A stretch of DNA of 63,948 bases, filler included, from Candidatus Woesearchaeota archaeon (lineage in GTDB: Archaea; Nanobdellota; Nanobdellia; Woesearchaeales; CG1-02-33-12), in the NCBI GenBank assembly GCA_018399355.1. It is 5 parts of 5 records of this genome, joined end to end, with 100 filler letters (N's around TTAATTAATTAA, not from the genome) between each part and the next. Parts side by side here need not be neighbours in the genome. Positions count along the whole stretch, not along the records: positions 62,272 to 63,948 come from JAGYOA010000081.1; 4 more parts are not named here. One strand, given 5' to 3'. A program made the translations under genes and the position numbers. The notes beneath the pieces are model-generated. The model was given only the letters and a program-made list of their open reading frames with translations, was not told the origin of the DNA and ran no database searches. Shown here one piece after another: positions 1 to 63,948 of the stretch (position 1 is its first letter; each line of letters begins with the position of its first letter).

Positions 1-336
1 GTGGGGGTGTTCACCCATTAAAAGGGATCGTGAGCTGGGTTCAGAACGTTGTGAGACAGTTTGTTTAATATCTGCTGGAGATGCAAGATATCTGAAGGGA
101 AGGACCCTCTAGTACGAGAGGAACGGGGGCTCGGGGCCTCTGGTCTACCGGTTATCTGATAAGGTAAGCCGGGCAGCTACGCCCCAAGGGATAAGTGCTG
201 AAAGCATCTAAGCACGAAGCCTGCCTTGAAAAGAGATATCTTAGGGCACGGGTAGAAGACCCGTTTGATGGGACCGGTGTGTAAGTGCCAAGCTTCGGCG
301 AGGCATTCAGCATGCGGTTTCCAACAGCCCATAGTA
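1..336 (+). rRNA. rrl: 23S rRNA, 3' end (partial)
   Basis: GAGCTGGGTTCAGAACG..GTGAGACAG (PTC/H93), sarcin-ricin loop CTAGTACGAGAGGAAC at about 108-124, GCTGAAAGCATCTAAG; 3' end approximate. Confidence 0.97.
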
Positions 337-460
337 CTTTGCTTATGCATGGTTTTTCATATATTTTATTTCTATTGTGATTAAACCAGGTTAGCGTGAG
401 CTTTAATTGAAAAAATATTTAAACATCAGTTTAACTCTTTAAAAAAAGGTGATTAGTTAT

Positions 461-736
461 ATGAAAAAGATAAAATTTATAGAGCTTGATGTGCTTAAGC
501 CAAACAATCTTAAAGTTCTTGATTTGGCAAAAGAAGTTGCATCTTTGGGAGAATTTTATTCTGTAAGCATTAAGGTTATGGAAAGAGACAGGGAAACAGA
601 AAGCACACAAATGTTTGTTGAGGCAGACAATATTGATTATGAAAAGCTGATTAAAAAAATAGAAGATTCAGGCGCAACTGTGCACAGTATTGATGTGGTT
701 GGTGTTGGTCCAAAACCAACAAAAATCTGGAAATGA
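461..736 (+). CDS. DUF211 family protein
   Basis: LDVLKP and GATVHSIDVV motifs; GGTGA SD before ATG 461; usual partner of the downstream VIT1-like gene. Confidence 0.85.
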   Translation: MKKIKFIELDVLKPNNLKVLDLAKEVASLGEFYSVSIKVMERDRETESTQMFVEADNIDYEKLIKKIEDSGATVHSIDVVGVGPKPTKIWK

Positions 737-1305
737 ATATAATTAAAACCTTAAAATTAACTGGCGCTGATAAGATAGCGAGAAGGTATTTTGTAGTTAA
801 TTCATTTGATGGTATACTGACTTCATTAGGAATAATTATTGGTATATATGCAGGAGGATTAGCATCCCCTAAAGTAATAATTGTAGCTGTTCTCGGAGCA
901 GCAATCGCGCTTACTGTTTCTGGTGTTTCCTCTGGTTATATCAGCGAAGAAGCTGAGCATAAAAGTTCTATGAAACAAATAGAAAGGGCAATGCTTAAAG
1001 ATATTTCTAAAACAAAAATGGGAAAATCAACGAGAAAATCTCCGTTGATTGTTGCCTTGGTAAATGGTTTTTCTCCTGGATTAGCTTGTATTATAATAAT
1101 ATTCCCTGCATTTTTAACATCATGGGGGATTCTTCCTGAATCTTATCTTTTAAACTCAATGGTGGCTATTTCCTTTCTTATGCTAATAACACTAGGAATT
1201 ATTCTTGGAAAAAGAGCAAAGGAAAATGTATTGAAGTATGCTATTAAGGCCTTGCTTATAGGAATAATTGCTGCTGCGCTTACATCACTGATTGCGCTTT
1301 TTTAG
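733..1305 (+). CDS. VIT1/CCC1-like membrane protein (TIGR00267 type)
   Basis: RRYFVVNSFDGILT, SGYISEEAE, several TM segments. Confidence 0.85.
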   Translation: MNIIKTLKLTGADKIARRYFVVNSFDGILTSLGIIIGIYAGGLASPKVIIVAVLGAAIALTVSGVSSGYISEEAEHKSSMKQIERAMLKDISKTKMGKSTRKSPLIVALVNGFSPGLACIIIIFPAFLTSWGILPESYLLNSMVAISFLMLITLGIILGKRAKENVLKYAIKALLIGIIAAALTSLIALF

Positions 1306-1311
1306 TTGATT

Positions 1312-2721
1312 TTAAGGATTAACAGAAACTGTTTTCTTTTTCATGTTTCCAACGGCCCATCTTTTTTTATATTTATTGCTTGCAAAATAAATTTCCCTTG
1401 GAGAATGGATTGGCTGTTCTAAGGATTTAGTTAATAAATCAACTGCAGGGACAAGTTTACTTCTTTCTTTTTTATAAGGTTCATCAATAAGTTCATAAAC
1501 CTCTTTTGGAACAAATGCCTGTTTTATTGCTTCTTTAATTGTTTTTTTATAATAATCCTTATCTACATCATCTATGAAATAGAATTTATATCCGGCCTTT
1601 TCGGCAAGCTCTCTTTTATCCGCTATTGTTCTAAAATAATTTTCATCGTGAATAAAATTATCTTCTACAGAGCCTACTTCAATTATTATATTTCCAACAA
1701 CAAAATCTGCTATATATTTTCTATCTGTTTTAATTATATCTTTATAGTTAATCTGTCTTCTGTAAAAAACATTTAATCTATCAAATATTTTTCTAATGTG
1801 ATTTTCAAAAGTTGATGTAGTAACTTTGCTTGATAGCCCTCTGTAACCATCATATATTTTTTTGAATTTACTAAGAAACATTCTTCTATGTTTTGGCCTG
1901 ACATTATACTCCCTCATATATTCTTCTGCATCATCTCTTCTATTATTAATAAACAAGATGTATGCTTCTTTATTTATTTTAGAAAGATCTTTAGGTTTAA
2001 AGCCATGGCCAAACAAATCCATTAAGGCCCATTCATACCTTCCAAAAAGCTCTCTTATATTTTTATATAATCCTGGCTTATCTTTTTTGAATTCTTTTAC
2101 TTTTACTCTCTCCTTAAAATCTAATAAGTTTAAATGAAGTTGAATTTCAGTCACTTTTGAAAAAATATCCTTATATTCTCTTGAATCAGAATTTAAGTTT
2201 GACATGATTCCAACAAGGCCGAATCTTTTAACAACATAATCAAATTCCTCTGGTCTTATAACAGATGATGCTATGTAATCTTCTCTTGAGGGTTTGTTTT
2301 CAAATATAGCTCTTATAATGTTTTCTTTTGATATAATATCATTATTTTCCTTTAAGAAATCACCTTTGTTTATTTTTTCAAGGTTAATTCTATGCTCTAA
2401 ATCATCAATCTCATTTAAGTCTTTTTCAAGAAAGTTTATTTTTTTAATTTCTTCTTTTTTAATTGCTTCTTCTATGTCTTTAAATAAGGTATTTATTGAT
2501 TCATCTATTTCATTTGGATTTTTGCAGTGAGGAAAGCCTCGAGAAAATTGTTTTATGGTTTTTGGAATATCTTTTTTGAAATTCTGTGGATTATATCCAT
2601 ATAGAAAAATGAATGATTTCAATTTTTCATAAGGCAGAATATCAATACATTGATGAAAATAATCCTTGTCTTTTTTCTCAAATTCCACTAAATCTTTAAG
2701 TGTTTTTTGTGACATAACCAC
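1312..2721 (-). CDS. Hypothetical protein with C-terminal PD-(D/E)XK-like nuclease domain
   Basis: 469-aa ORF; FE..I...YRRQ...YIADFVVGNIIIEVG resembles DUF559/Vsr-like nuclease core. Confidence 0.55.
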   Translation of the reverse strand: MVMSQKTLKDLVEFEKKDKDYFHQCIDILPYEKLKSFIFLYGYNPQNFKKDIPKTIKQFSRGFPHCKNPNEIDESINTLFKDIEEAIKKEEIKKINFLEKDLNEIDDLEHRINLEKINKGDFLKENNDIISKENIIRAIFENKPSREDYIASSVIRPEEFDYVVKRFGLVGIMSNLNSDSREYKDIFSKVTEIQLHLNLLDFKERVKVKEFKKDKPGLYKNIRELFGRYEWALMDLFGHGFKPKDLSKINKEAYILFINNRRDDAEEYMREYNVRPKHRRMFLSKFKKIYDGYRGLSSKVTTSTFENHIRKIFDRLNVFYRRQINYKDIIKTDRKYIADFVVGNIIIEVGSVEDNFIHDENYFRTIADKRELAEKAGYKFYFIDDVDKDYYKKTIKEAIKQAFVPKEVYELIDEPYKKERSKLVPAVDLLTKSLEQPIHSPREIYFASNKYKKRWAVGNMKKKTVSVNP

Positions 2722-2813
2722 TAAATAATAGTTAATTATTTAAATTAGTTTAGTTTTTCATTTAAAAAGCATATCAAAGATATCAGAATATCAAAAACAT
2801 TTGGGAAACTAAA

Positions 2814-3926
2814 ATGATAAATGAAAATATGATTTATGAATATGTGTATGGTAAAGAAAACTTGATTTTACCTGATGTTACAGTTATTACTGAAGAAAAG
2901 GGAATTGCAAGTAATTTTAGGGTTGTTAAATCAGATAAGGTTCTGTTCCCAGAAGCTGCAAATAATTTAGAGGGTGCAAGATCACTCAAAAAAAGTTTAT
3001 CTAACATTCAAGAACTTTCAAAAGACTTAAATTATTCTATTTCAAAAGCCAATTTAAATGAATTTAAAGATTTTGGAATACAAAAAGGAGCAAAAGAAAT
3101 TGTTGAATCAATATTAACTAAATATGTTGATATATGCAGGGAAAAGAGAGAGAAAAAATTAGGTTTTGGGCCTGGAATACAATACAATTTCTTTGGTTTT
3201 GGACCTGAAGGAATAGAAGTTACGCTTGGAAATTATGGAACATTTGCTGCAACACTTTTAAAAAGTGCAGAAGATAAAAATTATAAAAAATTTCTTATAG
3301 AACAAGGTAAGAGAGTATTAGGCAAAAGGCAGGGATTTTTTGTTAATCCTCCTGCAACAAATGCTATATGTGAGACAAAGGAGGGTTATGTATTATTTGT
3401 AAACAGGGGTCCAACTGCAGAGTATAGTAAGATGTACCATAACCTTGCTGCAGGGCATCATGACCCTGAAAAATTAAGTGACAAGGGAAAAATTCCACTT
3501 GATGAGCTAATAGTTCACCAGATCAATCAAGAAGTTGGTTTATCAAAAAATGATTTGGAAAAGTTCAGTTTCAATGGTATTGCATTTTCTGCTGGATATG
3601 ATAATAATATAATTGGAACAGAAAAAGTAGAGGTATTAACATATGCAAGAATTAATAAAGATATAAAAGAAATTCTCAAAAGCCTGGAAAATGCACCACA
3701 TAAGTGGGAAACAAGACAGCTGCTTTCAGTACCAAAAGAAAATTTAAATTATTTAATTAAGAAAACATCTGATTCAAAAAAACCAGTTGGTTTTATCCCT
3801 GAATTAGAAAAATATTCTAGTGATGTGCAACCAGGAAATGATCCAAATTCAAAATCTTATTGGGTTCCTGTTGGTCTTGCTAACCTGATTACACATACAG
3901 GAGTAAATCCCTATGTTCTTGAATAG
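2814..3926 (+). CDS. Nudix-fold-like hypothetical protein
   Basis: NAICETKEGYVLFVNR..AAGHHDP..INQEVGL is a degenerate Nudix box. Confidence 0.5.
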   Translation: MINENMIYEYVYGKENLILPDVTVITEEKGIASNFRVVKSDKVLFPEAANNLEGARSLKKSLSNIQELSKDLNYSISKANLNEFKDFGIQKGAKEIVESILTKYVDICREKREKKLGFGPGIQYNFFGFGPEGIEVTLGNYGTFAATLLKSAEDKNYKKFLIEQGKRVLGKRQGFFVNPPATNAICETKEGYVLFVNRGPTAEYSKMYHNLAAGHHDPEKLSDKGKIPLDELIVHQINQEVGLSKNDLEKFSFNGIAFSAGYDNNIIGTEKVEVLTYARINKDIKEILKSLENAPHKWETRQLLSVPKENLNYLIKKTSDSKKPVGFIPELEKYSSDVQPGNDPNSKSYWVPVGLANLITHTGVNPYVLE

Positions 3927-3969
3927 TTAAAACAAAAGCATTTTAAATGTACTATTTTTCTTTTTAGTT

Positions 3970-4935
3970 ATGATATGCTTAGGAATTGAGAGCACGGCCC
4001 ACACATTCGGAATTGGGATTGTAAAAGACAAAATAGTACTGGCCAATGTGAATCACTCCTACACCACAAAGTCAGGAGGAATGATTCCATTTAATGCAGC
4101 AGAACATCATATAGATGTATGTGATAAATTAATTAAGGATGCATTGGAAAAAGCCAATGTAAAATTACAAGATATTGATTTGATCTCTTTTTCGCAGGGG
4201 CCTGGAATAGGCCATACTTTACGTATTGGAGCAATGGTTGCAAGAATATTGTCATTAAAATTAAAAAAGCCGATAATAGGGGTTAACCACTGCATTGCGC
4301 ATCTGGAAATTGGAAAATTATTGACAGATGCAAAAGACCCTGTTTTATTGTATGCATCAGGAGCAAACACCCAGATTATTGCGTTTGAAGGTGGAAAATA
4401 CAGAATATTTGGAGAGACCTTGGATATTGGAACTGGAAATTTCCTGGATGCATTTGCAAGATATATTGGCCTTGGTTTTCCTGGTGGGCCTAAGTTAGAC
4501 AAATTAAGCAAAGATGGAAAAAATTTTATTGAATTGCCTTATGTTGTTAAAGGAATGGACGTAAGTTTTGGCGGTTTGTTGACTAACTTAAAGCAGAAGT
4601 ATGATTCAAAAAAATATTCTGATGCTGACTTAGCTTACTCATTGCAGGAGACTGCATTTGCAATGCTTTTGGAAGTCAGCGAAAGGGCAATGTATCACTG
4701 TGATAAAAAAGAGTTATTATTGGGTGGAGGAGTTGCATGCAACACAAGGCTTCAGGAAATGGCAAAAATCATGTGCAGGGAAAATAATTCAAAATGTTTT
4801 ATACTTGAAAATCAGTTTAATGTTGATAATGCTGCAATGATTGCATGGCTTGGATTAAAGGAATATAATGATGGAAAAAGGCAAAAGATTGAGGATACAG
4901 AGATAAAGCCATACTGGAGGACAGATGAATTCTGA
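3970..4935 (+). CDS. kae1: tRNA threonylcarbamoyladenosine synthase Kae1 (KEOPS)
   Basis: LGIESTAHTFG, SQGPG, VNHCIAHLEIG, GETLDIG, DNAAMIA. Confidence 0.97.
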   Translation: MICLGIESTAHTFGIGIVKDKIVLANVNHSYTTKSGGMIPFNAAEHHIDVCDKLIKDALEKANVKLQDIDLISFSQGPGIGHTLRIGAMVARILSLKLKKPIIGVNHCIAHLEIGKLLTDAKDPVLLYASGANTQIIAFEGGKYRIFGETLDIGTGNFLDAFARYIGLGFPGGPKLDKLSKDGKNFIELPYVVKGMDVSFGGLLTNLKQKYDSKKYSDADLAYSLQETAFAMLLEVSERAMYHCDKKELLLGGGVACNTRLQEMAKIMCRENNSKCFILENQFNVDNAAMIAWLGLKEYNDGKRQKIEDTEIKPYWRTDEF

Positions 4936-5584
4936 GAATCATGAACAAATTGAAGATCATTTACAAGAAGATAAAGGAAAAAGTCCTTTTATTTACATTA
5001 TTTCTCTTTTCATGGTTCTGCTAATGTTATTGTGGATTATTCCTTATTATTCTGTAAGGCTTGACCCAGAGCCAAAGAACATTCCGTCAAAAGAAGATAT
5101 TTTGCCTGAAAAAATTGATTTTGTGGAAAGAAACAACACAATATTTGCAACAAACCAGTTTATTAAATTAATTGACCCTAATGATCCTCTGATAAAGCAG
5201 ACAGCATCCAAGGTTGCATCACAGTCATGCGACAGCGGAAAGGTCTGCCAGGCAAAGGCGATATTTTACTTTGTGAGAGATAATTTCAAATATGTGAGTG
5301 ATCCAAGAACAGAGTATATTGAGTCTGCAAGGGAGGTTTTGGCAACAGGAGGTGCTGACTGTGATGGAATGGCTGTGCTGCTTGCTAATCTCCAGGAAGC
5401 AATAGGAATTGAGACAAGGTTTGTTTTTATTCCAGGCCATGTATATGTCCAGATTAAGCTTGAGGACGCATTAAAAAAATACAAAACACAAGATGGTTGG
5501 ATAAATTTAGACCCAACATGCAGCCATTGTGAATTCGGCGAGATTCCATACCAAAACATAGAAAGCAGAAAAACATATGTTTAA
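4925..5584 (+). CDS. Membrane-anchored transglutaminase-like (Cys-His-Asp) protein
   Basis: N-terminal TM; YVSDP, GADCDG, GHVY, WINLDPT. Confidence 0.85.
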   Translation: MNSENHEQIEDHLQEDKGKSPFIYIISLFMVLLMLLWIIPYYSVRLDPEPKNIPSKEDILPEKIDFVERNNTIFATNQFIKLIDPNDPLIKQTASKVASQSCDSGKVCQAKAIFYFVRDNFKYVSDPRTEYIESAREVLATGGADCDGMAVLLANLQEAIGIETRFVFIPGHVYVQIKLEDALKKYKTQDGWINLDPTCSHCEFGEIPYQNIESRKTYV

Positions 5585-5641
5585 CAAAAGATTTATAAAC
5601 TAGCAAAAAGTCACTATTTAAAGTAAGTAATAATGATTATT

Positions 5642-5696
5642 ACAGCGTTCCCGTGGACTACGCGGCCTTTTGGGCCAGTAGGAGGGTGGAGGTTGT
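5642..5696 (+). promoter_or_regulatory. Structured 5' leader with k-turn upstream of rpl1
   Basis: CCC-GUG-GA-CUAC..GUAG-GA-GGG, inner GGCC/GGCC hairpin, outer ACAGC/GUUGU stem overlapping SD GGAGGU; TATA-like TTTATAAA at about 5592. Confidence 0.65.
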
Positions 5697-5700
5697 TTCA

Positions 5701-6354
5701 ATGGACAAAAAGAAGTTATTAGAAGCCTTAAAAAAGGCAAAAGAAGATTCTAAGAAGAGAAATTTCAATCAAAAGGTTGATTTAATTGTAAATCTAAGAG
5801 ATTTAGATTTAAAGAAGCCAGAACATCAAGTAGAGTTCTTTTTAAAGCTTCAACATGATAAAGGAAAAAACTCCAGAGTATGCGCTCTGGTATCGCCTGA
5901 GCTTGCTTCAAAGGCAAAATCAGCCTGTGACAATGTTGTGGTAGTTGATGATTTTGAAAAATACGCAAAAGACAAAAAGCTTTCAAAAAAGCTCTGTAAT
6001 GATTATGATTTCTTTATTGCGCAGTCAAATATAATGCCAAAGGTTGCTGCAACATTTGGTAGAACTTTTGGTCCAAGGGGAAAAATGCCAAATCCTAAAG
6101 CAGGCTGTGTTGTAACAGAAAAAACAGACCTTAATAACTTATCTGAAGATCTCAGGAAAACAATAAAGGTTTCAGCCAAGACAAGCCTTATTGTACAATT
6201 AATGGTGGGAAATGAAAAAATGGATGAAAACCAGGTTGTTGATAATGCATACAATGCCTATGACCAGTTAATCCATCATTTGCCAAATGAAAAGCACAAT
6301 ATCAAATCTATTTTTTTAAAGCTTACAATGGGTAAGCCTGTAAGGGTGTTATAA
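5701..6354 (+). CDS. rpl1: 50S ribosomal protein uL1
   Basis: KRNFNQKVDLIVNL, GPRGKMPNPKAG, LKLTMGKP; SD GGAGG supports ATG 5701. Confidence 0.97.
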   Translation: MDKKKLLEALKKAKEDSKKRNFNQKVDLIVNLRDLDLKKPEHQVEFFLKLQHDKGKNSRVCALVSPELASKAKSACDNVVVVDDFEKYAKDKKLSKKLCNDYDFFIAQSNIMPKVAATFGRTFGPRGKMPNPKAGCVVTEKTDLNNLSEDLRKTIKVSAKTSLIVQLMVGNEKMDENQVVDNAYNAYDQLIHHLPNEKHNIKSIFLKLTMGKPVRVL

Positions 6355-7350
6355 ATGGCTCATGTTTCAGAACAAAAAAAGAAAACAGTGAATGAATTCC
6401 AGAAGCTTGTTGACAGCTACCCTGTTATAGGCTTAGTTGACATGGAAAACCTTCCTGCACCGCAGCTGCAGAAGATGAGATTTCAGCTTAGAGACACGGC
6501 TGTAATAAAGATGACAAAGACAAGATTGATGAAAATTGTTTTTGAAAACTCAAAAGAAAAGAAAAAAGGTATTGAAAATTTTAATGATCATCTTAAGGGA
6601 ATGCCTGCGTTAATATTTACAAAATATGACCCTTTCAAGCTTGCAAAAATATTAAAGAAAAGCAGGTCAAACGCTCCTGCAAAAGCAGGTCAAACTGCAC
6701 CAAAAGACATTGTTGTTACAGCAGGCCCAACATCATTTTCGCCTGGCCCAATAATAAGCGAACTTGCATCAGCAGGAATAAAAACAGCCATAGAAAACGG
6801 CAAGATAGCGATAAAGCAGGATGCTGTTGTTGTAAAAGAAGGAGAAGTAGTGAGTGCCCAGATGGCAGGAATACTTTCAAGGCTGGGTGTTGAACCAATG
6901 GAAATTGGCTTAAATCTTGTGGCAGTTTATGATAATGGTACAATATTCAAAAGAGATGTGCTTGAGATTGATGAAGATGAATTTATGGGCAAGATAAAAC
7001 AGGCTTACAGTTCATCAATTACAATTGCTCTTGAATTATCTTTCCTTACAGATGCAACAACAGAAATAATGATAGCAAAGGCATTCAATAATGCAAAAGC
7101 AGTTGCGCTTACACAGAACATCATAACAGATGAAACAAAAGAGCAGATAATAGCAAAGGCAAACAATGAGATGCTTGCATTAAAGTCAAAGCTTAATATT
7201 CCTGATGTTCCAAAACAAGAAAAAAAGCCAGAAAGTAAACAGGAAACAGAGCAAAAAGAAAAAACAGAACCTAAACAGGAAAAAGAAAACAAGGAAGATA
7301 ATAAGCAAAAACAATCATCAGAGCCGGAAGAAAAATCCGGAGAACAATAA
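6355..7350 (+). CDS. rpl10: 50S ribosomal protein uL10 (P0)
   Basis: LQKMR, APAKAGQTAP, GPTSFSPGP, LSRLGVEPMEIGL. Confidence 0.96.
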   Translation: MAHVSEQKKKTVNEFQKLVDSYPVIGLVDMENLPAPQLQKMRFQLRDTAVIKMTKTRLMKIVFENSKEKKKGIENFNDHLKGMPALIFTKYDPFKLAKILKKSRSNAPAKAGQTAPKDIVVTAGPTSFSPGPIISELASAGIKTAIENGKIAIKQDAVVVKEGEVVSAQMAGILSRLGVEPMEIGLNLVAVYDNGTIFKRDVLEIDEDEFMGKIKQAYSSSITIALELSFLTDATTEIMIAKAFNNAKAVALTQNIITDETKEQIIAKANNEMLALKSKLNIPDVPKQEKKPESKQETEQKEKTEPKQEKENKEDNKQKQSSEPEEKSGEQ

Positions 7351-7368
7351 TAATCGGAGGTAAATAAA

Positions 7369-7674
7369 ATGGAGTATGTATACGCTGCAATGTTGATCCA
7401 CAAAGCTGGAGGAAAAATAGACGAAGGAACAGTAACAAAGGTATTAGAGTCCGCAGGAGCAAAGCCAGATGCTGCAAGAGTAAAGGCATTGGTAGCAGCT
7501 TTCGACGGAGTTGATGTTGAAAAAGTAATAAAGGAAGCATCAGTTGCGCAAGTAGCAGCACCAGCACAGGGAGAATCAAAGCCTGAGGCAAAACAGGAAA
7601 AGAAAGAAGAAAAGAAAGAAGAAAAGAAAAGCGAAGAAGAAGCAGCTGCAGGATTAGGTTCATTATTTGGTTAA
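7369..7674 (+). CDS. rpl12: 50S ribosomal stalk protein P1/L12
   Basis: MEYVYAAMLIH...EEEAAAGLGSLFG. Confidence 0.97.
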   Translation: MEYVYAAMLIHKAGGKIDEGTVTKVLESAGAKPDAARVKALVAAFDGVDVEKVIKEASVAQVAAPAQGESKPEAKQEKKEEKKEEKKSEEEAAAGLGSLFG

Positions 7675-7706
7675 TTTTTTATTTTAACTTTTTAAAGTGA
7701 GAGGAC

Positions 7707-8609
7707 ATGTCAGAAGAAAAGAACAACAGAAAGGATTTAATAAAAAATCTTAACAAATGCAGGAAGGAAATAACCGAGCTGAGAACCACATTAAACCAGT
7801 TGGACAACCAAAAAGAAGAGTGGTTCAAGAAAAAAGAAGATGCTAATAATAAGCTCTCTGAAATCTTTAAAAAAGTAAAAGAGCTTAAGCAAAGCAGGAA
7901 CTCTCTCACCAGCAAAGTAAAGCAACTTAAGGATGTAAGGGAAAAAAACAACAAGCTGATTAAAGAAAAGATTTCTCAGATAAAAAAGACAAACCAGGAA
8001 AAAAAGGATGCCTTCAGCAAATTTAACATAAAAGAAGACCCTTCTAGAATAAAAGATTATATTGAAAAGCTTGAAACAAAGATAGAGACAGAAGTCATGT
8101 CTTTTGATAAAGAGCAGAAGCTTATGAAAGAGATTAAGCTCAAGAAAAAGCAGTTAAACCAGACGGAAAAGGTAAGTGAGGTATGGAAAAAATCAAATTC
8201 ACTTTCAAAAGAAATAGACCAGCTTAAAAAACAGGCTGATGAAGCACATAAAAACATAAAAAACCATGCAAATGAAAGCCAGAAAAAGCATGAGGAAATG
8301 CTTGAATTATTAAAACAGGTTGATGAGCTAAAAAAGCAAGAAGAAGAAGCTTACAAGAAATTCTTTGAGTTCAAGAAAAAGGTTGCAGATTCTAATGATG
8401 AGCTTAAGAAAAAGCTTGTCGAAATAAATGAAATAAACAAAGAGCTTGGAGTGTCAGCACAGGAGTCTAAAAAACAGAAACATGAAAAGCAGGAAAAAAT
8501 TATAAAAGAAAAGCAGGGAGATGTTGAGGAAAAACTTAAAAACAGAAAAAAGCTCACCACAGAAGACCTTCTAGTATTTCAAAGAATGAATGAAAAAGAC
8601 AAGAATTAG
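7707..8609 (+). CDS. Archaeal coiled-coil protein (COG1340-like)
   Basis: Long coiled coil, IETEVMSFDKEQKLM, C-terminal KKLTTEDLLVFQ. Confidence 0.75.
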   Translation: MSEEKNNRKDLIKNLNKCRKEITELRTTLNQLDNQKEEWFKKKEDANNKLSEIFKKVKELKQSRNSLTSKVKQLKDVREKNNKLIKEKISQIKKTNQEKKDAFSKFNIKEDPSRIKDYIEKLETKIETEVMSFDKEQKLMKEIKLKKKQLNQTEKVSEVWKKSNSLSKEIDQLKKQADEAHKNIKNHANESQKKHEEMLELLKQVDELKKQEEEAYKKFFEFKKKVADSNDELKKKLVEINEINKELGVSAQESKKQKHEKQEKIIKEKQGDVEEKLKNRKKLTTEDLLVFQRMNEKDKN

Positions 8610-8620
8610 TTTTTATTAAA

Positions 8621-8818
8621 TTATTTATTCTCAGATTTTTTTGTGAATTCTGTATAGCCGCACTTTCCGCATGATACCCTATCTTTGTGTCTTCCAAGGA
8701 ACACTCCTGGGCCGCATTTAGGACAGAACTTTGCGTTTCTTTTAAGCGCTCCGCCTTCTGTTGAGTAAAGTGATTTTATGTCAACTGCTTTCTTTGGTTT
8801 CTTTTTCTTTTTTGCCAT
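8621..8818 (-). CDS. rps27ae: 30S ribosomal protein eS31 (S27ae)
   Basis: CPKCGPGVFLG.H.DR..CGKCGYTEF. Confidence 0.96.
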   Translation of the reverse strand: MAKKKKKPKKAVDIKSLYSTEGGALKRNAKFCPKCGPGVFLGRHKDRVSCGKCGYTEFTKKSENK

Positions 8819-8828
8819 TTTAAATCAT

Positions 8829-9413
8829 CTATTTTTCTTCTGGTTTTTTGTTATCTTCACTCTTTTTTTGTTCTTTCTTTTCTGCAGGTTTTTCCTGCTC
8901 TTTCACTGGATTTTCCTGTTTTTTAATATCTGATTTCTTCTCGTCATCTTTTTCTTCTGGTTTCTTGTCTTCTTTTTTTGCCTCTGGCTTAGCTTCCTCT
9001 TTGCTCTCTGTTTCTGGTTTCTTTTCTACTTCTGGTTTCTGTTCTTTATTATCTGCTGGTTTTTCTTGTTCTTTGTTCTCTGTTTCTGGTTTTTTCTCTT
9101 CTTTTTTTGGCTCTTGTTTAGGTTCTTCTTTTCCCTCTTGTTTCTTTTTCTCTCCTCTCTTCAATGAATATTCTGGTTCAATCTTTTTCATGTTTTCCTT
9201 TGTTGAGTAAAGGTATGCAAATATTTTTGCAGTACCAAAGCCAAACTCAGGATAGATATGCTTTACAACAAGCAGGTCTTTGTTTGCATTTAATGCCTTG
9301 GCCAGTCTTTCTTTTATTGATTCTCTTGATGGTGTTGAGCCTGTATAGCTGTCCTTTGCTATTATTTCTGTTCTTGATAATAATGATTGTTCGTTTTTTT
9401 CAATTATATCCAT
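8829..9413 (-). CDS. rps24e: 30S ribosomal protein eS24 with long charged C-terminal tail
   Basis: LLSRTEI, TPSR, FGFGTAKIFAYLY; position between spt4 and rps27ae. Confidence 0.92.
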   Translation of the reverse strand: MDIIEKNEQSLLSRTEIIAKDSYTGSTPSRESIKERLAKALNANKDLLVVKHIYPEFGFGTAKIFAYLYSTKENMKKIEPEYSLKRGEKKKQEGKEEPKQEPKKEEKKPETENKEQEKPADNKEQKPEVEKKPETESKEEAKPEAKKEDKKPEEKDDEKKSDIKKQENPVKEQEKPAEKKEQKKSEDNKKPEEK

Positions 9414-9418
9414 GTAAA

Positions 9419-9604
9419 TCACCTAACCTTAATAGCGTATTCTCCTTTTTCAGTTATTCCGATCTTTTTTGCTATCATTGACTTGTTTGCATCAATGATG
9501 TTTATGCGTCCCTGCCAGCTAACAGCTGTCTGGTTGCCTTTACATATCGGGCAGTTATCTCCCTTGTAAAATAATTTGCAGTTTTTGCACACTTTTCTTG
9601 CCAT
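9419..9604 (-). CDS. spt4: Transcription elongation factor Spt4 (RpoE'')
   Basis: CKNC..CPIC..WQG..GEYAIKVR. Confidence 0.95.
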   Translation of the reverse strand: MARKVCKNCKLFYKGDNCPICKGNQTAVSWQGRINIIDANKSMIAKKIGITEKGEYAIKVR

Positions 9605-9606
9605 CT

Positions 9607-10179
9607 TTATTTTTTCTTGGTTTTTGGTTTTTTCTCTGTTTTTTTATTTAATTTTTCCTCTATCCATTCCAGCTTTCCGAGGCCGCCCTGCCTCATTGTA
9701 AGCCCGAGCTTTGGATTTGCAACATCTTTATAGCTTACTGCAATTATCCTTGCCCTGCACTTATCTCCAACTTTAAGGATTTTTTTTGACTCTTTTCCAG
9801 CCAATGTCTTTTCCTTGTTGAATGAAACAAAATCATCCATTGTTTGAGAAACGTGAATCATGCCGTCTATTGGGCCTATGTTTATAAAAGCACCAAAGTC
9901 AGCAATATCTTTTATTCTACCTAATAAAACTTCCTGCATTTCTGGCTTGAATGTTATCACCTCAAAGTTCGCCTCGTAGTATGATGCGCCGTCTCCAGGA
10001 ATTATTATTCCCTCTCCGACCTCATCGAGCTTTGAAACATCCACTACTATGCCTAAATCCTTTGAAATATAGCCTTCGTACTTTTGTTTTATCATCTGAA
10101 CCATAGCATCCTCTAGCTTAAGCCCAAACATGTTTGGTGGCACCCTTATATGGTCTTTCAATTGTGTTTTATAGAACAT
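9607..10179 (-). CDS. rpoE1: RNA polymerase subunit E' (Rpo7)
   Basis: IRVPP, GEGIIIPGDGASYY, FGAFINIGPIDGMIHVSQ, GLTMRQ.GLGKLEWI. Confidence 0.97.
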   Translation of the reverse strand: MFYKTQLKDHIRVPPNMFGLKLEDAMVQMIKQKYEGYISKDLGIVVDVSKLDEVGEGIIIPGDGASYYEANFEVITFKPEMQEVLLGRIKDIADFGAFINIGPIDGMIHVSQTMDDFVSFNKEKTLAGKESKKILKVGDKCRARIIAVSYKDVANPKLGLTMRQGGLGKLEWIEEKLNKKTEKKPKTKKK

Positions 10180-10195
10180 TTTAACCTTTTTTGTC

Positions 10196-10597
10196 CTAAA
10201 TAATCATTTTAAGGTATTTTTTTTGTCTTAAAACGATTAAAGGAACTTCTTTTTTCTTTATTTGCCTTTTTAACTCTTTATCCTGTGTTGCAACTACAAA
10301 ACTTCCTTTTTTAATCAATTCTAAAATTAAAAGGTCAACGTTTTTAACTCTTTTGTTTTTGGAAACAGTCTTTATTATTTTAATCTTTCCCTTTTTTATG
10401 ATTTCGAGAGCCATTTTAGCTGCTTTTCTGTCATTTAGCTTTTCTTTTTCTGCAAGTTTTTCAAGCTCATTAATTGTCTGGTCAACAATGCAGATTTCAT
10501 ACTTAAAATTGCATATCCTCTCTAATTCTGAGAATATATCTATTTTAAATCGCAAAGCACTAATCAAAAAATTTGTGTCAAGGATTATTTTTTTCAT
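10196..10597 (-). CDS. PIN-domain protein (Fcf1/Utp24-like)
   Basis: IILDTNFL, VATQDKELK; conserved position upstream of rpoE1. Confidence 0.9.
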   Translation of the reverse strand: MKKIILDTNFLISALRFKIDIFSELERICNFKYEICIVDQTINELEKLAEKEKLNDRKAAKMALEIIKKGKIKIIKTVSKNKRVKNVDLLILELIKKGSFVVATQDKELKRQIKKKEVPLIVLRQKKYLKMII

Positions 10598-11369
10598 TTT
10601 TCAGTTCATCTATAATTTCTTTCATTTTCAGTGAGTCCTGCCATGTTACAGGGCTCTCGCATATTATTGTAATATCTTTTCTTCTTTTAAGTATTTCCCT
10701 GGCCAAAGGCAAAAAATCCTTTTTCTCCATAACAAGATGCCTTCTCTCTCCTTTTTCTCCAAACTCAATGCCAGAAAAGTGAGAATGGATGTGTTTTATA
10801 CTCTTAAGCTGATTGAAAATATCAGTGTAATTTATTTTTCCGTTTCTTGCATAGAGGTGGGCAAAATCAACGCATATTTCGCATCCTATTTCATTTCTTA
10901 ATCTTAAAAGCTCTTTCAATGAGCCGAACTGAGACATTTTTCCTGTTGTTTCAGGAGCAAGTGTTGTTTTCCAATTTTTTTTCTTTATCTCATTCTGAAT
11001 ATTTATTATTTCTTTTTTTATAATATCAAAGCATTCTTCCTTGGAATAATCACCATAAAATCCTGGATGAAAAACAACATGGCTTGCCTTAAGATAATGT
11101 GCTCTTTCGCAGCTGTCTAAAATCCTTTTTTTAGATGCCTCAATTTTTTCTTTATCTTTTGAAGCAAGGTTTATGTAATATGGTGCATGCACACTTAAAC
11201 TTATTCCAAGCTTTTCAGCAATTTCTCCGATTTTTTTTGCAAGCTCGTTTTTCATCCTGACGCCGTATGTAAACTCAACTTCCATGGCATCAAGATTAAT
11301 TTTTTTAAGATAGCTTATACCTTCAAGAGTGCTTTTTAAGGGAGATCCTGCAGGACCTAACCTAATCAT
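10578..11369 (-). CDS. nfo: Endonuclease IV-like TIM-barrel protein
   Basis: SVHAPYYINL, VVFHPG, PETTGK.SQFG, DFAH, HSHFSGI. Confidence 0.88.
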   Translation of the reverse strand: MIRLGPAGSPLKSTLEGISYLKKINLDAMEVEFTYGVRMKNELAKKIGEIAEKLGISLSVHAPYYINLASKDKEKIEASKKRILDSCERAHYLKASHVVFHPGFYGDYSKEECFDIIKKEIINIQNEIKKKNWKTTLAPETTGKMSQFGSLKELLRLRNEIGCEICVDFAHLYARNGKINYTDIFNQLKSIKHIHSHFSGIEFGEKGERRHLVMEKKDFLPLAREILKRRKDITIICESPVTWQDSLKMKEIIDELKNEKNNP

Positions 11370-12553
11370 GTTGCTTCTGCCTCTAAGAAACTTTTTGAAG
11401 CCTTTACAACTATTGTAGAAAGAATTATGCTGTAGATTATGAAGATAAGTATCAGGTTAAGTATTGGCTGTATCCCTTCTATTTCAAATGTTGCCAAAAT
11501 AAAAACAACAACTGTAACAGCTATTCCCTTTGGAACATTAAGGGACATGAAAAGCTTCTCTTTAAAAGAATAATTGAGTTTTGAAAAGCACATCTGAACT
11601 GCCATATACCTTATAACTAGATATATTATGAAAAGCATTACTGATTTTGCAAAAAACGAAAAATCAAGGGGAATCTTTATCATTATCCCAACCAAGACAA
11701 AAACAAGTATCTCAAGGGAGTTTGCAAATATATAAGAGAACTCGTGCAATGATTCTTTTTCTTTGACATAGATGTTGCCGAAAAACAATCCTAATGTTGT
11801 GACTGCAAGAACCCCATTGCCTTTTAAATTTTCTGCAAGTATATAAGTTACAAGGGCAGTTGTTATCAAAGCAAGAGGAGAAAGGCTTTCAGAATACTGG
11901 GTTCTCATTATCTTAAAGACAATAATACCTATAAGGATTCCTGCGCCGATTCCTGTTACAAACTGGTTAATAAAAGGGGCAACTGATTCCATGAATTTTG
12001 AAAGAAAAAGCTCTGCTTTGTAGTCCTTAAGAAAATCAAGTATTATAAAAGGTATAAGCACTACTAGTGGCGTGTTGATTATTGATTCAATATTCAAAAG
12101 CTCTATAACCCTGTTTTTGCTTGTGTTCCTTAGCATTGTAAGCACAACATCAGGGGCTGTTCCTGCCATCAAGGCTGAGAAAACCATTGCAAGGAATATA
12201 TTTTTGATTCCAAATATGAGTATTACAGCTATTGTCAAAATAATAAGGTTAAGAAAAAGGAAAATAATTGCCAGCTTCATAGCCCTGAATGAAAAGGTGT
12301 CAAACTCCTTGAGCTTAAACCTTGAGCTTGAGTCAAAGATTATCATAACAAGGGCCAATGTCCCTATGCATGTGAGAAACAATGGCGAGAAATTTATAAT
12401 TTCATCTCCATAATACCTTGCATGCCCTATTACTATTCCAGCAAGAACAAGGAGAAGCACATTTGGTATCTTTAGTTTTTCAGACAAAAGCGTGCATAGT
12501 ATCCCTATTGCAAGAATCACTGCCAATGAAGTAAGGTAAAAAAGTGCATCCAT
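11366..12553 (-). CDS. Cation:proton antiporter (CPA1/NhaP family)
   Basis: About 12 TM; GTAP, ESIINTP, NGVLAV, VPKGI. Confidence 0.88.
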   Translation of the reverse strand: MDALFYLTSLAVILAIGILCTLLSEKLKIPNVLLLVLAGIVIGHARYYGDEIINFSPLFLTCIGTLALVMIIFDSSSRFKLKEFDTFSFRAMKLAIIFLFLNLIILTIAVILIFGIKNIFLAMVFSALMAGTAPDVVLTMLRNTSKNRVIELLNIESIINTPLVVLIPFIILDFLKDYKAELFLSKFMESVAPFINQFVTGIGAGILIGIIVFKIMRTQYSESLSPLALITTALVTYILAENLKGNGVLAVTTLGLFFGNIYVKEKESLHEFSYIFANSLEILVFVLVGIMIKIPLDFSFFAKSVMLFIIYLVIRYMAVQMCFSKLNYSFKEKLFMSLNVPKGIAVTVVVFILATFEIEGIQPILNLILIFIIYSIILSTIVVKASKSFLEAEAT

Positions 12554-12593
12554 TATATCACCGCTTTTTAAAATTTAAAAAAGCGCAGACTTA

Positions 12594-13394
12594 TTAAGCT
12601 TTTGTTTTTCTCTTCCTTAGATAATACTGTAAGGGCTTTTGGTTTTTCATCATAAAAAGCTGCTTTCCTGCTTTTGAGATTTCTTTCTGCTCAAAAAGCG
12701 ATTTCAAAAATCTTTTTCTTGTTTTGCTTGTAAGAATATGGTTTTCAAGGGCCTTTGCAAGCCTCTCAGGATTCTTCAAAGAAGAATTCTTGATTATTTC
12801 AATTATTTCGTTTTCATTTGATTGTTTTTCAAGTATTCTTTTGATGTCATCTTGTTTAAGCAGTTTTTTTATGAATATTTCTCTTGTTGCGTGCCCCATT
12901 ATTTTGTTTTCCTTGTCTTTTTCAATCAATCCTGCAATGCTTTTTGGGTTTGATAAAACAAGGTATTTAACAAGCTGCAGAGTTCTTATAGTTGTATTTC
13001 TGTAGTTCTGCTTGTCTAAATCATCAACAACATCAAAAAGTATTTCGTCAAAATTCTTTGTTTTTATTTCCCCTGTGTTAAATCCTTTTCCCGAGGTGAT
13101 TAATACTTTCTCATAATTCTCTTCTTTTCCAACAAATTCTTTTATAACCTGTTTTACTTTTTTTGATACTGTTTTGTCTTGAAATTTTTTTGCATATTCA
13201 TTAAGCTCTTTTTCAGCAAAGCCTGAACTTATAGAGCAGCTAACCTCTACATGCTGTATTTTTTCCAGCTTTCCTTCAGAATGCTTTACTGCTATTATAT
13301 CAATTACCTTGTTTTTTCCTGCATTTATATCATTTATTGTAAAGAAGCCGTTTTTGTTGAGCCAAAGATTAACAATTTCCTTTTCCGGATTCAT
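12594..13394 (-). CDS. Hypothetical protein with N-terminal restriction-endonuclease-like fold
   Basis: E.IV..WL..NGFF..IDIIAV..HVEVS pattern. Confidence 0.55.
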   Translation of the reverse strand: MNPEKEIVNLWLNKNGFFTINDINAGKNKVIDIIAVKHSEGKLEKIQHVEVSCSISSGFAEKELNEYAKKFQDKTVSKKVKQVIKEFVGKEENYEKVLITSGKGFNTGEIKTKNFDEILFDVVDDLDKQNYRNTTIRTLQLVKYLVLSNPKSIAGLIEKDKENKIMGHATREIFIKKLLKQDDIKRILEKQSNENEIIEIIKNSSLKNPERLAKALENHILTSKTRKRFLKSLFEQKEISKAGKQLFMMKNQKPLQYYLRKRKTKA

Positions 13395-13553
13395 AAAAAG
13401 CACCTCTTTCAAGGCCCATTAAGAGCCTGAATCCCCAATCTTAAAACTAAAGCAATACTTTCATTTCAATAATATAACTATTTAAATCTTTCTAATGTTT
13501 TTTCATGAAATATAATCAGTTAAATTTAAATAAATTTAATATAATAGACTATT

Positions 13554-13730
13554 ATGAATGGAAATCCAGATATAAGGTCTGTTATATTGAAATTAGGCTT
13601 TTTTGTTATTTTCTTTGGCCTTGTTCTTTTTGCATTTGGTGTTGAATTTGCAGGGAAGATAATCGCACTTATTGGAATGCTTATTGCCTTCTTTGGCGGC
13701 CTGGGCAAAAAACTCGGCCTCGGCATTTAA
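13554..13730 (+). CDS. Small two-TM membrane protein (58 aa)
   Basis: Own translation MNGNPDIRSVILKLGFFVIFFGLVLFAFGVEFAGKIIALIGMLIAFFGGLGKKLGLGI; below ORF-track cutoff. Confidence 0.65.
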   Translation: MNGNPDIRSVILKLGFFVIFFGLVLFAFGVEFAGKIIALIGMLIAFFGGLGKKLGLGI

Positions 13731-13768
13731 CAGATAGTTTTTTAAACTATTTTGAAATACTGTTTAAC

Positions 13769-14491
13769 ATGGCAATCCTTGAACTTAAAAATATATTTTT
13801 TCAGAAGGATGAAAAAAGAATAATAGATGGTGTATCCCTTTCAATTGAACAGGGAGTTGTTTATGCTGTAGTAGGGCCAAACGGAGCCGGAAAATCAACC
13901 CTTGCAAATATTATAATGGGACTGGACGGATACAGGGAAATAAAAGGAGATATACTTTTTAAGGATGAGTCAATTGCTGATCTTTCTGTGACAGACAGGG
14001 CAAAAAAGGGGATTACCCTCGCATGGCAGGAGCCTTCAAGATTTGAGGGATTAAAGGTAAAAATATACCTTAAGTCTTCTGGGAAAAATGACATTAGAGA
14101 TGCAATCAACAGAGTTGGACTTAACCCTGATGACTACCTTGAAAGGGCTGTTGATTCAACGCTTAGTGGAGGAGAAAGGAAAAGGTTAGAGATAGCATCT
14201 ATACTTACAATGAAACCTAAGCTAGTGATATTGGATGAGCCTGACTCTGGAATAGATATTGAGGCCATAAACAAGATTTTTGAAACAATAAAATATCTTA
14301 AGGAAAGCGGAACAACAGTAATATTAATAACCCACAGTTTAGATGTTTTGAAAAAAGCAGAATATGCGTTTATACTCTGCAATGGAAAAATAATTGATAA
14401 GGGAAAAACAAGTGAAATAGGCAAATATTTTATTGAAAGATGCATGTCATGCAGGCACAAAAATGTACCTGATGAAAACAAGATAAAATGA
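13769..14491 (+). CDS. sufC: Fe-S assembly ABC ATPase SufC/SmsC
   Basis: GPNGAGKST, LSGGERKR, LDEPDSGID, C-terminal CMSCRH. Confidence 0.92.
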   Translation: MAILELKNIFFQKDEKRIIDGVSLSIEQGVVYAVVGPNGAGKSTLANIIMGLDGYREIKGDILFKDESIADLSVTDRAKKGITLAWQEPSRFEGLKVKIYLKSSGKNDIRDAINRVGLNPDDYLERAVDSTLSGGERKRLEIASILTMKPKLVILDEPDSGIDIEAINKIFETIKYLKESGTTVILITHSLDVLKKAEYAFILCNGKIIDKGKTSEIGKYFIERCMSCRHKNVPDENKIK

Positions 14492-15411
14492 GCGAATATG
14501 ATGAATTAATAAAAACTGCAGGGCTTCACAAGGAAGCAGAAGATAAGAGAGTTGCAAAGCTTGTTATAAGTGATAATGAGATAGTTGGCGGAAATAACAT
14601 AGATGGAATAGAAATAAAAACAGATGCAACAGAAGAGCAGATAAATATTGATGTCAGAGTAAAAGAAGGATATGTAATAGAAAATCCAGTCCATATGTGT
14701 TTTGGCGTTCTAAAAAAGGAATTCAACCAAAAAATAAATCTTAATATAGAAGTGGAAGACAATGCAGAAGTAACAATAGTAGGGCATTGTATTTTTCCAA
14801 AAGCTGTTAAGGTTAAGCATTTCATGGATGCCAAAATAAAAATAAAAGAAAACTCAAAATACAGCTATTTTGAAAAGCATATACATAGTGATACTGGAGG
14901 AGTGGAAGTTTACCCAAAGGCTGTTGTTGAGGTTGGAAAAAATTCAAAATTCAAGACAGAGTTTGAGTTATTGAAAGGGCGTGTCGGATTGCTTGATATA
15001 GACTATAAAGCTGATGGATGTAAAAACAGCGTTATTGATGTTATAGCAAGGATAAGCGGTTACAAGGATGACATAATAAAAATAAATGAGTCTGCAAACC
15101 TCAAAGAAGAATATGCAAGAGGAGTTTTAAGGTCAAGGGTTGCTGTAAGGGATGATGCCAAGGCAGAAGTTTACAACAAAATAACTGCTTCTGCTGCTCA
15201 TGCGCGTGGCCATGTTGACTGCACAGAAATATTGCAGGGCAATGGGATTGTTAAAGCTTATCCTGATGTTGAGGTATTGCATCCAAAAGCAAGAGTAACA
15301 CATGAGGCAAAATTAGGAGGAATAGAAAACAAGCAGCTTGAAACTCTGATGGCCCGCGGTTTAACAGAAAAAGAGGCAGAAGAGATAATAATAGAGGGTT
15401 TATTGTCTTAG
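14488..15411 (+). CDS. sufB: Fe-S assembly scaffold SufB/SmsB
   Basis: PVHMCFG, GHVDCTEI, VTHEAKLG, LMARGL. Confidence 0.9.
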   Translation: MSEYDELIKTAGLHKEAEDKRVAKLVISDNEIVGGNNIDGIEIKTDATEEQINIDVRVKEGYVIENPVHMCFGVLKKEFNQKINLNIEVEDNAEVTIVGHCIFPKAVKVKHFMDAKIKIKENSKYSYFEKHIHSDTGGVEVYPKAVVEVGKNSKFKTEFELLKGRVGLLDIDYKADGCKNSVIDVIARISGYKDDIIKINESANLKEEYARGVLRSRVAVRDDAKAEVYNKITASAAHARGHVDCTEILQGNGIVKAYPDVEVLHPKARVTHEAKLGGIENKQLETLMARGLTEKEAEEIIIEGLLS

Positions 15412-16364
15412 AATTTCATTATTCTGTCTTTGTAGTCTTCTTTGGCCAGTAAAACAACACGGCTTTCTTTTTTCTCATCTATAACTTTGTAATCTGATAA
15501 ATCTGCAATCTTTTTTGCAAATTCTTTTACATCTTTATGATAAGGCATATTTTCCTTCTTTAGTCTTTCTCTTGATGATCCAACAAACATATATGCCTTA
15601 ACTTCAACAAACATTGGATTTGCTTTTTTTATAAGTTCTGCAAATTCTTTTTCTTTGTTCATGTTTATTTTTTTCATTGCAGTTATCCTTATTGTTGTTC
15701 TTGTGTTCAGCTTTGACATTATCTCAAGAGATTTATTTAGTCTTTTCCATCCATCCTTAAAGCACGATTTGTTGAGTTTTTTAAAATCCTCTTTGTTTGA
15801 TGAGCTTAATGATATGTAAAGCTGAGTTGGCAATTCTTTAAGATTTTTAATTACATCAGGAAACTGTCCGTTTGTAACAAGAAAGGTTGTTTTTCCTAAT
15901 TTATAAAGTTCTGAAATCAACTCTCCAAGCTTTGGATAAATGGTTGGCTCTCCTGTTAAGGATATTGCAAAGTGCATGGGCTCCTGGGCTTGCTTAAACT
16001 TCTTCATGTTTGTTTTTTCATTTCCAGGATATCCGTTAATTAACTTTCTTTGGCATAGAATGGAGTTTTTTATTATATTTTCTGGCTCATCTACAATATG
16101 GTTCATTTTAAATCCGGCTGTGTAATCCATCTCTCTCCAGCAGTGTATGCACTGGTTTGTGCAGAATCCTACAGAAGGTGTGATTTGGCAGCATAAATGG
16201 CATCTTATTCCATAAAACTTTTCCTTGTAGCATATACCCTCATCTACCAGTGATTTCTTTGTCCAGGTGCATATCTTTACAGCAGAGTGCTCTCCTGAAA
16301 AACAATACTGCTGCTTTTCAAGCAGTTTCTTAAGCTCAGGACTTATAGTTGTTTTTTCATTCAT
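15408..16364 (-). CDS. taw1: 4-demethylwyosine synthase Taw1/TYW1 (radical SAM)
   Basis: HSAVKICTWT, CYKEKFYGI, CTNQCIHCWR, ISLTGEPT, EVKAYMFVGSSR. Confidence 0.95.
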   Translation of the reverse strand: MNEKTTISPELKKLLEKQQYCFSGEHSAVKICTWTKKSLVDEGICYKEKFYGIRCHLCCQITPSVGFCTNQCIHCWREMDYTAGFKMNHIVDEPENIIKNSILCQRKLINGYPGNEKTNMKKFKQAQEPMHFAISLTGEPTIYPKLGELISELYKLGKTTFLVTNGQFPDVIKNLKELPTQLYISLSSSNKEDFKKLNKSCFKDGWKRLNKSLEIMSKLNTRTTIRITAMKKINMNKEKEFAELIKKANPMFVEVKAYMFVGSSRERLKKENMPYHKDVKEFAKKIADLSDYKVIDEKKESRVVLLAKEDYKDRIMKF

Positions 16365-16383
16365 ACTAAAAAAAACCATAGTT

Positions 16384-16483
16384 NNNNNNNNNNNNNNNNN
16401 NNNNNNNNNNNNNNNNNNNNNNNNNNNTTAATTAATTAANNNNNNNNNNNNNNNNNNNNNNNNNNNNNNNNNNNNNNNNNNNN
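16384..16483. other. Artificial contig linker
   Basis: N-run + TTAATTAATTAA + N-run. Confidence 0.98.
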
Positions 16484-17634
16484 AAAAGAATAATATTAGA
16501 GCTCTAAAAAAAGATATATCAAGAATACTTACTGTTATATCTGAGAAGAAGAAAGAAGAATTAAAAAAAATTGAAGAAGCAAAAGATAAACCTAAAGAAA
16601 AACCAAAACAAGAAAAGAAAAAACCTGAGGAAGTAAAAGAAGAAATTAAAGAAGAAAAATCTGAAGAAAAAGAATTAAAAGAAGAGATTAAAAAAGAGAG
16701 TGAGGAAAAACCTGAAAAAAAAGAACACGAAAAAGCAGAGGAAGAACCAACAGAAGAAAAAAAAGGATTCTTTAAAAAAATAACAGATGTTATCTCCAAG
16801 AAATCCCTTTCTGAAAAACAGTTTGATGAATTGTTTTTCGAACTTGAAATAGCGTTAATGGAAAATAATGTTGCTCTTGAAGTTATAGAAAAAATAAAAC
16901 AGGATTTGAAAAAAGAACTTGTTGAAAAACAAATTTCAAGAAAAAGCGTAAAAGAAATTGTTGCAGATACTCTGAAAAAGTCAATACAAGAGCTTTTTGA
17001 TGTTGATAAAATAGATCTTTTTGAAAAAATAAATGAAAAAAAGCCTTTTGTTATATGTTTTGTTGGGATAAATGGATCAGGAAAGACAACAACTATTGCT
17101 AAGGTTTGCAGACTTTTGCAGAAAAACAATTTAAATTGCGTTCTTGCTGCATCAGACACCTTCAGGGCAGCTTCAATAGAGCAGCTCCAACTGCATGCAG
17201 ACAATCTTAAGGTGAGACTGATAAAGCATGATTATGGTTCTGACCCTGCTGCTGTTGCATTTGATGCAATAAAATATGCTGAGTCAAAAAAGCAGGATGT
17301 TGTTTTGATTGACACGGCAGGAAGGCTTCATTCAAATTCAAACCTTATGGATGAATTAAAAAAAGTTGTGAGAGTTTCAAAGCCTGATTTAGTTATATTT
17401 ATTGGTGAGAGCATAACAGGCAATGACTGCGTTGAGCAGGCCCAAAAGTTTAACGATGCTATTGGAATAGATGGAATAATACTCACAAAGTCAGACATCG
17501 ATGAAAAAGGCGGAGCAGCAGTATCTGTTTCTTATATCACAAAAAAACCGATTTTATATCTTGGGGTTGGCCAGGAATATGATGATTTAAAGAAGTTTGA
17601 CTCTGAAATAATAACCTCTAACATCGGTTTATAG
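16484..17634 (+). CDS. ftsY: SRP receptor FtsY, 5'-truncated, with uL29-like segment and charged linker upstream of the NG domain
   Basis: Frame open from 16486; GINGSGKTTT, DTFRAA, DTAGR, TKSD, GVGQEYDDL. Confidence 0.95.
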
Positions 17635-17692
17635 AAAAACTTAAATAGTCTTAAGGCCAAAATTTGAATATAACACTTAAAGAGGTGATTTA

Positions 17693-18052
17693 ATGGCAAA
17701 AAAGAAGAAGTTGTCAAAGAAATCAAAAAAAGAGACAAAAAAAACTGAGTTGGGCCTTGATGAAAATATCGCGGGGCTTCTTTGCTATGTTCTTACCTGG
17801 GTTTCGGGGCTGGTGATGTTATTAATTGAAAAGAAAAATAAGTTTGTAAGATTTCATGCAATCCAATCAATAGTAGTATTTCTTCCACTGCATATACTTG
17901 TGATGATCCCTTTTATAGGATGGACACTTGCGTTTATAATCGGACCATTAACATTGATATTGTGGATAGTTTTGATAATAAAGGCTTATCAGGGAGAGAA
18001 ATTCAAGATCCCTATAGCAGGAGATATTGCTGAGAATCAACTAAATAAATGA
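17693..18052 (+). CDS. DUF4870 membrane protein
   Basis: GLDENIAGLLCY, FVRFHAIQS, KAYQGEKFKIP. Confidence 0.88.
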   Translation: MAKKKKLSKKSKKETKKTELGLDENIAGLLCYVLTWVSGLVMLLIEKKNKFVRFHAIQSIVVFLPLHILVMIPFIGWTLAFIIGPLTLILWIVLIIKAYQGEKFKIPIAGDIAENQLNK

Positions 18053-18062
18053 GGTGAAATAA

Positions 18063-18746
18063 ATGGTTAATTTTGAGGGAGCAATAAAAAGGCCTTTTAC
18101 TGATTTCAAAAAGCTTGGAATTGGCGCACTGATGTATATGATTCCAATAGTGAGCTTTATAACAATGTTTTTTGCGTTGGGGTATGGTCTTGAATGCGCA
18201 AAGACAGCAATGAAGAAAAAAGAAAAGCTGCCTGAATGGACAGACTGGGGAAACTTATTTCTTAAAGGACTTTCAGTTTTTGCTATTGCATTAATCTATG
18301 CGATACCTATTGGAATAATAGCAGCATTTATGGTTGTAAAAGCAATACAAGGAATAGGATCGTACAATACAATGTTATCTGTCCAACCAGAGATGATTAT
18401 GTCTAACATGGCTTCATTAGGATTAGGGTTCATCCTACTTATAGTTCTATTACTACTTTTATCCTATATAATGCCAATGGTATTGATGTTTTTTGTTGAC
18501 AAGTGGAAGTTTGGAGATGCATTCAAACTTGGAGAGATATTCAAAAAAGCATTTACAGGAAAATATTTTGTTGCATGGATAGTTATTATGGTATATTCAT
18601 TTGCCATTAGTTTTTTAGTTGGAATAGTATCAGCAATAACAGCGGTTACATTTATCCTTCCATTAATAATATCTGCATTTTTGAATATGGTCTTAATGAT
18701 AACATCGATGACAGTATTCGGAGAAGTATACAAAGAAATTAAATAA
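18063..18746 (+). CDS. DUF4013 membrane protein
   Basis: AIKRPF, LGY, LPEWTDWGNLFLKGL. Confidence 0.85.
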   Translation: MVNFEGAIKRPFTDFKKLGIGALMYMIPIVSFITMFFALGYGLECAKTAMKKKEKLPEWTDWGNLFLKGLSVFAIALIYAIPIGIIAAFMVVKAIQGIGSYNTMLSVQPEMIMSNMASLGLGFILLIVLLLLLSYIMPMVLMFFVDKWKFGDAFKLGEIFKKAFTGKYFVAWIVIMVYSFAISFLVGIVSAITAVTFILPLIISAFLNMVLMITSMTVFGEVYKEIK

Positions 18747-18760
18747 CTATTTTTTTTATT

Positions 18761-19420
18761 TTATTCAAATTCTATTTTGCCGTTGAGATAAACGCCTTTG
18801 TGGAGCTTTACAGGCCTCCATTTATCCTCAACTAATTCAGCGTCAAGCCATTCTGCAAACTGCTCTGGATTTCCTATTGTTGCTGAAAGGCCCACTATCT
18901 GCACGTTTTTCAGAAGCTTTCTCAATATAGTTATGACTATTTCCAGTGTTGGGCCCCTTCCAGGATCATTTAATAAATGGATTTCATCAAAAATAACAAC
19001 TGCAATATTATTGAGCCATCCTGCCTTGTGCCTTATCAACGAATCAAATTTCTCGCTCGTAGTTATAATCAAGTCATAATCAATTAAATAAGGGTCTGCA
19101 GAATCAATATCTCCAATAGATAATGCTGTTCTTATAAAAGGATATTTTTCCTTGAATGAATTAAATTTTTCTGATGCCAGGGCTTTTAAAGGAACAACAT
19201 AAACTGCTTTTCCTTTTCTTTCCATTATATTTTTTGTGAAGGCGAGCTCTCCACATAATGTCTTTCCGCTTGCAGTTGGAGTGCATACAAGAATATTTTT
19301 TCCTTTCAACAGCCCTTTTTTTATTGACTTTTCCTGGCAGGGCCTAAGCTCCTTAACCTCTTTTTCCACAATATCATAAACCCTTTCAGGAATATTTCTT
19401 TTTATCTCTTTAATATGCAT
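18761..19420 (-). CDS. Stand-alone N-terminal RecA domain of Hel308/Ski2-like SF2 helicase
   Basis: Q motif, PTASGKT, PLKALA, DEIH, GLSAT, WRPVKL, then stop. Confidence 0.85.
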   Translation of the reverse strand: MHIKEIKRNIPERVYDIVEKEVKELRPCQEKSIKKGLLKGKNILVCTPTASGKTLCGELAFTKNIMERKGKAVYVVPLKALASEKFNSFKEKYPFIRTALSIGDIDSADPYLIDYDLIITTSEKFDSLIRHKAGWLNNIAVVIFDEIHLLNDPGRGPTLEIVITILRKLLKNVQIVGLSATIGNPEQFAEWLDAELVEDKWRPVKLHKGVYLNGKIEFE

Positions 19421-19504
19421 ATTATTTTTTTTAAGACACATGATTTAAATACATTGTTGTTTTACCTGCAAATATTTATATAATCAAAACAATTTTATTA
19501 CATT

Positions 19505-20716
19505 ATGAAAACAAAAAAACCAGAGATTATGGCCCCTGCAGGAAACTATGAGAGCCTTGTATCTGCAATAAATGCAGGAGCTGATGCAGTTTATCTTGGC
19601 GTTAGTGGGTTTAACATGAGGGCTACTGCAAAAAATTTTTCTGTTGAAGACCTTAATAAAATTGTTTCATACGCGCATAAAAGAAATGTAAAGGTCTATC
19701 TTACGGTTAACACGATAGTCTTTGAAGATGAACTTTCAAAAATTAAGGAAGTTGTTAAGAAAGCAAAAAAAGCAAATGTAGATGCAATCATATGCTGGGA
19801 TATGTCTGTGTTGTCAGAATGTAAAAAGCAAAAAATAGACGCTTTTTTGAGTACACAGGCAAGCGCAAGCAATTCTTATGCATGCGAGTTTTACAGAAAG
19901 GCAGGAGCAAAAAGAATCACCTTGGCTAGAGAATGCACTATTGAGCAGATTAAAAAAATAAAACAAAAAACAAAGGCAGAAATTGAAATATTTATACACG
20001 GGGCTATGTGCGTTAGCTTATCAGGAAGATGTTTCTTAAGCCAAAATATATTTGGAAAAAGTGCCAATAGGGGTGATTGCCTTCAACCGTGTAGGCGTGA
20101 GTATGAAATTAAAGATATAGAAGAAGGCCATTCCTTTATCTTAGGCAAAAATTATATTCTAAGTCCAAAAGACTTATGCACAATGCCTTTTATTGAAAAA
20201 ATTCTTGATTTGAATATTGAGGCATTAAAGATAGAGGGAAGGGCAAGAAGCCCTGAATACGTTGCAGAGGTTGTATCTTCTTATAGAAAAGCTGTTGACC
20301 TTTGGTATGAAAAAAAGCTTGATGAGAAAAAAAAGAAAATATTAATGAAAAAACTTGAATCAGTTTACAACCGTGGATTTCACTCAGGATTCTTTCTTGG
20401 AAAGCCCACAAAACAATGGTCAGAAACTTATGGCTCAAAATCAACACATAAAAAAGAATTTGTTGGTATTGTAAAAAACTTTTATTCAAAGCCAATGGCC
20501 GCTGAGATTATTATTCAAACTAATGAAGTCAAAAAAGGAGATACAATCATAATAATAGGCCCGACAACAGGAACAATAAAGCAAAAGGTAACATCTATGC
20601 AGGCTAATAATAAAACAATCAATAAGGCTGAAAAAGGAAAATCTGTTGGAATAAAACTTGAAAAAACAGCAAGAAAAAATGATAATGTTTATGTCTGGAA
20701 AAAAAGAAAAGATTAA
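19505..20716 (+). CDS. U32 peptidase family protein (TrhP/RlhA-like RNA hydroxylation family)
   Basis: PEIMAPAG, GADAVY, HGAMCVSLSGRC, NRGDCLQPCR, KIEGR. Confidence 0.92.
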   Translation: MKTKKPEIMAPAGNYESLVSAINAGADAVYLGVSGFNMRATAKNFSVEDLNKIVSYAHKRNVKVYLTVNTIVFEDELSKIKEVVKKAKKANVDAIICWDMSVLSECKKQKIDAFLSTQASASNSYACEFYRKAGAKRITLARECTIEQIKKIKQKTKAEIEIFIHGAMCVSLSGRCFLSQNIFGKSANRGDCLQPCRREYEIKDIEEGHSFILGKNYILSPKDLCTMPFIEKILDLNIEALKIEGRARSPEYVAEVVSSYRKAVDLWYEKKLDEKKKKILMKKLESVYNRGFHSGFFLGKPTKQWSETYGSKSTHKKEFVGIVKNFYSKPMAAEIIIQTNEVKKGDTIIIIGPTTGTIKQKVTSMQANNKTINKAEKGKSVGIKLEKTARKNDNVYVWKKRKD

Positions 20717-20717
20717 T

Positions 20718-21911
20718 TCAGCAGTTATTATTATTGTTCATGCTTCTTGATATTCTTATAAGGTCTGTTTTTTTCTTTTCAATGAATTTTTCGAGAATTT
20801 TTATTAATTCTTCATGCAGCTCCTTGTTTTTTATCTTTTTTGCAAGCTCATACGTATCAACAGTTGCCAGTTCATTCCAGAGTCCGAGCTGCTTTACAGT
20901 TTCATTAAATTCCTTTCTTTGGTTTTTTGAGGGAAAACTGAATGATTCATAAGAATCTATAGATGCCTTTACATCTGAACCATAAACTATATCAACCTCC
21001 TCATTTTTTGCAAACTCAATCAACCTTTCTCTCACTTTTTCAAGCTCATCACTTAAATCCTTTATTTTTTCATGCAGCTCAGCATATTTGTTCACAAGCT
21101 TAACTCCATCATCTTTAAGATACTCCTCTGCTTCCATATCTTCGATATTATATAAATGCTTGAACTGCGGACAGATTGGCCTGAACTGGCACCAGTCGCA
21201 CAATCTTGAAACATTTGGAGGAAATTCTTTTGCAGCCTCTATCTTCTTTATCCTTTGAATTGTCTCTTTCCTTAACTTCATTAATTGGTCGTTTGTTCTT
21301 TCAGAAACAAGCTCCTTATCAAAAGCAAGGTAATGCCACACTAGTTTTACTTTCTTTACATCCCCAAATGTTTTCAAAACCCACAATGAATAAAGTGCAA
21401 GCTGCCTGTCCTCATCTATCTTTGCCTGGTCAGGAAGATATCTGCCTGTTTTATAGTCATGTATTTCATAAATGCCCTCTTTTGCTTCATCAAGGCGGTC
21501 AATCCTTACATGAAACTTATATTCATCATTTAAATCAACAAACTCTGTGGTTTCAAGGCCAAGAACCTTTCCCTGGTTAAAAGGATAATAATGGTTGTAA
21601 TAATCTGTGATGAATTTCTCACCCATCTTTCTGTAGTTTTCCTGGTCATATCCTTTTTTTACAATCACAATAGCATCATTCCAGTTTTTCTGCCATAAAT
21701 CATTATAGAAATCCAGAAGTTCATTTAGGCTTGTTATTTTCTGAAACTTTAAGTCAGTGTAAAGTTTTTCCAGGGCCTCGTGAACCATGCTTCCAAGAAA
21801 TGCCTCAACAGTCTGCTCTATCTCTGTCTTGATTTTGTCAATATACTGAAACTTATACTTAAGAGGACACTGCTCAAAGCAGCAGATTTTTGAGTGAGAA
21901 TATGTCGCCAT
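20718..21911 (-). CDS. Solo RecB/Cas4-like PD-(D/E)XK nuclease with Fe-S cysteines
   Basis: QCP..Y, GSMVH, RIDRLD, HDYKTG, QLALY, CDWCQFRPIC. Confidence 0.9.
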   Translation of the reverse strand: MATYSHSKICCFEQCPLKYKFQYIDKIKTEIEQTVEAFLGSMVHEALEKLYTDLKFQKITSLNELLDFYNDLWQKNWNDAIVIVKKGYDQENYRKMGEKFITDYYNHYYPFNQGKVLGLETTEFVDLNDEYKFHVRIDRLDEAKEGIYEIHDYKTGRYLPDQAKIDEDRQLALYSLWVLKTFGDVKKVKLVWHYLAFDKELVSERTNDQLMKLRKETIQRIKKIEAAKEFPPNVSRLCDWCQFRPICPQFKHLYNIEDMEAEEYLKDDGVKLVNKYAELHEKIKDLSDELEKVRERLIEFAKNEEVDIVYGSDVKASIDSYESFSFPSKNQRKEFNETVKQLGLWNELATVDTYELAKKIKNKELHEELIKILEKFIEKKKTDLIRISRSMNNNNNC

Positions 21912-21972
21912 TTTATAAAAGATAAGCTCTTTTTATTTAAAGTTTTGTTTACTGAAAAGAATATATTTCCGG

Positions 21973-23472
21973 TTAATTTACCATTAAACTATTACCAGTC
22001 ATCTCTTTTGGTTTTTTTATCTTCAGAATATCAAGTATCGTTGGTGCAATATCTGCCAGAATCCCATTTCTTAACTTAACATTTTTTTTATCTGAAACCA
22101 AGATAAAAGGGACTTTGTTTGTTGTGTGGGATGTTTTTCTGTCTCCTAACATCTCCTCACAGTTTCCATGATCTGCTGTAATCAAAACAGTTCCTCCAAC
22201 ATTTTTAACTTCCTTTACAACATCACCAACACACTCATCAACTGTTTCAATGGCCTTCACTGCTGCCTTGAATATTCCTGTATGGCCAACCATGTCAGGA
22301 TTGGCAAAATTAACTATTATCACATCATATTTTTTTGATTTTATCTTTCTAATCAGGTTATTCCTAACCTTATAAGCGCTCATCTCCGGCTTTAAGTCAT
22401 ATGTCGCTATCTTTGGACTTGGTATTATCATTCTGTCTTCTTTTTTGTTTGGCTTTTCAATTCCACTATTAAAGAAAAATGTAACATGTGCATATTTCTC
22501 TGTTTCAGCAATCCTTAACTGTTTTAAATTGTTTTTTGCAATTGCCTGGCCTAAGTTGTTTTTTATTTCAATTTCAGGAAAAGCAATCTTTGCTTTTATA
22601 TTTTTGTCATATTGAAACATGCAAACAAGATTATACGTTGAATTAGTCTTAAAATGATTAAATTTTTTATCAGTCATTGCATAACTTATCTGTCTTGCCC
22701 TGTCAGAGCGGAAGTTGAAGAAGATAGTATAATCTTCTCTCTTCATCTCTTCATAACCTTTAATTACAGTTGGCTTAATAAATTCGTCAGTCTCTTTTCT
22801 TTTTTTTGCTTCATTAAAAGCCTTGATTGCAGATTCTGCCTTTATTCCCTCTGCATTCACAATAGCATCATATCCTTTTTTAACCCTTTTCCACCTTTTA
22901 TCCCTGTCCATTACATAATACCTTCCGCTTAAGGTTGCTATCTTTCCAATTCCCATCTCTTTTATCTTTCTTTCAAGTTTTTTTATGTATTTTTCAGCAG
23001 AGCCAGGCAGAGTATCCCTTCCGTCTGTAATGCAGTGTATCCATACATCCTTCACTTTATTTTTCTTTGCCATTTCAAGAAGAGCAAACAAATGTTCTGT
23101 ATGAGAATGGACACCTGCATCACTTAATAATCCCATTAAATGCAAACATGAATTATTTTTTCTTACATTTTTCATTGTTTCGAGAAGAACTTCATTCTTA
23201 AAAAAAGAACCATTATTTATTGCAATATTCATCCTGCTCATCTTTTGGTAGACAATCCTTCCCGCCCCTATATTCAGATGTCCAACCTCGCTGTTTCCCA
23301 TATATCCCTTCGGAAGCCCAACATGCTCTCCATGGGCAAACAATGTTGAGTGAGGATATTTTTTTATAAAAGAATCATAATTGGGTGTTTTTGCCTGGAC
23401 TATAGCATTTCCTTTTTTCTCTTTTCTGATGCCCCACCCGTCCATTATCAAAAGAACTACTGGCTTTACCAT
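21973..23472 (-). CDS. gpmI: 2,3-bisphosphoglycerate-independent phosphoglycerate mutase (bacterial type)
   Basis: LLIMDGWG, MGNSEVGH, DGRD, AETEKYAHVTFFF, NPDMVGHTG, TADHGN. Confidence 0.97.
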   Translation of the reverse strand: MVKPVVLLIMDGWGIRKEKKGNAIVQAKTPNYDSFIKKYPHSTLFAHGEHVGLPKGYMGNSEVGHLNIGAGRIVYQKMSRMNIAINNGSFFKNEVLLETMKNVRKNNSCLHLMGLLSDAGVHSHTEHLFALLEMAKKNKVKDVWIHCITDGRDTLPGSAEKYIKKLERKIKEMGIGKIATLSGRYYVMDRDKRWKRVKKGYDAIVNAEGIKAESAIKAFNEAKKRKETDEFIKPTVIKGYEEMKREDYTIFFNFRSDRARQISYAMTDKKFNHFKTNSTYNLVCMFQYDKNIKAKIAFPEIEIKNNLGQAIAKNNLKQLRIAETEKYAHVTFFFNSGIEKPNKKEDRMIIPSPKIATYDLKPEMSAYKVRNNLIRKIKSKKYDVIIVNFANPDMVGHTGIFKAAVKAIETVDECVGDVVKEVKNVGGTVLITADHGNCEEMLGDRKTSHTTNKVPFILVSDKKNVKLRNGILADIAPTILDILKIKKPKEMTGNSLMVN

Positions 23473-24707
23473 TTTGCAAAAGACCTTTCTCCAATCTCTT
23501 CCTCTATCCTTATCAGTTGGTTGTATTTTGCAGTTCTTTCCCCCCTGCATGGGGCTCCAAGTTTTATCTGGCCACATCCTAGTCCGGTTGCCAAATCAGA
23601 TATAAAGCTGTCTTCTGTTTCTCCAGAGCGGTGGGAGACCATAACATTCCATCTGCTTTTAAATGCCAGATTTGCAGCATCAATTGCTTCAGTAACTGTT
23701 CCTATTTGGTTAACTTTTAACAATAATGCATTACAAAGACTCATATCAACTGCCTTCTTTATTCTTTCAACATTTGTAACAAGCAAATCATCACCAACTA
23801 TCTGAATTTTTGAGCCCAGTTTTATTGTCATTTGTTTATATGATTGAAAATCATCCTGGTCAAATGGGTCTTCTATTGAGATTATAGGATATTTTTTTAC
23901 AAGTTCTGCATAATAATCAACCAGTTCTGGGCCTGTTAATTTTTTTTCTATAATATACTTTCCATTTTTGTAGAATTCGCTTGCTGCTGGATCCAATGCA
24001 ATCTTTATATTTTTTTCATGGCCTGATTTTTCAACTGCCTTTGTTATTAAATCAAGGGCCTCGAACGCATTATTTATTTGAGGGGCAAAGCCGCCCTCAT
24101 CCCCAACTCCGCTGGAATTGTATTTTTTTGAGATTATCTGCTTTAATGTTTGATATGCCTCTGAAATTATTCTTGCGCTTTCTTTAAAACTTTTAATTCC
24201 AATTGGAACAATCATGAATTCCTGCATGGCAAGATTATTCTGTGCATGCTCTCCGCCGTTTATAACATTGCAGAAAGGTATTGGCACCCTCGGTTTTGTT
24301 TTTGCAATATCTGATACATGATGGTAGAGTGGTTTTTTTGAAAGAAAGGCCCCTGCTCTTAAACATGCCATGCTTGATGCAATTGTTGCATTTGCTCCAA
24401 GCTTGCTTTTGTTTTTTGTTGCATCAGCTTTAATTATTTTTTCATCAACCAACCTTTGGTTTTTAAGGTCTGAATTTTTAATTGCATTGTAAATCTTATC
24501 AACATTTTTTACTGCTTTTAAAACGCCCTTCCTATGAAAACGACTATCCTTATCCCTCAATTCAAGAGCTTCATGCTTTCCTGTTGATGCTCCTGATGGA
24601 GCGATAGCTCTGATTTTTTGCTCATCTATAAGAATTTCTGCCTCTACTGTTGGATTTCCCCTTGAATCAAGAACTTCTCTTGCTTTCATTGAAAACTTTT
24701 TTTCCAT
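23466..24707 (-). CDS. eno: Enolase
   Basis: DSRGNPTVE, PSGASTG, GDEGGFAP, LLKVNQIG, SHRSGETED, ERTAKYN. Confidence 0.98.
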   Translation of the reverse strand: MEKKFSMKAREVLDSRGNPTVEAEILIDEQKIRAIAPSGASTGKHEALELRDKDSRFHRKGVLKAVKNVDKIYNAIKNSDLKNQRLVDEKIIKADATKNKSKLGANATIASSMACLRAGAFLSKKPLYHHVSDIAKTKPRVPIPFCNVINGGEHAQNNLAMQEFMIVPIGIKSFKESARIISEAYQTLKQIISKKYNSSGVGDEGGFAPQINNAFEALDLITKAVEKSGHEKNIKIALDPAASEFYKNGKYIIEKKLTGPELVDYYAELVKKYPIISIEDPFDQDDFQSYKQMTIKLGSKIQIVGDDLLVTNVERIKKAVDMSLCNALLLKVNQIGTVTEAIDAANLAFKSRWNVMVSHRSGETEDSFISDLATGLGCGQIKLGAPCRGERTAKYNQLIRIEEEIGERSFAKW

Positions 24708-24729
24708 TTTTCTCCTCTTTTAAGAAAAA

Positions 24730-25524
24730 CTATCCAATATAGCTTAAATCAAACTGGTCTTTTATCTTTTTAAGCTTGCTCTTTTTTGTAACATCGCTTA
24801 ATCCCTGTGTTATTCTCATCATCTCTGACTCAGCATCCTCTGCCTCTTTTTCAAGCTTTTTCACATTTATCTTGAGATTAAGCTTTTTGTTTAATATGCT
24901 GACTAGTTCCTTTGAGCCTTTTATTCCTAAATACAAGGGATGCCCGAATGTTTCTGCAAGAAACGAAACAGCATTTATTTTTCTTTTTTCAGAAAGCCCA
25001 AGCAAAAGCCCGGATGTTCCAATTATCGGGCCTACCACCCCATAAAGCTTGTCATTCATGGAGGTGTCTTTTTTGTATTTTTTTATTATTTCCTTGGAAT
25101 TGCCTGTGCAGTATACCTTTGGTTTTTTTGGCACTGTTGAAAGTCCTATTCCTCCAAGAGTTATTATTTCTTTTCCCTTTGATTTTTCAAATATGTCTAA
25201 AAGAGTTTCTGAGAATTCATATGACGCAACCTCATCAGTTGGTTGTACATCACCTGCTAAAAACAGCAGGTCATTTCTTTTGTCATTAAAGTGCTTGTAA
25301 TAAATGCTTATCTGTGGAAGGCTCACAAGGTTTTTCTCATTCACAAAAACAGAATGCGGAAATGTGTATGAAAACAAATCATAGGCTTTTTTTGCCTTTA
25401 ATTCCTCTGTTAAAAAATCAACCGCTACTTTTCCAACATTACCTATTCCAGGAAGCCCGGTTATGAGAATTGGATTCTTAAGATTTGGAATTTTTTTTGC
25501 AACCTTTGTTATTCTCCATGCCAT
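24730..25524 (-). CDS. Proteasome assembly chaperone PAC2 family (TIGR00162-like)
   Basis: GLPGIGNVGK, GDVQP, ITLGG, C-terminal LSYIG. Confidence 0.9.
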   Translation of the reverse strand: MAWRITKVAKKIPNLKNPILITGLPGIGNVGKVAVDFLTEELKAKKAYDLFSYTFPHSVFVNEKNLVSLPQISIYYKHFNDKRNDLLFLAGDVQPTDEVASYEFSETLLDIFEKSKGKEIITLGGIGLSTVPKKPKVYCTGNSKEIIKKYKKDTSMNDKLYGVVGPIIGTSGLLLGLSEKRKINAVSFLAETFGHPLYLGIKGSKELVSILNKKLNLKINVKKLEKEAEDAESEMMRITQGLSDVTKKSKLKKIKDQFDLSYIG

Positions 25525-25698
25525 TTATATTAAACCTCTTTCTTTAAGCTCAGGCATTTTTGCCTCGCGCCTGTATCTTGCATATTTATCATCTGGATTG
25601 TATTTTGCAGGCTTTGGAGTCACTGCATTTCCCCCGCAGCCACATTTTTCATTTAATGTGTATTTTCCACATGAAAGGCATTTCAGTATGTGCTTCAT
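25525..25698 (-). CDS. nop10: H/ACA RNP protein Nop10
   Basis: Own translation MKHILKCLSCGKYTLNEKCGCGG..PAKYSPDDKYARYRR (57 aa); canonical position after aIF2-alpha. Confidence 0.95.
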   Translation of the reverse strand: MKHILKCLSCGKYTLNEKCGCGGNAVTPKPAKYNPDDKYARYRREAKMPELKERGLI

Positions 25699-26471
25699 TT
25701 TTCAATTCTTTTAAATTCAACATGCATATGATTTTTTTCTGCAAAATCAATTATTGGGCTTGTTGATTGTTTTAATATTTTTTCAGCTTCCTTATAGTCA
25801 GATGCCTTAACATTTATTCTGTAGTTTCCGGCACCCATATAAAGTATCTTAACATCATCCCTAATCCCTTTTTTAATTGCCTGTTTTACAAGCTCAACTC
25901 CATCAGGAGCTTCTGATACAAGATTTAAATTTCCTTTTATATCCACTTCTGCAGGCTTTATTCTTTCTTCAATTATCTTTGTAAGTTCATTAGCTGTTTT
26001 TTTATCTATTCCCAACTCTTCAAGGGTTATTTTTTTCTCGACAACATCCTCAAAACATGATGCTAACAAGTCATATTTTTTAAATATTTTTTCTGTTAAT
26101 TCACTGTAGAATTTCTTGAAATCCTTTTTCAGGCTTTTGGCAACAAATTCGACTATTTTTTCAGCTTTCTGCTCTTTTTTCATATCTTCAAGCTTTGAGC
26201 GTCTCTGGCCTTCATTAACCCTTCTTAAAGACAAATCAATATACCCTCTTTCCTGATTTATCTTTAATACCTTACATACAATAACCTTCCCTTCTTTTAC
26301 ATAGTCTCTGATGTTTCTTATTCTCCCAGGAGAAACCTCTGAGATGTGTATCATGCCACTTTTGTTGTTATACTCATTCAGCTTTGCAAACACAGAATTA
26401 TACCTTACACTGGTTACAGTACATATAACAATTTCAGATTCTTCTGGGAATCCTTCTTTTAAAAAAAGCAT
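25695..26471 (-). CDS. eif2a: Translation initiation factor aIF2 alpha
   Basis: S1 domain IHISEVSPGRIRNIRD, IDLSLRRV, APDGVE. Confidence 0.96.
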   Translation of the reverse strand: MLFLKEGFPEESEIVICTVTSVRYNSVFAKLNEYNNKSGMIHISEVSPGRIRNIRDYVKEGKVIVCKVLKINQERGYIDLSLRRVNEGQRRSKLEDMKKEQKAEKIVEFVAKSLKKDFKKFYSELTEKIFKKYDLLASCFEDVVEKKITLEELGIDKKTANELTKIIEERIKPAEVDIKGNLNLVSEAPDGVELVKQAIKKGIRDDVKILYMGAGNYRINVKASDYKEAEKILKQSTSPIIDFAEKNHMHVEFKRIEK

Positions 26472-26473
26472 TC

Positions 26474-26659
26474 TTACTCAAGAACCTCCAGAATCCTTGA
26501 CTTTATTTTTGACTTGCCACTTGTCGGCTCAGCCAATACCTTTCCGCATACAAGGCATTTTATCTCTGATGATGACTTTCCGAAGATAATCTGCTCATTT
26601 TTGCACTTCGGACATCTTACTTTAATAAATTTTGATTTAGGCTCTTTAATTTCTGACAT
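26474..26659 (-). CDS. rps27e: 30S ribosomal protein eS27
   Basis: [28 protein letters not shown]. Confidence 0.96.
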
Positions 26660-26731
26660 ATAACCACCTTAATTAGTTTAATTATCTATAAAAGAAATTG
26701 CTGATTATATATAAATCTTGTTAAAAATAAT

Positions 26732-27040
26732 TCAAACAAGCTCTATTCTCTTTGTTCTTATACCTTTTGCCTGTGCATGAACCTTGTTGCAGACAGTGCA
26801 CTTATACCTTAAGTCTGTCTTTTTAGTTGTTTTCTTACCAGTCATCTTGAACTTAGAAATAGCAGGCTTTGAATACCTTCCAAGGTTTCCTGTTCCGCGG
26901 GCAAGCCCTCTCTTTCTAGCCCTGTATTTAGATCCTTTCTTCAGGGAACTTGGATTCTTCCTTTTTGTTTTTGCTACCTTATGCTCTGTATGCTTTTTGC
27001 AGTAAGGGCAGTATCTTTTTATGGTTTTTGGTACTTTCAT
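26732..27040 (-). CDS. rpl44e: 50S ribosomal protein eL42 (L44e)
   Basis: YCPYCKKHTEH, KTTKK.DLRYKCTVC. Confidence 0.96.
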   Translation of the reverse strand: MKVPKTIKRYCPYCKKHTEHKVAKTKRKNPSSLKKGSKYRARKRGLARGTGNLGRYSKPAISKFKMTGKKTTKKTDLRYKCTVCNKVHAQAKGIRTKRIELV

Positions 27041-27073
27041 GTTTCATAGGAAAAGTAGGTTATATATAAATCT

Positions 27074-27766
27074 TTATTTTTTTATCTGTTCTGCCCTTTG
27101 TTTCATTATAAGAATATCAGCTATCTCTTCAGGCAGGTTTGCAGTATCGTCTTCTTCGAACGGTCCATAAACCTCAAGATTCCTTCCAACAAACCTCGGA
27201 ACAGAGTGTATAAACCTTATTAATTTTGTTTTTTCATCATTTTCTTGTTGTTTTTCCTGCTGTTCCTCTTGTTTATCCTCTTGAACATCTTCTAAAGTTT
27301 CCTTATCTTGCTGTTCTGGCTCTTTCTCTGGCTGTTTTTTATCATCTGTCTCGCTTACCAGATAAATTTCTGAAAGAAGGCCCCGTCTGAAACTACTTAA
27401 GACATCAGAAAGCTGGTCAAAAAGCTTTTTTTCCTCATCTAACAATGCACTGCAGTCATCAGGATTAGAAGAGGTTTTTGCCTTTATTATTGCCATCTGA
27501 ACTATTTTCTGCTGTCTTCTGTCAAAAAGATTATTTAGCATGCTTTTTATATTATCAATCTGCTTTTCAGTGTTCTCTTTTTCAATCTCTGCAGAATCTC
27601 CTATTTTTATTTGCTGGCCCTTGAGAATTGAGTTTTTTTCTTTTATATAGCCTTTCAAGTCATCAACAAAAGAGTCGCTAAGCTTTTGAAGCTCAGGCCT
27701 GTTCTTTTCCCTTCTCAGCAAATCAAAAAGGGTTTCATAAGTTATGTTTATCTCTTTTTCAGCCAT
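27074..27766 (-). CDS. GINS subunit (Gins15/51 type)
   Basis: LRREK..ELQKL; B-domain PRFVG..LEVYGPF..D.ANLP..IA.ILI; upstream of rpl44e. Confidence 0.85.
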   Translation of the reverse strand: MAEKEINITYETLFDLLRREKNRPELQKLSDSFVDDLKGYIKEKNSILKGQQIKIGDSAEIEKENTEKQIDNIKSMLNNLFDRRQQKIVQMAIIKAKTSSNPDDCSALLDEEKKLFDQLSDVLSSFRRGLLSEIYLVSETDDKKQPEKEPEQQDKETLEDVQEDKQEEQQEKQQENDEKTKLIRFIHSVPRFVGRNLEVYGPFEEDDTANLPEEIADILIMKQRAEQIKK

Positions 27767-27826
27767 ATCTCCCCCAAGATGATAACTAACTAAAACTATT
27801 TAAAGTTTTGTAAAAACCCATATAAT

Positions 27827-29038
27827 ATGGCAGAACTGTGCTTTAAGACGCTTCACTTTAAGGATGAAGGAAAAAGGATTAAGGTAATTTTTTTTAGAAT
27901 ATTCTATTTTTACATTGAAAAAGATGAACTGGAAAAAATAGGCAAATTCAAAGTAAAGGATAGCTCAATTATTTTTGATAATGTTGCTGAGGCCAGGGCT
28001 GAAAGAAAATTCAGTCAGCTTCTTTTCAAAGGATTCAATAACCTCACTAATATGGTTTCAGGAAAAAACGCAGTTTACATACATAGAAATTCAGGAATAC
28101 CCTTGATTGGCTCAAACAGCTTTGGGATAGTTGACAGGAACACATCTATTGTTGATATAAGGCCCATAACAAGCTGTAACCTTAACTGCATATACTGTTC
28201 AGTGGATTCCGGACTTTCTACCAGAAACCAGACAGATTTTGTTGTTGAGCGCGAATACCTTGTTGAGGAATTCAAAAAAATTTTGGATTTTAAGGATTGC
28301 GAGCTGGAAATACATCTTGGTACTCAAGGAGAGCCTTTGCTTTATGCAGAAATAGCTGAATTAGTAAAAGACCTTTCATCATTTAAAGAAGTAAAAACAA
28401 TTTCTATGGACACAAACGCCACACTGCTTAATGAAGAGCTTGTTGATAGGCTTGCAGATGCAGGGCTTACAAGAATTAATGTTTCTATTAATTCCCTTAA
28501 TCCTGAAATCGCGGAAAAAATGGCAGGATGCAAATACAATGTAGAAAAAATAAAAAAAATTGTATTGTATGCATCTAAAAAAATGCAGGTTGCAATCGCC
28601 CCTGTTCTTCTGCCTGGTTTTAATGAAAATGAGATGGAAAAATTAATAGAGTTTGCCAAGAAATTAAGGAAGAATAATGAAAGTTACTTTATAGGAATAC
28701 AGAATTTTTTAAACTATAGGTTTGGAAGAAACCCATGCAAGCAGCTTTCATGGGATCAATTTTATGAAAAAATGAGAGAATTAGAGAAAAAAACAAAGAC
28801 AAAACTGCTGCTTAACGCAGATGATTTTAATATCAAGAAAACAAAAAAACTTGCAAAGCCATTTAAAAAAGGAGATGTTATTGAGGCGCAGGTAGTATGT
28901 CCCGGAAGGCTCAAGAATGAAATGATAGCTGTATCAAAAAACAGGTCAATCTCTGTTTTAAACTGTTTTAAAAAAGGAAAAATAAGAATAAAAATAATAA
29001 GAGACAAACATAATATCTTTGTTGGAATTATTGCTTAA
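27827..29038 (+). CDS. Radical SAM protein with C-terminal TRAM-like domain (COG2100 type)
   Basis: IPLIG..FGIVDR, CNLNCIYCSVD, QGEP. Confidence 0.88.
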   Translation: MAELCFKTLHFKDEGKRIKVIFFRIFYFYIEKDELEKIGKFKVKDSSIIFDNVAEARAERKFSQLLFKGFNNLTNMVSGKNAVYIHRNSGIPLIGSNSFGIVDRNTSIVDIRPITSCNLNCIYCSVDSGLSTRNQTDFVVEREYLVEEFKKILDFKDCELEIHLGTQGEPLLYAEIAELVKDLSSFKEVKTISMDTNATLLNEELVDRLADAGLTRINVSINSLNPEIAEKMAGCKYNVEKIKKIVLYASKKMQVAIAPVLLPGFNENEMEKLIEFAKKLRKNNESYFIGIQNFLNYRFGRNPCKQLSWDQFYEKMRELEKKTKTKLLLNADDFNIKKTKKLAKPFKKGDVIEAQVVCPGRLKNEMIAVSKNRSISVLNCFKKGKIRIKIIRDKHNIFVGIIA

Positions 29039-29493
29039 GGATTATCCTCAACCTTTATTGTTCCCATTGTTTCAAAAATTAAACAAAAGTAAGAATACTC
29101 TCCTGTTTCATTGAAAGTGTGGTTAAATGAGTCGCCTTCTCTTAATATTGGACTTCTGAATTTGTGATTAGGCGAAACATGATTAATCTGATGAGGATAT
29201 TTTTCTTTGTTAACCCAAACCACAGTTGTCCCTGTTTCAATTGTAGCATACTTCTGACTGAAGGCAGCGTTATTTATTTCTATGGTTAATATTTTTCCAG
29301 CAGTTTCAGAATCCTCTGTTTCTTTTAGCTCTTCCTCCTCTTCTACTATAGTTTCATCTTGTTCAGTTGTTTGTTCTGTTTCTTTTAGCTCTTCCTCATC
29401 TTGGATGTTTTCTTCTTCTAGGGAAGGAGTTTCTGCGCATCCGCTTAAGAATAAAACTGTTATTAAAATTAAAGTGAAAATTTTTTTGTCCAT
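29035..29493 (-). CDS. Cupredoxin-fold lipoprotein
   Basis: Lipobox LSGC; GTTVVWVN..PH, FNHTFNETGEYSYFC. Confidence 0.8.
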   Translation of the reverse strand: MDKKIFTLILITVLFLSGCAETPSLEEENIQDEEELKETEQTTEQDETIVEEEEELKETEDSETAGKILTIEINNAAFSQKYATIETGTTVVWVNKEKYPHQINHVSPNHKFRSPILREGDSFNHTFNETGEYSYFCLIFETMGTIKVEDNP

Positions 29494-29545
29494 AATGCTC
29501 ACCTCTTCAATGTTATTTGTTGTTTTATTTAAATAATTTTCTTTT

Positions 29546-30604
29546 TCAAAACCTGAAAATACCAGCAAAAAAACTTATTATTCTTTGAAAAAAGTTTTTC
29601 TGCCTTAATTCAACGCATATATTGTTAATACATGAGTTTATACATTCATAACTGTTTTCGCAAATTTCATTATCTTGTTTCTGCATCATCCATTGGTTGT
29701 TTGCACTACAATAAGAGGAAACATTGTTTATTTCTTTTACATCACCATAGGAAAAACATTGGCTGTCTGAAGGGCATCCATCAATAACTGTAAATTTACA
29801 TTGTCCTTCAATGCATTCATTTGTTGTGCAGGGGTTGTTATCATCACATTTTTCAACACAGCTGTGGTTGACTATTATCTCGCAAATATCACACTCAAGC
29901 TTCTTGCACAAGAAATCATTTCTGTCGCAATATTCATCTAAACCGCAGTCAGTATCTAAAATACAAAAAGATTTATTGCAGTATTCTTCAGCATAGGTGT
30001 AATACTTGTCATTTTTATTGTAGCATTTATCATGGCTTATTGAAATTCTCTCTATGTTTAAATCTGTTTTTAGCTTGAGCAAATAATTATCATCTCCAAG
30101 GTTTTTGATTGTTAGGTTTTTTATTATTGTGCTTTTTGATAAAGGACCGTATGTATAAATATTATTTTTGTCTGTTTCAAAAGAATACCTTAAATTATAA
30201 ACTCCATTATGATTTTCTGATTTGAACCTTGCGTAAAAATAACCAAATTGCTGGTAACAGCTTTCTGTCGAAATCTCGAGCTCCTTGCAGCTGAATTTAT
30301 ACCCTGGGCAGTAAGTATCAAAGCTATGGTTGAAACCCCCATACTCAATTTTAATTCCGTACCTGAAATTATCATTAAGAACCATGTCTTCAGAATTAAA
30401 AAATTTTAGGTCACTGGTCCATTCTCCAGGAACATGAAACCATTCTTTTCTGTCCTTGCTTGCATAAACCTTTCCTTCTATGTTTTGGGTTGAATAAATT
30501 TCAATTGAGCCGGAGTCATCACAATCCCCTACAAACAGTATATAGGCGCTTGAAATAGGGATCAATAAAAATAGTGTGAATACCAGCACAAGTAAATTTT
30601 TCAT
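29546..30604 (-). CDS. Secreted cysteine-rich protein
   Basis: Signal peptide; C..D.DC...C, CDDNNPCT..C motifs; amphipathic C-terminus. Confidence 0.7.
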   Translation of the reverse strand: MKNLLVLVFTLFLLIPISSAYILFVGDCDDSGSIEIYSTQNIEGKVYASKDRKEWFHVPGEWTSDLKFFNSEDMVLNDNFRYGIKIEYGGFNHSFDTYCPGYKFSCKELEISTESCYQQFGYFYARFKSENHNGVYNLRYSFETDKNNIYTYGPLSKSTIIKNLTIKNLGDDNYLLKLKTDLNIERISISHDKCYNKNDKYYTYAEEYCNKSFCILDTDCGLDEYCDRNDFLCKKLECDICEIIVNHSCVEKCDDNNPCTTNECIEGQCKFTVIDGCPSDSQCFSYGDVKEINNVSSYCSANNQWMMQKQDNEICENSYECINSCINNICVELRQKNFFQRIISFFAGIFRF

Positions 30605-30616
30605 TTAAACACCTCT

Positions 30617-31147
30617 TTAAGGTATGCGGTTAAGCTGTTTTATTAAATAATTCTCTTCTTTATCAATCTTTTGGATTTCATTATCAACCTTTACAGGCTT
30701 TTTTTCTTCTTTTTCAAAATCTCCTATTCCGGATGATTCTTCTTTGAGCTTTATTTCTATTGTTGACATCTGCTCTTCATTAAGCTGTTTTGGCTGCCAC
30801 TGGAAGTTAAGGTTGTCATTTTCCTTTCTTGGAATTATATGAACCATAAAATGGTTTGTTTTTTGGCCAGAGACAACACCATTTTGTATGAGTATATTAG
30901 TTCCCTTTGCCTGAAAAACCTCAAAAACAGCCATTGATATCTTATTTACTATTTTTGAAAGATGCCCCATTAAATAATCTGGAACCTGTTCAATTATTGC
31001 GAAATGCTCTTTTGGCATTACAAGGAGATGGCCCTGGCAGCAAGGCCTTGAGCTTAGCATTGCAACTACCTTTTCATCCTGAAAAATTATTTTTCCTTTG
31101 TTGCTTTTTATTATTTCGCAAAATTCACATTTATTTTCCGGGCTCAT
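30617..31147 (-). CDS. HIT family protein (degenerate triad)
   Basis: CEFC, P...GHLLVMPKEH, HFMVHIIPR. Confidence 0.88.
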   Translation of the reverse strand: MSPENKCEFCEIIKSNKGKIIFQDEKVVAMLSSRPCCQGHLLVMPKEHFAIIEQVPDYLMGHLSKIVNKISMAVFEVFQAKGTNILIQNGVVSGQKTNHFMVHIIPRKENDNLNFQWQPKQLNEEQMSTIEIKLKEESSGIGDFEKEEKKPVKVDNEIQKIDKEENYLIKQLNRIP

Positions 31148-31805
31148 TTTTTATAAGGAAACTTGATATATCATCAAGATTTGGTTTTTCTTTGTTTTCT
31201 TGCTTTTCTTCATGTTGTTTTTTCTTATCTTGGTTATTTTTCGTTTTTTGTTTTTCAACATGCTTTTTTTCTTCACTTGGCTGTTTTTTATCATCCATAT
31301 CAATAGGCTCTCTTTTCTTGATTCCAAAAAGTTCATTGACCTTGTTTTTTAATGCTGTTCTCATCTGCTCTAAAACATCATCTGAAACCTTTTTTTCTGC
31401 AAGATTAAACATGTTTAATCCGTCTGTTTTCATCCTTGGTATTATATGCACCATAAAATGAGATGCTTTCTGGCCTGCAGGCGCCCCGTTTGCTATGAAT
31501 ATATTGGTTCCTTCAGCATTTAAGGCCCTCAGACATGCATGTGAAAGGCTTTTGGCAACCATAAAAACATGAGCAATTATATCGTCTGGAATCTGCGGCA
31601 TTATCTGATAATGTTCTTTTGTCAACAGAAGTATATGCCCAGGATTAGAAGGATTTATATCAAGTATTGCCAGTACTTTATCATCCTCATATATTTTTTT
31701 TGAAGCAACGCGCCCTGAAATAATATGGCAGAATATGCAGTTTTGCTTCTGAAGCTCCTGTATCTGCTCAGGAGACATGTTTGCAAGCTCTTCCTCTGTG
31801 ACCAT
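31131..31805 (-). CDS. HIT family protein (degenerate triad)
   Basis: CIFC, LDINPSNPGH, AGQ..SHFMVHIIPR; start MVTEE. Confidence 0.88.
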   Translation of the reverse strand: MVTEEELANMSPEQIQELQKQNCIFCHIISGRVASKKIYEDDKVLAILDINPSNPGHILLLTKEHYQIMPQIPDDIIAHVFMVAKSLSHACLRALNAEGTNIFIANGAPAGQKASHFMVHIIPRMKTDGLNMFNLAEKKVSDDVLEQMRTALKNKVNELFGIKKREPIDMDDKKQPSEEKKHVEKQKTKNNQDKKKQHEEKQENKEKPNLDDISSFLIKNEPGK

Positions 31806-31888
31806 AATTGCATTTAAATATTGTTTATATTTAAAATTTCCTATTAAATTAAACAAAATATTTAAAGGTTCTATAATCATCAAATGTT

Positions 31889-32569
31889 ATGGAGCCAGAT
31901 ATATCTGTTGTTTTGCCCTGCCTTGATGAGGAAAAAACAGTAGGAAAATGCATTGATGAGATAAATAGTATTTTTGAAAAAAAAGGAATTAAAGGAGAAA
32001 TAATTGTGTGTGATAACTGCTCAATTGATTCTTCTGTTGAGATAGCCAGTTCAAAAGGAGCAAGAATAATAAAACAAAAAATAAAAGGATATGGGGCTGC
32101 ATGTATTAAGGGAATTTTATTTGCTAAAGGAAAAATTATTGTTATAGGTGATTCAGATGGGACATACGACTTTTCTGAAATTCCAATATTAATTGCACCT
32201 ATTAAAAAAGGATATGGCCTTGTCATTGGAAACCGGTTTAACGGAAAAATGAAAAAAGGTTCAATGACCAAGCTGCATTTTATTGGAAATTCATTTCTTT
32301 CTGGAATTATAAGAATATTATTTAAATCAAAGGTAAGAGATTCTCACTGCGGTTTAAGGGCGTTTACAAAATATGCTTTCAAGAAAATGAGCCTTAAATC
32401 AAGAGGAATGGAGTTTGCCTCTGAGATGGTAATAAAGGCTTCTAAAAAAAATATTAGAACATATGAAGTTAATGTTTCATACAGAAAAAGAAAAGGCAAA
32501 TCAAAACTTAACAGCTTTAGGGATGGATGGAGGCATTTGGTTTTTGTATTCTCTTCAAAATTCTTTTAA
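31889..32569 (+). CDS. Glycosyltransferase family 2 (DPM synthase-like)
   Basis: ISVVLPCLDEE, GYGAA, DSDGTY, DSHCGLRAF, FRDGWRH. Confidence 0.92.
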   Translation: MEPDISVVLPCLDEEKTVGKCIDEINSIFEKKGIKGEIIVCDNCSIDSSVEIASSKGARIIKQKIKGYGAACIKGILFAKGKIIVIGDSDGTYDFSEIPILIAPIKKGYGLVIGNRFNGKMKKGSMTKLHFIGNSFLSGIIRILFKSKVRDSHCGLRAFTKYAFKKMSLKSRGMEFASEMVIKASKKNIRTYEVNVSYRKRKGKSKLNSFRDGWRHLVFVFSSKFF

Positions 32570-32605
32570 GAAAGTTTTTTATAAACTTTCTTTTTTCTTG
32601 ATTTT

Positions 32606-32851
32606 ATGAAGATAGCGATAGTATATGATATGATTTATCCTTACAGCATAGGGGGAGCAGAAGTAAGGAACTACACTCTCGCTAAAAAACTTGTTGAAAT
32701 GGATCATGAAGTACATATTTATGGCATAAAAATGTGGGATGGCCCAAACACAATTAAAAAACAAGGAATAATAATCCATGGGGTTGATTGTTATAAAAAG
32801 AAATATAACTTTAAGGGTCAAAGAAACCTTTTAGAGCCAGTTATTTTTTCT
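32606..32851 (+). CDS. Glycosyltransferase family 4, N-terminal fragment (contig end)
   Basis: MKIAIVYD..YPY..GGAE...HEVHIY. Confidence 0.85.
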
Positions 32852-32951
32852 NNNNNNNNNNNNNNNNNNNNNNNNNNNNNNNNNNNNNNNNNNNNTTAAT
32901 TAATTAANNNNNNNNNNNNNNNNNNNNNNNNNNNNNNNNNNNNNNNNNNNN
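32852..32951. other. Artificial contig linker
   Basis: N-run + TTAATTAATTAA + N-run. Confidence 0.98.
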
Positions 32952-33337
32952 TATTCCTTGAATTCTTGGTTTTTGGTGTGATAATGGGCATTGTTGAAGA
33001 CCTTATTGCAATTAAGTTTGCAACAGGCGAAACTATAACATGGACTATTATTTTAATTGTCACCTTAGTTGCTATCCCATTTGCAGCAGTTGGAGAGCTG
33101 ATAGTTGATAGGATACATATATTTCCAAAAAATAGAATTGAAGTATTTCTGGAGTTCTTGGTTTTTGGTGTGATAATGGGAATAGTTGAAGACCTTATTG
33201 CAGTAAAATTTGCTACTTCAGAGCCAATAACATGGAATGTTGTTTTAATTGTTACTTTAGTCACTGTCCCATTTGCAGCAGTTGGAGAACTGATAGTTGA
33301 CAGGGTTCCCCTTATTCAAAAGAAAAAAATCAACTAA
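32952..33337 (+). CDS. Membrane protein with tandem 64-aa repeat (5'-truncated)
   Basis: FLEFLVFGVIMGIVEDLIA.KFAT.E.ITW..IVTLV..PFAAVGELIVDR occurs twice. Confidence 0.8.
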
Positions 33338-33390
33338 TTCTTTTTTGTGTTATGAAAAACTATATAAACAAAGCCTTTTTCAGAAAACAT

Positions 33391-33885
33391 ATGGAAATGA
33401 AGAGTGCATTGAAAAAATTAAATGAAAGCGATGAGTTTTTAGTTTGGAGCAAGAAAAACAAAAAATCAAAATTAACTTATGTATTCACTATGGATAACTG
33501 TGCTGAGTGGCAGTTCGGCTATTATAATCCTGATAAAGACAAGATGTCTACATTTTCAGTGAATGATGTTATATCATTAAAAGATGAGCAGGATGTTTTC
33601 AAAAAGCCAGGGGAAAAGGTTAAGTGCATAAATCTTGAAGATATTAAAATAAATTTTGAAAAGGCTCTGGAAAAAGCAGAGCAGACAAGAAAAAAATATT
33701 ATCCTAATGAAACCGTAAACAAAAAGATTGCAATACTTCAAAATATAAAGCAAGGGCAATTATGGAACATAACTTTTGTTACTCATTCTTTTAAGACAAT
33801 TAATATCAAGATAAATGCGTTAAATGGAAAATTAATAAAGCATGAAGTTGTTTCTTTGTTTGATTTCAAGGCAAAGGCAGAATAA
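33391..33885 (+). CDS. Hypothetical protein (PepSY-like C-terminus)
   Basis: WQFGYY; I..E.A...A..WNITF...IKINA.NGK; TATA at 33361. Confidence 0.65.
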   Translation: MEMKSALKKLNESDEFLVWSKKNKKSKLTYVFTMDNCAEWQFGYYNPDKDKMSTFSVNDVISLKDEQDVFKKPGEKVKCINLEDIKINFEKALEKAEQTRKKYYPNETVNKKIAILQNIKQGQLWNITFVTHSFKTINIKINALNGKLIKHEVVSLFDFKAKAE

Positions 33886-34123
33886 TTTCATGTGGAAACA
33901 GTTTTTTCAAATGGAAAATCAGCTTTCTTTCTTATGGAACTAAAGATTTTTCGCATGGTGTTTTTTTAATATAAAACATATTAGGCTTTAAAAAACAAAA
34001 AAAAAGCCAAACAAAGCTTTTCTCCATCAGAACAATAATTGTTTTAATTATATATTTTTAATCTTGATTTAATTTAAATACTATCTCTGCTTTCTATTTT
34101 TTGTTGCAAAAAGAGGGATATTT

Positions 34124-34567
34124 TTGACAGAAAAGCTTAAGGTAAAAATAAAAAGAGTAAGTGAAAGCGCAATAACTCCGTGCTATGCCCATGAGGGCGA
34201 TGCAGGTGTTGACCTTTATTCTGATGAGGATTGTATTCTTAAGCCAGGGGAAAGAAAGCTTGTAAAGACAGGAATAAAAATAGCACTGCCTCATGGTTAT
34301 GAGGCCCAAGTAAGGCCGAAGTCAGGACTTGCATTGAACCATGGAATATCCTTATGTAACTCAGTTGGCACAATTGATTCTGGTTACAGAGGAGAAATCT
34401 GTGTTATATTAATAAACCACGGCTCAGAAGAATTTAAAGTAAATAAGGCAACAAAAATAGCCCAGATGATATTTAATAAGTTTGAGGAAGCAGAGTTTCA
34501 GGAAGTTGAAGAGCTTGATGAAACCAAGAGAAACCAAGGCGGCTTTGGGAGCACTGGATTAAAATAA
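34124..34567 (+). CDS. dut: dUTP diphosphatase (trimeric, bacterial-like)
   Basis: [39 protein letters not shown] start. Confidence 0.96.
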
Positions 34568-34675
34568 AGAGGTTGAAAAATGAAGAACGGAATAAAATAC
34601 AAAACAGCAAAGACAAACACAAAACTAGATGAATTTATTGAAGAAAAAGATCCAGGCCAGGAAAAAAAACAATAA

Positions 34676-35410
34676 TCAAAGCTCTTTAAACTTATCTTCT
34701 TTAAAATCATTCCATATTTTTAATGTTTCTTTTTCTGTGTCTTCTGTGGTTTTCGGGAAGTTTGTATTAATGTAAACAACCTTAGAGCCGTGGTTCTGAA
34801 AAAGGGTTTTCAGCCACTGGCTGTTATATCGCTGCTCTAATTTTCTTTGAAAGTTTATTTCTTCAAATATTGCGCTGTCCTGCTTTTCTCTCTGCCTGAG
34901 CCTGTGCATCACTGTTTCAGGGGCTACAACAGCTATTATCATCAACCCAGGAGAGTTTTGTATAGCCAGCTTATTTCCGGGCATCTTCATTATCTCGCTG
35001 AGTGCTATATTTCCTTGTAATGGCTGGTAAACAATCGAGCTTATAACTCCTCTTTCCTGAAAAACATATTTTCCTTGTTTTAATGCAGGAATCAGAACTC
35101 TTTTGTAAAGTATCTCTCTGTCTAGTGCAAATGCCTGTGCTGTTGACAATATTGAATAATCTCTTTTGTTGTTTCTTACGATTTCTTCCCTTAAAGCAGA
35201 CCCAATCCAGCAGTTTGTCATCTCACACGAGATTATTGCATCATAATCTGCTGTTTCATCTGGCGTGGGCAGTCTTTTATTTTCATCGCAGAAGTCTTTT
35301 AAATTCAGAATATTAAGGTTTTTTTCTTCGGCCCATTTTCTAAGGGCATTAACAATAACCCCTTTTCCAGAGCCGTCAAGGCCGTCAACCATCACAAAAT
35401 TCTTGTGCAT
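34676..35410 (-). CDS. tmk: Thymidylate kinase
   Basis: DGLDGSGKG P-loop, FALDR, QERGVISSIVYQ. Confidence 0.88.
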   Translation of the reverse strand: MHKNFVMVDGLDGSGKGVIVNALRKWAEEKNLNILNLKDFCDENKRLPTPDETADYDAIISCEMTNCWIGSALREEIVRNNKRDYSILSTAQAFALDREILYKRVLIPALKQGKYVFQERGVISSIVYQPLQGNIALSEIMKMPGNKLAIQNSPGLMIIAVVAPETVMHRLRQREKQDSAIFEEINFQRKLEQRYNSQWLKTLFQNHGSKVVYINTNFPKTTEDTEKETLKIWNDFKEDKFKEL

Positions 35411-35506
35411 AATACATTATATGGAAAGTCTTTATTTAAAGCTTTTGAATTATTAAATTAACCACTTAACAGTAACATTTATATATTAGTAAGTAAATCT
35501 CTGTTT

Positions 35507-35977
35507 ATGGAAGACCACTATAAAAAAGATAATTTGTACTTTAAAATAAAACATGCAGTTGAAAATGTGAATTCCAATAAAGCCAAAGAGTTTCTTTTAA
35601 GCGTTCCTTACTCTAGCTGGATAAGGTATGCTGTTACAGGATTATATGATGAAAGAAGAATAGACTCTTTCAGTGAACTAATCTCCTCTGTTTATTCTGA
35701 AACCGAGAACAATGGATACAAAGGAAGAGAAAAAGAGAAATACCTAAATTTGATTATCAATCCCCTGATTAAGGCATCTGGCAATAAAAAACAAAAACAG
35801 GGATTCAGAAAAACAATAGAAAAAATGGTATCAAAAGAAGGAGGAAAAAAGGTGTACGAAGCAATAACAACTAATCCTCTGATATATTCCTACAAAATAC
35901 ACAAAACAAAAAAACATAAAGAACTTGATAAAACAATAAAAAGACTGGAAAAATACATTCTTAAAAATTATATGTAA
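35507..35977 (+). CDS. Hypothetical protein
   Basis: 156-aa ORF with upstream TATA; no motif recognised. Confidence 0.55.
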   Translation: MEDHYKKDNLYFKIKHAVENVNSNKAKEFLLSVPYSSWIRYAVTGLYDERRIDSFSELISSVYSETENNGYKGREKEKYLNLIINPLIKASGNKKQKQGFRKTIEKMVSKEGGKKVYEAITTNPLIYSYKIHKTKKHKELDKTIKRLEKYILKNYM

Positions 35978-36577
35978 TTATCTTGAGGCATCTGCCTGCC
36001 TTTCAGCATCTAATTTCTTGGATATTGCATTTGATGAATTGCTTAAATTGTATGCATGTATTATTTCATCTGCCAATGCGCTTACTGCTTCTTTCTTAGA
36101 ATTAAATGACTTCACATAAGCTCCCTGAACCATATACCTTAATGCAAGGTCTATCCTTCTCTGAGGAGCGCACTCAACTGCTTTTGGGTATCTTGCTCCG
36201 CCGTACTCTATTGTGATTACTTCTTCCCTTGGAGCGGCGTTCTCTAAAGCTTTTACAAAAACAGCTATAGGATTTTGCTTTGTTCTTTGCTCAATGATCT
36301 TGAATGTTTCCTCAATAATAGAATAAGCTGTTTGTGACTTTCCTGTTGATTTATGAGAGGTTATAAAGTGCTTTTTTCCCTTGTGGCCAGGCACCATAAC
36401 CTTATTTATTAATCTTTCAACTATGAATGTTTTTGACTTATGAAACCTTGCCCCTGCATATCTTGCCCCTGTTTTAGGTATTATCTTTACATCAAGGTTT
36501 ATGTAATCCTTAAGCCCTGCATCCGCTACAGTTATTTCCTTTACACTCCATCTGTTAAAAGCCTTTATATCATCCAT
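35978..36577 (-). CDS. rps7: 30S ribosomal protein uS7
   Basis: IVERLINK, NPIAVFVKALENAAPREE, APQRRIDLALR, ERQADASR. Confidence 0.97.
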   Translation of the reverse strand: MDDIKAFNRWSVKEITVADAGLKDYINLDVKIIPKTGARYAGARFHKSKTFIVERLINKVMVPGHKGKKHFITSHKSTGKSQTAYSIIEETFKIIEQRTKQNPIAVFVKALENAAPREEVITIEYGGARYPKAVECAPQRRIDLALRYMVQGAYVKSFNSKKEAVSALADEIIHAYNLSNSSNAISKKLDAERQADASR

Positions 36578-36645
36578 TTTTATTATTCACTATAAAAGGA
36601 GATTTCCATTTATATTTAAAGCTTTCTGTAAGAAGTAACAATGTT

Positions 36646-37293
36646 TCAGCATTTCTTTTTAATATAATCTGAATTTTCCCTTGTGTCGAGTATATGCTCA
36701 TTTGAATAATATACCTTATTAAGGACTGTCATGTTAAACATTATCCTAAAAAGATATACCTTGTCTTTTTCAATGCTGAAGTCAGCATTGCTTAAGCATG
36801 TTTCGCATATCTCAAAATAAGTGTATTTATAAAAAACTCCGTTCATTCTGTGTATTTCCCTGTATTCCTCATCGATGCTTTCCTTTACCTGAAATATGAT
36901 TTCTTTTGGTAAAATAGATGTATTAAAGTAAACAAATCCTCCGTTATTTCCTCTTATGCAAGCTGGCTTAACATTAACCTCATTTATGGAAGTTCCTTCT
37001 TGATTTGTCATTACAGGCTCAAAATCAATATCATCTTGATTAAGGCAGTCCTGTTTTCTGTCAACATCTCTTCCATCAGGGCAAACATACTTTATTGTTT
37101 CCACTGTCTTTGTTTCTGTTTTTATTTTTTCAGGACATAAAGAGCAGTCCATAACGCAGTCAGGGCATATGCACTCAGGGCAGGATGGGCATTCCTTTGG
37201 TTTTTGCAGCAAAAGAACAGAAACAATGATTATCAAACAAACCAGTAAAATAACAAACACAAAACTAGGTTTATTTGGCATAGCTTTTTTCAA
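36646..37293 (-). CDS. Membrane-anchored Cys-rich surface protein
   Basis: N-terminal TM, CPSCPECICPDC, KYVCPDG. Confidence 0.7.
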   Translation of the reverse strand: MKKAMPNKPSFVFVILLVCLIIIVSVLLLQKPKECPSCPECICPDCVMDCSLCPEKIKTETKTVETIKYVCPDGRDVDRKQDCLNQDDIDFEPVMTNQEGTSINEVNVKPACIRGNNGGFVYFNTSILPKEIIFQVKESIDEEYREIHRMNGVFYKYTYFEICETCLSNADFSIEKDKVYLFRIMFNMTVLNKVYYSNEHILDTRENSDYIKKKC

Positions 37294-37457
37294 AAAATCA
37301 CCTCAATTTATTGTTTGCTGAATGATGGAGTATTTAATATTTCGCTTTTTTCAAGCACAGATGTTATTAGATTGGCGAAAGAAAAGTAAATTTTAAGCCA
37401 TAGGTTACAAGAAGGTTTGCATCAGCCATTCATTAATTATATTGCTCTTTAGGTTTA

Positions 37458-38936
37458 TTAGCCATCTATAACATATCTTTTAAAGATCTGCTCCTCTGGC
37501 TGAGGAATTGTTGTTCTTTCAAATACATCAACTGTCCACCTGTATGATGCCTCTTCTATTCCATCTGAAACAATGACATCAACATTCTTTCTTCCTGGGA
37601 TTGTAAATATTCTTGAGTGTATATTTCCATCAGTGTATGTTTCAAAGGTTCCAAACTTCCATTTGTATGTTATAGTATCATTATCATAGTCAAATCCATT
37701 AACCTTAAATGTCACCATCTCTCCCTCATATATTTTTATTATTTGTTCAGGAGTTGCATTTACAACAATTGGAGCCCTGTTTTTATCATTAACAGTTATT
37801 CTCACTATTTTTTCTGCAGTAAGGTTATAGTCAGCTGCATAAAAACCAATTATAAATTCTTTTTTCCCGTTTTCAACTGTATCAAAATCAGGAGTCCACT
37901 CAAAGGTATTATCTGTGAAAGTTGCGCCACCAGGCATATTATCTGCAACAAGGTAAACTATATCATCGCCGTCTGGATCATAAGCGCTTACTTTAAAATT
38001 AACTGCTTCGCCCTCATAAACATTTGTTTTATTAATGGATTCTATTACTGGCGGCCTGTTTGTTTTTTCAACCAAAACAGTTACATTCTGCGAGCTGAAT
38101 ATCTTGCCGTCTGTTGCATAGACAACTAAATTATGGATTCCTTCCTCTCCGTAATCAACATGCCTTGTTGATGAATCAGAAAAACCTGAATACCAGTATC
38201 TGACATTATCCCCGTCAGGGTCTGTTGCATAAGGCCTTATAATTAATTCTTCTCCTTCTTTCACTGTGATAAAAACATCATCCTCTTTATCAACAGGAAT
38301 ATCATTGATACTGTGGATTACAGGGGGCCTATTAACATCCTCAACAACTATTTCCATAGTTTGGGTTGTCTCCTTGTCTTTTGACCTTGCTATAAAAGTG
38401 ATATCAAATGTCCTTTTTGTAACATAATTGAAATATCTTGAAAGAATTCTTTCAAACCAGTTTTTTCTTACAGTATCGTAACCCGGCTTCCAGTAAAACA
38501 AATTTTCTGTAAGGTTTGCATTATTAGGCATATTAAATGAAAAATAGCTTATTTCGTCTCCATCAGGGTCTGTTGCATTTATATAGAACATTATCTCCTG
38601 ATTTTCTTTGGTATGAATATCCTCAAGAGCAAATTCGAAAAAAGGCTGCCTGTCTGTCTCATTCACTATAAGCAAAACCTGTTTTCTGTCAACAAATTCT
38701 CCGTCTGATGCATTAACCTCAATGATATAGCTGCCTGCATCATCATAGGTTGTCTGCCACCTCCCTTGTTCATCAAAAGGACTGCTGAAAGAAAAAGTGA
38801 TTTCATCATCATCAGGGTCTACTGCCTCAGGCTTAAGAACTACAAGGTCTCCTTCGCTGACAGTTACTTCCGCTATATACGAGCTAACCAGCGCAACCTG
38901 AATAAGCAATATAAAAAATAAAACCCCCCATCTCAT
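37458..38936 (-). CDS. Secreted cadherin-like/Ig repeat protein with C-terminal PKD-like domain
   Basis: Signal peptide; repeated NRPP...A.DPDGD.I.Y...SDG modules. Confidence 0.85.
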   Translation of the reverse strand: MRWGVLFFILLIQVALVSSYIAEVTVSEGDLVVLKPEAVDPDDDEITFSFSSPFDEQGRWQTTYDDAGSYIIEVNASDGEFVDRKQVLLIVNETDRQPFFEFALEDIHTKENQEIMFYINATDPDGDEISYFSFNMPNNANLTENLFYWKPGYDTVRKNWFERILSRYFNYVTKRTFDITFIARSKDKETTQTMEIVVEDVNRPPVIHSINDIPVDKEDDVFITVKEGEELIIRPYATDPDGDNVRYWYSGFSDSSTRHVDYGEEGIHNLVVYATDGKIFSSQNVTVLVEKTNRPPVIESINKTNVYEGEAVNFKVSAYDPDGDDIVYLVADNMPGGATFTDNTFEWTPDFDTVENGKKEFIIGFYAADYNLTAEKIVRITVNDKNRAPIVVNATPEQIIKIYEGEMVTFKVNGFDYDNDTITYKWKFGTFETYTDGNIHSRIFTIPGRKNVDVIVSDGIEEASYRWTVDVFERTTIPQPEEQIFKRYVIDG

Positions 38937-39025
38937 TTTATTTATTATAATTTCAATTCATATAAAAAGATTTCTATTGTTTAGTATTCAAAAGGAGTAA
39001 AAAAGAAAAAAATAACCTACTTGTT

Positions 39026-39790
39026 TCAAGAGGTTTCTGCTGTAATTCCTATAATTTCAGGAGGCCTGTTAACCTTTAAAACATTTATGGTTACATCCTG
39101 GCTTACACTATCAATCCCGTCAGATGCTCTCACTGTTACTGTATGAGTTCCTGCATCCTCATAGGTTGTTGTGTAAGTTGCTTTATCCATCCATCCTGAG
39201 TATGTTATTGTTACTGCATCTCCATCAGGGTCTGTTGCAACAGGACTCAAGCGGACTGTTTCCCCCTCTCTCACTGTTACATTAGGTATTCTCTGCAGAA
39301 CAGGCGGCCTGTTTACTGACTCAACAATAACAAGAACCTTTCTTGAGTCTCTTAGTGTACCGTCGCTTGCTGTAACAGTAATTTCATAAGTTCCTGCATC
39401 TCCCCTTTCAGTCTGCCATTCTCCGTCTGAGTTGAAAGGATCGCTGAAGGTGTATGTTATTTCATCATCCTCATCAGGATCGCGGGCCTGAGGCTTTAGT
39501 GAAACAAGCTCTCCTTCATTGGCTGTTATTTTTGTTATAACTTTTTCATCTGTCTCTTCTTCTTCCTCTTCTTCTTCCTCTTCTACAGGAGTTTCAGGCT
39601 CAACAGGAACTGAAGGCTCTTCTTCTTCCTCTTCTTCTTCCTCTTCTACAGGAGTTTCTTGTCCTTCGCATTCGTCAAGCCTTGTCACAATAGTCCCGTC
39701 AGGACATACATACTTTGTTTCTGTGAGACCGCATCCGCTTGCAAAAACCAAGAGAAGTACTACCCCAACCAAAATTATCTCTTTTTTCAT
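39026..39790 (-). CDS. Lipoprotein with two cadherin-like repeats and poly-Glu linker
   Basis: Lipobox ASGC, KYVCPDG, DPDEDD/DPDGD, NRPP. Confidence 0.85.
   Translation of the reverse strand: MKKEIILVGVVLLLVFASGCGLTETKYVCPDGTIVTRLDECEGQETPVEEEEEEEEEEPSVPVEPETPVEEEEEEEEEETDEKVITKITANEGELVSLKPQARDPDEDDEITYTFSDPFNSDGEWQTERGDAGTYEITVTASDGTLRDSRKVLVIVESVNRPPVLQRIPNVTVREGETVRLSPVATDPDGDAVTITYSGWMDKATYTTTYEDAGTHTVTVRASDGIDSVSQDVTINVLKVNRPPEIIGITAETS
39554..39658. repeat. Exact 42-bp direct repeat (period 63) encoding ETPVE10
   Basis: ctcttcttcttcctcttcttcttcctcttctacaggagtttc at 39554-39595 and 39617-39658. Confidence 0.9.
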
Positions 39791-39870
39791 ATTTAGCACC
39801 TCAAAATTTGTTATTATTATAAAATAGAAAACACATATTTAAACTTTTCGATAGTCAAGAATAGCTTTCT

Positions 39871-40971
39871 TTAAAGAAAATCAAAAACTCCTTTTTTCTT
39901 TTTTGTACCTTTTTCAAACTCTCTCAGAAGCTCTTTTTGCTTTTTTGTAAGGTTAGTGGGTGTTTCAACTATAACTTTTACATTCTCTGAGCCAGTGCCG
40001 TATCCATGAAGATTAGGAATTCCTTTTCCTTTCATTCTGAATATTGTATTGGTTTGTGTTCCTGCAGGTATTTTTAATTTTGCCCTTCCTTTCAGAGTTG
40101 GGACTTCTATCTCATCCCCTAATGCTGCCTGGGCAAAACTTATAGGAACATCAATATGAATATCATTGTTTTTTCTTTGAAACATGTCATGCGGCTTTAC
40201 ATTTATAACAACATAAAGGTCTCCTGGAGAGCCGTTCTTTGCTCCAGCCTCTCCTCCGCCTGCTATTCTTAATTCATTGCCGTCATCTACTCCCTCTGGG
40301 ATTCTTATTTCAATCTTTCTGTCATGATGCACTAAGCCTGTGCCATTGCACTTTGGGCATGGATTTTTTATGATTTTTCCCTCGCCATGGCATTTTGGGC
40401 ATGCTGTTGTTGTGGAAAATATTCCAAAAGGGGTTCTTTTTATGTTTTGAATTCTTCCTCTGCCATTGCACTTATCGCATACAGCGATATCAGAATCTGA
40501 TAAAGCTCCTGTTCCTTTGCATTCCTCACACTTTTCCATTCTTGGAACAACTATATTTTTCTTTGTTCCGAATGCAGCTTCCTCTAAGGTTATTTCCAAC
40601 TCATACCTTAAATCTGCTCCTCTTCTTGGGCCGCGGCTTTGTCTTCCAAATCCTCGGCTGAAAAAAGTGTCAAATATATCCTCAAAATCAAAACCGAAGT
40701 CTGAGAACCCGAAGTCTGAGAAATCAAAACCCTGTGAGCCTCCTCCAAAGCCTTCTGATGTTGAGCCAAAGCGGTCATACTGAGCTCTTTTCTTTTCATC
40801 CCCTAAAACAGATGCTGCCTCGTTAATCTCTTTAAATCTTTCAGCAGCGTCAGGCTCTGTCTTGTTTAAGTCAGGATGATATTTCTTGGCCAGTCTCTTG
40901 TAGGCTTTTTTAATATCCTCTTTAGATGCATTCTCTGACACTCCCAGTATTTTGTAATAGTCTTTTGCCAT
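39871..40971 (-). CDS. dnaJ: Chaperone DnaJ
   Basis: HPD, G/F region, four CxxCxGxG repeats. Confidence 0.98.
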
Positions 40972-40997
40972 TTGTTATTAATTTAAAAAAGAAAAAA

Positions 40998-42893
40998 TTA
41001 TTTTTTCTTTTCTTCTTTCTCCTCTTTGTACTCTGCGTCAACAACCTTATCGTCCTTTTTTTCCTTGGATTTTTCTGATTCTCCTGTTTGCTGCTGTTGT
41101 TTCTTTGCCTGTTCTTCTGCAACCTTTTTGTACATCTCTGTTGACATCTTCTGCACAATCTCATTTACCTCTTCCATCTTTTTCTTTATGGTTTCGATAT
41201 CTTTCTTTTCTGGCTTTAGAAGCTCTTTTAATTCCATTATCTTGCCTTTAACTGTCTCGAGCTCCTTGCTGTCAACCTTTCCCTCAAATTCCTTAAATGT
41301 CTGTTCTGTGGAATACACAAGACTATCAGCCTGGTTTATTGTTTCAACCTCTTCTTTTCTTTTCTTGTCTTCCTCTGCGTGAGCCTCTGCGTCTTTTCTC
41401 ATCTTCTCCACTTCTTCCTCACTTAATTTTTGGGTTGCTGTAATTTTTATTGACTGCTCTTTTCCTGTGCCTAAGTCTTTTGCAGTTACATGAACAATAC
41501 CATTTGCGTCAATGTCAAATGAAACCTCTATCTGAGGCACTCCTCTAGGAGCAGGAGGTATTCCCACTAAGTCAAATCTTCCAAGGCTTTTGTTGTCTGC
41601 AGCCATTGGTCTTTCACCTTGCAAAACATTTATAGTCACAGCTGGCTGGTTGTCTGCAGCAGTTGAAAAAATCTGAGATTTTTTGGTTGGAATGGTTGTA
41701 TTTCTCTCTATTAATGGAGTTCTCACTCCACCCAAAGTTTCAATTCCCAAGGTTAAAGGAGTTACATCCAAAAGAAGTATGTCTTTTACCTCTCCTGCCA
41801 ATACTCCTGCCTGTATTGCAGCTCCCTGAGCAACACATTCCATAGGATCAACTCCGCGCTCTGCTTTCTTACCTATAAAATCTTCTATGAATTTTCTTAC
41901 AATAGGCATTCTTGTAGGTCCGCCGACAAGTATGATTTTGTCTATGTCTTCCTTAGTTAGCTTTGCATCCTTTACTGCCTGTTCTATTGGGCCTTTGCAT
42001 TTTTTCACTATAGGCTCTACAAGCTCTTCAAGCTTTGACCTTCTTATTTTCATGTTAAAGTGCTTTGGTCCATTGTCGTCAGATGTTATGAAAGGAATGT
42101 TTATGTCTGTTTCAAGTGTTGTTGAAAGCTCTATCTTTGCCTTTTCAGCCGCTTCCCTTAAACGCTGCATGGCTGTTGTATCATTACTTAAGTCAATTCC
42201 CTCTTTTTTATTGAACTCCTGAATTAAATAATCAGTTAAGGCATTGTCCATATCTGTTCCGCCTAAGTTTGTGTCTCCGCTTGTTGACTTGACTTCAAAT
42301 ACTCCGTCGCCAAAGTCCATTATTGTAACATCAAGGGTTCCGCCGCCGAAGTCAAAGACAACTATCTTTAATTCCTTGTCTGCCTTGTCAAGCCCGTAAG
42401 CCAGAGATGCAGCTGTTGGCTCGTTTATTATCCTCACAACATCTAACCCGGCAATAGTTCCTGCGTCTTTTGTTGCCTGTCTTTGGTTGTCATCAAAGTA
42501 GGCAGGGCATGTTATAACTGCCTTGCTTATTGGCTCGCCTATGAATTCTTCTGCATCTTTTTTTATTTTCTGAAGAATATAGGCAGAGATCTGCTGCGGA
42601 GTATACTCTTTTCCGTTTATCTTGTATTTGTAGTTTGTGCCCATCTTTCTTTTTGCAGCACTTATAGTTCTCTCAGGATTTGAGACTGCCTGCCTTCTTG
42701 CCGGTTCTCCCACAAGCATCTGCCCGTCGTCTGCAAACGCTACTATAGATGGAAATGCTTTTCCGTATGCTGTAGTTCCCTCTGAACTAGGAATGATTGT
42801 TGGTTTTCCTGCCTGCAGGAAAGCTGCAGCTGAATTGCTTGTTCCTAAATCAATTCCGATTATCTTCTCCTTTTTAGTTTGTTCTTTAGCCAT
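40998..42893 (-). CDS. dnaK: Chaperone DnaK
   Basis: [34 protein letters not shown]. Confidence 0.98.
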
Positions 42894-42914
42894 TTTAATT
42901 ACCCCCTAAATTTT

Positions 42915-43268
42915 TTATCCAAAATAGTTCTGAGCTTTTGGTATTTCCTGCTCTGTTTTTTTCTTGGATTTTTTTCTTTTTTTCTCGAGTTTTTTCAAAG
43001 AATTCGGCTTGTCTATCTTGCCAAACTCAGACTCGTATTTTTTAACAACCTTGGAAAGTATTCCAAGGAACTGCTTTGCATGATAAGGCTCCATCATAAC
43101 CACATTGTGCTTTAATGCAAGTGTTGCATTTTGCGACCTTGCATCTATCCTTGGGGTTATGCACCTAAAATCAAGTATAAACTGTGTTGGGCTGAAGTTT
43201 ATGGATGACTCATGCGAAAAAAATGAATCTCCGTCTGATATTGTCATATTAATTTTCTTTTCAGGCAT
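42915..43268 (-). CDS. DUF3467-like protein
   Basis: FFSHE..INFSPTQFILDF..V.M.P.HAKQF..YE..FGKI. Confidence 0.75.
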   Translation of the reverse strand: MPEKKINMTISDGDSFFSHESSINFSPTQFILDFRCITPRIDARSQNATLALKHNVVMMEPYHAKQFLGILSKVVKKYESEFGKIDKPNSLKKLEKKRKKSKKKTEQEIPKAQNYFG

Positions 43269-43608
43269 CTTTACCTCCTTCTTCTTGATCTTTTAAAGCT
43301 ATTTTCCTGATTTGCTCTACTCTCTCATCCGTTAGTATTGTTCTTTGTTTTCCCTTTACTCTCTCCAGTGAGCCGATTTCCACAACCTCAAGAAACTTCA
43401 CCAGTCTTCTTTGGTTGAATTTATCATAATCTTTTATTGAGCCGAGGGCTTCATAAAGATCCTGGTCAGTTGTAACTAAATCTATTTCATTGCTCTTGCA
43501 CATAACCATATCATCTATTTTCTTGCTTGTTCCAAGCATAAACCTCATTATACCTCCTGCCCTCAGGTATATTTTCTGTTTTTGCATTCCATTATTTTCT
43601 ATTTTCAT
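43261..43608 (-). CDS. Hypothetical protein in dnaK operon
   Basis: Overlaps both neighbours; weak PIN-like N-terminus. Confidence 0.65.
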   Translation of the reverse strand: MKIENNGMQKQKIYLRAGGIMRFMLGTSKKIDDMVMCKSNEIDLVTTDQDLYEALGSIKDYDKFNQRRLVKFLEVVEIGSLERVKGKQRTILTDERVEQIRKIALKDQEEGGKDA

Positions 43609-44114
43609 TTTAAAACCTCATAACTAAGTATTTTTTTCAGTTTTTCTTCATCCTTGACAAGTTCATTTAAAGACCCTCCTGGTATTGGGTCATTCTGTTT
43701 TAAAAAAATATTCCACTGCCTTATTGATTCCGGATCATCCGGGTTAACAAGGTAGTTAAGCATAAACCACTGGTTGAGTTGTTCTCCATAAATATTGCAA
43801 TTGCCTATTTTACAGTGCAATGGTTTGACCTCATGTACAGTGCAGCCAACCTGGTCGTTGTAAAATATGCATTTTCCGTATGGCTTGCTTCCCTTAAGCT
43901 GTTTTGGCTTCCATACTTTTGTGTTGAATATCTCAACCTGCTCAAGGAATTTTTCCTTTAATTCTTCCACTGTGAGTCTCATGAATCTTGCTATTTTTAT
44001 AATATCATCCTCAACAAGATAACCAGATGAGTATTTGCAGCAGTTGCCGCACATCTTGCAGTCATCGCCCAGTTCAAGAACATCCTTCACAGGAGTCTTT
44101 TTTGATATTATCAT
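43605..44114 (-). CDS. YkgJ family cysteine-cluster protein
   Basis: CKMCGNCC, CIFY..CTVHEVKPLHC; SD GAGGTG before MIISK. Confidence 0.88.
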   Translation of the reverse strand: MIISKKTPVKDVLELGDDCKMCGNCCKYSSGYLVEDDIIKIARFMRLTVEELKEKFLEQVEIFNTKVWKPKQLKGSKPYGKCIFYNDQVGCTVHEVKPLHCKIGNCNIYGEQLNQWFMLNYLVNPDDPESIRQWNIFLKQNDPIPGGSLNELVKDEEKLKKILSYEVLK

Positions 44115-44589
44115 TCTCGCACCTCGTTTTGTTTTTTGCAATCTTTACCTTTGCATGCCTTATTATTCTGTCTTTAAGTATATAACCTTTTTGCAAAACC
44201 TCTAATACTGTGTTTTCCGGCTTTTCGCTTTCCTCACATAACAATACTTCATGTTTTTCAGGGTTGAATTTTTCGTTTATAGGGTTTATCTGCATTAGCC
44301 CTTCTTTTTCAAGTGTTGAGTAAAGCTGCGAGTAGATAAGCTTCATTCCGTCAGAGAGCTTATTTGTTTCTTTTGAGTTTTTAATCGCAATTTCAAATGT
44401 GTCTATTATTGGCAATATTTTTATTATTATATCATCAGATGCGTGTTTTATTGATATTTCTTTTTCTTTGTCTATTCTTTTTTTGTAGTTTTCAAACTCT
44501 GCCTGCATTCTTTGAAGAGTGCATACTAAGTCATTGATTTTTTCATCTTTTTGCTTGATTTCTTCCTCAATATTTTGCTTTTTTTTCAT
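44074..44589 (-). CDS. grpE: Nucleotide exchange factor GrpE
   Basis: AEFENYKKR, LPIIDTFE, FNPEKHE, QKGY..RIIRHAKV. Confidence 0.96.
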   Translation of the reverse strand: MKKKQNIEEEIKQKDEKINDLVCTLQRMQAEFENYKKRIDKEKEISIKHASDDIIIKILPIIDTFEIAIKNSKETNKLSDGMKLIYSQLYSTLEKEGLMQINPINEKFNPEKHEVLLCEESEKPENTVLEVLQKGYILKDRIIRHAKVKIAKNKTRCENDNIKKDSCEGCS

Positions 44590-44710
44590 TTTAAACACCA
44601 TAAAAATTCTTTTTGCTTTGTTGAGGCATTGGTTTTGTTCTGAAAACCCTTCCAAAGGGTTTGTTTATCTCTTCCTGTATGGTTGTTGTTTCATTAAATT
44701 GTTGAACTTT

Positions 44711-44785
44711 GTTGATTTAAAGTCAACCATTTCATATTAAGATAGACACTACTATATAAATCTTTCGGAAAAGGTTTATAAATAG
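44711..44785. promoter_or_regulatory. Bidirectional promoter with near-palindromic candidate operator
   Basis: Back-to-back TATA boxes (tatataaa 44753-60, tttataaa about 44775) and GTTGATTTAAAGTCAAC at 44711-44727. Confidence 0.5.
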
Positions 44786-44804
44786 ATAAAGATAAAGCAA
44801 AGAT

Positions 44805-45206
44805 ATGATATATCAAAGGATTACAATAATAAGGCAGGGAAAGTCCAGTAAAAAAGATATAAACAATGATTTGCAGTGGTTTGGCTCTTCTCTTGGGTTG
44901 TTTAATTTAAGGGATAAGAACAGCTCATGCTTCAGAGTGTTTATAGAGCTTTTGAAAAGCTCGAGAAAGCAAAGACCCTTGTCAAGCGACCAGCTTGCTT
45001 ACATGACAGGGCTCAGTAGAGGCACAGTTATACATCATATAAACAGGCTTATTGAATCAGGAATGGTTGTGAGTGAAAAGAGGGGCTATATTCTTAGGGT
45101 TTCAAATCTTAAAGTTCTTATTGACGAGATAGAGAAGGATATGAAGAGAACTTTTGATGATCTTAAGGAGATGGCAAAACAGATAGATAAAGAGCTTGGG
45201 CTTTAG
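44805..45206 (+). CDS. Winged-helix transcriptional regulator
   Basis: LSSDQLA..TGLSRGTVIHHINRLIESGMV. Confidence 0.85.
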   Translation: MIYQRITIIRQGKSSKKDINNDLQWFGSSLGLFNLRDKNSSCFRVFIELLKSSRKQRPLSSDQLAYMTGLSRGTVIHHINRLIESGMVVSEKRGYILRVSNLKVLIDEIEKDMKRTFDDLKEMAKQIDKELGL

Positions 45207-45320
45207 TGTTTATTGAAAATCTTGCGGAATTTTTTGCGAAGTTCTTATTAAAAACAGTTTTTTATTATTGAATATGAAATATTTTATTGGAAAAGCTTAT
45301 ATATTTGTACGTATTTCTAA

Positions 45321-45334
45321 GTATTTATAAATAC
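45321..45334. promoter_or_regulatory. Perfect 14-bp palindrome, likely TA operator
   Basis: GTATTTATAAATAC directly before the antitoxin SD. Confidence 0.5.
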
Positions 45335-45346
45335 GGAGGTATTAAA

Positions 45347-45583
45347 ATGACTTTAAAACAGATCAGTCTTAGCATGCCTGAAAATTTATTCAAAGCTTCT
45401 AAAGATTACACTAAAGAGTTAGGATATAGAAATTTGCAGGAATTTATTTTAGAGCTTGTTAGAAAGAGAGTAATGATAGATAATATTGAGAGATATGAAA
45501 GGATTGAAAAAGATATGAAAGCTGGAAAGAATGTAAGGAAATTAAAACAAAAGGAAGCCTTGAATTATTTAAATAGCTTGTAA
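45347..45583 (+). CDS. Ribbon-helix-helix antitoxin
   Basis: KQISLSMPENL..GYRNLQEFILELVR; upstream of RelE. Confidence 0.8.
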   Translation: MTLKQISLSMPENLFKASKDYTKELGYRNLQEFILELVRKRVMIDNIERYERIEKDMKAGKNVRKLKQKEALNYLNSL

Positions 45584-45584
45584 G

Positions 45585-45839
45585 ATGGATTATACAATAG
45601 AGTTTAGTTTAGAATTTGAAAAGTCATTTAAGAAACTAAAAAAGAAGGACAAGACATTATTTACAAAAATTCAGAAAAAATTAATAGATATTGTAGAGAA
45701 TCCAGATCATTATAAGCCTCTAAGAAATGTTCTTGCCGGATATAGAAGGATTCAATTTGGACATTTTGTTGTTATCTATAAAATTCAAGGCAATATTGTT
45801 AGAATTATTTCTTTAGATCACCATGATAAGGCTTATTAG
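45585..45839 (+). CDS. relE: RelE/ParE family toxin
   Basis: YTIEFS..F.K..KKL, NP.HYKPLR..L.GYRRI, HHDKAY. Confidence 0.88.
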   Translation: MDYTIEFSLEFEKSFKKLKKKDKTLFTKIQKKLIDIVENPDHYKPLRNVLAGYRRIQFGHFVVIYKIQGNIVRIISLDHHDKAY

Positions 45840-45898
45840 GGTGCTAAAAATAAATTTTGTTTAATACAAGCTGATAAGTGGCTTAAATATTTTGTTAA

Positions 45899-46042
45899 GC
45901 AGTTTTTGAAAAAGTAAGAACAAGAAGGAAGGGGATTAATTATTATGGCAGTAGAATAAGTTATAATGATTGGAAAGAAGTGGAAATCCAGTTTAAGATT
46001 TATATTGAAAAACTAAAAAAAGAAATTAATAAAAAAATCTAA
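45899..46042 (+). pseudogene. Remnant of a HEPN-domain gene (C-terminal part only)
   Basis: Own translation FEKVRTRRKGINYYGSRISYNDWKEVEIQFKIYIEKLKKEINKKI*; in-frame TAA upstream, no start codon. Confidence 0.5.
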
Positions 46043-47550
46043 TAGCTGTGCTTTTTTGTGAAGATAAAGTATCCCAACAATCCAACAAAGAACACTATTA
46101 ATACTGTTATTATTAATTCTGCAATAGGTAGCTTATTTTCTTCTGTTTTGATCTCTTCTTCTTTATTTGATTCTTCTTTTGGTTCTTCTACTTCTTCTTT
46201 AGTCTCTTGCTGTTCATCAATTGTCTCTTCAGAAATAATATCTTCAGCTGGCTCTTGTTGCTGAACAGGCTCTTCTTCTTTTGGCTGTGTTGTTGTAGTT
46301 TTCTGTTCTCCTGTTATTGCAAATGTTGAGAATCCTGGAGATTCTGTGTTGTAATAGTAGTATAATGAATCTTCTCTTAGATAAGTTGTCTTAAGTTCAT
46401 TCCATTTGTTGTTATTGTATCTGTGAAGCTTTATCATGTTCTTTTCAAATCCATACTGTGAAACCCATGATTTTCTTACCTTAAATGTTATAACCGCTTT
46501 GTTAAGATTATTATCTTCTATTCTTGTAGGTGTAAATGAAACATATTGGTAAACTTTTATTTTGTTTGAAGAGAGAGCAGATGCTCCTGAAGGTAATGAT
46601 CCAATTCCTACCTGAATTCTTGGGCTTGAAACACTGTCATTAAAAGTTAACTTGATTTCTGTAACTCCATGTGTGCCTGATCCTGAGAATATTATCTCTT
46701 TTGTTGCTCCTGGTGTTACACTTCCAATAACCTTAGTTTCTGTTGAGAATGAAGATGAACCTCCTCCTCCGGTTGAAGTAGAGGGTTTTGTAATGGTTAG
46801 GGAACTGTTGGTAACACTGTTTCCTGCATTATCATATGCTATAACTGTAATCTGGTTTGAGCCTTCATTTAAAGATACTGAAGACAAAAAATCACCTGTT
46901 GATATGTTTAATGTAGCTGTTGCTCCATTTATTGTTACAGATGATATGCCTGACCCTCCTATGTTATCGTTTGTATTTCCTGATATTGTTGCAGTGCTTT
47001 CAGTTGTATGGTTTCCTACAGAGCTGGAAACATTATTGATTACCGGGCTGGTTGTATCAAGGACAAACCAGTTTGATGCATCCTCATCCATTACATTTCC
47101 AGCTATATCTTTTGCTGCAGTTACATTTATTGTATAGTTGCTCTCTGTTTCATTTGTGAAGTTATACCATCCCATCCATTGTGTTGAACTTTGCCAGCCT
47201 GTTTCTGCTATATTAGTTCCATTAAATTCAACTAAAGGAGTCTGTGTTTCATCCATTGTCTCATTAAAATTTAATGTGAATGTTAAATTTCCTGCCTTTA
47301 TTGGTGTTGAATCATTTAATGTAATTGTTACTGTTGGAGGGATTGTGTCTACTGTAACATTTATCTCCTCGCTGTCATCTGTATTTCCTGCTAAATCTGT
47401 GCAGTTAATGTGTACAGTATAAGTTCCGTCTCCTATTGTATCATTTGCAGTTAATACTGTATTTGTATTGTTTATCACAGATGAGCTTGTATCAACTGCC
47501 TCATCATTGAAATATAATGTGCAGCTTGCATTTGGACTTAAGCTGTCTGT
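46039..47550 (-). CDS. PGF-pre-PGF domain surface glycoprotein with Ig-like repeats (5'-truncated)
   Basis: D.AGN Ig repeats, many N-x-S/T, VYQY..F.V.KSW..ESPGFSTFAITG, C-terminal TM. Confidence 0.88.
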   Translation of the reverse strand, partial: TDSLSPNASCTLYFNDEAVDTSSSVINNTNTVLTANDTIGDGTYTVHINCTDLAGNTDDSEEINVTVDTIPPTVTITLNDSTPIKAGNLTFTLNFNETMDETQTPLVEFNGTNIAETGWQSSTQWMGWYNFTNETESNYTINVTAAKDIAGNVMDEDASNWFVLDTTSPVINNVSSSVGNHTTESTATISGNTNDNIGGSGISSVTINGATATLNISTGDFLSSVSLNEGSNQITVIAYDNAGNSVTNSSLTITKPSTSTGGGGSSSFSTETKVIGSVTPGATKEIIFSGSGTHGVTEIKLTFNDSVSSPRIQVGIGSLPSGASALSSNKIKVYQYVSFTPTRIEDNNLNKAVITFKVRKSWVSQYGFEKNMIKLHRYNNNKWNELKTTYLREDSLYYYYNTESPGFSTFAITGEQKTTTTQPKEEEPVQQQEPAEDIISEETIDEQQETKEEVEEPKEESNKEEEIKTEENKLPIAELIITVLIVFFVGLLGYFIFTKKHSY

Positions 47551-47650
47551 NNNNNNNNNNNNNNNNNNNNNNNNNNNNNNNNNNNNNNNNNNNNTTAATT
47601 AATTAANNNNNNNNNNNNNNNNNNNNNNNNNNNNNNNNNNNNNNNNNNNN
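47551..47650. other. Artificial contig linker
   Basis: N-run + TTAATTAATTAA + N-run. Confidence 0.98.
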
Positions 47651-47771
47651 TCTATTATACCTATCTCCATAGCATTACATTTTTTGATAAAATATTCTTT
47701 ATTAAATATATTTTAGAAATTAACTTTTTTATAACAAAAGTTTTTTAAATAAATACAAAACAACTTCCTCG

Positions 47772-48146
47772 ATGAAAAAAAGTGAGGATTCTAAAAACTT
47801 ATGTAAAGAATGCACTATCTGCTGTGAACATGTTGCAATAGAAATTGACACACCAAGGAGTAAAGAAGATTTCCAACACATAATATGGTATGTTCTGCAT
47901 GAGAATATTCTTGTTTTTAAAGACCATGACAATAAATGGTTTATTGAATTTAAAACAAAATGCGAATCGCTTGATAATAAAGGCTTATGTAAAATATATC
48001 CCTTTAGACCAAAAATATGCAGGGATTATTCTCACAAAGATTGTGAAAGATATGCTCATGGCAAATATTACAAGATAATGCTCAAAAAAAGGAAAGATGT
48101 ATTAAATTATATAAAAAAATACACAGTAATAAAAAATCTCAGTTAG
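47772..48146 (+). CDS. YkgJ family cysteine-cluster protein
   Basis: CKECTICC, C..L....LCKIYPFRPKICRDY. Confidence 0.88.
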   Translation: MKKSEDSKNLCKECTICCEHVAIEIDTPRSKEDFQHIIWYVLHENILVFKDHDNKWFIEFKTKCESLDNKGLCKIYPFRPKICRDYSHKDCERYAHGKYYKIMLKKRKDVLNYIKKYTVIKNLS

Positions 48147-48729
48147 AAAACCTTCTTGCCATATTTTCACTTATTCCTATTATGTTTTCTTTTGCCTGGA
48201 CATGCTTGAAATTTTTCTCAATATCAATATAGACCTCACTTTCAATATATTTTTTTATTATTGGAACTCCCTTTTCTATTAAATTAGTTACATATTCTCT
48301 TGCAACAAATTCTGATATTCCTATTCTTTTTGCTATTGAGTTGTATAAAATAGGTCCTTTTTCTTCAGCTAAAGTGTATATTGCAAGAAAAACTTCTTTT
48401 TCCTTATTTGTAAGAAAAATATTCTTGTATAATAAACTCTTTTGTAATTCTTGTTTGTCATCATCTTCTTCAGTAACATTTTTCATGAAAAATTGTATCT
48501 CTTCTATTTTTTCATTAAGCTTATCTATCTTAGAGTCAAGCCTACACATAAATTCATAATTTGCCTGAATTTCGCCTGTATTCTCGTTTATTGCATTAAG
48601 GTGGTCTTCAAATTCCTCCTTTATTGCATTAAACGCTCTCTTCAAGTTTTTATTTATATTAGAACTGTTTATATTTCTCTTTTTTCTGTTAAATAAGTTA
48701 ATACTAATCCATATCACCCCGCATTTCAA
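48139..48729 (-). CDS. Coiled-coil plus winged-HTH protein
   Basis: DHLNAINENT.EIQ coil; LT.KEKEVF..IA..YVTNLIEKGVPI; start uncertain. Confidence 0.7.
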   Translation of the reverse strand: MKCGVIWISINLFNRKKRNINSSNINKNLKRAFNAIKEEFEDHLNAINENTGEIQANYEFMCRLDSKIDKLNEKIEEIQFFMKNVTEEDDDKQELQKSLLYKNIFLTNKEKEVFLAIYTLAEEKGPILYNSIAKRIGISEFVAREYVTNLIEKGVPIIKKYIESEVYIDIEKNFKHVQAKENIIGISENMARRFSN

Positions 48730-48804
48730 TATATTTTACAGCTTATTTAAAAATTTTTCTAAAAATACAAAATTTTAAAAACAAAATCATCAATTCATTT
48801 AAAA

Positions 48805-49434
48805 ATGGTAATATCAAAGTCACAGCTTGCTATTCTTTTGTCAAAACTAAAAGTATTTGAATCTCCAGAAGTAGCTAAAGAACAGTATCCAACTGATTCA
48901 GAGATAGCGGCAGAGGTTTTATGGAATGCTTATCTTCTTAAAGATATAGACAAAAAGAAGATTGCTGATTTTGGAAGCGGAACTGGAATTTTAGGTATAG
49001 GGGCGCTTGTTTTAGGTGCTGAAAAACTTTTTTTTATTGAGGACCATAAAAATTCAATGAAAATATCAGAAAATAACCTTTCTTTTGCTGAAGAACAGAC
49101 AAAAAAAAATCTTATAAATAAAGCAGTTTTTTTAAATGAAAGAATAGAGAATTTCAAAGAAAATGTTGATGTTGTTATCCAGAATCCACCGTTTGGAACC
49201 AAGAAAAAACATAGTGATAAAATTTTTCTTGAAAAGGCATTTAATAAAGCAAAGGTAATTTACAGCTTTCACAAGCTTGAAACCAAGGTTTTTATCGAAA
49301 AGATATCACAAGATTACGGCTTTGAAATAACTCACAGATGGGACTTTAGCTTTCCGTTGAAGGCATCGCAAAGCTTTCATAAGAGAAAAATACACAGGAT
49401 AAATGTAAGTTGCTTCAGACTTCAGATTAAATAG
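48805..49434 (+). CDS. METTL5-like SAM methyltransferase
   Basis: EQYPT, DFGSGTGILG, NPPFG, FHKRK. Confidence 0.9.
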   Translation: MVISKSQLAILLSKLKVFESPEVAKEQYPTDSEIAAEVLWNAYLLKDIDKKKIADFGSGTGILGIGALVLGAEKLFFIEDHKNSMKISENNLSFAEEQTKKNLINKAVFLNERIENFKENVDVVIQNPPFGTKKKHSDKIFLEKAFNKAKVIYSFHKLETKVFIEKISQDYGFEITHRWDFSFPLKASQSFHKRKIHRINVSCFRLQIK

Positions 49435-49478
49435 AAATCTTTATAAATCAGCCATGAATTCTAGTTTATGGTGTTTTT

Positions 49479-49757
49479 ATGGAGATAAATGTCATTGAGG
49501 ATAAAAAAAACAGGCTAAGCTTTGAGATAAAAGGAGAAGGCAATACTTTCTGTAACATTTTAAAAGATGAACTTTGGAATGATAAGCATGTAAATGTTGC
49601 AGCTTACAATATAAAACATCCTTTGATAGGGATACCTTTGGTTATTGTTGAGACAGACGGCAAAAAAACACCAAGGCAGTCATTGTATGATGCCGCAGGT
49701 AGAATTGGTGACAAGGTAGAAAAGCTAAGGAAAGAGGCCAAAAAAGAATTAAAATGA
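49479..49757 (+). CDS. rpoL: RNA polymerase subunit L (Rpo11)
   Basis: GEGNTFCNIL, AAYNIKHPL. Confidence 0.94.
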   Translation: MEINVIEDKKNRLSFEIKGEGNTFCNILKDELWNDKHVNVAAYNIKHPLIGIPLVIVETDGKKTPRQSLYDAAGRIGDKVEKLRKEAKKELK

Positions 49758-50305
49758 TGTCTGAGGAGGAAGGTAAGCTCCTTTTAAATCTTGCCAGAGA
49801 GTCTATTTCTTGCTGTTTTAACAACAAAAATCCTGATATAACCAAGGTTGAAAAATTTTCTGATAATCAGGGTGTTTTTGTTACACTAATTAAAAACAAT
49901 CAGCTAAGGGGCTGCATTGGTTTTCCAGAGCCAATCTTTCCATTGTACAAAGCAGTGATAAAGGCAGCAATAGCAGCAGCATTTGAAGATCCAAGATTCC
50001 CTCCATTGCAAAAACAGGAGTTCAAAGATATAAAAATAGAGATTTCTGTTCTTACTGTTCCCAAGCTTATTAAGGTTGAAAATCCTGAAGAATACATGGA
50101 AAAAATAAGAATTGGCAAAGATGGATTGATAATAAGATCTAACCTTGGGTCTGGCCTATTATTACCTCAAGTTGCAACAGAATACAAATGGGATGTGAAA
50201 ACATTTTTAGGACATTTATGCCAAAAAGCATGGATGAGCAATGATGCATGGAAAAACCCTGATAATAAAATATACAGATTTCAGGCCCAAATTTTCACTG
50301 AGTAA
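49754..50305 (+). CDS. AMMECR1 / AmmeMemoRadiSam protein A family
   Basis: GVFVTL..LRGCIG, DPRF, EISVLT, GLLLPQV. Confidence 0.93.
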   Translation: MMSEEEGKLLLNLARESISCCFNNKNPDITKVEKFSDNQGVFVTLIKNNQLRGCIGFPEPIFPLYKAVIKAAIAAAFEDPRFPPLQKQEFKDIKIEISVLTVPKLIKVENPEEYMEKIRIGKDGLIIRSNLGSGLLLPQVATEYKWDVKTFLGHLCQKAWMSNDAWKNPDNKIYRFQAQIFTE

Positions 50306-50337
50306 TATTTAAATATCTGATATAGATAATTTTCAGA

Positions 50338-51387
50338 ATGGAAACAATTGACAAGTTAAATAACTATAAAGAGAAAATTAATACAAAGATTAAGGATTTT
50401 TTTGATTCTGAGATAGAAATTTCTAAGAAAAAAGATGGAAAGATTACTGAGCTTATTGAGCATATAAAAGAGTTTAATTTAAGAGGAGGCAAAAGAATAA
50501 GGGCAGTTCTTGCCTTGGTTTCTTATGAGTTATTTGATGGAAAGGATTTTAATTCTATTCTTGATATTGCTGTTTCAGTTGAGCTGATGCAGTCATTCTT
50601 TCTTATCCATGATGACATTATTGACAATGACAGTTTCAGAAGAGGTGGCCCAACCTTCCACAAAATATATGAAAACAGCAATGAAAATCTTGGACAAAGA
50701 GAATCAGAGGGAATTGCAATAGTTGCAGGAGATATTCTTGAGTCATTAAGCAAAAAAATGATTTTACAATCATGCTTTAATGAACAAATTAAAATAAAGA
50801 TTCTTGAAAAATTCAATGAAATCATTGAAAATACCTGTTATGGAGAGTTTCTGGACATTTTATCATCAAAACAAAATCCAAATGAAGATGATATAATTAA
50901 AATCCATGAGTTTAAGACAGCTAAATACACAATTGAAGGGCCACTGCACCTTGGAGCAATAGCTGCAGGTGCTGATGAAAATGAAATGAGAATATTAAGT
51001 GATTATGCAATTCCTCTTGGCATTGCATTTCAGATAAAAGATGATGTCCTTGGATTTTTTGGTGATGAGGAAAAGCTTGGAAAATCTGCAGGTTCTGATG
51101 TCAAGGAAGGAAAGAAAACATTGTTGATTATAAAAGCAATTGAAAACTCATCTCAGGATGATAAAGAATTCATAAATAAATGTTTGGGAAACAAAAATGT
51201 AACCAAGAGGGACATTTCAAAATTAAGGGAAATAGTAAAAAAATCAGGTTCTCTTGATTATTCTGAAAAACTTGCTGAAAAACTTGTTTCTGAGGCAAAA
51301 AAAGCACTGGAAAAATCAAATATAAAAAAGGAAGGAAAAATATTTCTGATTGATATAGCAGATTTTATGATTAAAAGGGATTGTTGA
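50338..51387 (+). CDS. Short-chain trans-polyprenyl diphosphate synthase
   Basis: GGKRIR, FFLIHDDIID..RRG, KTAKY, AFQIKDD, GKKT. Confidence 0.93.
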   Translation: METIDKLNNYKEKINTKIKDFFDSEIEISKKKDGKITELIEHIKEFNLRGGKRIRAVLALVSYELFDGKDFNSILDIAVSVELMQSFFLIHDDIIDNDSFRRGGPTFHKIYENSNENLGQRESEGIAIVAGDILESLSKKMILQSCFNEQIKIKILEKFNEIIENTCYGEFLDILSSKQNPNEDDIIKIHEFKTAKYTIEGPLHLGAIAAGADENEMRILSDYAIPLGIAFQIKDDVLGFFGDEEKLGKSAGSDVKEGKKTLLIIKAIENSSQDDKEFINKCLGNKNVTKRDISKLREIVKKSGSLDYSEKLAEKLVSEAKKALEKSNIKKEGKIFLIDIADFMIKRDC

Positions 51388-51389
51388 TT

Positions 51390-51620
51390 ATGAAAAGAAG
51401 AAAAACAAGGCTTATCAATGTTGGAAATGTAAACATAGGAGGCAATTCTGAAATAACAATACAATCAATGTGCAATACTAAAACAAAAGATGCAGATGCA
51501 ACAATAAAGCAGATAAAAGAGCTTGAAAAGGCTGGATGTGATATAGTAAGGGTTTCTGTTGAAGATATGGATGATGTTTTTGCATTAAAGGAAATAAAAC
51601 AAAACATAAATATTCCTTTG
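51390..51620 (+). pseudogene. ispG: ispG N-terminal fragment (about 77 aa), fused in frame to ispE remnant
   Basis: RRKTR...VGNV.IGG...IQSMCNT.T.D..AT..QI..LE.AGCDIVRV...NIPL; rest of IspG absent. Confidence 0.88.
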
Positions 51621-52159
51621 GCAGCTGGACTTGGCGGAGGAAGTTCAGATGCTGCTGCTGTAATTAAAGGAATGAATAAATTGTTTGAGATTGAAATGAG
51701 TGAAAAAGAAAAGATTGAAATTGCAGCAAAAATTGGGATGGATGTTCCTTTCTTTATCATTGGAGGGACCACCCATGTGACAGGCAAGGGAGAAAAAATA
51801 AATAGAATAGATCCTTTACCAAAAAATTTTACTTTGTTTTAGCGAAACCAAACTTCAATATTTCAACAAAATATACTTATGAAAACCTTGATTATGAAAA
51901 AACTGGAAAACAATTAAAAACAAACACAATGATCAATGCAATAAAGGAGAAAGATATCAATAAAATTGCAAATAACCTTCATAATGATTTTGAATATTCT
52001 ATCTGTAAACAATATCCTTTAATAAATGAGATAAAGAAAAAAATGATAGATAATGGAGCACTAAATACTTTAATGTCTGGTTCTGGTTCAACTGTTTTTA
52101 GTATTTATAATGATTATTATAAGGCTCTTGATAGTTTAAAAGAATTAGAAAATACCTGA
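51609..52159 (+). pseudogene. ispE: ispE remnant (N-terminus deleted, frameshifted)
   Basis: NIPLAAGLGGGSSDAAA, GMDVPFF, GKGE; frameshift at about 51821-30; then KP...ST..Y, NDFE, MSGSGSTVF. Confidence 0.88.
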
Positions 52160-52234
52160 TTTAAATGTTTTTATTACCCAACCAATTAATGAATTTAACA
52201 AAGATTTATAAAAAAAGCATTTTTTGGTATTATT

Positions 52235-52993
52235 ATGATAGGAGTAAGCACTAAAAGTATGAAGATTGGCCGTTTCTGGCTTGAGTCCCTTGTTGATGAT
52301 GGCTTTAAGCTGATTGAGCTTAACAACAGGACAATCCAGATTAAGTTTGGTGAAAGTGATATAGAAAAGTTAAATAAATCTAAGGAAAAATACGGCCTTA
52401 CATACACAATACATAGCGAAGTCACTGATTTGTTGCATCCTGACAATCTTGTAAATGACCACCAAATTGGAATCCTAAAATCAGAAATAAAGTATGGAGC
52501 AAGATTTGGGGTTAAAAATATAGTTTTTCACCTTCCTGACTATCTTGAATTTGAAAAAGACAAGAATAGAATTGATAAATTATTTTCTGAATTGCTTGAA
52601 TTTGGTGAAAAATACGATGTACATCTTTCTTTTGAAAATGATTCAAAGGGCCCATGGGCAAATCCGGATAATTTATTATATTTTTTTGAAAAATTTGATA
52701 AGTTAAAGCATAACCTTGATATTGGACATTTGCATAAAGCAGTTTATCACAAATTAGTAATTTCTGAAGAAGATTATGTTGAAAAGCTTGGAAAGTATGT
52801 AAATTACATGCATATTGATGACAATAATGGTAAGGATGATGAGCATCTTGGTCTTGGAAGCGGAACCATTAATATTGATTTTGTTGTTTCTGCAATAAAA
52901 AAAATTAATCCAGAGTACATCGTAGCAGAAAGTTTTGATATAAATGAGGCAATTAAAACAAGGGAAATTCTTAAAAAATACAGAATAAACTGA
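52235..52993 (+). CDS. Sugar phosphate isomerase/epimerase (xylose isomerase-like TIM barrel)
   Basis: VFH, FEN, LDIGH, HIDDN.G.DDEHL.LG.G.I. Confidence 0.85.
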   Translation: MIGVSTKSMKIGRFWLESLVDDGFKLIELNNRTIQIKFGESDIEKLNKSKEKYGLTYTIHSEVTDLLHPDNLVNDHQIGILKSEIKYGARFGVKNIVFHLPDYLEFEKDKNRIDKLFSELLEFGEKYDVHLSFENDSKGPWANPDNLLYFFEKFDKLKHNLDIGHLHKAVYHKLVISEEDYVEKLGKYVNYMHIDDNNGKDDEHLGLGSGTINIDFVVSAIKKINPEYIVAESFDINEAIKTREILKKYRIN

Positions 52994-53004
52994 GTGATGC
53001 AATA

Positions 53005-53814
53005 ATGAAAATTATCTGCGCTGAAAACATGGGATTCTGCTTTGGAGTTAAGAGGGCTGTTGATATGGCCTTAAAGCAGGAAAATGCATTTGTTCTTGGC
53101 CAGCTTATACACAATCCACAGGTTGTTGAACTGCTTGAAAAAAGAGGAATAAAAGAGATAAAATCAGTAGATGATATTGAAAAAGGAATTTTGATTATAA
53201 CTGCACACGGAACAACAAAATCAAACATAATAAAAGCTAAATCAAAAAAATTAGATATAATAGACACAACATGCCCTCTTGTTAAAAAAGTGCAGAACCT
53301 TGTAAAAGAATTTAACAATAAAGGTTATGACCTCATACTTTTTGGAGATAAAGGGCATTCTGAGGTAAAGGGTATTGTAAGCAATGCAGAAAATATCATT
53401 GTTGTTTCAACCAAAGAAGACACAAAAAATATTTTTGTTAAAAAGGCATGCTTATTATCACAAACGACTCAGTCCATTAAAAAATTTAATGAAATTTCCA
53501 AGGTTCTTAAAAGTAATGTAAATGAATTAAAAATAATAAATACTATATGTGATGCCACAAAGAAAAGGCAGGATTCTGCAATGAACACAGCAAAAAAATG
53601 TGATTTAATGGTTGTTATTGGAGGTTATAACAGCGCGAACACAAAAAGGTTAAGGGAAATATGCAGCAAAATAACAGAAACTAAACAAATTGAAACAGCC
53701 AAGGAAATAAAAAAAGAATGGTTTAAAGGCAAATCTTTAGTTGGAATAACAGCAGGAGCATCAACTCCTGATTTTGTTATAAAAGAAATTAAAAAAAAGA
53801 TAGAAAGCTTTTAA
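53005..53814 (+). CDS. ispH: 4-hydroxy-3-methylbut-2-enyl diphosphate reductase
   Basis: GFCFGVKRA, IHNP, AHG, DTTCPLV, QTT, TICDAT..RQ, SANT, GITAGASTP; three Fe-S Cys intact. Confidence 0.96.
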   Translation: MKIICAENMGFCFGVKRAVDMALKQENAFVLGQLIHNPQVVELLEKRGIKEIKSVDDIEKGILIITAHGTTKSNIIKAKSKKLDIIDTTCPLVKKVQNLVKEFNNKGYDLILFGDKGHSEVKGIVSNAENIIVVSTKEDTKNIFVKKACLLSQTTQSIKKFNEISKVLKSNVNELKIINTICDATKKRQDSAMNTAKKCDLMVVIGGYNSANTKRLREICSKITETKQIETAKEIKKEWFKGKSLVGITAGASTPDFVIKEIKKKIESF

Positions 53815-53815
53815 T

Positions 53816-54514
53816 TTATTTTCCGAAGCGTCTTTCTCTTTTTTTGAATTCTTCAATGATATTTATTAAATCCTGTTTTTCAAACTCCGGCCACATCTTT
53901 TCAATAAAAAACCATTCAGAGTAAATAGACTGCCATGTAAGGAAATTGCTTGTTCTCTTATCCCCTCCAGTCCTTATTATCAAATCAGGCTCGCTTTCAA
54001 GATAAAGGTTTTGTGATATAATATTTTCATTTATCTCTTCTGGATTTAGTTTACTTTCTTTTACATTTTTAGCAATTTTCTTAACTGCATCCACAATTTC
54101 TTCTCTTCCACCATAGGCAAGGGCAATATTTACTTTATAATTATTATATTCTTTTGTTTTGTTGGTTATCCTTTCAATATTTTCCTGAATATCCTTAGGA
54201 AACAGGTTGTATCTTCCAATCACGTTTATTTTTATCTTATATTTGCTAATATCTTTGTTTTGCATTATTTCGTTAAAAGATTCTCTAAATATGGTCATAA
54301 GATAATCAAATTCCTTTTTGGGCCTGTTAAAATTCTGCATTGAAAAGCAGTATAATGTAAGCTCTTTTATTTTAAGATCTTTGCACCAAACAAGAAGGTC
54401 TTTTAGCTTTTTAGAGCCGTATTCATGACCTTTCCAAGGACTAAGGTTAAGCCTTTTAGCAAATCTTCTGTTTCCGTCAAGAATAATTCCAATATGTTTG
54501 ACTGTTTTGGTCAT
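53816..54514 (-). CDS. uppS: cis-prenyltransferase (undecaprenyl diphosphate synthase)
   Basis: HIGIILDGNRR, FSMQNFNR, YGGREEI, DLIIRTGG..R.SNFL.WQ, RRFG. Confidence 0.96.
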   Translation of the reverse strand: MTKTVKHIGIILDGNRRFAKRLNLSPWKGHEYGSKKLKDLLVWCKDLKIKELTLYCFSMQNFNRPKKEFDYLMTIFRESFNEIMQNKDISKYKIKINVIGRYNLFPKDIQENIERITNKTKEYNNYKVNIALAYGGREEIVDAVKKIAKNVKESKLNPEEINENIISQNLYLESEPDLIIRTGGDKRTSNFLTWQSIYSEWFFIEKMWPEFEKQDLINIIEEFKKRERRFGK

Positions 54515-54563
54515 GGCATGAAATTAACACAGGTGATTTATAAAGCTTTTGAATAAATTTCTT

Positions 54564-56621
54564 TCAGAGGTATCCACTAATTGTATTAATTAACCTCTGT
54601 GTCCTGTTTATTCCTGTTTGACTTTCAAGAACATAGTACCTATATCTTATCATAAAAAGCTCATTTTCCATTATATATTCGAGTCTTTTACTTGCATCTT
54701 GGATAATCCCTTTTTTTTCTGCGTAAGAAATCTCTTTTTGAAATTCGTAAATTTGGTTGTCTAAAAGACTCATAGCATAATTATACCTTTTATTTGTGAG
54801 ATATGCCGCATCATTTTTCATTGATTCATATTGGTTTATGTATTCATTAATCATATTTTCATCTTTCCAATAATCATAACTTTTCAATAAATCTGCTTGG
54901 TCTTTTAATTCCTTTATTAACTGTAATTCCTTGTTCTGAAGGCCATTTTTCATAAGCGGACTAACTTTTTTGATTATATTCTCTGCAATTTTTGTTCTGT
55001 TTTTAATATCCTGTTCAATCCTGCTTAAAAGAGAAAGGTATTGCTTTTTGCTGTTCTCAACATAATCAGACATTTTTTTAATTTTTGAAACCTTTTTATC
55101 ATCTGAGAAACAAAAATAAAATTTTTTTAGATAATCAAGTTTTGAATCAATGGTTTCAATGATTTCCACAGTTCCCGGAGAGTTCCATTCACTTCTATTA
55201 ACAAATTTACTTAATTCCAAAAAATCTGATTCTGCGTTTTTTATTTTTTCATTGGTATTATATATCATAACATACTCAAGATTTTTTAGCTTATCATCCA
55301 GATTGTTTCTTCCACCAAAGAAAATATTGTTTTTAATTATAGAATATTCTAGATTACATTGTTTTAATTCACCTATATCGCTATAAAGCTGGTTAACCTT
55401 TTCTTTTGTAAGGTTATTCCAGAAAAAAGAATTATCTACATACCATATATCTTCAAATTTATTAATTTTATTTCTTATACTTTTAAATGCAAATGAAAAC
55501 TTCTCGTTTAATATTCTTTCTAAATTGTTTAGTTCTGTATAATATTGGTTTATTTCCAAGTTAATAAGTTTTTCATCTTTCCATCCTTTGTAATCATCAA
55601 AATATTGGGATTTTATTGAGATATCATTAAGAGATTCTAATTCATAATCTTTTATTCCATCTTGAAAAAAAGATTTTACCTGTTCAACCAACTTATCTAT
55701 ATTTTTTGTTTCTTCTTTTATATCCTCTCTTAAATTTTCTACAATTCTGATATAATCGTGTTTTGTTTTAAGTATACTGTCTTTTATTTTTTCAACATCA
55801 CTTATTTTTTCATTAATTCTTAAGCAGATATAAGAATTTTTAATTTCATCAACTTCTAAAATAAATCCTTCAAGTTTTTCAAAAGAACCGGGCTTGTTCC
55901 AATTATTTGATTCGAGTGAATCACTAATTTTTACAATCCTCTGGTCAATTTCAGTCTCTTTCTCTTCCAATTTTCTGTTTATGTACTCATCTAATGAAGA
56001 GAGCTCTTTTATTACTAATAAAGCATCATTTTTAAAACACTCATCATAAGTAAGAGGATCAAATACTCTAATTTTTTCATTAATCCAGCCAAATAATCCA
56101 TAAACTCTGTCAATATTTTCCTTGGACGTCTCTGATATTAATTTATCTACTAAACTTTTTCTATCAGAAATTTTTGAAATAATACTTGTTTTTTCATTAT
56201 TAAAATCTTTTAATAGACTCTTATTTTCAACATAACCTATAGGAAAATGAACTATTTCATTTTTTTCAATAGTTGAATCAAAAAAATCATTGAATCCTTT
56301 ATTTATGCTTATTATATTGTCTAATTCATAATCTTCATTACAAACCTTTTTTAAGATATCTTCAAGTCTTTCATTTTCAGCTGCCTGATAATACCTTGAT
56401 TTCTGAAAAGATAAATCTTGTTGTTTTTTAAAATGGTTATATGCGTATGAAGAAAATCCAATTAAGGATGCAATTACCAATGCTATAACAGAATTTCTTA
56501 TTCTGCTTTTAACTTTTTTTATTTTTTCTTCTTCATTATTTATTTTTCCATCTATTATTTGGTTAATGTTATCAAAATTAAGTTCTGTCTCTTTGATTAG
56601 ATTTTTATATTGTTCTTTCAT
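54564..56621 (-). CDS. Membrane-anchored helical protein with LysM-like segment and 238-aa internal duplication
   Basis: TM at about aa 45-62; WN.PG and WKDE each repeated at 714-nt spacing. Confidence 0.7.
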   Translation of the reverse strand: MKEQYKNLIKETELNFDNINQIIDGKINNEEEKIKKVKSRIRNSVIALVIASLIGFSSYAYNHFKKQQDLSFQKSRYYQAAENERLEDILKKVCNEDYELDNIISINKGFNDFFDSTIEKNEIVHFPIGYVENKSLLKDFNNEKTSIISKISDRKSLVDKLISETSKENIDRVYGLFGWINEKIRVFDPLTYDECFKNDALLVIKELSSLDEYINRKLEEKETEIDQRIVKISDSLESNNWNKPGSFEKLEGFILEVDEIKNSYICLRINEKISDVEKIKDSILKTKHDYIRIVENLREDIKEETKNIDKLVEQVKSFFQDGIKDYELESLNDISIKSQYFDDYKGWKDEKLINLEINQYYTELNNLERILNEKFSFAFKSIRNKINKFEDIWYVDNSFFWNNLTKEKVNQLYSDIGELKQCNLEYSIIKNNIFFGGRNNLDDKLKNLEYVMIYNTNEKIKNAESDFLELSKFVNRSEWNSPGTVEIIETIDSKLDYLKKFYFCFSDDKKVSKIKKMSDYVENSKKQYLSLLSRIEQDIKNRTKIAENIIKKVSPLMKNGLQNKELQLIKELKDQADLLKSYDYWKDENMINEYINQYESMKNDAAYLTNKRYNYAMSLLDNQIYEFQKEISYAEKKGIIQDASKRLEYIMENELFMIRYRYYVLESQTGINRTQRLINTISGYL

Positions 56622-57049
56622 TTTTCAAGGATTTGCTTTATTTCATTGAATTTTTTATAATAGTCAGAAACAATCTCTTTGTTGAAATAAAACTCTTTCT
56701 TGCTTTGTATTGAACTTCTGTAAGTTTCATTTTCTTCCTTATTTAAACAACATTTTCTAATTGAATTGATGTTTTGATTTACAATTTCTATCGCTGTAAA
56801 AATTTTTTTGTCAAAAAGTTTTTTCATTTTTTCTTTCTTTGAATGATAGTCCTTCATTAACTCATTATTTTGTTCATACTTTGATCTGCAGTAACCTGAA
56901 ATAGTAGTTTTGACTTCCTTAAGAAGGGAAATATCCTCATCAAAAATGTTTTCATAAAGCGATAACTCAAGAAGCTGGTAATTGTAATCAATCTTTTCTA
57001 TTCTGCTTTCTATCCTGTTTCTTTCTCTCTGAATTTTTTCTTCATTCAT
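56618..57049 (-). CDS. Hypothetical helical protein
   Basis: SD GAGG before MNEEK; overlaps downstream start. Confidence 0.6.
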   Translation of the reverse strand: MNEEKIQRERNRIESRIEKIDYNYQLLELSLYENIFDEDISLLKEVKTTISGYCRSKYEQNNELMKDYHSKKEKMKKLFDKKIFTAIEIVNQNINSIRKCCLNKEENETYRSSIQSKKEFYFNKEIVSDYYKKFNEIKQILEK

Positions 57050-57062
57050 TTTGAGAATTACC

Positions 57063-58145
57063 TCAACTATAGAAAATTCTGTTAAATTCAGATTCAATCT
57101 CAGGGGTAATAGTTTTCATTGAACTTGAAAAAGACTGGTTAATTTTTAATGCTAGCCCATCTTTTATTTTATACTGCGAGCCTAGATTGTAAGGTTCAAA
57201 CTTTCCTTTTCCGTTATTTTTCAAGAAATCAAATCCATGTTTTTCTGCAAACTCTTTTATTTTACTCTGTCTTAAAATCTCATTTTTTGTTTTTCCTTTT
57301 TTTTCATTTGATGCATAGAGAAACTCCCATAGCTCAGGCCTTGCATTATTCTTTTCCATAATCTCCCATAAACTATCCCCTTTTTTAAGGAAGTAATCAT
57401 TTTCTGTTTTTTCTTCTAAGTATTCTTCTTCAGTATAACATATCTTTTTATTAAATTCAGAAATTGTTTTATTTTCTTCAGGAAGAGAAAAGTAAAATTG
57501 TGTATTTTCTGCTTCCAAAATACTGTAACTATTATTCTTTCTGTTTTCCTGATTGAAATCAATTTTTTCTTCTATATTGCCCTTAGTATCATTAATTGGT
57601 TTTGCAATTCCCTGCTTATCAACTCCATTAGTTCCAAACATAAATCCCATTGCAAATGATAAGGCACTTACAGCAGCATATTTTGCTATGGTACTTATAT
57701 TTCTTTTAAAGAAATCTTTTGTTTTATAGATTCCCTTGCCAATAACCTTGTTTACATACTGTTTTGGTTTTTTATACAAGGCAGAAATTGTTCTTATTTT
57801 TTCATTTGTTTTTGGAACAAGATAGTTTTCCTGTTTTACTAATTCATTTTTTGCTTTTTTTCTTTTCTTGTTCTGCCTCCATTCAATATTTATTCCATTC
57901 TGCTGGTATTCTTTAAGTATGTTGTACAATGTTGACACACTAAATTCAGTTTTTTTATCTTCATCTCTTTCCTGATTTAAACTGCTACATATATCCTTAA
58001 CCCTTATATTTTGATTATTATTGTAAAGTTCAACTATTTTTTCTCTATCATTACAAGATAGTTTTTTTCCATACCTGAAACTCTCTGTTTTGGGGCTTGC
58101 TTTGTTCTCTCTTACCACATAATCAATTGTTTTTTTGTCTTCCAT
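57063..58145 (-). CDS. HTH-TM-LysM-like protein
   Basis: LS..DREKIVEL..SVSTLYNILK; TM; YFLKKGDSLWEI...W..LY.SN. Confidence 0.6.
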   Translation of the reverse strand: MEDKKTIDYVVRENKASPKTESFRYGKKLSCNDREKIVELYNNNQNIRVKDICSSLNQERDEDKKTEFSVSTLYNILKEYQQNGINIEWRQNKKRKKAKNELVKQENYLVPKTNEKIRTISALYKKPKQYVNKVIGKGIYKTKDFFKRNISTIAKYAAVSALSFAMGFMFGTNGVDKQGIAKPINDTKGNIEEKIDFNQENRKNNSYSILEAENTQFYFSLPEENKTISEFNKKICYTEEEYLEEKTENDYFLKKGDSLWEIMEKNNARPELWEFLYASNEKKGKTKNEILRQSKIKEFAEKHGFDFLKNNGKGKFEPYNLGSQYKIKDGLALKINQSFSSSMKTITPEIESEFNRIFYS

Positions 58146-58147
58146 TA

Positions 58148-59236
58148 TTATCCATTTGTAAGATATTTGTTGAACTTATCATTTGTTTCGATTAGTCTTT
58201 TGTCATAAGCATTAGAAACATCGCTAAGTATAGAATAAAGAAGTTTATTTGAATCCTTGTATTGATTTACCAGTCCCCTTGGATTCTTTTCAATACCTAT
58301 TGCTTCCCTTATGCCCTTGCCAACTATATTCTGGACATCGTATGTATAATTCTCTATTTGATTTACGCTGTTAAAAAGAGCCTTAATAGCATCACTTTGT
58401 TTGTTTAATGGATCATAAATAGGTCTTGTTATTCTAATAAAATCAAGTACCCTTTTTGTTTTATCTACAAGTTCTTCAGAAGTGAATATGTAAATTGATG
58501 TTATCTTTTCGATTTTTTCAAGTTTTGGGTCTATCTTCAAGTAATCAATCACATTCTCCTCATTTAAATGCAAATTATGAATTGTTACATCTCTTTTTCT
58601 CTCTAAGTTATCAACAAGATTTTTGATTTTAAAATATCCTTTTTCTTGAGGTCTCATAGAAACAAATTTTCTCTTTGCTATACTGTAATTTCTTACAATC
58701 TTTTCAAGATTTTGGTTTAGATAGTCATTTTCTGTAATCCTTTTGTTCATATTCAATGTTTTTTCGGTTCTTTTTTTTACCAAGTTTTTATAAACTTTGT
58801 TTAAGTCAGAAGTCATTGAAACAAGCGTTGAGTTTATCTCTGAAAGATGATTTTCTCCTGAACCAAGTATTTCATCAATGCTATAATCTTTTCCAAAAAT
58901 ATTTATTTTGAAAAAATCAAGAGTGTTGTAGGTTAGTTTGTAAAGCAATGATTTTCTTTGTATTAACTGCCTCTTGAAAGCAGAATTTACTTTTCTTAGT
59001 TCTCTTGCATGCCCAACTATATAAACCAAATTTCCATCTGATTTATCAGACCATTGGTAATTAGTTAGTCCCAATGACTGTCTTCTTTCATTTAACATAT
59101 TTCCCATTTCTGAAGAGTTCTTTACTTCTGCAGCATTTTCATTTTCAGCTTCTTCTTCATCAGCTAGCTTCCAAACATCTGGTTCATTTTCATCTTCTTC
59201 GTAACTATTCTTATTCTTTTTTGAATCTTTTTTCAT
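58148..59236 (-). CDS. Hypothetical coiled-coil protein
   Basis: 362-aa ORF with SD GGAGG, acidic N-terminus. Confidence 0.65.
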   Translation of the reverse strand: MKKDSKKNKNSYEEDENEPDVWKLADEEEAENENAAEVKNSSEMGNMLNERRQSLGLTNYQWSDKSDGNLVYIVGHARELRKVNSAFKRQLIQRKSLLYKLTYNTLDFFKINIFGKDYSIDEILGSGENHLSEINSTLVSMTSDLNKVYKNLVKKRTEKTLNMNKRITENDYLNQNLEKIVRNYSIAKRKFVSMRPQEKGYFKIKNLVDNLERKRDVTIHNLHLNEENVIDYLKIDPKLEKIEKITSIYIFTSEELVDKTKRVLDFIRITRPIYDPLNKQSDAIKALFNSVNQIENYTYDVQNIVGKGIREAIGIEKNPRGLVNQYKDSNKLLYSILSDVSNAYDKRLIETNDKFNKYLTNG

Positions 59237-59253
59237 TTTTTAGTCCCTCCTGC

Positions 59254-59466
59254 TTATACTTTATTGTTATACATAATTTTTTCAATTCCATCATGTTCTT
59301 TTATCTCATAGGGAAGTTTTTCATCAATGGTTTGGTAATAAGCAGGCCTCACATACTCTGTTTTTTTCATTTCTGCTTCTATATTGTTATTTTCAAATCC
59401 GCCACCCATGTAATAACCAAGGGTAAAACATGTGAAACCGAATAAAACTGTTCTAATCAGGCCCAT
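59254..59466 (-). CDS. Small single-TM protein
   Basis: MGLIRTVLFGFTCFTLGYYMG; SD GGAGGT. Confidence 0.6.
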   Translation of the reverse strand: MGLIRTVLFGFTCFTLGYYMGGGFENNNIEAEMKKTEYVRPAYYQTIDEKLPYEIKEHDGIEKIMYNNKV

Positions 59467-59974
59467 TTTCATTACCTCCATCAGTAAAATAACCTTTTAC
59501 CTTTTTCTCTAAATTTTTGTAAAAGCTATCCACCTTTGGCTTTTGCTCATCAAGAAATTCAAGAAAGTTTTGATATTTGTTTTTTAGTTCGTCTTTTATT
59601 AAAGGCTCTATTATTCTTATCTTTCTTTCATTGGGCATCTCATTTACTCTTTTTTCAATGGTTTCATCATCCATCATGTTTATTATGTCTTTGTCATAAC
59701 CATTTTCAATTCCAATTTTGCTGATATCTTTTATGTAATTTCCATGCTCTTCTGGATTAATGTTTATTATCTCATTTGTATATTTCAAAAGCTCATCTAT
59801 ATTATTCCCTGCTTCTCCATATATAGGACATTTTTTTTCTTGGGTCACATAAACCACCTTTTCTTGCACTATTGGCTTTAATTCACTTTTATTTGTACAT
59901 CCTGCAGCAAAATAGCTTGTTAAGCTAAGAGTTCCAATTAATAACATGGTGGAAATCTTTCTTTTAAGGCTCAT
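59453..59974 (-). CDS. Putative lipoprotein
   Basis: MSLKRK, hydrophobic stretch, lipobox AAGC. Confidence 0.6.
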   Translation of the reverse strand: MSLKRKISTMLLIGTLSLTSYFAAGCTNKSELKPIVQEKVVYVTQEKKCPIYGEAGNNIDELLKYTNEIININPEEHGNYIKDISKIGIENGYDKDIINMMDDETIEKRVNEMPNERKIRIIEPLIKDELKNKYQNFLEFLDEQKPKVDSFYKNLEKKVKGYFTDGGNENGPD

Positions 59975-60115
59975 ATTATTTAGATTATAGCAATGATTTT
60001 TAATAAGGGTTTCCAAGAAAAAAGATGTATTTTTCCGAGATTAATGTTACTTTTTTGATTGAATCGAAAATTATTCATTAGTTTAGAAAGATATAAAAAC
60101 AAACAACAATAATTA

Positions 60116-60409
60116 ATGCATATGAGAGAAATAACAGATGAAAAACTGAACCATTATTTTGATATTACAGGTCAGGCCTTAAAAAAGGCCAAGCAGAACA
60201 TAACAAAAGACTTATCCAAAAAAGATTTTGCTGATGATTTTCTTGATATGGCTCAGCGTTATTACGATGATGCAAACTATTTCAAAGAAAAAGACGACTA
60301 TGTCAACGCCTTTGCAGCATTAAGCTACGCACACGGATGGTTAGATGCAGGCGCAAGAATTAAATTATTTGATGTCAATGATTCAAAGCTATTCACAGTA
60401 GATGATTAA
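60116..60409 (+). CDS. DUF357 protein
   Basis: MAQRYYDDANYF..D.VNAFAALSYAHGWLDAG. Confidence 0.92.
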   Translation: MHMREITDEKLNHYFDITGQALKKAKQNITKDLSKKDFADDFLDMAQRYYDDANYFKEKDDYVNAFAALSYAHGWLDAGARIKLFDVNDSKLFTVDD

Positions 60410-61155
60410 TCAAGAAATAGCTTCTTTTCATATTCTATATTTGCCTGCTTATATGCGTCCATGTGGCCAATGTCAAACCATCTTCCATCAAAAGTAAAAC
60501 CAAAAACAGAATCCTTTTCTGAAAGCCACTTAATAAAAGAGCCAGGATGATCTGGATTGTTTTTATTATCAATATACTCTTTAAGAAGCTCAAGAGAATT
60601 TTCAGGAAAAAGGTAACAGCATGTGCTTACCAGGGTGCTTTTAGGATTCTGAGGCTTTTCTTCAAAATCAATTACTTTTTGATTAACATCAACACAAGCA
60701 ACACCAAACCTTTTTGCATCATCTATACTCTTAATATCATAAAAAGCAACAACCGGCGCTTTTTTCTTTTTGTAATATTCAATAAAACTGTATAAGCTAA
60801 AATCAAAAAGATTGTCTCCTGCAACTATCATCAAATCACTGGTTATATTCTCTTTTTCAATCAAATACTTCAAAGAACCTACAGCCCCCATTTTCTCTTT
60901 TTCATTCAATGTACCTTCTATGATAAGCTTAATCTCTTTTTTTGAATTTAGATTGGAAAGCCAGTTTTGAAAATGCTTTTCAAATCTTTTATTTGTTGAA
61001 ACATAGATTAAATCAATTTCGTCTATCATCTCAAGTTTTTCAATGATATAGTTGATTATAGGCTTTCCAACTATTGGCAAAAGGGGCTTTGGTGTAAATT
61101 CTGTTAATGGGTAAAGCCTCGTTGCAAAACCTCCTGCCAAAACCACTGCTTTCAT
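60406..61155 (-). CDS. Sugar-phosphate nucleotidyltransferase
   Basis: LAGGFATRLYPLT..PKPLLP, GDNLF, FEEKP, WFDIG. Confidence 0.93.
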   Translation of the reverse strand: MKAVVLAGGFATRLYPLTEFTPKPLLPIVGKPIINYIIEKLEMIDEIDLIYVSTNKRFEKHFQNWLSNLNSKKEIKLIIEGTLNEKEKMGAVGSLKYLIEKENITSDLMIVAGDNLFDFSLYSFIEYYKKKKAPVVAFYDIKSIDDAKRFGVACVDVNQKVIDFEEKPQNPKSTLVSTCCYLFPENSLELLKEYIDNKNNPDHPGSFIKWLSEKDSVFGFTFDGRWFDIGHMDAYKQANIEYEKKLFLD

Positions 61156-61177
61156 AATTGATCACCTGTTATTGCTT

Positions 61178-62104
61178 TCATTCTAAAAGATCCTTCATTC
61201 CTGACCTCAAACTAAAACTTGGTTTAAAGTTAAAATCTTTCTCTATTTTTGCTGTTGATGCCTTTGTATGCTTTACATAATTCTTAATCGGATTTTCTAT
61301 ATACTCAAGTTTTGCTTGTTTTCCTGTTAGCTCTTCCAGAATCCTTACCATCTCAATAAGAGTATAGCTTTCAGAAGTTCCAATGTTATAATAAGAGCCT
61401 TTTGCAAACTTTCCATCAACCTTCATTCCAAGTGAGAGAGCAGCAACAATATCCTTTACATAGGTAAAGTCTCTTGTTTGGGTTCCATCTCCGTAAATTA
61501 CAACTGGATTTTCTTCTTGTATATCCCACAAAAACTGAGAAATCAGATTTGCATATTTTCCTTTATGTTTTTCATTTTTTCCGTATACAGAGAAAAACCT
61601 GAAGCCAATGCTCTCTAATCCATACATCTCATAAAACAATCTTGCAGTATGCTCCATCGCATATTTAGTTACTGAATAAAAATTAGGAGGAAACACCTTT
61701 ACTGATTCTTCCTGGATATCAAGTGAGCCGTACATTGATGATGTAGAAGCATAAAGAACTCTCTTTACAGTTGTATTAATGCATGCTCTCAGAAGATTTG
61801 CAAATCCAACAATATTAACTGCATATCCCTCTGCTTCCTTTCCATCAAACATAGGAGCAGAGCTCCATCCTGCAAAATGATAAATATAATCAATTTTGTT
61901 TTCATCAATCAGTTTTTTAATAAACTCAGAATCACAATAATCGTGCTTGTAAAACTTTACTTTATCCTTTATTTTATCAAGATTTGATTCTGTTCCCAAA
62001 AAAAGATTATCAACAACAATAACATTATTATCCTCATTGACTAATTGCTCTGCCAAATTGCTTCCTATAAATCCCGCTCCCCCTAATACCAAAATATTGC
62101 TCAT
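61178..62104 (-). CDS. NAD-dependent epimerase/dehydratase
   Basis: GGAGFIGS, STSSMYG, YSVTK, GDGTQTRDF. Confidence 0.93.
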   Translation of the reverse strand: MSNILVLGGAGFIGSNLAEQLVNEDNNVIVVDNLFLGTESNLDKIKDKVKFYKHDYCDSEFIKKLIDENKIDYIYHFAGWSSAPMFDGKEAEGYAVNIVGFANLLRACINTTVKRVLYASTSSMYGSLDIQEESVKVFPPNFYSVTKYAMEHTARLFYEMYGLESIGFRFFSVYGKNEKHKGKYANLISQFLWDIQEENPVVIYGDGTQTRDFTYVKDIVAALSLGMKVDGKFAKGSYYNIGTSESYTLIEMVRILEELTGKQAKLEYIENPIKNYVKHTKASTAKIEKDFNFKPSFSLRSGMKDLLE

Positions 62105-62171
62105 TTTAATGTATACCTCTTTTTATCTGTTTCAATTTTAATTTTTATAGTTTTTAAAACTTATCACTTAC

Positions 62172-62271
62172 NNNNNNNNNNNNNNNNNNNNNNNNNNNNN
62201 NNNNNNNNNNNNNNNTTAATTAATTAANNNNNNNNNNNNNNNNNNNNNNNNNNNNNNNNNNNNNNNNNNNN
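62172..62271. other. Artificial contig linker
   Basis: N-run + TTAATTAATTAA + N-run. Confidence 0.98.
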
Positions 62272-62451
62272 TGCATTTTCAAAGTCTATTATTGTTGTGG
62301 TTGCCAAGGCTCCCTGTATTGTGAAGAGGATTATAATAGAATAAATCAGAAATATACTTATTTTTTTACTTATTTTTAACATTCTTCCTTTTATAAAGCT
62401 CAAGCTAAGTAAGAGAGGGATAAGCAAGACAAGAGTTATAAAAGGAGTCAC
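62272..62451 (-). CDS. Membrane/secreted protein, N-terminal fragment (contig end)
   Basis: SD GGAGG, GTG start, two hydrophobic segments ending ALA. Confidence 0.55.
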
Positions 62452-62464
62452 TATGCAACTCCTC

Positions 62465-62716
62465 CTATTCTCTTGCCCTGTATATACTCATACTTACAAA
62501 CAAAGATATCATCACTGCCAAAGCCATCATTACTGGCGTTGAATTAAGTATCAATGCAACCATGCTTCCCTCACTCATGTTTGTTGTTGCATTAACTCCC
62601 ACTTCAATAAATGCCTGTAATGGTCTTAATAGGATGGTGAACACTGCCATCATCATAAAAAAGGTAAGCAGCGACAATATAGTCATCTGTCCTTTCTTTG
62701 TCTTTATCTCTTTCAT
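62465..62716 (-). CDS. Small two-helix hydrophobic protein with KKGQ class III-like signal (putative virion/pilin protein)
   Basis: KKGQ, two hydrophobic helices, NAT/NMS sequons in loop. Confidence 0.6.
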   Translation of the reverse strand: MKEIKTKKGQMTILSLLTFFMMMAVFTILLRPLQAFIEVGVNATTNMSEGSMVALILNSTPVMMALAVMISLFVSMSIYRARE

Positions 62717-63135
62717 TGTCTCCCCTTCAATGCGACATATCCTGCCAAAAATACAAAGAGTGCTATCGCAAACATTATTGGTAAGTAATTCAATATAGTT
62801 CTACTCATAGACCCTTCTATATATCCATCAGGATAGTAAGTGTAATCTGCGTAGTAAGTCCCGTTGCTCTGGTTTAATAGTTTTATAGAACCGCTTGTCA
62901 GGTTAACATCATAGTCCGTCGAAGAGTTTAACTCTGTTCCAGTTCCATTTCTCACAGCTGAACTTGAAGCCCAGTCATCATAAGTCAATGCTACATAAGT
63001 GTTATTGACCCCTGAAAAACTCTCGTTTGTTACAGTGGTTGTTGTTGTTGAATCCTGCACAGAGCTCCATACTACCCCTATTAATATTATTCCTATCAAG
63101 GGAACTAACATTGCAGTTAATAATTTTTCATCCAT
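62713..63135 (-). CDS. Two-helix hydrophobic protein with glycosylated insert (putative spindle-virus capsid-like)
   Basis: N- and C-terminal hydrophobic helices, seven N-x-S/T sequons, ILNYLP in second helix. Confidence 0.55.
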   Translation of the reverse strand: MDEKLLTAMLVPLIGIILIGVVWSSVQDSTTTTTVTNESFSGVNNTYVALTYDDWASSSAVRNGTGTELNSSTDYDVNLTSGSIKLLNQSNGTYYADYTYYPDGYIEGSMSRTILNYLPIMFAIALFVFLAGYVALKGRQ

Positions 63136-63145
63136 TTTCTACTTT

Positions 63146-63340
63146 TCACCTCCATAAGTTTGAATATTCTGAAAAGCCGAATGATTTCTGCTTCTTGAAT
63201 CTTCTTGTACATTTTTTCCTTGTCCTGAATATCTTTATGTTATGTTTTCTTGCATACTCCTCTGCCTTTATTATTGCATCACTGCCATATCTCTTGTTGA
63301 ATCTTCTTACAATCCTTCTAAATTCCTCTGTCTGTGCCAT
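63146..63340 (-). CDS. Small highly basic protein (putative DNA-binding)
   Basis: 64 aa, Arg/Lys-rich. Confidence 0.6.
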   Translation of the reverse strand: MAQTEEFRRIVRRFNKRYGSDAIIKAEEYARKHNIKIFRTRKKCTRRFKKQKSFGFSEYSNLWR

Positions 63341-63343
63341 AGT

Positions 63344-63799
63344 TCAGAACCACCCTCCAAATTCTGGCTCTTTCTTTTTTCCTTTTCTTTTCTTTGAGCC
63401 AGAGCCTAAGAAGTCAACACCAAAATCATCTCCTCCAAGTAAATTGCTTCCTCCCCCGCCTAAGAAGTCAACACCTATTCCCTGTGGTTCTTTTTGTGGG
63501 CTTGATTTCCTCTTTGGCTTTTGGGATTCTGTTTCTGAAAGTTTTTTGATACCCGAACTGGCAGCCTTTCCTGCTCCCTCTGCTGCTTTGTTTATTCCTG
63601 TCTTTAATTTCTCTGAAAAGGATGGAGCCCTTGCCTTTTCTCTTGCCTTATTTCTCATAAGTTCCATTCTTTCAGTTCTTCTTTCTTCGTCTCTTTTTTC
63701 TTTCTGTTTTTTGTATTCTTCCTTGTATATCTTTCTCAGTTCTGCCTGTTGCTCCTTTCTCTCTTTCAGCTTGGCTTTTGTTTTGTCAAAAAATTTCAT
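63344..63799 (-). CDS. Basic low-complexity protein with GVDFLG repeats
   Basis: SD GAGGTGA; 18-bp repeat at 63404-63421 and 63458-63475. Confidence 0.65.
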   Translation of the reverse strand: MKFFDKTKAKLKERKEQQAELRKIYKEEYKKQKEKRDEERRTERMELMRNKAREKARAPSFSEKLKTGINKAAEGAGKAASSGIKKLSETESQKPKRKSSPQKEPQGIGVDFLGGGGSNLLGGDDFGVDFLGSGSKKRKGKKKEPEFGGWF

Positions 63800-63814
63800 A
63801 TTAATTCACCTCAA

Positions 63815-63948
63815 TCAAAATCTTATTTTCCCAAGCCTCTCCATTTCCACTGTTGGGAATATTGAGGCCCCAGTTAATATTCTTCTCTTGTACTTCTTCT
63901 TCTCCTTCTTTGTCCTTGCGGGATGTGTTGCAGAGCCGAAAGCAAGCT
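63815..63948 (-). CDS. 3' end of a basic protein (cut by window edge)
   Basis: Own translation LAFGSATHPARTKKEKKKYKRRILTGASIFPTVEMERLGKIRF*. Confidence 0.45.
   Translation of the reverse strand, partial: LAFGSATHPARTKKEKKKYKRRILTGASIFPTVEMERLGKIRF

Follow-up and report, generated by a model that had tools for sequence, protein, structure and literature searches.

The sequence under study occupies positions 62272..63948 of the window (the whole stretch of 63,948 nucleotides that was analysed) and is the entire record JAGYOA010000081.1, contig C80 of genome G000 (1,677 bp, GC 37.5%). The G000 bin comprises 918 kb in 85 contigs and is assigned to Woesearchaeota/Nanoarchaeia. Its ribosomal protein S7 shows 92% identity to a Nanoarchaeia MAG and 86% to a Woesearchaeota MAG; among 55 matching loci most carry Woesearchaeota or Nanoarchaeota titles, and a block of third-party assemblies entitled 'uncultured Methanosarcinales' is probably mislabelled. 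The small open reading frames of C80, six in number, are densely packed and all located on the minus strand, as the original prediction had stated. Read along this strand, they start with a basic protein that runs off the contig and of which the final 43 codons are present (63815..63946), followed by a 151-aa basic protein (63344..63799; 41 K+R, pI 10.0) and a 64-aa Arg/Lys-rich protein (63146..63340; 20 K+R, pI 11.0); K+R counts and pI values confirm the two basic proteins and the Arg/Lys-rich protein noticed earlier. Next are a 140-aa coat-protein homologue (62713..63135), consisting of a hydrophobic hairpin with an insert of ~75 aa, and an 83-aa hydrophobic hairpin (62465..62716) that is a candidate second coat protein; their reading frames overlap by 4 nt. 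The block ends with the first ~37 codons of a protein cut by the contig end (62272..62382), which carries a Sec-type signal peptide and indeed is the predicted start of a secreted protein. Its start is more likely the ATG at 62382 than the GTG at 62451. Ribosome-binding sites of the GGAGG/GAGGTGA type precede three of the genes. None of the six proteins had a Pfam match above cut-off, and a promoter and terminator scan, of bacterial type, remained at chance level. Integrase, ATPase and replication genes are absent from the whole 1,677 bp, in line with the earlier observation that neither an integrase nor an ATPase is visible here.

It had been assumed that this sequence is part of a longer contig. 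Instead, the 1,677 bp are the complete record, so that there is no rest of the contig to inspect. No end overlap of at least 10 nt was found between C80 and the other 84 contigs of the bin. The C80 sequence is genuine, since it is partly covered by short contigs of ~99% identity in 4/4 runs from lake water and sediment (two studies, one of which possibly represents the source sample). Two of these short contigs extend 163 and 224 nt beyond the C80 ends, and none in the four runs joins C80 to other sequence.

The 140-aa protein contains exactly seven N-glycosylation sequons (N37, 44, 63, 70, 78, 88 and 91), all inside the insert, while 10,000 shuffles of the insert gave a mean of 2.3 (P=0.0006). 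An AlphaFold2 model based on 17 sequences (mean pLDDT 81) has a helix at residues 3-30, beta-strands within residues 33-100 and a helix at residues 109-138; sequence and model thus confirm the foreseen layout of two terminal helices around an insert with seven sequons. A profile of the family (A5) was made from the query and 134 of the 150 hits listed (135 sequences), excluding multi-stretch, fragmentary and over-long hits. In a search of 177,635 PDB sequences A5 retrieved VP1 of the fusellovirus SSV19 (7XDI) at E 2.3e-6, with the runner-up at E 0.94; helix 1 of the alignment corresponds to residues 15-47 and helix 2 to residues 53-84. Because A5 matches SSV19 VP1 over both helices, the 140-aa protein is a coat hairpin of the fusellovirus type, more precisely a hydrophobic hairpin of VP1/VP3 type whose loop harbours an inserted beta-domain. 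Structure prediction and comparison with known coat proteins had been suggested as a check. Comparison of the 140-aa family by hhalign gave a significant match with SSV1 VP1 (91.6%, E 8e-7) and lower values for SSV1 VP3 (56.7%), His1 ORF21 (34.5%) and His1 ORF23 (1.1%). Foldseek found no spindle-virus coat with the 140-aa model and matched the insert alone, weakly, to beta-domains of phage neck and tail proteins. The VP1 match rests on the two hydrophobic helices. Hydrophobic bias was controlled with 1,400 test ORFs taken from the entire bin, from SSV1 and His1 and from related loci, among which A5 placed SSV1 VP1 and VP3 and His1 ORF21 and ORF23 (E 6e-8 to 9e-4) above all host ORFs, pilin-like ORFs included (best E 0.006). 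Two other profiles scored lower against SSV19 VP1, the shallow profile A1 at E 7 only and the mixed profile A3 at E 0.089. The database search with A3 was set aside as homology evidence, since A3 mixes families and the search is circular.

The family of the 140-aa protein is large. A search of 1.84 billion sequences with the 17-sequence profile returned 1,428 cluster representatives (50% identity level) at E<=0.001, of which 326 remained at a cut-off of 1e-10. The 140-aa protein matches PHROG 5402, annotated as virion structural protein, at E 6e-4, and its look-alike clusters in the ESM Atlas are 96-100% viral. With the 140-aa protein, tblastn against INPHARED gave no match at E 10, a pattern scan of GTDB with A1 gave none, and the pattern-seeded search of IMG/VR with the 140-aa protein, A1 and A2 gave no confirmed relative, a result that does not prove absence. 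All members (135/135) retain the C-terminal membrane helix. A class III (prepilin-type) leader is present in 18/135 members by a strict and 39/135 by a loose definition, and the C80 copy has lost the leader that these relatives retain. Contig C106 of genome G007 encodes tandem hairpin paralogues of 88, 94, 100 and 168 aa, which indicates that the insert was added to a plain hairpin.

The 83-aa protein was modelled by AlphaFold2 as a plain hairpin with helices at residues 7-46 and 49-82 (pLDDT 71), and the KKGQ motif that had been noticed in this two-helix protein is present. The motif, with predicted cleavage as KKG|Q, is part of a class III leader found in 20/23 members of the family, and the second, C-terminal membrane helix is found in 23/23 (66-79% identity over the 23 aligned sequences, from 29 hits). 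Furthermore, the protein has three sequons. Look-alikes in the ESM Atlas include a VP1_VP3 cluster (score 0.91; family on 29% of members) and a His1_capsid cluster (score 0.88; family on 62% of members), which provide only a lead to coat homology. Profile tests of the 83-aa family against known coat proteins gave no significant match: E values of 0.02 for the C80 140-aa protein and 0.17 for SSV1 VP1 were obtained with the profile, and hhalign of the 83-aa against the 140-aa family gave 1.4% and 12.8%, none of these being significant. Fold searches with the model yielded nothing in Foldseek and uninformative generic hairpins in VIA (Z up to 8.2). A profile of 97 hairpins of the G007 type recognised neither the 83-aa protein nor the SSV1 and His1 coats. 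His1 ORF24 was tried as a counterpart and rejected for lack of a match. Shape, conservation and position make the 83-aa protein a candidate second coat protein.

Over 36 aa, the truncated basic protein is 69% identical to the C-terminal end of an 842-aa Lys-rich protein encoded by the related metagenome locus L001 (L001:6425-8953), and has no Pfam or PHROG match. This large Lys-rich protein is likely an internal or DNA-associated virion protein. The 151-aa protein, with a coiled N-terminal half and a Gly/Lys-rich tail, shares 42-46% identity with syntenic proteins of L001, L002, L003 and L005 and, judging from sequence, is likely to bind DNA. The 64-aa protein is 42-45% identical to syntenic proteins in four loci. 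It had been compared with the basic SSV1 VP2 protein encoded next to the coat genes; the resemblance holds for size and charge, but not for homology. A 5-sequence profile scored -1.0 bits against SSV1 VP2, and the protein was rejected as a VP2 homologue; it is at most a VP2 analogue. The secreted fragment matches by position alone a gene of L001 for an adhesin-like protein of 2,082 aa, with no sequence match between the two.

Six related metagenome loci (L001-L006) place these genes in context. L001, of which 20.4 of 26.4 kb were read, has counterparts of all six C80 genes, arranged alike, with identities of 42-74%; L002-L005 show partial synteny and contig C51 of genome G170 has the same gene order. 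Downstream of the block, L001 encodes the 2,082-aa secreted DUF2341/Ig protein, a putative adhesin, and then two small membrane proteins. On the opposite strand it carries genes for a tyrosine integrase (E 2e-27), a Toprim/D5-type primase-helicase and HNH and HTH proteins. Its 283-aa AAA+ ATPase, encoded on this strand too and with Walker A and B motifs, matches PHROG 5484 (E 1e-10); in 50,697 phage records it hit best the AAA+ ATPase of the spindle virus TPV1, present in three records (E 4e-5), and it aligns weakly with SSV1 B251. A fourth hit among the phage records is to the HTH tail of the ATPase. By tblastn, neither the 140-aa protein nor the L001 ATPase matched a fusellovirus record. In L006 a 73-aa His1_capsid hairpin (E 0.005) adjoins the 140-aa homologue, and this locus has a Zot/M13 pI-like ATPase. 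Related hairpins also occur in records labelled viral metagenome (P0230, P0231). No host genes were recognised on L001 (20.4/26.4 kb), L006 (10.8/17.4 kb), G133:C10 (28.0 kb, whole), G283:C21 (20.0/20.9 kb), G007:C106 and G170:C51; no tRNA genes were found in 12 loci and no terminal repeat in the whole 28-kb element G133:C10. G538:C22, considered as a provirus, was rejected as a host contig with a surface protein. The VP1 homology and the fully syntenic L001 with its viral genes support the spindle-virus structural module of the original prediction, and by its gene-for-gene synteny with L001 the whole of C80 is a virion-gene fragment of a likely spindle-type virus. We consider it highly probable that C80, which encodes a VP1 homologue, is the virion-gene block of a ~26-kb spindle-type archaeal virus, which probably infects Woesearchaeales.

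A particle of this type is likely built from the 140-aa-type and 83-aa hairpins, since the read part of L001 contains no coat-type hairpins other than its 144-aa and 83-aa proteins. The virus is likely non-tailed and non-lytic. Both hairpins would insert into the host membrane and expose their loop on the outer face, accessible to host AglB for glycosylation of the sequons, while host prepilin peptidase would cleave the 83-aa protein after KKG. Both host enzymes are encoded in the G000 bin, AglB matching at E 4e-38 and the prepilin peptidase at E 5e-16. One query for a virus-encoded prepilin peptidase found none in L001 (20.4 kb), L006, G007:C106/C88, G133:C10, G170:C51 and G283:C21. The basic proteins may coat the genome, and the ATPase may drive extrusion or budding without lysis, during which the hairpins would slide into a helical coat; ATPase-driven budding without lysis has been described for spindle viruses. 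The 83-aa protein would form the bulk of the coat, the 140-aa protein would display its glycosylated beta-domain on the particle surface, and the adhesin-like protein would bind the next cell. The assignment of the bulk coat to the 83-aa protein rather than to the 140-aa protein is only slightly favoured. In favour of the 83-aa protein are its higher conservation and typical size, together with the presence of short hairpins only in G133:C10; in favour of the 140-aa protein are the leading position of its gene, the stronger ribosome-binding site and the proven homology.

The KKG|Q leader of the 83-aa protein could also indicate a host type IV pilin-like or cell-surface operon, the unusual pilin locus that had been named as the alternative. 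Class III-type proteins are indeed numerous in the host, with 37 motif hits across the genome (a few of them false or viral), and the mixed profile A3 has weak matches to archaellin N-termini (E 0.35-2). Pilins consist of a single N-terminal helix followed by a soluble head and lack a second, C-terminal membrane helix. Such a helix is however present in 135/135 and 23/23 members of the two families, on which the pilin alternative fails, and a type IV pilin fold is contradicted by the two-helix AlphaFold2 models of both the 140-aa and the 83-aa protein. In addition, A5 ranks VP1 above every host pilin-like ORF, the neighbours in related loci are integrase, primase-helicase and ATPase genes, none of 15 L001 ORFs scanned (of ~30) matches a pilus family, and the genes are patchily present (3/401 genomes of the order), leaving a host operon extremely improbable. 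Only marginally better is the standing of a non-viral integrative plasmid or defective satellite that has coat-like genes but does not assemble its own particle. Satellites encoding coat proteins and/or ATPases have been described (SRCEs, 2.7-9 kb) and the primase-helicase of L001 is of plasmid type, but L001, at 26 kb, includes a complete structural arm as well as the gene for the 2,082-aa adhesin-like protein, and related hairpins are found in the records labelled viral metagenome, which makes this explanation improbable. The same coat genes could build a rod-shaped or filamentous particle (APBV1-like, or extruded as in inoviruses) or a pleomorphic one instead of a spindle. Viruses of spindle and bacilliform shape have hairpin coat proteins in common (PMC12934983), the ATPase of L006 is similar to M13 protein I, and a bulky glycosylated insert might alter helical packing. 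The nearest solved or annotated relatives are nevertheless all spindle viruses (SSV19, SSV1, His1, TPV1), and another particle shape is considered unlikely.

The question of the host is less settled than that of the spindle-type virus itself, as a genuine virus of this type might infect a different archaeon, such as the organism hosting the Woesearchaeales cell, and have been co-binned by composition or coverage. This explanation agrees with the virus part of the preferred one. The bin contains ~19 virus-like contigs (61,790 bp, picked by eye), several of which are compositionally far from the host, the related contigs were read without host genes, and the GC content of C80 is 37.5% against 33.3 +/- 2.6% for the host. 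On the other hand, C80 is among the most host-like of these ~19 contigs, its tetranucleotide distance being 0.063 against 0.047 +/- 0.014 for the host, with 11% of 392 host fragments as far. Also opposed to co-binning is the recurrence of related elements in five bins of one order: A1 matches 3/401 genomes of the order (G000, G007 and G170), to which DNA and A4 searches add G133:C10 and G283:C21. No full-length A5 match was found in 400 other high-quality Nanobdellota genomes; the A4 and A5 hits in the phylum are mostly partial and N-terminal and, except for G283:C21, were taken as pilin-like noise. Adhesin segments provide a third argument against co-binning. The DNA of the L001 adhesin has its best matches (68-73%) to surface genes of the family to which the bin itself belongs, and the contigs concerned carry genes of host type. 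At the protein level, a 206-aa segment is shared with Nanoarchaeia surface proteins and matches 123/301 Nanobdellota genomes (a tally including two genomes marked unpublished, G220 and G506), and a G000 host gene is its second-best match (46%, E 3e-37). The DNA matches, in 233/401 genomes (nine marked unpublished), are mostly short noise with E up to 0.01 and contain no clear CRISPR-spacer match; a simple 24-mer test detected no CRISPR array in G000. Binning, composition and shared surface domains form the basis of the host assignment. A host within Woesearchaeales is the favoured assignment, with signals drawn from Nanobdellota genomes alone; co-binning of a virus from elsewhere has an appreciable but smaller chance. 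The earlier idea of a provirus or virus of a DPANN host thus stands as far as the host is probable, but not for a provirus, as the related contigs were read without host genes.

A 2026 survey of 5,041 Thermoplasmatota and 2,275 Nanobdellota genomes yielded 30 provirus regions (PMC13573593). Few viruses are known for Nanobdellota, and a coat family of 1,428 clusters missed by the IMG/VR and INPHARED searches suggests that a large group of viruses has been overlooked, one that also adds to the size of Woesearchaeales bins (~62 kb in G000). The tie to SSV19 VP1 implies that a complete domain can be accommodated in the loop of the spindle coat hairpin. The cleavage site of SSV1 VP1 is of interest here. 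Processing of this protein takes place in front of a glutamate and depends on the five upstream residues (PMC5748691). In the SSV1 record K-G directly precedes the glutamate at the mature VP1 start (its mapping to E66 of PMC5748691 is inferred), and the pilin-type leader offers a direct test for the unidentified coat-maturation protease. Tentatively, and with rather more doubt than attaches to the host, it may be speculated that C80 belongs to a large, unnamed, global family of lemon-shaped viruses of Woesearchaeales. Their only coats would be a hairpin matured by prepilin peptidase and a VP1 homologue whose glycosylated loop beta-domain armours the spindle surface, their adhesins would swap domains with host surface proteins, and the same peptidase would be the SSV1 VP1 maturation protease.

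Wu, Liu and Ni reportedly distinguished DPANN-associated virus groups in 2024, spindle-shaped ones among them, and the C80-type group may already be named there. In the literature searched, neither this group associated with Woesearchaeales nor a coat paralogue with an inserted domain was found to be described. DPANN archaea are already known from publications to have spindle-type viruses (bioRxiv 10.1101/2025.02.15.638363); new here is the significant, controlled link of the 140-aa family to SSV19 and SSV1 VP1. Among known systems, the Fuselloviridae (SSV19, 7XDI; SSV1, X07234) share with this group the VP1/VP3 coat, to which both helices of the 140-aa family align, an adjacent hairpin pair beside small basic proteins, and, in L001, a B251-type ATPase and a tyrosine integrase. 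They differ in that C80 has the ~75-aa beta-domain in the loop and no detectable VP2 homologue, that L001 has a Toprim/D5-type primase-helicase, and that the setting is mesophilic (lake and sediment) with a host outside Sulfolobales. In His1 (Halspiviridae, AF191796) the coat hairpin ORF21 matches A5 (E 1.6e-5), and ORF23 has the same helix-insert-helix layout (E 9e-4; weak homology, 1.1% by hhalign), and behind it lie a gene for a small membrane protein, which overlaps it, and genes for secreted proteins. Unlike the group described here, His1 has a linear genome with a protein-primed polymerase, and its ORF24 does not match the 83-aa protein. For Tebi-SV1 a candidate coat protein, VP35, of ~17.5 kDa was reported (PMC13612827). 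The wyrdviruses, likened by description only, infect Asgard archaea and replicate by pPolB or a rolling circle, but resemble this group in having one or two His1-like coat paralogues, a putative adhesin, a pI-like AAA+ ATPase and exchangeable replication modules (bioRxiv 10.1101/2021.07.29.453957). The Danakil nanohaloarchaeal spindle-shaped viruses DNSV-1 and DNSV-2, again likened by description only, have a Nanohaloarchaeota host from a hypersaline environment, and the available text on them mentions no inserted domain or class III leader; their DPANN host, two paralogous hairpin coats, AAA+ ATPase, tyrosine integrase and putative adhesin gene of >1,900 codons, in a genome of 21-22 kb (bioRxiv 10.1101/2025.02.15.638363), have counterparts in the C80 group, where the DPANN host is probable and the second coat protein and the adhesin are putative.

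Besides C80, the contig with the candidate coat block, 18 small contigs of the source bin G000 (C28, C44, C47, C53, C55, C58, C59, C61, C62, C68, C69, C72, C73, C79 and C81-C84) are virus-like and look like fragments of several related viruses. Selected by eye, they comprise 61,790 bp together with C80. Hairpin pairs are encoded on C55 and C62, and the set also harbours ATPases, integrases/resolvase and large basic proteins. C72 shares 72% DNA identity with a replication-arm gene of L001, the metagenome contig syntenic with C80, and has a GC content (38.7%) close to that of C80; on these grounds C72 and C80 may belong to one genome. The virus-like contig C47 encodes a stripped-down prepilin peptidase (G000:C47:667-1089; A24, E 8e-6); none was found in the 20.4 kb covered of the C80-type relative L001. 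On host contig C15 of the same bin, a low-GC (27%) same-strand run of uncharacterised ORFs of 685, 159, 360, 362, 75 and 187 aa was observed (window 54564-60016), several with a single membrane helix.

Replication-arm blocks of L001 (409-6200) show 83-98% DNA identity to G133:C10:11232-18580 and to G007:C50/C88, contigs of two other bins. The coat modules of these elements, by contrast, differ in type, and their primase-helicases share only 28% identity. This combination of sequence similarities and differences points to mosaic exchange between these viruses. Two related elements, L009 (G007:C106) and L095 (G133:C10), carry a ribosomal protein uL29-like gene (L009:5187-5438 and L095:7928-8176; Pfam E 2.3e-6, over the cut-off). 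The two proteins are 57% identical, and a tblastn search of G000 and L001 for this gene gave no match.

L009 also harbours four tandem hairpin paralogues of 88, 94, 100 and 168 aa (1802-3224), with near-identical helices and loops of increasing length. All four carry a K-G/A-Q leader, which is kept in 97/97 relatives. In the family of the 140-aa C80 coat-hairpin homologue, members of 222-291 aa (P0073, P0079, P0095, P0098, P0104, P0130, P0149, P0151) each match the family profile in 2-4 stretches, which suggests that the inserted beta-domain is tandemly repeated within a single hairpin. Read from an upstream ATG, ORF23 of His1 (L113:7823-8308) shares its helix-insert-helix layout with the 140-aa protein and carries a short basic leader; its match to the 140-aa family is weak (E 9e-4 among 1,400 ORFs; hhalign 1.1%).
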